From a virus, in the IMG/VR virus record IMGVR_UViG_3300045988_063657, positions 1 through 5,804 of that record: a stretch of DNA of 5,804 nucleotides; one strand, 5' to 3'. This document shows positions 1 to 5,804 of the stretch, piece by piece (position 1 is the first letter of the stretch; every line of letters begins with the position of its first letter). Both the position numbers and the translations under genes were made by a program. The notes beneath the pieces are model-generated. The model saw nothing but the letters and a program-made list of their open reading frames with translations. It made no database searches and had not been told where the DNA came from.

Positions 1-119
1 GTTTTTTTTTTTTTGGTAAAATTGACATAGAGAGCCGGCGCCAGAAAACGAAAGGAGAAAGCACTGCCTCCGGCGCCGGTGATCTGTGCTTCAATTCTAT
101 TTTTACAAATCTGAAAAGA
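1..119. repeat. Terminal direct repeat, copy 1 (circular-assembly overlap)
   Basis: G + T13 + GGTAAAATTGACATAGAGAGCCGGCGCC...CTGAAAAGA read base by base is identical to 5686..5804. Confidence 0.95.
34..80. repeat. GC-rich inverted repeat / hairpin in the main intergenic region
   Basis: CCGGCGCC at 35..42 pairs with GGCGCCGG at 72..79 (8 bp, plus a G:T at 34/80). An inner GGAG 54..57 pairs with CTCC 68..71. 70..79 CCGGCGCCGG is itself a perfect 10-bp palindrome. The flanks are AT-rich. Confidence 0.6.
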
Positions 120-133
120 AAGGAGGTGTTGCA

Positions 134-238
134 ATGATTACTATTAAGGAGATCAAGGGCATCTTTAATCAGCTGCGCAAGATCCTAGCCATGCTGGACA
201 AGATCTATCACGCAATGGGACTGGACAAGGAGGAATAA
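134..238 (+). CDS. Hypothetical 34-aa protein (MITIKEIKGIFNQLRKILAMLDKIYHAMGLDKEE), predicted amphipathic helix
   Basis: ATG at 134 lies 7 nt after AGGAGG (121..126). The TAA at 236..238 is 1 nt before the next ATG, suggesting coupled translation. It is too short for the supplied ORF track. I recognise no homology. Confidence 0.5.
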   Translation: MITIKEIKGIFNQLRKILAMLDKIYHAMGLDKEE

Positions 239-239
239 T

Positions 240-359
240 ATGGCTCACAGAATGCCGGTCAACCCGAAAAAGGACAAGCGAGTGTTTACGAACACCGCGA
301 AGAAAACCAAGAAAATCAATGTCAATCCGAAGCCGTCGCGTGGCGGGATCCGACTGTAA
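240..359 (+). CDS. VP8: Small basic DNA-binding/packaging protein (gokushovirus VP8, phiX174 J-like), 39 aa
   Basis: MAHRMPVNPKKDKRVFTNTAKKTKKINVNPKPSRGGIRL has 12 Lys/Arg in 39 aa. The C-terminal RGGIRL matches the RGGIR(L/M) tail I recall for gokushovirus ORF8 proteins. AGGAGG 228..233 lies 6 nt before the ATG. Confidence 0.75.
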   Translation: MAHRMPVNPKKDKRVFTNTAKKTKKINVNPKPSRGGIRL

Positions 360-456
360 AGGAGAAACAATATAGTAGACATCCTACAGAGCACAACAAT
401 CGTGCTCATCGCCGCATACATCATCATGAACGAGATCAGAAATTGGAGGAAGTAAG

Positions 457-720
457 ATGGAATATCAGGTTTACGCAATCAAAGATGAACTGGCAGGGAC
501 CTTCGGCAATCTCATGGTGGTCAACGAGAAGGTGGCCGAACGGACGATGAAGTGGATGGCCCAGGAGATGGAGAAGGCCGACTGCGAGGATAAGCGGGTC
601 TATCTGCTGGGCAGCTATGACAACGAAACCGGCCTGATCAGGCCAGAGCAGCTGCCGCGCCTGATGTACAATCTCGAGCTGATGAAGAAGGAGCAGACGA
701 ATGGGAGTCAGAATCTTTAA
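457..720 (+). CDS. VP5: Gokushovirus VP5-like nonstructural protein, 87 aa
   Basis: GGAGGA 445..450 lies 6 nt before the ATG. The N-terminal YQVYAIKDELAGTFGNLMVVNEKVAERTM and the later YLLGSYDNETGLI...PRL follow the pattern I recall for ORF5 proteins (V.D.K...F..P......A.R.F ... L..G.FD..TG). The position just upstream of VP3 is typical. Confidence 0.65.
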   Translation: MEYQVYAIKDELAGTFGNLMVVNEKVAERTMKWMAQEMEKADCEDKRVYLLGSYDNETGLIRPEQLPRLMYNLELMKKEQTNGSQNL

Positions 721-1198
721 GCCCTACGAGGACGAAAAACCGGCTGCACTGCCGAACGACCCGGGAAACCGGTTTGAGCCGGAGTACAAAGAGCGCTATG
801 ATGACCGCGGACAGCCGTACCTTGAAAAGGTCGGCGAGGTGGACACATACGAAAAAATCCAGAGCTACAAGGACGAATGCGACGTCATGGCTATCCTGAG
901 CCGGTATGCTGCCGGAGACGAAAATGTCTTGGCAAAGCCGGGCTGGTACATCGACACCAGCCGTCTGCCGCAGACCTACACGGAGTATATGAACCTCATG
1001 AACGAAAAGCGGGAAGAGTTTAATCAGCTGCCGCTCTCCATCCGTCAGGCATTCGGCATGAACTTCGAAAACTGGATGGCAACGGCCGGTGAACAGGAGT
1101 GGCTGGAGAAAATGGGCATCAAAATTCAGCAGAATGCACAGGAAAAGGAAGCTGCAGCAACCGAAACCATTGTGCAGAAAGGAGAAAATAAAGAATGA
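701..1198 (+). CDS. VP3: Internal scaffolding protein VP3, 165 aa
   Basis: AAGGAG 688..693 lies 7 nt before the ATG. It overlaps the VP5-like ORF by 20 nt, and its TGA overlaps the VP1 ATG (ATGA at 1195..1198). Motifs QSYKDECDVMAILSRY and FNQLPLSIRQAFGMNFENW match the conserved core of gokushovirus scaffold proteins. The C-terminus is acidic. Confidence 0.8.
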   Translation: MGVRIFKPYEDEKPAALPNDPGNRFEPEYKERYDDRGQPYLEKVGEVDTYEKIQSYKDECDVMAILSRYAAGDENVLAKPGWYIDTSRLPQTYTEYMNLMNEKREEFNQLPLSIRQAFGMNFENWMATAGEQEWLEKMGIKIQQNAQEKEAAATETIVQKGENKE

Positions 1199-2856
1199 AC
1201 CGCAATGCTGAACAGCACTATTCGCAGGTGCCTCATGCAAACGTGCCGCGCGCACGCTTCAAGCGGGACTATTCCTTGCTTACCACGATGAACGAAGGCG
1301 ACCTGGTCCCGATCTACTGCGATGAGGTATTGCCGGCCGACACGGCAAAAATCGATCTCAATGCTCTGATGCGCATGAGCACCCCGCTGTTTCCTGTTAT
1401 GGATAACTGCTACTGTGACTTTTACTTCTTCTTCGTACCGTCGCGCTTGCTGTGGGAGCACTTCGAAAACCTGATGGGGCAAAACGACTCTACTTTCTGG
1501 GCAGAGCCTGTGGAGTACACAACTCCTAAAACGACTGCACCGTCTGGCGGCTGGAACGTAGGAACGCTGGCAGATTACTTCGGGATCCCGACCGGGATAG
1601 CAAACCTTCAGGTGAACTCGCTGCCGTTCCGGGCATATGCCAAGATCTGGAACGAATGGTTCCGAGACGAAAACCTGCAGCAGCCTGTCACGATGAGCAA
1701 GACGGACGCAACCACGACCGGCAGCAACACCGGAACAAACCTCACAGACGCAGAAGCAGGCGGTCTGCCGCTGAAAGTCTGCAAGTACAAGGATTACTTC
1801 ACAAGCTGCCTGCCGAATCCGCAAAAAGGAAACGCGGTAACACTGCCGATGACTGGTAACGCACCGATAGAAGCATATCTCGATACAGACATGACAAAAG
1901 AAGCAGGCTGGTTAAAACAAAAATCGAACGGACACGTAAGCTACCCATGGGCATGGGACGAAAGCGAAAAAGCAACGCTAATGCAAAACGGCTCGATGGA
2001 AGGAGTCATCTTAAACGATGACTATTTATTTAGCGACCAATACGGCAACGAAACAAGTGATAAGGCATACATCGGCGCAAACCTGAGCAAAATACAAGCA
2101 ACAACCATCAACGAACTCCGTCAGGCCATCGCAGTGCAACACATCCTGGAACGCGATGCACGAACCGGCACCCGGTACAAAGAGTACCTGCAGGGAGCTT
2201 GGGGCGTGACCAGCCCGGATGCACGTCTTGACCGGTCGGAGTACATCGGCGGCTACAGACTGCCGATCAACATCAATCAGGTTATCCAGACGTCGGCAAC
2301 CGACACGACCAGTCCGCAGGGCAACACAGCAGCGTTCTCCATGACCACAATGAGCCGAAACATGGCTACCTACTCAGCAACGGAGCACGGCTTTATCATC
2401 GGTCTGGCAGCGGTCAGAGTTGATCACAGCTATCAGCAGGGACTGCCTCGTATGTGGACGCGCAGCACACGCTTTAGCTACTATGATCCGATGCTGGCAA
2501 ACCTGGGCGAACAGGCGGTTCTTAATCAGGAGATCTATGCACAGGGCAACGCACAGGACGAAGAAGTCTTTGGCTATCAGGAAGCCTGGGCCGATTACAG
2601 ATACCACATCAACATGATCACCGGAGAAATGCGCAGCACCTACTCTAAAACTCTGGACGCATGGCACTACGCAGACAAATACGATAAATTGCCCAAACTG
2701 TCCAGCGACTGGATCAAAGAAGGTACGGAAAACATTGACCGGACGATCGCAGTGCAAAGCGAAAAAAGCCGCCAGTTTATCTGCAACTTCTATTTTGACC
2801 AAACCTGGACGCGAGCGATGCCGATCTACAGCCTGCCGGGCCTTGATACGATCTAA
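1195..2856 (+). CDS. VP1: Major capsid protein VP1 (phiX174 F-like), 553 aa
   Basis: The largest ORF. N-terminal HYSQVP...PRARFKRDYSLLTTMNEGDLVPIYCDEVLPADT, DYFTSCLPNPQKG and TINELRQAIAVQHILERDARTGTRY are hallmark Microviridae capsid motifs. AAAGGAGAAA at 1178..1187 lies upstream. Confidence 0.95.
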   Translation: MNRNAEQHYSQVPHANVPRARFKRDYSLLTTMNEGDLVPIYCDEVLPADTAKIDLNALMRMSTPLFPVMDNCYCDFYFFFVPSRLLWEHFENLMGQNDSTFWAEPVEYTTPKTTAPSGGWNVGTLADYFGIPTGIANLQVNSLPFRAYAKIWNEWFRDENLQQPVTMSKTDATTTGSNTGTNLTDAEAGGLPLKVCKYKDYFTSCLPNPQKGNAVTLPMTGNAPIEAYLDTDMTKEAGWLKQKSNGHVSYPWAWDESEKATLMQNGSMEGVILNDDYLFSDQYGNETSDKAYIGANLSKIQATTINELRQAIAVQHILERDARTGTRYKEYLQGAWGVTSPDARLDRSEYIGGYRLPININQVIQTSATDTTSPQGNTAAFSMTTMSRNMATYSATEHGFIIGLAAVRVDHSYQQGLPRMWTRSTRFSYYDPMLANLGEQAVLNQEIYAQGNAQDEEVFGYQEAWADYRYHINMITGEMRSTYSKTLDAWHYADKYDKLPKLSSDWIKEGTENIDRTIAVQSEKSRQFICNFYFDQTWTRAMPIYSLPGLDTI

Positions 2857-2868
2857 GGGGGTGCAGAT

Positions 2869-3795
2869 ATGGCACTCGCATTAGGGGCAGCGATAAAAGC
2901 CGGACTGGGCATAGCAAGCACACTGGCAAGCATCTACAGCACTATCAGAGGGAGCACATCGAGCGCACGACAGCAAGGCACGATGCAAAACACTATACAA
3001 AGCGGTACGACCATGGGAAGCACCGCGCAGGACACCACAAGCACGGGAGTAAGCACTCAGACAGGCAACACCGGAGCACTGGGCAATCTACTGTCAACGG
3101 CGCTTGGAACGCCGACCGGCAATAACGCCGGAGACGCCGCACAGTTTAACGCCGGACAAGCACAAACGGCCAACAACCTTCAGGGAGCACAATGGAATCT
3201 GGGCAATCTCATCAATATGGGCAGTATGCTGGCATCCAACGCGATGAGTGCAGCAAGCCAAAGCAGCGCAATGCGATACAACTCCAAAGAGGCCAAAGCT
3301 CAAAGAGACTGGCAAGAACGCATGAGCAGCACCAGCTACCAGAGAGGGGTCAAAGACCTCGAAGCAGCGGGGCTTAACCCGGTACTGGCAGCATACAACG
3401 GCTTCGGAGCACAAACGCCGTCAGGCGGCTACGGGAGCCTTGGCGGGGGGCAGACCTTCGGTCATACTCAGGCTATGGCAATACCGGCCGCAAAGAATGC
3501 GAACATGCAAGCCATGTACGATTATGGAAACAACACAGCCCAGATCGTGGAGAACTTCCAAGCAGCAATCAACAGCGCAAAACAAACGTCAGACTATCGA
3601 ACGGTTGAACACCTGGAACAGATGCAGCAGCAGACCGTAAGCAGCAGCGCAAAGACCGTGGGCCAGCTGGCAGAGGCCGGCAGAAGCAGCAGCGCTCAGA
3701 CCTCGACCACCAAAGAAAACACCGACAGCAAACAGGTCAACGTAGGCGGTGAAGTGTCCGGCGAGTGGACAAACAAAAAAGACCGCAGAAGATAG
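2869..3795 (+). CDS. VP2: DNA pilot / minor capsid protein VP2 (phiX174 H-like), 308 aa
   Basis: It lies immediately after VP1. AGGGGGTG 2856..2863 is 5 nt before the ATG. The protein is low-complexity (Gly/Ala/Ser/Thr/Gln/Asn-rich) with a central SYQRGVKDLEAAGLNPVLAAY motif typical of gokushovirus VP2. Confidence 0.85.
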   Translation: MALALGAAIKAGLGIASTLASIYSTIRGSTSSARQQGTMQNTIQSGTTMGSTAQDTTSTGVSTQTGNTGALGNLLSTALGTPTGNNAGDAAQFNAGQAQTANNLQGAQWNLGNLINMGSMLASNAMSAASQSSAMRYNSKEAKAQRDWQERMSSTSYQRGVKDLEAAGLNPVLAAYNGFGAQTPSGGYGSLGGGQTFGHTQAMAIPAAKNANMQAMYDYGNNTAQIVENFQAAINSAKQTSDYRTVEHLEQMQQQTVSSSAKTVGQLAEAGRSSSAQTSTTKENTDSKQVNVGGEVSGEWTNKKDRRR

Positions 3796-3824
3796 TTGAC
3801 AAACACAGAAAAGAGGTGTATATT
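3796..3824 (+). promoter_or_regulatory. Sigma70-type promoter for the RHH-VP4 unit: TTGACA (3796..3801), 17 nt, TATATT (3819..3824)
   Basis: Perfect -35, exact 17-nt spacer, 5/6 -10. It starts 1 nt after the VP2 stop and lies about 40 nt upstream of the RHH ATG. It is paralogous to the promoter at 5425. Confidence 0.75.
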
Positions 3825-3847
3825 ATGAGTGTACCAATCACACACTT
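3813..3847. promoter_or_regulatory. Operator-like repeats over the -10 and transcription start: two direct RGTGTA copies 13 bp apart plus one inverted copy
   Basis: GGTGTA at 3815..3820 and AGTGTA at 3828..3833 (GTGTA starts at 3816 and 3829). AGTGT 3828..3832 and ACACT 3842..3846 form an imperfect palindrome, TGAGTGT/ACACTTA. The same motif and spacing recur at the 5425 promoter. Confidence 0.55.
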
Positions 3848-3864
3848 AAGTTAGGAGTAAAACT

Positions 3865-4068
3865 ATGAAGAGCCAGATTGCAAAGAGAATCAACATCAAT
3901 TTGACCGACAGAGAGCAAATAGCACTGGAAAACCTCGAACAAGAAATGGCAAACAGAGGGTGGAAAATGACCACCAGCGACATTATCAGAGAAGCAATAG
4001 TAAACTACTGCGAAAAGGAAACGGGATACACATTCGCCAATGAGTGGAAGCTCAGAGAAACGAAGTGA
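3865..4068 (+). CDS. Ribbon-helix-helix (CopG/Arc/MetJ-type) DNA-binding protein, 67 aa
   Basis: AGGAG 3853..3857 lies 7 nt before the ATG. KRININL has the alternating pattern of a beta-strand. It is followed by helix TDREQIALENLEQEMANRG, a turn, then helix TSDIIREAIVNYCEK. This closely parallels my recollection of pMV158 CopG (KKRLTITLSESVLENLEKMAREMGLSKSAMISVALENYKK). Confidence 0.7.
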   Translation: MKSQIAKRININLTDREQIALENLEQEMANRGWKMTTSDIIREAIVNYCEKETGYTFANEWKLRETK

Positions 4069-4089
4069 CCGGGGAGACCCGGCCACTTC
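4062..4089 (+). other. Hairpin overlapping the RHH stop codon, with a GAGA tetraloop
   Basis: GAAGTG 4062..4067 pairs with CACTTC 4084..4089. CCGGG 4069..4073 pairs with CCCGG 4078..4082. There is one A/C mismatch (4068/4083), and the loop is GAGA 4074..4077. A T7 run sits at 4109..4115, 20 nt downstream rather than adjacent. Confidence 0.55.
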
Positions 4090-4136
4090 TGCAACATTTA
4101 TCCATAGGTTTTTTTGAGCAAGAGCTAAATTTTGTG

Positions 4137-4181
4137 TCAATGGGCCCCTATAACATCAAGAGGGTTATAGGGGCCCATTGA
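4137..4181. repeat. Perfect 18-bp inverted repeat (hairpin) with a 9-nt loop, between the RHH and Rep genes
   Basis: TCAATGGGCCCCTATAAC 4137..4154 is the exact reverse complement of GTTATAGGGGCCCATTGA 4164..4181. The loop is ATCAAGAGG 4155..4163. No T-tract follows. Confidence 0.9.
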
Positions 4182-4202
4182 GGAAAGGCGCAGCGAAACT
4201 AT

Positions 4203-5312
4203 ATGTCATGTACGAGACCGCTCATCAGAATACCGACAAGCGACGGAGATTTCCGCGTAGTAAGCCTGAAAGGATACTTAAACCACAGCGGAAAGAACCT
4301 GGAATTTATCGCGGATAAAGAGCGTCAAGATCTGAACGAGAAAAAAATCAAAGAGCTGATAAAAACTCAAGAAGCGCAGCTGCTACCGTGCGGACAATGT
4401 CCAGGATGCAAAATGGCAGCTGCGTCCAGCTGGGCAAACAGAATGGAGCTAGAGCTGCCATACCATCAAAACGCATGGTTCATCACGTTTACATACGATG
4501 ACGATAATGTGCCATACCGGATGACATGGGACGAAGGGACCGGCGAAGTACTAGTAGAAAATTACAGTCTACGATATGAGGATATGCAAAAGTTCTGGAA
4601 ACGCCTGAGAAGGTACATGGATTATCACAAGATAAACAACGGAAAACTGATGTACTTCCAATGTGGTGAATATGGCGGAAAAACACACAGACCACATTAT
4701 CATGCAATAGTTTACGATATACCGTTCAAAAAAGACGAGTTGAAGATCTACAAAAAGAAAAACGGCGCTGTATATTACAACGTCGATTGGATAACGGACC
4801 TGTGGGGAATGGGTCATGTGGTCATCGCAGCAGCAGAGTGGAAAGCGATGGCATACACAGCAAGATACACCACAAAGAAGGTTTATGGAAAGGAAGGAAA
4901 AGAATTTTACAAAGAGCTGGGAATCTTACCTGAAAAGTGTAACATGAGCAAAAGACCAGCGATCGGAGCAAAATACTTTGAAGAACATAGCGCAGAAATC
5001 TATGAAAAAGACAAAATCCAGCTGAAGAACGGAAAAGTTTGTAAACCGCCGAGATATTTTGATAAGCTATACGATGCACAGTGTCTAAAAAAACCACTCT
5101 CAGACAAAGAGGTAGAAGACATTGAGCTAGTAATAGAAAAAGCCGAGTCCGATGAGCTCAAAGCGATAAAGAGAAAACGTCGTAAGTTAGCAAATGACGC
5201 ACTCTTCGCCAGGCTCAAGCAGAACAACGGCTTAACCATGCAAGAGTATTATAGCAAAGAGGAACAGAAAATACAAGACAGGTTCAGAAAGCTAATCCGG
5301 GAAGAAATCTAA
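4203..5312 (+). CDS. VP4: Rolling-circle replication initiator VP4 (HUH endonuclease, phiX174 A-like), 369 aa
   Basis: Motif 1 is FITFTYDD (from 4479). The HUH motif is RPHYHAIVY (CAT TAT CAT at 4695..4703). The double-tyrosine motif is YTARYTTKK (Y218 at 4854, Y222 at 4866). CGQCPGCK followed by SWANR is typical of microvirus Rep. The SD is weak or distant (GGAAAGG ends 14 nt before the ATG). Confidence 0.92.
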   Translation: MSCTRPLIRIPTSDGDFRVVSLKGYLNHSGKNLEFIADKERQDLNEKKIKELIKTQEAQLLPCGQCPGCKMAAASSWANRMELELPYHQNAWFITFTYDDDNVPYRMTWDEGTGEVLVENYSLRYEDMQKFWKRLRRYMDYHKINNGKLMYFQCGEYGGKTHRPHYHAIVYDIPFKKDELKIYKKKNGAVYYNVDWITDLWGMGHVVIAAAEWKAMAYTARYTTKKVYGKEGKEFYKELGILPEKCNMSKRPAIGAKYFEEHSAEIYEKDKIQLKNGKVCKPPRYFDKLYDAQCLKKPLSDKEVEDIELVIEKAESDELKAIKRKRRKLANDALFARLKQNNGLTMQEYYSKEEQKIQDRFRKLIREEI

Positions 5313-5335
5313 AGAACGGCTGAATAAGGGAATGC

Positions 5336-5371
5336 AGACGGCGTGGCTACGAAAGGCTACGCCGTCTTCTT
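5336..5371 (+). terminator. Putative intrinsic terminator after VP4
   Basis: AGACGGCGT 5336..5344 pairs with ACGCCGTCT 5359..5367 (9 bp). In RNA the stem extends by G:U, G:C, C:G and U:G pairs to a 6-nt loop, ACGAAA. It is followed by a pyrimidine-rich CTTCTTC rather than a clean U-tract. Confidence 0.45.
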
Positions 5372-5376
5372 CGTAC

Positions 5377-5395
5377 GGCCCGGGGCGGCCGGGCC
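5377..5395. repeat. 7-bp all-GC hairpin
   Basis: GGCCCGG 5377..5383 pairs with CCGGGCC 5389..5395. The loop is GGCGG. Confidence 0.6.
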
Positions 5396-5424
5396 TAGCA
5401 GACGGCCTTAAACTCAAAAAGTGC

Positions 5425-5453
5425 TTGACAAATGTACAATTTAGGTGTATAAT
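5425..5453 (+). promoter_or_regulatory. Consensus sigma70 promoter: TTGACA (5425..5430), 17 nt, TATAAT (5448..5453)
   Basis: Both hexamers are perfect and the spacing is optimal, in an intergenic region. It shares TTGACAAA and AGGTGTATA.TA with the 3796 promoter. Confidence 0.8.
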
Positions 5454-5480
5454 AAAGGTGTAGAAAGGAAGTGTACAAAG
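5429..5480 (+). repeat. Four tandem 13-bp iteron-like units, consensus nARRTGTAnAAWn
   Basis: The units are caaATGTAcaatt (5429..5441), tagGTGTAtaata (5442..5454), aagGTGTAgaaag (5455..5467) and gaaGTGTAcaaag (5468..5480). Seven of 13 positions are invariant, and the TGTA cores are exactly 13 bp apart. The array spans from inside the spacer through the -10 to the ATG of the next ORF. Confidence 0.65.
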
Positions 5481-5481
5481 C

Positions 5482-5649
5482 ATGGAAAACCTATACAAAG
5501 ACCTCGACACCGAAACGCTCAACTGGATGGACTACAGATATGAACATTGCGACGGCGCTTGTGAAAAATGTCCGTGCCACGATGTAAGCTATTATTGCAG
5601 CTACATCCACGACCAAGTCAGAAAAGAGCTTAACCGGCGAGGGGAATAA
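5482..5649 (+). CDS. Hypothetical 55-aa Cys/His-rich protein, putatively metal-binding
   Basis: MENLYKDLDTETLNWMDYRYEHCDGACEKCPCHDVSYYCSYIHDQVRKELNRRGE carries the cluster H-C-x3-C-x2-C-x-C-H-x5-C-x3-H. It lies between a consensus promoter and an intrinsic terminator. AAAGGAAG 5464..5471 is 10 nt before the ATG. It is below the size cutoff of the ORF track. Confidence 0.55.
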   Translation: MENLYKDLDTETLNWMDYRYEHCDGACEKCPCHDVSYYCSYIHDQVRKELNRRGE

Positions 5650-5652
5650 ACC

Positions 5653-5699
5653 AAAAAACGTGAGGTTGACGAAAAACAGCCTTGCGTTTTTTTTTTTTT
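5653..5699 (+). terminator. Intrinsic terminator: A6, hairpin, T13
   Basis: The stem pairs 5659..5668 with 5677..5686 (10 bp, including 3 G:U wobbles) around an 8-nt loop. A6 (5653..5658) lies upstream and an uninterrupted T13 (5687..5699) directly downstream. It starts 4 nt after the stop of the Cys-rich ORF. Confidence 0.6.
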
Positions 5700-5804
5700 G
5701 GTAAAATTGACATAGAGAGCCGGCGCCAGAAAACGAAAGGAGAAAGCACTGCCTCCGGCGCCGGTGATCTGTGCTTCAATTCTATTTTTACAAATCTGAA
5801 AAGA
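5686..5804. repeat. Terminal direct repeat, copy 2 (circular-assembly overlap)
   Basis: Identical to 1..119. Confidence 0.95.

Follow-up and report, generated by a model that had tools for sequence, protein, structure and literature searches.

A candidate RHH autorepressor beside the replication initiator gene of gut gokushoviruses

Microviruses are the standard example of a minimal phage, in which gene expression is generally regarded as fixed by how strong the promoters and terminators are. We know of no dedicated transcription factor described for the canonical Microviridae. phiX174 and the gokushoviruses of Chlamydia and Bdellovibrio have much in common with the genome considered here, namely the core genes (VP1-VP5, VP8-like), constitutive sigma-70 promoters and leaky terminators. 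No report of an RHH protein or a repressor in microviruses was found in the literature searched. A survey of microvirus accessory genes gives only methyltransferases, lysis/peptidase genes and small unknown proteins (PMC9239249).

Comparable arrangements are known from other replicons. In plasmid pMV158, as in the phage, a small RHH protein (45-67 aa) is encoded directly upstream of a same-strand HUH initiator behind one strong promoter, and by analogy the logic expected of both would be autorepression that limits Rep. The operator of pMV158 CopG is a 13-bp pseudo-palindrome at -35. Arc and Mnt of phage P22, and ORF56 of pRN1 and the SvtR-type proteins of archaeal plasmids and viruses, are likewise tiny RHH repressors from mobile elements, and they silence promoters used early or for replication. 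The gene for ORF56 precedes that for the replication protein of pRN1. RHH dimers of the omega (pSM19035)/ParG type bind arrays of short direct or inverted repeats at more than one promoter and so tie copy number to other functions.

Here we consider a window of 5,804 nt, IMG/VR record IMGVR_UViG_3300045988_063657, which is a circular 5,685-nt gokushovirus genome (Table 1). A first-pass annotation had described a promoter abutting VP2, a 67-aa ORF and then VP4, and every one of these features is there. We argue that the ORF encodes an RHH protein that probably represses two early promoters, its own included, and so limits expression of Rep and of a cargo gene. We put the probability of this reading at about 0.55.

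Table 1. Positions of genes, promoters, repeats and hairpins in the window
Feature	Position	Strand	Details
VP2	2869-3795	+	stop TAG 3793-3795; PHROG pilot/minor protein matches
Promoter P1	3796-3824	+	TTGACA 3796-3801, 17-nt spacer, TATATT 3819-3824; 11/12
Candidate RHH operator at P1	3815-3846	+	RGTGTA at 3816-3820 and 3829-3833, 13 nt apart
Shine-Dalgarno AGGAG of RHH gene	3853-3857	+	7 nt before start codon
67-aa RHH ORF	3865-4068	+	protein begins MKSQIAKRININLTDRE
G+C-rich 12-bp hairpin	4062-4089	.	overlaps RHH stop codon
Conserved spacer element	4132-4181	.	invariant TTGTGTCA, then 18-bp perfect hairpin
VP4, HUH rolling-circle replication initiator	4203-5312	+	next + strand gene after RHH ORF
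Hairpin	5336-5375	+	arms 5336-5347 / 5356-5367, T-rich sequence after
Promoter P2	5425-5453	+	TTGACA-17-TATAAT, 12/12; downstream of VP4
Repeats at P2	5425-5475	+	ATGTA 5432-5436 (degenerate); GTGTA 5445-5449, 5458-5462, 5471-5475; 13-nt phase
55-aa Cys-rich cargo ORF	5482-5649	+	driven by P2
Structural-gene promoter	5699-5707		extended -10, TGGTAAAAT; carries no repeats

A microvirus-restricted RHH family

The order VP2-RHH-VP4 is kept in 41 of 41 related loci, with VP4 identity running from 96% down to 36%. These are the homologues with long enough flanks (L001-L041), and all of them lie in microvirus genomes with VP1, VP2 and VP4. The close homologues of the protein (n=29) are all on contigs of at most 5.9 kb, the longest mostly 5.5-5.9 kb. 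The dN/dS of the gene has a median of 0.42 and is below 1 in all 230 pairs, and its first 16 codons have a pN of 0.18 against a pS of 0.79. The ORF is a real, conserved gene, given that the synteny holds in all 41 loci and dN/dS is around 0.4. Its Shine-Dalgarno also keeps its position among relatives, as TAGGAG/AAAGGAG. VP4 itself is readily assigned (Pfam PF23343, E=3.5e-15; PHROG 942, replication initiation protein, E=2e-98).

The first-pass annotation had placed the gene outside the canonical gokushovirus set. This is borne out by outgroup gokushoviruses, which lack the gene and in which VP2 abuts VP4 with nothing intervening. The survey it called for, of microviruses with an RHH ORF upstream of VP4, recovers that layout in every one of the related loci. 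The viruses that carry it are a clade of gut gokushoviruses, which are tiny single-stranded DNA phages. In four relatives from GenBank the RHH ORF is unannotated and the annotation consists of VP1-VP5 only. Current annotations of gut Microviridae miss this gene.

One can imagine that the ORF is spurious, or that it encodes an antitoxin-like or anti-defence RHH protein unrelated to phage gene regulation. There are weak matches to DUF6290, CcdA and ParD-type RHH antitoxins in line with this. However, these are sub-threshold, and the adjacent cognate toxin that defines a type II toxin-antitoxin system is missing, the neighbours being VP2 and VP4 in all 41 loci. PADLOC gives only a stray match of 15.8 bits. 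A spurious ORF is excluded by purifying selection and strict synteny. We consider this whole line of explanation hardly credible.

The fold has to be argued from the family. We took an RHH layout to be an N-terminal strand alternating polar and hydrophobic residues, followed by a G/x-x-S/T/N turn that opens helix B. The 67-aa protein has a strand at about residues 7-13 (KRININL, within K-R-I-N-I-N-L-T), helix A at 15-30, the turn K-M-T-T-S-D and helix B at 37-53. An AF2 monomer (pLDDT 65.6) has helices at the same residues, 15-30 and 37-53. Foldseek of this model against the PDB found nothing significant, with NikR, ParD2, CdbA and Arc only at E>1. A natural tandem-repeat member of the family, P0040, models as strand-helix-helix twice, but at a pLDDT of 53.8, and Foldseek of that model was uninformative.

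Searches of Pfam, NCBIfam and PHROGs with the window protein as a single sequence gave RHH matches that were all sub-threshold. Its Pfam matches are DUF6290 (E=0.031) and RHH_1 (PF01402; E=0.088, 13.2 bits against a cut-off of 20.5 bits). RHH_1 is matched at E<0.1 by 16 of the 41 family members. One of the members, P0036, reaches 22.4 bits along positions 3-39 of the 39 in the RHH_1 profile and so passes the curated cut-off of 20.5 bits, and it matches the family profile of the window protein at E=3.7e-14. Against the PDB the narrow-family profile returned only calmodulin-type noise and a wider family profile was needed, the best match of which is TTHA0139 (E=0.0036), followed by ParD and ORF56. 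By this transitive evidence, through the family profile and P0036, the 67-aa protein is most probably an RHH protein. The expectation that Pfam would recognize it as such fails for the window protein, which is below the RHH_1 cut-off, and holds for P0036, to which the family profile links it.

The resemblance to CopG that the first-pass annotation pointed out is real but distant. In a pairwise BLASTP comparison the two share 40% identity across 42 aa (E=9e-5), and hhalign of the family profile against the verified pMV158 CopG gives E=5.4e-5 at a probability of 67%. The two align over the whole RHH domain, KRLTITL with KRININL in the strand and G-L-S-K-S with K-M-T-T-S in the loop. This similarity is only at the level of the superfamily. 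The relationship to Arc/Mnt, ORF56 and SvtR is not significant (E 0.03-0.5), the replicon types differ too, and ORF56 is among the weak PDB and NCBIfam matches. The protein belongs to a new microvirus-restricted family and is not a CopG orthologue.

Promoters P1 and P2 and their GTGTA repeats

P1 starts on the base right after the VP2 stop. P1 and P2 are the only sites in the genome that score at least 11/12, where shuffling predicts 0.05, and two or more such sites were reached in 3 of 2000 shuffles. The P1 hexamers are near-invariant among 37 unique relatives, while the spacer between them varies. Conserved bases are also found outside the two hexamers, and the P1 region GGTGTATA.TATG.GTGTA is at least 90% conserved in relatives. 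P1 and its leader are the most conserved stretch, with a mean identity of 0.70 versus 0.50 in the RHH coding sequence and 0.48-0.55 in the flanking genes. An 18-mer of P1 was found on 51 contigs (~4-7 kb), and on 50 of them an RHH-family ORF follows 29-35 nt later; the remaining one is L088 (4.3 kb).

Both promoters carry direct repeats. The first repeat at P1 overlaps the -10 and the second is at the predicted start site. There is also a partial inverted copy, ACACACT at 3840-3846, and several relatives have a perfect GTGTA-N7-TACAC. The pattern GTGTA-N8-GTGTA, with its period of 13 nt, occurs 3 times in the genome versus 0.01 expected (0 of 200 shuffles), and only on the cores of P1 and P2. 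Relatives likewise have paired GTGTA repeats at P1 and P2 and nowhere else in their genomes, and their P2 reads TTGACA-A-GTGTA-N8-GTGTA(TAAT)-N8-GTGTA. A leader RNA hairpin was considered as the reason for the conservation of the leader and rejected, since its stability is the same as that of shuffles (z=+0.32). From this it can be argued that the P1 repeats act at the DNA level.

The repeats go with the RHH gene. All clade loci with the upstream region present have the gene, and all except L135 have the paired repeats. Gene and repeats are both missing from the 45 outgroup loci, whose VP4 identity is 33-42%, bar one stray repeat pair. The slot behind P2 differs in gene content between relatives, and in RHH-less microviruses that have the same cargo gene the promoter ahead of it is repeat-free. 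It must be noted that this co-occurrence comes from a single clade and amounts in effect to one event in evolution, which gives it little statistical weight.

We argue for the following mechanism. The RHH gene would be transcribed from P1, a strong sigma-70-type promoter, and its product would be a dimeric DNA-binding protein. The near-invariant N-terminal strand (K7 R8 x N10 x N12 L13 T14) would read the RGTGTA repeats. As it accumulates, the protein would occlude RNA polymerase at both promoters. At P1 this would be negative feedback on the level of the RHH protein and on the dosage of Rep, and at P2 it would shut down the cargo gene. The structural-gene promoter is free of repeats and would stay on, which would amount to dosage control or an early-to-late switch. 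We infer DNA binding, the identity of the operator and repression from the anatomy of the promoters and repeats and from the co-occurrence of protein and repeats. If there is a regulator with its operators here, even ssDNA phages of 5.7 kb control their replication initiator by feedback. With only a 67-aa protein and two sites of ~50 bp, such a circuit is tiny and easily tested.

One can also imagine that the repeats are not the target of the RHH protein. They could be features of the promoter or of initiation, or they could be bound by VP4 or by a factor of the host, and the protein could act elsewhere, for example by binding TTGTGTCA and the hairpin next to it or by regulating packaging or a stage switch like phiX174 C and A*. 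The repeats do overlap the -10 and the start site, the motif is also found in bacterial promoters, and TTGTGTCA resembles the repeat. Binding of a rolling-circle Rep to iterons close to its own promoter is known from some plasmids and from geminiviruses. However, the repeats are missing from the outgroups, whose VP4 is homologous and which share the TGTCA-hairpin element, and therefore the repeats track RHH and not VP4 or the hairpin. The stem of the hairpin covaries freely, so an invariant reading head could not recognize it. The repeats at P2 also reach beyond the positions that a promoter would constrain. We consider it unlikely that the repeats are unrelated to the RHH protein.

Some features of the repeats deserve mention in their own right. 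A period of 13 bp does not align successive dimers on one helix face, which speaks against an operator. Well-studied RHH operators have periods of 8 bp (MetJ), 7 bp (omega) and ~11 bp (Arc), all different from the 13 bp here. The omega repeat is a contiguous 7-bp heptad, whereas the phage has a core of 5-7 bp every 13 bp. Arc/Mnt, ORF56 and SvtR-type operators are palindromic, unlike the direct repeats of the phage. Some of the conservation may reflect promoter function, given the partial overlap with the -10 and start site. The DNA-reading strand is invariant, so there is no testable covariation with the repeats. A P1 19-mer was also tried as a sign of host origin and set aside, as its 25 genome matches are at about the chance rate with none near microvirus genes. 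Nine of the 25 represent a single orthologous promoter of Clostridia, and several matches are TTGACA-17-TATAWT promoters of the ordinary kind.

Transcription units and the comparison with pMV158

There is no promoter of at least 9/12 in the RHH-VP4 spacer (4069-4202), the best being 8/12 and overlapping the VP4 start. VP4 thus has no promoter of its own, and its Shine-Dalgarno is weak or distant. The hairpin over the RHH stop codon lacks a trailing T run on the + strand, so it is not a canonical terminator; it has other sequences in some relatives and is missing where the spacer is short. With no promoter and no canonical terminator in the intervening sequence, the RHH gene is most likely co-transcribed with VP4. 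The hairpin at 5336-5375 is likely the terminator of the P1 transcription unit, and its counterpart in relatives (5336-5367 here) is followed by CTTTTCATT. No terminator was found between VP2 and P1, so structural-gene transcripts should read through into VP4. VP4 would then not be served by P1 alone, and read-through from the structural operon would dilute P1-specific control.

The promoter-RHH-Rep order that was likened to copG-repB thus stands up, being kept in 41 of 41 loci with no internal promoter or canonical terminator. The likeness does not go further. The Rep of the phage is microvirus VP4 and not RepB. A structured spacer of 134 nt with a covarying hairpin separates it from the RHH gene. 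The candidate operator, with its directly repeated GTGTA across the -10 and the start site, is a different kind of site from that of CopG, and it is also found on a second promoter. No equivalent of the antisense RNA II was found in the phage. Within 4069-4330 no minus-strand promoter is conserved; the minus-strand TTGACA at 4142-4137 gives way to CTGACA in relatives, and the only terminator-like feature in this antisense search is the minus-strand hairpin 4089-4062. A tblastn search of the RHH protein against 72,556 plasmids (PLSDB) gave no match at E<0.9. Membership in the plasmid CopG/RepB group must be given up, since the protein is below the RHH_1 cut-off and has no PLSDB homologue, VP4 is not RepB and no antisense-RNA promoter was found.

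This matters for the suggestion that the module is a plasmid-type copy-number controller and that the phage persists as a restrained episome, in pseudolysogeny or in a carrier state, rather than replicating lytically. The architectural analogy with Pcr-copG-repB of pMV158 is all that speaks for it, along with the fact that negative feedback on Rep could in principle cap copy number. Against it, neither a protein pattern nor the DNA motif of P1 brought up a relative when 185,579 species genomes were searched, nor was there a homologue among the plasmids. Searches based on VP4 or on RHH turned up no stripped-down replicon; VP1 is in every locus, and VP2 is in all of them bar a few that are cut or divergent. 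There are no partition, integrase or toxin genes and no antisense-RNA promoter. The layout is also explained by a lytic cycle with a dosage switch or an early-to-late switch. The persistent, plasmid-like lifestyle put forward at first is thus not upheld, every homologue with long enough flanks being in a microvirus genome and none having been found in plasmids or bacterial genomes, and we consider it very unlikely. The present evidence says nothing on such a lifestyle.

The spacer hairpin and the C-terminal tails

The arms of the spacer hairpin (4137-4154 and 4164-4181) are 100% complementary, and its loop is ATCAAGAGG, in which TCAAGA is invariant. Compensatory changes are seen in 14 of the 18 pairs, 95.8% of cells are paired, and none of 500 shuffles matches this. 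The RHH-less outgroups carry the same TGTCA-hairpin element just after VP4. Rfam has no family for this hairpin. The hairpin (4137-4181) may be a replication-origin/nick-site hairpin or an RNA element. The nick motif of the phiX174/pC194 type, CTTGATA, was looked for and rejected, as its single match is at chance level and inside VP1. The loop holds ATCAAG, the reverse complement of part of CTTGATA, a match too short to interpret.

The C-terminal tails of the RHH family vary. The tail of the window protein is GYTFANEWKLRETK, ending ...NEWKLRETK, and one sub-clade conserves it. In many sister proteins the C terminus is instead a run of acidic residues followed by LPF or LPY (EEEDLPF, EEDELPF, DDDDLPY, DDDDDLPF). 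The tip of Gram-positive SSB is DDDLPF (PMC5531588). If an SSB-type tip is defined as an acidic tract with a terminal (I/L)PF, then it is found in sister proteins only and not in the window protein. In one genome the RHH gene is present twice in tandem, and the protein of the second copy ends NDDLPF. In omega/ParG there is also a flexible tail for protein-protein contacts, but it is N-terminal while the variable tail of the phage protein is C-terminal, and the phage has no ParA partner.

These tails allow another scenario, where the RHH protein is mainly a DNA-tethered replication adaptor and not a repressor. It would bind the duplex DNA of the phage, at the repeats or at some other site, and its variable tail would draw in host proteins or redirect them. 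The tail of the sister phages, for example, would engage SSB-tip binders (PriA, RecQ/RecJ-type and similar), aiding RF replication or complementary-strand synthesis. This would fit the many sister tails that copy the SSB tip, including that of the second tandem gene, and the position of the gene, which neighbours both Rep and the conserved hairpin, a possible origin. It would also fit the tail and helices evolving far faster than the DNA-reading strand. However, the window protein has no LPF tip, and many family members are almost tailless. The repeats sit exactly on promoter cores, which fits polymerase occlusion better than recruitment to an origin. We regard an adaptor as rather doubtful, though adaptor and repressor roles are not mutually exclusive.

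The two roles could be combined. The RHH protein would then run the first dedicated regulatory circuit seen in the Microviridae, reading the GTGTA repeats of 13-bp period on the two early promoters and coupling Rep and cargo expression to its own level while its tails engage host replication proteins. We offer this only tentatively and would not expect it to be correct. If it were, a dual-role RHH protein would link transcription control to the replication of a 5.7-kb ssDNA phage. In this dual role the C-terminal tails would be interchangeable, with mimics of the host SSB tip among them. The RHH helices and tails evolve faster than the neighbouring genes as well; L023, for instance, has 96% identity in VP4 and 57% in RHH. 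The fast helices and tails and the SSB-like tail of some sisters hint at a protein-protein function beyond simple repression.

The 67-residue protein and its family

Positions 1-119 recur exactly at 5686-5804, a terminal redundancy of 119 nt. The window therefore represents a circular 5,685-nt genome, cut open in non-coding sequence 5' of the structural genes. Every gene is on the + strand, and the first-pass annotation had placed the VP2 stop, TTGACA, TATATT, ORF and VP4 correctly. The closest GenBank records are the human-gut gokushovirus KX513873 and pig-faeces Microviridae, at about 86% identity.

Features of the window
Feature	Position	Strand	Remarks
VP8-like basic protein, 39 aa	240-359	+	PHROG 10695
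VP5	457-720	+	
VP3 scaffold	701-1198	+	
VP1 capsid	1195-2856	+	Pfam Phage_F, E=8e-163
VP2	2869-3795	+	stop 3793-3795
P1	3796-3824	+	TTGACA from 3796, 17-nt spacer, TATATT; 11/12
RHH ORF, 67 aa	3865-4068	+	
G+C-rich hairpin over RHH stop	4062-4089		no T run on + strand
TTGTGTCA, then perfect 18-bp hairpin	4132-4181		TTGTGTCA invariant; hairpin 4137-4181
VP4 Rep	4203-5312	+	
VP4-end hairpin and T-rich tail	5336-5375	+	probably terminator of P1 unit
P2	5425-5453	+	TTGACA-17-TATAAT; at least 11/12
Cys-rich ORF, 55 aa	5482-5649	+	
Structural-gene promoter	5699-5707	+	extended -10 TGGTAAAAT

The 67-aa ORF is a gene. A search of 5.8 billion proteins gave 29 clusters at 61-97% identity to it, all on contigs of at most 5.9 kb (most of the longest are 5.5-5.9 kb). 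The ORF is conserved in relatives, with the order VP2-ORF-VP4 kept in 41/41 related loci (four GenBank records and 37 IMG/VR contigs) as VP4 identity falls from 96% to 36%. The median pairwise dN/dS is 0.42, and each of the 230 informative pairs has a value below 1. Over the first 16 codons non-synonymous changes are rare (pN 0.18) and synonymous ones near saturation (pS 0.79), and therefore the conserved N terminus is constrained as protein rather than as DNA. None of the four GenBank relatives has the ORF annotated.

Judged by sequence, the window protein would not by itself suffice as proof of a ribbon-helix-helix (RHH) protein; it is the family that supplies it. Alone, it matches DUF6290 at E=0.031 and RHH_1 at E=0.088. 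The RHH layout claimed for it at first reading falls short in Pfam for the window protein (13.2 bits against a 20.5-bit cut-off), but one family member, P0036, passes the curated RHH_1 cut-off with 22.4 bits over profile positions 3-39 of 39. The family grew to 38 clusters when 1.8 billion representatives were searched by profile, and 16 of 41 members match RHH_1 at E<0.1. Among PDB sequences the best match of the family profile is TTHA0139 (E=0.0036), with ParD antitoxins and ORF56 next. The resemblance to CopG of pMV158, noted at first reading, is real: hhalign gives E=5.4e-5 and a probability of 67% for the family profile (the CopG query was checked against PDB chains 1b01 and 2cpg), and the window protein is 40% identical over 42 residues that cover strand, helix A, turn and helix B. 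However, it holds at the superfamily level, and no homologue was found among 72,556 plasmids.

In the AF2 monomer residues 15-30 and 37-53 are helical and the N terminus is disordered, as would be expected of half of an obligate dimer. The model of a natural two-repeat tandem member is strand-helix-helix twice, at low confidence; structure searches with the RHH models gave nothing informative. The presumed DNA-facing residues R8, N10 and N12, along with K7, L13 and T14, are invariant in 30 close homologues and at least 90% conserved in the wider family, while helices and tail vary. The members examined are small proteins of the microvirus RHH family, apart from P0064, a marginal match (E=3e-4) that adjoins a Prim-Pol gene, and P0052, a match of 1,115 aa outside the examined set. 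We put the probability that the window protein is an RHH at about 0.85-0.9.

Two promoters and their repeats

P1, 5' of the RHH gene, and P2, 3' of VP4, are the only sites in the genome that reach 11/12. Shuffled genomes have a mean of 0.05 sites of at least 11/12, and two or more occur in 3/2000 shuffles. AGGAG lies 7 nt 5' of the RHH ATG (3865). Between the RHH ORF and VP4 we found no promoter-like site of at least 9/12 and no canonical + strand terminator. No terminator was found between VP2 and P1 either, so structural transcripts should reach VP4 as well.

Both promoters carry a repeat, GTGTA-N8-GTGTA, with a 13-nt period, which is our candidate operator. The window has three copies (3816, 5445 and 5458) where shuffles predict 0.01, and three are reached in 0/200 shuffles. 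All three lie on the P1 and P2 cores in the same register relative to the -10. At P1 one GTGTA overlaps the -10 and one is at the predicted start, followed by a partial inverted copy that is a perfect GTGTA-N7-TACAC in several relatives. P2 of the relatives reads TTGACA-A-GTGTA-N8-GTGTA(TAAT)-N8-GTGTA, which fills the promoter from just past the -35 to the start site. Paired repeats are confined to P1 and P2 in all relatives. RHH arrays do not usually have a period of 13 bp. The structural-gene promoter has no GTGTA repeats and leads into the structural genes; its -10 is TGGTAAAAT, TGCTAAAAT or TGCTACAAT in relatives. A terminator (hairpin and 13-T run, 5653-5699) is directly 5' of it, and 5653-5707 is likely a terminator-promoter junction heading these genes.

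Across 32 unique relatives the mean pairwise identity is 70% between the VP2 stop and the ATG of RHH, against 50% for RHH coding, 48% for the VP2 end and 55% for the VP4 start. The -35/-10 spacer of P1 varies, and GGTGTATA(T/A)TATG(A/G)GTGTA with much of the next 15 nt is at least 90% conserved. This constraint looks to be at the DNA level, because shuffles fold as stably as an RNA hairpin in the leader (z=+0.32). A mini-ORF (3826-3855, ATG AGT GTA CCA ATC ACA CAC TTA AGT TAG, MSVPITHLS) behind GAGGTG overlaps the candidate operator. It is open in relatives, where its end meets or overlaps the Shine-Dalgarno or start codon of RHH, and in L025 it is joined in frame to RHH. Its third codon positions are invariant, so its constraint also looks nucleotide-level, and only read-through transcripts would allow its translation.

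The P1 18-mer matched 55 stretches in an IMG/VR scan, of which 51 belong to contigs of about 4-7 kb. In 50 of the 51 the start of an RHH-family ORF follows 29-35 nt 3' of the 18-mer, the exception being the 4.3-kb contig L088. In a sample picked by VP4 and not by RHH, RHH is present in all loci with VP4 at least 47% identical and the upstream region present, and the paired repeats are in nearly all of them. The outgroups (45 loci, VP4 33-42%) have neither, one stray repeat pair excepted, and their VP2 directly adjoins VP4. L135, a basal RHH-bearing genome, lacks the paired repeat. Two RHH-less microviruses have the same 55-aa cargo gene behind an ordinary TTGACT...TACAAT promoter without GTGTA repeats. 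The repeat partly doubles as -10 and start-site sequence, and its co-occurrence with RHH comes from one clade.

In Eubacteriales / Clostridia MAGs (L173, L176, L182, L185, L187, L188, L191, L193, L194) the exact P1 19-mer GGTGTATAATATGRGTGTA also makes up the -10 and start of a host promoter, orthologous among them, 3' of a TTGTGACCAAATCAC box and 5' of a gene starting MKALKLNKDNFD. This is probably chance plus shared descent, and shows that GGTGTATAATATGRGTGTA is able to serve as a Clostridia promoter core.

We propose that P1 transcribes the RHH gene and then VP4 through a structured 134-nt spacer, probably ending at the hairpin behind VP4, and that P2 would transcribe the cargo slot. RHH dimers on the repeats would occlude RNA polymerase at both promoters. 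The amounts of RHH and Rep would thereby come under feedback and the cargo gene would be silenced, and the repeat-free structural promoter would remain active. We infer RHH binding and repression at every step; the action would be like that of CopG at Pcr, or of omega at several promoters.

The nearest system by function is the Pcr-copG-repB operon of pMV158, and archaeal ORF56 and plasmid omega are close in logic. However, the window components are not orthologous to these families, the candidate operator is of another type, lies elsewhere and is shared with a second promoter, there is no sign of an antisense RNA, and an ssDNA phage is the replicon. The module therefore stands outside them. 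One can imagine, as the first-pass annotation did, that such control supports plasmid-like persistence, but this most exciting of its claims is without support. Neither the protein pattern nor the P1 motif found relatives in bacterial genomes (one for each of 185,579 species); 25 motif matches, about the chance rate, have no microvirus genes nearby. The genome has no partition, integrase or toxin genes, and homologues with long enough flanks (L001-L041) are all in microvirus genomes with VP1, VP2 and VP4. Negative feedback on Rep is just as compatible with a switch in a lytic cycle, whether early-to-late or of dosage. A survey of microvirus accessory genes has methyltransferases, lysis or peptidase genes and small unknown proteins, and no regulator (PMC9239249). 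Full-text searches of the papers covered turned up no RHH or repressor described for microviruses. What is new is a clade-specific, hitherto unannotated RHH regulator module in gokushoviruses. It would surprise microvirus specialists and is directly testable, though fold and logic are familiar.

The RHH-VP4 spacer

The spacer folds far beyond shuffles (z=-5.7). Its 18-bp hairpin has an invariant loop (TCAAGA) and 5' flank (TGTCA). Among 20 distinct relatives, compensatory double changes occur at 14/18 stem pairs and pairing is kept in 95.8% of cells, a level that neither shuffles nor slid registers approach. Such covariation of a stem around an unchanging loop is what an HUH nick-site hairpin, or a complementary-strand origin, should show. 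The same element (window 4132-4181; L042 955-1009; outgroup loci L136-L169) is 5' of VP4 in the RHH clade and directly 3' of VP4 in RHH-less outgroups, so it predates RHH and is independent of it. It probably serves as an origin or nick site and has changed place relative to Rep. It could equally be an RNA element setting the RHH:VP4 ratio; no Rfam family was found for the region. VP4 has no well-placed Shine-Dalgarno (4179-4205): GAGG and AAAGG, directly 3' of the big hairpin, are about 20 and 14 nt 5' of the ATG. This placement suggests that Rep translation may be low or structure-dependent. The loop's ATCAAG is the reverse complement of CTTGAT, the phiX174/pC194 nick core, and this may be coincidence.

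Probable exchange of the RHH gene and of the cargo

RHH diverges faster than its neighbours. L023 is 96% identical to the window in VP4, 89% in VP2, 87% in VP1 and 57% in RHH. Together L023, L014 and L058 span 57-67% in RHH, 94-96% in VP4 and 85-89% in VP2, in genomes otherwise near-identical, and the promoter and hairpin that flank the gene hardly change. The pattern resembles replacement of a cassette, with conserved non-coding sequence as its boundaries.

The C-terminal tails fall into classes: the conserved GYTFANEWK of the window, which lacks an acidic tip; very short tails; and acidic tails ending LPF or LPY, namely EEEDLPF (KX513873 and many others), EEDELPF, DDDDLPY and DDDDDLPF (L001 5273-5485, L014-L018, L020, L085, L091, L195 505-849). 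The RHH module has also been duplicated: two tandem RHH genes occur at L037 3001-3204 and the next ORF (same contig as L112), the second ending NDDLPF, and P0040 is a fused tandem of 125 aa. The acidic tails of these sister phages resemble the C-terminal tip of Gram-positive SSB, DDDLPF, a docking peptide for SSB-partner proteins (PMC5531588). The likeness suggests that the DNA-bound RHH protein may also contact host proteins, at least in sister phages. The tails may also point to a Firmicute host, which would fit the sigma-70 consensus promoters and strong Shine-Dalgarno sites.

The cargo slot (the equivalent of 5425-5649 in L001-L039) holds different genes in different relatives and is absent from some; unrelated small ORFs sit behind the same repeat-bearing P2. 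The window's cargo ORF (YEHCDGACEKCPCHD) recurs at 72-74% protein identity in the distant RHH-less microviruses MG945136 and MT135258, which implies exchange by recombination.

Follow-up and report, generated by a model that had tools for sequence, protein, structure and literature searches.

The window, by which we mean the whole stretch of DNA analysed here (5804 bases), is made up of a circular genome of 5685 nt and a terminal redundancy of 119 nt. All genes lie on the + strand, and the genome is that of a gokushovirus-type member of the Microviridae. Among public genomes, Human gut gokushovirus SH-CHD10 (KX513873, 86% identity) and three microviruses from pig faeces come closest. The genes and a terminator-like element are arranged as follows, P2 being the second of two promoters described below.

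457-720, + strand: VP5
701-1198, + strand: VP3, scaffold
1195-2856, + strand: VP1, capsid (Pfam Phage_F, E=8e-163)
2869-3795, + strand: VP2
3865-4068, + strand: RHH-like ORF of 67 aa, CopG-like, a candidate repressor (SD AGGAG at 3853-3857)
4203-5312, + strand: VP4, HUH-type rolling-circle replication initiator, 3' of the RHH gene (Pfam PF23343, E=3.5e-15)
5482-5649, + strand: Cys-rich accessory ORF of 55 aa behind P2
5653-5699, + strand: terminator-like hairpin with a T13 run, closing the P2 unit and kept in relatives

A promoter scan of the window returned two consensus sigma-70 sites that score far above the rest, P1 at 3796 and P2 at 5425. They align as TTGACAAA-11-GGTGTATA(T/A)TA-3-GTGTA, just as the initial annotation of this DNA had proposed; its description of them as paralogous goes beyond the evidence, P1 and P2 sharing the hexamers and the boxes alone. 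Transcription starts were placed by inference 7 nt after the -10 hexamers, at ~3831 (P1) and ~5460 (P2), and the predicted starts fall inside box C at both promoters. The elements of the two promoters are listed below.

3796-3824, + strand: P1 as a whole, TTGACA-17-TATATT (11/12)
3796-3801, + strand: P1 -35 hexamer, TTGACA (mean information 1.90 bits in 45 unique relatives)
3802-3807, + strand: P1 box A position, AACACA, containing ACAC (3803-3806), the GTGT core in inverted form, at 13 bp from box B
3815-3820, + strand: P1 box B, GGTGTA, whose last two bases are also the first two of the -10 hexamer (45/45 unique P1 sequences)
3819-3824, + strand: P1 -10 hexamer, TATATT, after a 17-nt spacer (TATAWT in nearly all relatives)
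3828-3833, + strand: P1 box C, AGTGTA, spanning the predicted start (AGTGTA 23, GGTGTA 22 of 45 unique sequences)
3836-3839, + strand: AATC between P1 boxes C and D, nearly invariant (A24, A25 and C27 invariant, T26 in at least 90%)
3841-3846, + strand: P1 box D, CACACT, an inverted copy of AGTGTG, its centre 13 bp from that of box C
5425-5453, + strand: P2 as a whole, TTGACA-17-TATAAT (12/12)
5425-5430, + strand: P2 -35 hexamer, TTGACA (promoter scan)
5431-5436, + strand: P2 box A, here the degenerate AATGTA (AGTGTA in 27/32, AATGTA in 2/32 unique P2 sequences)
5444-5449, + strand: P2 box B, GGTGTA, overlapping the -10 hexamer (GGTGTA in 27/32)
5448-5453, + strand: P2 -10 hexamer, TATAAT (promoter scan)
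5457-5462, + strand: P2 box C, GGTGTA, over the predicted start (GGTGTA 24, GATGTA 3, GGTGGA 2 of 32)
5470-5475, + strand: fourth copy in P2, AGTGTA, in the 13-bp phase and found in this genome alone

The cores of P1 read ACAC/GTGT/GTGT/ACAC, with centres at 3804.5, 3817.5, 3830.5 and 3843.5, all of them 13 bp apart; boxes B, C and D are located at -16, -3 and +11, and 32 to 50 nt 5' of the RHH start codon. Both orientations of the box occur within one 13-bp register. The RGTGTA repeats at 13-bp steps that the initial annotation had listed are found at 3816, 3829, 5445, 5458 and 5471; the copy given for 5432 reads ATGTA in this genome (AGTGTA in relatives). The inverted ACACT at 3842-3846 is present as described.

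On the + strand of the whole window GTGTA starts at 3816, 3829, 4937, 5445, 5458 and 5471, and the estimate made by eye that five of the few copies belong to the two arrays was accurate (5/6). At a period of 13 these starts form three phased pairs, the genome maximum over all 5-mers and periods of 7-21. None of 500 dinucleotide-preserving shuffles gave three or more such pairs for GTGTA at period 13, and three pairs were reached by any 5-mer at any period in 3/500. The 13-nt phasing is not chance, and the statistical check that had been proposed for it comes out in its favour.

The comparison with relatives is based on 60 distinct microvirus genomes encoding a relative of the RHH protein, which were found by means of the protein itself, its alignment and the DNA pattern. 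P1 stands directly 5' of the RHH gene in every RHH-bearing genome, in one of them (L014) with a 1-nt shift of the -10 hexamer. The boxes are present in 60/60 RHH-bearing genomes, as had been anticipated for relatives that carry this gene, vs 0/10 RHH-less relatives. The 60 genomes contain 324 plus-strand copies of GTGTA and 117 pairs in 13-nt phase, every one of these pairs at P1 or P2, and the sole phased pair outside the conserved positions is the window's own 5458/5471.

The consensus of P1 in 45 unique sequences is TTGAcaaa.a.agAAAagaGGTGTATA.TATG.GTGTAc.AATCacACACtT, and that of P2 in 27 unique sequences is CTTGACAAGTGTAT..tttAgGTGTATAATAAAGgTGTAgaaAgga; the P2 box counts listed above refer to 32 unique sequences, a set that is somewhat larger. 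Box A of P2 has an information content of 1.73 bits vs 1.20 for the neighbouring spacer, the bases between boxes A and B are free to vary, and the position of box D carries 0.26 bits. Box A of P1 is variable (mean information 0.85 bits), with AACACA 15, AGTGGA 6, GACACA 4, GATGTA 3 and CACACA 3 among its variants in the 45 unique sequences, yet it is of the ACAC type or the GTGT/TGTA type in most relatives. Box D of P1 follows (C/T)ACAC(T/C) in 43/45 (CACACT 23, TACACT 9, CACACC 8, TACACC 3). The conserved portion of P1 is a whole block of ~45 nt, in which TATG and AATC, outside the boxes, are conserved to the same degree as the boxes themselves, so that the conservation signal of P1 is partly not box-specific.

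The P1 core is mostly 80-100% identical to that of the window, while the VP1 gene is 73-91% identical at the nucleotide level, and the RHH gene is often unalignable at that level in genomes that keep the P1 core. These comparisons argue that the boxes are under strong selection. The co-occurrence of boxes and RHH gene is confounded by shared ancestry, and the RHH-bearing genomes appear to be one clade. One might ask in this light whether the arrays result from chance, or from common descent without function, GTGTA being short and the relatives originating largely from one metagenome (3300045988). Given the shuffles, the phasing statistics of the 60 genomes, and the retention of the boxes although VP1 has diverged to the extent stated and the flanking ORFs have been swapped, we give this explanation next to no credence.

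The control set consists of the 10 gokushoviruses that are next-closest by VP1 similarity and have no RHH profile match (Dulem viruses 206 and 202, MG945689, MN379640, KT264785, MG945870, MT121961, MG945136, KX513864 and MN379630). Sigma-70-type promoter-like sites occur in 9/10 of these RHH-less genomes, and neither GTGTA nor even TGTA forms a 13-phased pair in any of the 10. These controls bear on the reading that the shared bases are intrinsic to the promoters, reflecting contacts or preferences of the host RNA polymerase at very strong promoters, with the 13-nt repeat as a by-product. The -16 region and +1 are indeed ~13 apart and, because boxes B and C overlap the -10 hexamer and the predicted +1 at both promoters, the conservation of these two boxes could be partly promoter-intrinsic. 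Likewise, some unrelated large-phage promoters have the combination GGTG-TATAAT-N3-RGTGTA: an IMG/VR scan with the strict motif GGTGTATAWT-N3-RGTGTA gave 84 non-microvirus loci, ~20 of them real-looking promoters, with 14 sites having a perfect TTGACA at the right spacing.

No RHH-like gene was found downstream of these non-microvirus motif promoters, the downstream genes being unrelated, and the number of matches is what chance would give among the millions of promoters in the collection. In an IMG/VR sample of TTGACA-N13-GGTGTATAAT sites, RGTGTA follows at N3 in 1/113 non-microvirus sites and in 3/4 RHH-microvirus sites, and the base composition downstream of the sampled non-microvirus GGTG-TATAAT promoters reveals no preference for G-T-G-T-A. 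Generic promoter architecture was rejected as the main explanation, GGTG-TATAAT showing no general tie to RGTGTA. An origin of the shared bases in the promoters themselves would moreover leave unexplained box A in the spacer of P2 with its 27/32 copies of AGTGTA, the inverted box D (+11 to +16) and the ACAC-type box A of P1, and the consensus promoters of RHH-less relatives lack these bases. We regard it as a decidedly unlikely account.

The inverted pair of P1 (RGTGT, 9 nt, ACACY) could alternatively act as a hairpin, in the ssDNA genome or in read-through RNA, rather than as part of a duplex operator. The outer bases of boxes C and D covary (A..T 15, G..C 12, G..T 12, mismatches 0), a pattern which as A-U, G-C and G-U pairs is slightly better explained by a hairpin than by a duplex operator; cells are paired to 91.6% vs 24-71% with the partner slid, and a 9-nt-spaced GGTGT...ACACC is also found in P2 of the L001 lineage. 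Against this, the covariation concerns one pair only, and the structure of 5 pairs and a 9-nt loop, at -2.3 kcal/mol (z = -0.55), is no better than shuffles. Its left arm would be missing from the P1 mRNA, being placed at the predicted P1 start or upstream of it, the nearly invariant AATC is unexpected in the loop of a simple hairpin, and the direct repeats A to C and the 13-nt phase are left unexplained. We consider that this proposal has very little chance of being right. Rfam gave nothing above threshold.

Two further readings of the P1 block were tried and rejected. A leader peptide starting at the invariant ATG 3826 (MSVPITHLS) would begin upstream of the predicted transcription start; codon positions 1 and 2 vary and position 3 is fixed, and the stop and the frame relative to the RHH gene vary. 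A dif/XerCD-like site was considered for TGTATATTATG, which we take to resemble the E. coli dif core; the flanking arms are absent, P2 is without it, and we judged the likeness to be chance.

The protein encoded directly behind P1 is RHH-like and CopG-like on suggestive, sub-threshold evidence from sequence and model. Pfam PF01402 (RHH_1) matched 7/13 family members, with a best E of 0.0073 and always under the gathering score, and DUF6290 matched the 67-aa protein below threshold (E=0.031); no curated RHH profile in Pfam matched the family above threshold. The AF2 monomer model (pLDDT 73.6) has residues 1-14 extended, followed by helices at 15-30 and 37-53, and its best Foldseek matches are mostly RHH proteins (NikR, ParB of pCXC100, YiiF, ParD2, Arc, PrpA), all with E>=0.5. 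An hhalign comparison with CopG of pMV158 aligned 40 columns end to end (P=3e-4), strand to strand, with KRININLT over KRLTITLS. The same procedure found no significant similarity to Arc, and a PDB sequence search with the family profile returned noise only. The scores behind the RHH assignment are sub-threshold ones (Pfam below the gathering cut-off, Foldseek E>0.5, monomer pLDDT 74).

The predicted strand K7 R8 I N10 I N12 L13 T14 alternates polar or basic with hydrophobic residues, the polar ones being conserved; K7, R8, N10, N12, L13 and T14 are invariant in alignments of 25 and of 13 sequences. Across 35 distant representatives the strand (K/R)R-x-N-x-N-L-T is nearly invariant, and the helices diverge to ~40% identity. 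The family is small, with 38 clusters among 1.84 billion representatives; its proteins have 55-125 aa, and those that were traced are located on contigs of ~5.5 kb. A search of 185,579 bacterial and archaeal species genomes uncovered no relative, which led us to reject a prophage state as the rationale for a repressor. A search with VP1 recovered only a distant integrated gokushovirus (46% identity) in an Oscillospiraceae MAG, without RHH gene or boxes.

Variants with F or Y in place of N12 were sought in IMG/VR and metagenomes, and two were recovered (L155, L282). Their boxes are unchanged, and no informative co-variation of strand and boxes was obtained from them. The C-terminus of nine RHH variants from relatives is AISEEEDLPF, which mimics IDISDDDLPF, the tail of Gram-positive SSB, and hints at a role linked to replication; KX513873, MG945797 and MG945186 are relatives with the ending EEEDLPF.

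It has therefore to be considered whether the boxes bind another factor, be it a host regulator or the phage Rep (VP4) acting on iteron-like sites, with the RHH protein serving a different role. Such a view could draw on the 13-bp phasing, which is atypical of RHH proteins, on the identical boxes kept by RHH variants with F for N12 and on the replication-linked role at which the AISEEEDLPF tails hint. All microviruses have VP4, but the boxes are absent from the ten RHH-less genomes of the control set; without exception the boxes go together with the RHH gene, and a site directly 5' of this gene fits autoregulation. An iteron-type placement near the nick-site hairpin was not observed, the boxes being on promoters and 300 nt from the conserved hairpin at 4138-4182. 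As to host regulators, we considered Spo0A, CcpA cre, PhoP and LexA, and know of none whose motif matches the boxes. Binding by a factor other than the RHH protein is on the whole unlikely.

We favour, with a probability of about 0.6, the interpretation that the R-GTGT-R boxes over the -35, the -10 and the start are operator sub-sites of an autoregulated RHH repressor encoded by the phage. RHH proteins read 4-bp core boxes, direct or inverted, with paired beta-strands and bind cooperatively over promoters (PMC3413123), and the binding to tandem or inverted short repeats at promoters that the initial annotation had invoked is known (PMC3413123, PMC2724298). The phage's own 67-aa protein would recognise R-GTGT-R, the box consensus, whichever way it points and at a centre-to-centre distance of 13 bp, and at each box a dimer would fit its N-terminal beta-ribbon (K7-R8-I-N10-I-N12-L-T14) into the major groove. 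Three or four boxes would be filled by several dimers, covering -29 to +16 at P1 and -29 to +3 at P2, where the fourth copy of this genome would extend the coverage to +16. The bound dimers would then shut RNA polymerase out of two promoters that are otherwise of consensus strength.

The box-centre spacing of 13 bp exceeds the ~7-9 bp of known RHH dimer-dimer contacts. It puts neighbouring dimers ~86 degrees apart round the helix, so that the usual contacts between dimers are not obviously possible. Published operators have 8 bp per unit for ParG or MetJ, and for CopG and Arc 4-bp boxes that are 5 bp apart (PMC2724298, PMC3413123).

Under the autoregulated-repressor interpretation P1 would drive the RHH gene and, by read-through, VP4. 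The gene order P1-RHH-VP4 is conserved, and the promoter scan found no promoter-like site on the + strand from 3825 to 4746. Because the 134-nt gap between RHH and VP4 holds two hairpins (4062-4089 and 4138-4182), the co-transcription of these genes is something that we infer. With P1 driving both genes, the P1-RHH-VP4 module would constitute a negative autoregulatory loop that caps the supply of Rep.

P2 would bring a cassette of accessory genes under the control of the RHH repressor as well. Depending on the genome, the ORF that follows P2 is a member of one of at least 6 unrelated families, and the cassette is present in 20/33 genomes in which the stretch from VP4 to the terminator can be traced. 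In the other 13/33 traced genomes P2 was not detected, most of them having a gap that could not accommodate a cassette; in one relative (L025) P2 runs straight into the terminator. This distribution marks P2 as an optional, swappable slot for accessory genes and not as the other main transcription unit of the phage. The end of the cassette is formed by a conserved hairpin and a run of T12-15, followed by GGTAAAAT, in relatives with a readable site. As TGGTAAAAT fits an extended -10, the T run and the GGTAAAAT site, at 2-22 of the window, may provide the structural genes with a third promoter, one that has no boxes. The initial annotation had a single regulator control both transcription units, which overstates the case, the cassette being optional and the structural genes probably being on the third promoter. 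Judging from the sequence, the regulator probably controls its own gene, Rep and the optional accessory-gene slot.

The arrangement at P1 shares the logic of CopG-repB, and for this reason we read it as an autoregulated RHH-Rep operon. CopG is co-transcribed with repB, and four of its dimers cover ~50 bp including the -35 and -10 and block RNA polymerase (PMC2724298). As in pMV158, the gene of a small RHH protein (45-67 aa) comes first and that of a rolling-circle initiator second (PMC2724298), and the operator extends over the -35 and -10 of a single promoter; several dimers on ~50 bp and negative autoregulation are proposed here as further parallels. The CopG operator differs in being pseudo-symmetric and 13 bp long, with a pair of TGCA boxes spaced by 5 bp, compared to the mostly direct R-GTGT-R boxes of the microvirus, whose centres are 13 bp apart. 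In contrast to pMV158 there is no sign of an antisense RNA II partner, no minus-strand promoter-like site having been found near 4100-4250, where an antisense RNA against the rep start might originate, by what is a weak test. Moreover, the present system is part of a virus instead of a plasmid, and it has a second boxed promoter with an accessory cassette.

Other RHH systems provide partial parallels. Arc and Mnt of P22 (immI) are likewise phage-encoded RHH repressors acting at short inverted boxes over strong promoters. Arc is autoregulated, and its DNA-reading strand uses Asn and Arg side chains. Its geometry and box sequence differ from ours, with TAGA boxes 5 bp apart in a 21-bp operator, and it belongs to a large dsDNA temperate phage (PMC2724298). 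Regular arrays of short direct or inverted core boxes are also known from ParG of TP228 and omega of pSM19035. Omega is an RHH protein that occupies arrays of short repeats with a unit of 7 bp. The contiguous repeats of 8 bp (ParG) and 7 bp (omega) contrast with the 13 bp found here, and both proteins also serve partition. In ParG the spacing of the array is set by dimer-dimer contacts (PMC3413123).

With the Microviridae of the phiX174 type the present virus shares the family, the gene set (VP1/F capsid, VP4/A-like Rep), sigma-70-type promoters and leaky terminators. The Microviridae are the textbook example of 'unregulated' phages, in which gene dosage follows from fixed promoters and terminators. 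To our knowledge, phiX174 relies for its expression on constitutive promoters, terminators and the stability of its mRNAs, and encodes no transcription factor of its own. Full-text literature searches yielded no paper tying Microviridae or gokushoviruses to an RHH protein, CopG or a repressor. The kind of mechanism proposed is well known; what is new is that it would occur in this virus family, with a geometry of 13 bp and a regulated slot for accessory genes.

As a speculation that goes further, and that we hold to be rather improbable, a clade of gut gokushoviruses might have gained a plasmid-style copy control in which an RHH polymer on 13-bp boxes, with an unusual geometry that departs from the helical repeat, throttles its own promoter, Rep and the accessory slot. 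In the sister lineages with tailed variants the arrays might in addition tether host SSB partners (PriA, repair or replication factors) to the replicative form, and thereby link transcription to replication or to a quiescent carrier state, in a virus family regarded as lacking regulators.

Should the autoregulated-repressor interpretation be correct, a dedicated transcription switch would have been described for the first time in this phage family, and the 13 bp would extend RHH operator geometry beyond the known range. The 67-aa protein and the two fragments of ~50 bp form a small, directly testable system for binding, and a regulated natural insertion slot could serve the engineering of microviruses. 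Some of the most abundant ssDNA phages of the gut could then throttle Rep and switch accessory genes, which would bear on their persistence in cells as opposed to simple lysis.

The interval around the end of the RHH gene (encoding the CopG-like ribbon-helix-helix protein, the candidate repressor) and the start of VP4 (the rolling-circle replication initiator) carries two hairpins and two conserved motifs:

4062-4089: GC-rich hairpin GAAGTGACCGGGGAGACCCGGCCACTTC, overlapping the RHH stop codon
4094-4107: conserved CAACATTTATCCAT, upstream of the 4138-4182 hairpin
4132-4139: conserved TTGTGTCA, alongside the 4138-4182 hairpin
4138-4182: long perfect hairpin TCAATGGGCCCCTATAAC-atcaagag-GGTTATAGGGGCCCATTGA, directly 5' of the VP4 ribosome-binding site

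The 4138-4182 hairpin is kept throughout the clade. Several changes in its arms are compensatory (GGGCCCCTATAAC, GGGCCCCAATAAC and GGGGGGAATAGAC, with the 3' arm matching in each), and the loop is conserved as ATCAAGAR across the clade. Rfam returned only sub-threshold matches for this hairpin. It could attenuate VP4, be recognised by Rep or serve as a single-strand origin. The scan gave the preceding GC-rich hairpin a terminator score solely for the minus strand, and close relatives possess a similar GC-rich hairpin at the equivalent position; this element may modulate read-through into VP4.

A further hairpin and T run have these coordinates:

5653-5699 and 1-22 (the latter with the same sequence as 5687-5707): terminator-like hairpin followed by a T run

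In relatives with a readable site, a terminator-like hairpin and a run of T12-15 are followed by GGTAAAAT. As TGGTAAAAT fits an extended -10 element, the site may constitute a third promoter, driving the structural genes. The T run marks the precise starting point of many IMG/VR contigs and of the window itself, which probably reflects assembly breaks in the homopolymer.

In the slot behind P2, the promoter at 5425, different genomes (L001-L049) carry small ORFs of at least six unrelated kinds, and some genomes have no ORF there. In L049, an accessory ORF (MKYTKVTD...) is located between P1 (the promoter at 3796) and the RHH gene, and its N-terminus is similar to that of the ORF behind P2 in L016/L017 (MKYVIDQN...). 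The ORF of the window (5482-5649) is Cys-rich (CDGACEKCPCH) and has no family match. A feature peculiar to this genome, and not conserved, is the extension of the first and the fourth P2 box (R-GTGT-R repeats) to the palindrome TGTACA (5433-5438 and 5472-5477); these two palindromes lie 39 nt (3 x 13) apart and pair in the single-strand fold.

Side observations concern two gokushoviruses lacking the RHH gene. The 14.5-kb bacterial contig L273 (CAZYSS010000055.1, Oscillospiraceae MAG) contains, at about 3800-9100, a distant gokushovirus (VP1 capsid protein 46% identical) with neither RHH gene nor boxes. Flanking ORFs resemble host genes (tgt-, yajC- and radA-like, judged by N-terminal sequence) and a neighbouring ORF resembles a tyrosine recombinase; the virus is apparently a microvirus integrated in Clostridia. 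The other, L274 (MG945689.1), carries at 5261-5330 a perfect TTGACA-16-TATAAT directly after VP2, and a different palindrome, TAGGTGA-gtg-TCACCTA, at the start site 3' of TATAAT, which may be an operator for another factor.

The RHH protein of the window ends in GYTFANEWKLRETK and does not possess the C-terminal end ...AISEEEDLPF seen in nine RHH variants of close relatives (L008-L010, L020-L025, L027); other family members end in DDLPF, NEDLPF, DDNLPF, DKLPF or DELPF. The AISEEEDLPF tail closely mimics IDISDDDLPF, the C-terminal tail by which the SSB of Gram-positive bacteria interacts with other proteins (PMC5531588). This resemblance suggests that some RHH variants recruit SSB-partner proteins via the tail, and points to a Gram-positive host.

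Follow-up and report, generated by a model that had tools for sequence, protein, structure and literature searches.

Repeats over a consensus promoter

What is the role of a set of short, regularly spaced repeats that covers the only perfect sigma-70 promoter in the DNA of a gut microvirus? The window, i.e. the whole stretch of 5,804 nucleotides that was analysed, carries this promoter (P2, at site 2) ahead of a small ORF, and a second promoter of the same layout (P1, at site 1) ahead of a gene for a protein resembling the ribbon-helix-helix (RHH) family. Judged from the DNA and its relatives, site 2 probably serves as promoter and operator for an accessory cassette of the acr type, which is self-contained and swappable. 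An RHH protein resembling Aca would repress this promoter in trans and also autoregulate its own RHH-Rep operon. Microviruses are described in surveys as nearly devoid of accessory genes (PMC9239249). In the literature searched, neither an anti-CRISPR system nor a phage-encoded transcription factor was reported for Microviridae, and a control circuit such as the one proposed here was likewise not reported for this virus family. Microviruses serve as textbook examples of phages that lack transcription factors.

The promoter P2 and its phased cores

The initial annotation had described a perfect TTGACA-17-TATAAT promoter, and the consensus scan agreed, with 12/12 positions matched at 5425-5453, a 17-nt spacer and no second match of this quality within the window (Table 1). 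Transcription is predicted to start near 5460, from the usual distance of 6-7 nt to the -10 hexamer. The + strand carries the motif RTGTA at 5432, 5445, 5458 and 5471, i.e. with a period of exactly 13 bp. The pair RTGTA-N8-RTGTA was found four times in the window, three times overlapping at site 2 and once at site 1 (3816/3829), against 0.01 by chance, and none of 200 shuffles gave four. The Shine-Dalgarno sequence AAAGGA (5464-5469) stands about 12 nt before the ATG, which is rather distant.

The array had also been described as four 13-bp units with seven of 13 columns invariant, the last unit ending 1 nt before the ATG. Direct reading reproduced the seven columns and the end point (5480, with the ATG at 5482), and the 13-bp phasing of RTGTA stands; the units are not equal, in that they share a core of 6-7 bp, with the fourth copy forming part of the cargo segment. 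In relatives, slots 1-3 were found to be conserved and the invariant 'aa' columns of the four units were not. Tandem Repeats Finder reported no repeat at 5425-5480 and a generic repeat finder gave just two copies; since the former found nothing and sharing is limited to the core of 6-7 nt, the stretch does not belong to the tandem-repeat class. The array is a phased short motif and not four duplicated 13-mers. From 258 pooled sub-sites of relatives the core was derived as RRGTGTA (purine, purine, G96, T98, G99, T98, A84/G14); the positions on either side of it are unconstrained. The core occurs in both orientations, direct and inverted, and always at a centre-to-centre distance of 13 bp.

Among the 35 distinct relatives with site 2, slot 1 reads AGTGTA (6/6) in 29, slot 2 matches at 6/6 in 33 and slot 3 does so in 30, the last being the final conserved element before the cassette breakpoint at about 5465. 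A direct slot 4 with a 6/6 match is confined to genomes with the Cys-rich ORF (the window and L129-L131); six relatives have an inverted CACACC or CACACT at this offset, and most have nothing there. Slot 1 sits in the promoter spacer, a region otherwise free to vary.

P1 and P2 have a common layout, in which the -35 hexamer is followed by slots at +6, +19, +32 and +45. In P1, with a predicted transcription start near 3831, slots 2 and 3 are perfect in 51/51 distinct sequences, and the inverted slot 4 matches at 5/6 or better in 49 of these.

Table 1 Features of the window around sites 1 and 2
Feature	Position	Strand	Details
Site 1, with the RHH gene promoter P1	3796..3846	+	TTGACA 3796-3801, TATATT 3819-3824; four slots
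Slots of P1			AACACA 3802-3807 (weak), GGTGTA 3815-3820, AGTGTA 3828-3833, inverted CACACT 3841-3846
67-aa RHH-like protein, proposed Aca-like repressor	3865..4068	+	predicted DNA-reading strand K7-R-I-N-I-N-L13
VP4 replication initiator	4203..5312	+	Pfam REP_ORF2-G2P, E 3.5e-15; PHROG 942, E 2e-98
Two GC-rich hairpins after VP4	5334..5395	+	first with a T-rich tail; dG -48.2, z -4.55
P2 -35 hexamer TTGACA	5425..5430	+	12/12 scan; 95% conserved in 35 distinct relatives
P2 putative operator slot 1, AATGTA	5431..5436	+	5/6 of RGTGTA; about -29 to -24, promoter spacer
P2 putative operator slot 2, GGTGTA	5444..5449	+	about -16 to -11, covers the first two bases of the -10
P2 -10 hexamer TATAAT	5448..5453	+	12/12 consensus scan
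P2 putative operator slot 3, GGTGTA	5457..5462	+	about -3 to +3, over the predicted start
P2 putative operator slot 4, AGTGTA	5470..5475	+	about +11 to +16, 5' UTR, cargo-linked
Cargo ORF, 55 aa, Cys-rich	5482..5649	+	CxxxCxxCxC...C; candidate anti-defence protein
Intrinsic terminator closing the cassette	5653..5699	+	stem-loop and 13 T; dG -20.7 kcal/mol, z -3.9

The identical layout of the two promoters raises the question whether P2 was duplicated from P1 and the motif is inherited promoter context, e.g. preferred sequence around the -10, with no regulatory function. Slot 2 overlaps the -10 and is hence constrained anyway, and unrelated phage contigs contain TTGACA-N-RTGTA-N8-RTGTATAAT about as often as the abundance of consensus promoters would predict. 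The third core is, however, missing from these unrelated phage matches, and an inverted copy at the exact 13-bp spacing occurs in P1 and in some variants of P2. Conservation also speaks against mere context: the slots of P2 are 93-97% conserved, and slots 1 and 3, in normally variable positions, reach 93-96%, compared with 69% for the adjacent 7-nt spacer between slots 1 and 2. A motif without function is considered very unlikely. On comparative evidence, the phased cores look like putative operators for the RHH-like protein.

The initial annotation called the repeats iterons, a term that was found to be wrong, with no link seen to an origin or to Rep. Plasmid and phage iterons are likewise short direct repeats of fixed period, but they bind an initiator at an origin. 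That the repeats are true iterons, i.e. sites of the replication initiator or a signal of the complementary-strand origin, is suggested by their direct orientation near the end of the Rep gene and by the need of ssDNA phages for minus-strand origin signals. Unlike iterons, both arrays are locked to promoter hexamers by fixed offsets, a second copy lies 1.6 kb off on the RHH promoter, and P2 is dispensable in relatives. A likely origin-type hairpin is located elsewhere (4141-4177), and a structural or origin role of site 2 was dropped because its ssDNA fold was not significant (z -1.6). This explanation is regarded as extremely improbable.

Distribution among microviruses

The comparison comprised 56 distinct RHH-encoding microviruses, with VP1 66-97% identical to that of the window, and 23 RHH-less microviruses. 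P1 was found in all 56 RHH-encoding genomes and P2 in about 35, and RTGTA-N8-RTGTA was absent from both strands of the 23 RHH-less genomes. On microvirus contigs, a three-core P2 is always accompanied by the RHH gene. The layout of P1 is kept by all examined members of the RHH family, which are 35-97% identical to the protein of the window, the most divergent being L095, on a short contig. This co-occurrence of motif and gene is not phylogenetically independent, since the RHH-encoding genomes all belong to one clade. About 28 non-microvirus contigs with the two-core promoter pattern, lacking a third core and an RHH gene, were judged chance matches because consensus promoters are abundant.

P2 is missing or decayed in 20 of the 56 RHH-encoding genomes, all with intact structural genes, and in L125 and L126 it is absent although the RHH protein is 96% identical. 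Decay of P2 was seen upon loss of the cargo, as TTAACA/CATAAT in L079, as a deletion in L080 and as a promoter fused to a terminator in L102. P1 is often the only promoter scoring at least 10/12 in the RHH-encoding relatives. Should one of the two sites be central to the phage, this would be site 1, since every member of the clade has it and it is frequently the sole strong promoter.

No integrated copy came up when the genomes of 185,579 species were scanned twice, by a protein pattern and by the P1 core 19-mer, which leaves a role as lysogeny repressor without support. DNA matches in bacterial genomes numbered 25, compared with about 17 expected by chance, and came without RHH, VP1 or VP4.

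The RHH-like protein

The 67-aa protein gave 13.2 bits against Pfam RHH_1 (E 0.088), below the cutoff of 20.5, and E 0.031 against DUF6290. RHH_1 is nevertheless the recurrent Pfam match of the family (14 of 36 members, best E 1e-4), and 56B_RHH and CcdA were matched as well. Using hhalign, the family was aligned in register with CopG (E 2.3e-4, probability 44%, 33% identity) and weakly, again in register, with ParG (E 2.8e-3, probability 11%). A profile search of the PDB with the family returned no RHH entry.

An AlphaFold2 model built on the 36-sequence alignment reached a mean pLDDT of 86.5, with residues 1-14 extended and helices at 15-30 and 37-53, which is an RHH-like topology of an alternating N-terminal strand followed by two helices. 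The N-terminal strand of RHH proteins forms only within the dimer, and the present model is not dimeric. An earlier model from 17 close sequences was of low quality (pLDDT 64), and Foldseek returned nothing but noise for it. Foldseek of the 67-aa model against the PDB found nothing at E <= 0.001; RHH proteins recur among the best matches with low rmsd, namely NikR (46 columns at 2.4 A), Arc, CdbA and ParD2 (48 columns at 2.9 A), none of them significant.

The strand K-R-I-N-I-N-L alternates like KRLTITL of CopG, and R8, N10 and N12, the residues that putatively read the DNA, show little or no variation. In some family members (L050), N12 is replaced by F or Y with the same cores, which weakens the assignment of the reading residues. 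In a remote homolog (P0062) the strand reads KQVQVRL, and the repeats at the promoter are ATCAG; this is suggestive of covariation between strand and repeats, but is a single non-microvirus case. The order RHH gene, then Rep gene, in the same orientation, is kept by every relative with a listed gene map.

Binding of the RRGTGTA cores by the RHH-like protein, and repression through this binding, would fit the operator-like character of the cores, their restriction to RHH-encoding genomes and their conservation amid a drifting spacer. To this extent the earlier proposal of repression through these sites may be retained, and the iterons and four equal units it was built on are given up. Successive sites at 13 bp are offset by about 86 degrees around the helix. 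Other RHH operators, as far as known, have spacings of 7, 8 or about 11 bp, and a simple side-by-side cooperativity is therefore not obvious here.

The cores could instead be bound by a factor other than the RHH protein, such as a host regulator, VP5 or the basic 39-aa phage protein, the RHH gene merely sharing the clade. Ancestry alone could account for the linkage, as the co-occurrence is that of one clade, and both the RHH fold and its binding are predictions. In about 10 MAGs of Eubacteriales, the 19-mer GGTGTATAATATGGGTGTA also precedes a thioredoxin gene; this set is, however, one homologous locus, and the total of bacterial matches is near that given by chance. Against another binder, every genome has the array right on the RHH gene's own promoter, as is standard for autoregulated RHH repressors, and it persists down to 35% identity of the RHH protein, the N-terminal strand of which is nearly invariant. 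A factor other than the RHH protein is considered unlikely, and the RHH-like protein is kept as the putative ligand below.

The cassette and its cargo

The 55-aa Cys-rich cargo has no known relatives and gave no match in Pfam, PHROG or PDB. The slot is bounded by promoter and terminator, both conserved, and in relatives it is occupied by at least nine unrelated small ORFs; the terminator, about 170 nt past P2, is conserved behind every cargo type. Only one of these at least nine cargo families contains a recognisable anti-defence gene: the cargo of L024 and L053 matches Pfam AcrIC5 with E 2.7e-26 (91.9 bits, cutoff 27) and PDB 7YHR with E 1.1e-11. In L158, which is 86-91% identical to the window until 5465, an AcrIC5 homolog then replaces the Cys-rich ORF, and L159 and L160 have an AcrIC5 homolog in the slot as well; PF22147 is among the AcrIC5 evidence for these five relatives. 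No function was assigned to the other cargo families by Pfam or PHROG. The published defensive hypervariable regions of gokushoviruses were considered; these are in the pilot protein VP2 and not in the cassette slot.

The hairpins behind VP4 are conserved in relatives and may serve as a terminator-like insulator upstream of P2. Rfam gave nothing meaningful across the whole window.

In the initial annotation, P2 was a master switch, repressed cooperatively by four iterons and feeding the structural operon by read-through. Some general features favour this: the genes all lie on one strand, the structural genes have no other strong sigma-70 promoter ahead of them within the window, and the terminators of the microvirus phiX174 are known to leak. 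Several observations speak against it. A strong U13 terminator directly follows the cargo; P2 drives a swappable accessory ORF; the universal promoter is P1; and relatives with intact structural modules, L125 and L126 among them, do without P2, which decays where the cargo is lost. With a terminator-like hairpin before site 2, a strong terminator behind it, and the site lost or decayed in 20 of 56 relatives, the master-switch reading is unsupported and is considered quite unlikely.

The locus is better compared with acr-aca loci, for which a strong promoter overlapped by repeats, the recurrence of these repeats at the promoter of the proposed regulator, an anti-CRISPR homolog and a regulator gene in or beside the acr operon were looked for. 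The overlapping and recurring repeats were found. An anti-CRISPR homolog is present in the slot of relatives and not in the cargo of the window, and because of this the locus was filed as one that works like acr-aca and not as a proven acr locus. The regulator gene is neither in nor beside the operon: it has its own promoter, and VP4 separates it (3865-4068) from the cassette (5425-5699).

Proposed mechanism

Upon entry of the phage DNA no repressor would yet be present, so that the host sigma-70 polymerase could fire P2 at full strength and give a burst of the cargo protein, which would be the 55-aa Cys-rich protein in the genome of the window and the AcrIC5 anti-CRISPR in close relatives. 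The 67-aa protein would meanwhile accumulate from its own promoter P1. Its dimers would then occupy the RRGTGTA cores from about -29 to +16, i.e. over the spacer, the -10, the start site and the early transcribed region, and bar RNA polymerase or its escape, which would turn the cassette off. The protein would repress P1 as well, and this feedback would limit the repressor itself and probably the downstream Rep (VP4). The terminators on either side would shield neighbouring genes from the very strong P2. Both the timing of burst and shut-off and the anti-defence role of the window's own cargo are what we infer from this arrangement.

A wider proposal is that a whole clade of gut gokushoviruses has a dedicated, repressor-gated anti-defence slot, made up of a consensus promoter, RRGTGTA operators, a terminator and an exchanged cassette. 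The other cargo families, at least eight and including the 55-aa Cys-rich and the common 'ALYDGGWR' families, would then be new anti-CRISPR or anti-defence proteins, and the RHH protein would found a new Aca family, with the Rep operon under its restraint as well. This is put forward tentatively, as a possibility that falls somewhat short of an even chance. If the circuit is true, even ssDNA phages of 5.7 kb run a timed, feedback-controlled early programme, and an anti-CRISPR system and a phage transcription factor may both be firsts for Microviridae. The anti-CRISPR homolog in a swappable slot would place these phages in the CRISPR arms race. Tiny anti-defence genes could also be sought by means of the operator motif, as the frame of promoter, operator and terminator flags proteins of 50-80 aa, which are hard to find by homology, as candidate anti-defence factors.

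Comparison with known systems

CopG limits RepB in plasmids of the pMV158 type. The best profile match of the RHH-like protein is CopG of this rolling-circle plasmid (1b01, 2cpg), and site 1 parallels its arrangement, in which the gene of an HUH-type initiator immediately follows the RHH gene and operators cover the promoter. The operator of CopG is a 13-bp pseudo-symmetric element with the dimers on one face of the DNA. Unlike the present case, no second, trans-regulated cargo promoter is known for pMV158.

With the global regulators Omega (a repressor, pSM19035) and ParG (TP228, 1p94), a single RHH protein acts at several promoters through arrays of short cores, direct or inverted, and the same is proposed here; the strand KRVNVNF of ParG resembles KRININL of the 67-aa protein. 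Their sub-sites are contiguous, either as 7-bp heptads or as 4-bp boxes set 4 bp apart, with 7-10 to an array, whereas here a core of 6-7 bp alternates with a free spacer of 6-7 bp in 3-4 copies of a 13-bp period. An RHH operator with this unusual phasing would be useful for studies of DNA recognition.

Anti-CRISPR promoters are known to follow this design, with operators placed over a consensus promoter. The classical acr-aca loci are reportedly those of Aca1 of phage JBD30 and Aca2 of ZF40, said to be described in Stanley et al. 2019 and Birkholz et al. 2019. The present locus resembles them in its very strong promoter under operator repeats, its variable small cargo, the AcrIC5 homolog in the slot of relatives and the proposed early burst followed by repression. 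It differs in that the classical regulators are HTH proteins encoded downstream of acr in the same operon, and their operators are inverted repeats.

Aca14 of Pasteurella multocida, a 66-aa RHH protein, represses its own promoter and a neighbouring anti-defence promoter via repeats over the -10 (bioRxiv 10.64898/2026.07.27.740549). Compared by description only (WP_005725436.1 / HDR1349883.1), the two systems have in common a small RHH protein, two promoters with similar repeats over the -10 and control of small anti-defence ORFs, the last being a proposal here. Aca14 uses one AT-rich inverted repeat per promoter and is encoded inside the anti-defence operon, whereas 3-4 GT-rich cores, mostly direct and phased at 13 bp, are present here, and the RHH gene heads the Rep operon of a 5.7-kb ssDNA microvirus, with a proposed trans action about 1.6 kb away. 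In archaeal viruses, anti-defence genes are placed behind strong promoters with a regulatory motif common to the aca gene (PMC11065993). On a tailed-phage contig, an AcrIC5 homolog was observed to adjoin an HTH gene, behind a TTGACA-17-TATAAT promoter with a palindrome in its spacer.

Promoter and phased cores of site 2

Site 2 comprises a promoter (P2) in front of a Cys-rich ORF, and its perfect TTGACA-17-TATAAT is the sole 12/12 promoter match in the window. Over it, RTGTA motifs recur with a constant 13-bp step. The window holds four RTGTA-N8-RTGTA pairs, three in site 2 and one in site 1 (the promoter P1 of the RHH-like gene), against 0.01 expected, and none of 200 shuffled windows contained four; the phased array of site 2 is confirmed to be far beyond chance. 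The initial annotation was thus right about the promoter and the 13-bp phasing of four units, and reading of the window sequence bears out its count of seven invariant columns among the 13 positions and an array end 1 nt before the ATG. Its label of iterons for the repeats is not supported. Tandem-repeat tools did not detect the array, because only the short core recurs. Inside the VP4 coding region, two GTGTA copies occur on the minus strand at 12-bp, not 13-bp, spacing.

The window covers the complete genome of a gokushovirus-type microvirus, a circle of 5,685 bp, with 119 nt of terminal redundancy; all genes are on the plus strand. The nearest deposited genomes are one human-gut and several pig-faeces gokushoviruses, with ~86% identity to the window. 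For comparison, GenBank, IMG/VR and public assemblies supplied 56 distinct relatives with the RHH gene, and their VP1 is 66-97% identical to that of the window; 23 microviruses without the RHH gene served as contrast.

Coordinates of genes and other features of the window
Feature	Position	Strand
Terminal redundancy	1-119 = 5686-5804	
Conserved hairpin	33-78 (= 5718-5763)	
Tiny ORF	134-238	+
Tiny ORF	240-359	+
VP5	457-720	+
Scaffold VP3	701-1198	+
Capsid VP1	1195-2856	+
Pilot VP2	2869-3795	+
67-aa RHH-like ORF	3865-4068	+
Hairpin upstream of VP4	4141-4177	
Rep VP4	4203-5312	+
GTGTA pair	4854-4870	-
P2, TTGACA	5425-5430	
P2, TATAAT	5448-5453	
Site 2 RTGTA starts	5432, 5445, 5458, 5471	
55-aa Cys-rich ORF	5482-5649	+

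Conservation of the cores in relatives

Across the 56 relatives, P1 and P2 have one architecture in common, with 6-nt slots at +6, +19, +32 and +45, numbered from the start of the -35 box; the slot at +19 overlaps the -10 and that at +32 covers the predicted transcription start. The pooled core is RRGTGTA, its inverted form TACACY is also used, and hexamer cores in either orientation are always 13 bp from their neighbour, centre to centre. On the promoter of the RHH gene itself, site 1 has a weak first slot followed by GGTGTA-N7-RGTGTA-N7-YACACY. Its slots 2 and 3 match fully in 51/51 distinct sequences, and the inverted slot 4 matches at 5/6 positions or better in 49 of the 51. Of 35 distinct site 2 sequences, 29, 33 and 30 match fully at the first, second and third direct core, respectively. 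Its slot 4 is a direct AGTGTA only with the window's Cys-rich ORF (window, L129-L131) and inverted (CACACC/CACACT) in six genomes, and is absent in most. The site 2 cores are 93-97% conserved, as against 69% for the spacer separating slot 1 from slot 2. Promoters usually tolerate variation between their hexamers, where this spacer lies, and from the contrast it was argued that selection acts on the cores themselves.

The RHH protein as putative repressor

The expectation that the array accompanies the RHH gene holds for site 1, which is present in every RHH-encoding microvirus (56/56), and in part for site 2, which is missing in 20. Family members as low as 35% identical to the window protein keep the same promoter layout, and a fragment with the 35%-identical homolog reads TTGACA-GGTGTA-N7-GGTGTA-N7-GGTGTA...TACAC. 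Neither strand of the 23 RHH-less microviruses contains RTGTA-N8-RTGTA (0/23), and three of them have a Cys-rich ORF homolog behind a different promoter; the microvirus contigs with a three-core site 2 all encode the RHH protein. This co-occurrence of gene and motif is not independent evidence, as the RHH-encoding genomes form one clade. On comparative sequence grounds, repression of P2 by the RHH protein through the cores is a well-supported prediction.

An RHH fold of the 67-aa protein is probable, though not proven. Pfam RHH_1 is sub-threshold on the window protein (E 0.088) and is nevertheless the match that recurs in the family, with 14 of 36 members hit (best E 1e-4). The most conserved part of the family is the N-terminal segment MKSQ..KRININLT. 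CopG was aligned in register with the family (hhalign E 2.3e-4, 33% identity), as was ParG. The AF2 model from a 36-sequence alignment (pLDDT 86.5) has an extended N-terminus and two helices; Foldseek gave no significant match for it, and its best low-rmsd hits include the RHH proteins NikR, Arc, ParD2 and CdbA.

Many homologs (L001-L003, L158, L159) terminate with an acidic tail followed by LPF, such as ...AISEEEDLPF, and others in DKLPF, DNLPF or DELPF; the window copy is without this tail and ends ...FANEWKLRETK. The tail is similar to DDDIPF, the tip at the C-terminus of bacterial SSB, and may mimic this partner-binding tip.

The exchangeable cassette behind site 2

The region after slot 3 of site 2 is a swap point. 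In the four closest GenBank relatives the promoter and downstream terminator are kept and the small ORF between them differs in each; across the clade, the slot holds at least nine unrelated cargo families. The cargo of L024/L053 is a clear homolog of the anti-CRISPR AcrIC5 (Pfam PF22147, full length, E 2.7e-26, 91.9 bits, cutoff 27), which also matches the solved AcrIC5 structure, PDB 7YHR (E 1.1e-11), and further microvirus genomes have diverged homologs (73-75% identical) in the same position. L158 matches the window at 86-91% identity over 1-5465, after which AcrIC5 replaces the Cys-rich ORF and homology returns at the terminator. This break places the left edge of the cassette just past slot 3, so that, of the four units originally described, all are phased cores in the window and the fourth belongs with the cargo. 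Upstream, a terminator-like hairpin pair after VP4 (z -4.55) insulates the cassette. Downstream it is insulated by a strong terminator (dG -20.7, z -3.9), which includes a U13 tract and crosses the junction of the circular genome.

The commonest cargo is a ~52-aa family, MKSYYEE..AAALYDGGWRS.D..EW..AICEKLKEYE (L009, L012, L013, L015, L016, L023, L025, L050, L058, L059, L061, L081, L089), without a match in Pfam or PHROG; longer variants in L049 and L052 have the ALYDGGWR motif in common with it. In pig microviruses without RHH (regions L006 1170-1400, L007 1080-1300 and L008 960-1160), the Cys-rich homologs follow another strong promoter, TTGACT...TGTGGTAGAAT. The many GTTGAAA(A) / GTGGAAAA repeats upstream of it may form a separate kind of array, with a role in regulation or as an origin.

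P2 had also been proposed as a master switch feeding the structural operon. This is not supported, since 20 of the 56 RHH genomes lack site 2, among them two (L125, L126) with an RHH protein 96% identical to that of the window, and since P2 decays once cargo is lost: L079 has TTAACA/CATAAT abutting the terminator, a deletion in L080 removes part of the -10 and the ORF 5' end, and in L102 P2 is joined to a terminator hairpin. As, in many relatives, no promoter other than site 1 reaches 10/12, site 1 is more likely the promoter important to the whole phage, heading the RHH-Rep gene pair.

Proposed mechanism and known systems

On DNA entry, with repressor absent, both consensus promoters would fire and P2 would yield a burst of cargo protein, which presumably acts against host defences in some of the genomes at least. 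As RHH protein builds up, its dimers would fill the cores, which span about -29 to +16, and block RNA polymerase. CopG limits RepB in rolling-circle plasmids, and by analogy the RHH protein would autoregulate P1 and probably Rep dosage too. The 13-bp phasing sets successive dimers ~86 degrees apart around the helix, and their binding is possibly cooperative; RHH operators familiar from elsewhere use other spacing.

The nearest functional precedent is Aca14, an RHH-type anti-CRISPR-associated (Aca) repressor, unlike earlier HTH Acas, that represses its own and the neighbouring anti-defence operon via a repeat over the -10 (bioRxiv 10.64898/2026.07.27.740549, July 2026). The window protein would represent a different RHH family. 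In archaeal viruses, strong promoters carry a regulatory motif common to the aca gene (PMC11065993), the same logic of one motif on cassette and regulator promoters. The microvirus circuit differs from known systems in that the RHH gene lies apart from the cassette, heading the Rep operon, that operators are arrays of mostly direct cores with a 13-bp period, and that the carrier is a microvirus. In the tailed-phage contig L161 (2712-3174; holin, GH25/choline-binding lysin), an AcrIC5 homolog adjoins a 63-aa HTH_3 gene and is preceded by TTGACA-17-TATAAT, whose spacer contains the palindrome ACACACGTGTGT; here the same Acr family is found in the layout of a classical acr-aca locus. Accessory repertoires of microviruses are very limited according to a recent survey (PMC9239249). 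In the literature searched, nothing described an RHH protein, repressor or operator from Microviridae, and among the matches listed, judged mostly by title, none had anti-CRISPRs in Microviridae as its subject.

Taken together, site 2 is rather likely the promoter of an Aca-like, RHH-gated anti-defence cassette, a variant of the known acr-aca-type system in an unexpected virus family. Confidence is greater for an RHH operator on a cassette promoter taken alone, and smaller for an anti-defence role of the window's own Cys-rich cargo.

Other elements

Just upstream of VP4 lies a near-perfect hairpin with a 13-bp stem, GGGCCCCTATAAC-N-GTTATAGGGGCCC, a candidate for the replication origin or for an element recognised by Rep, where Rfam gave noise only. 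It is kept in close relatives, and the distant genomes L006 and L007 have a similar hairpin just after VP4. Another conserved hairpin follows the cassette terminator, ahead of the first ORF of the structural module; among relatives its outer stem shows, by eye, compensating changes (CCGGCGCC/GGCGCCGG, CCAGCAC/GTGCTGG, CCAGAG/CTCTGG, CTGGCAG/CTGTCAG) and its inner GGAG...CTCC is constant.

The site-1 core 19-mer GGTGTATAATATGGGTGTA occurs ~35 nt upstream of a thioredoxin gene at one homologous bacterial locus in Eubacteriales/Clostridia MAGs (L135, L138, L144, L147, L149, L150, L153, L155, L156). Its 25 matches in bacterial genomes are near the ~17 expected by chance, so this placement is probably coincidence; these taxa are plausible hosts.
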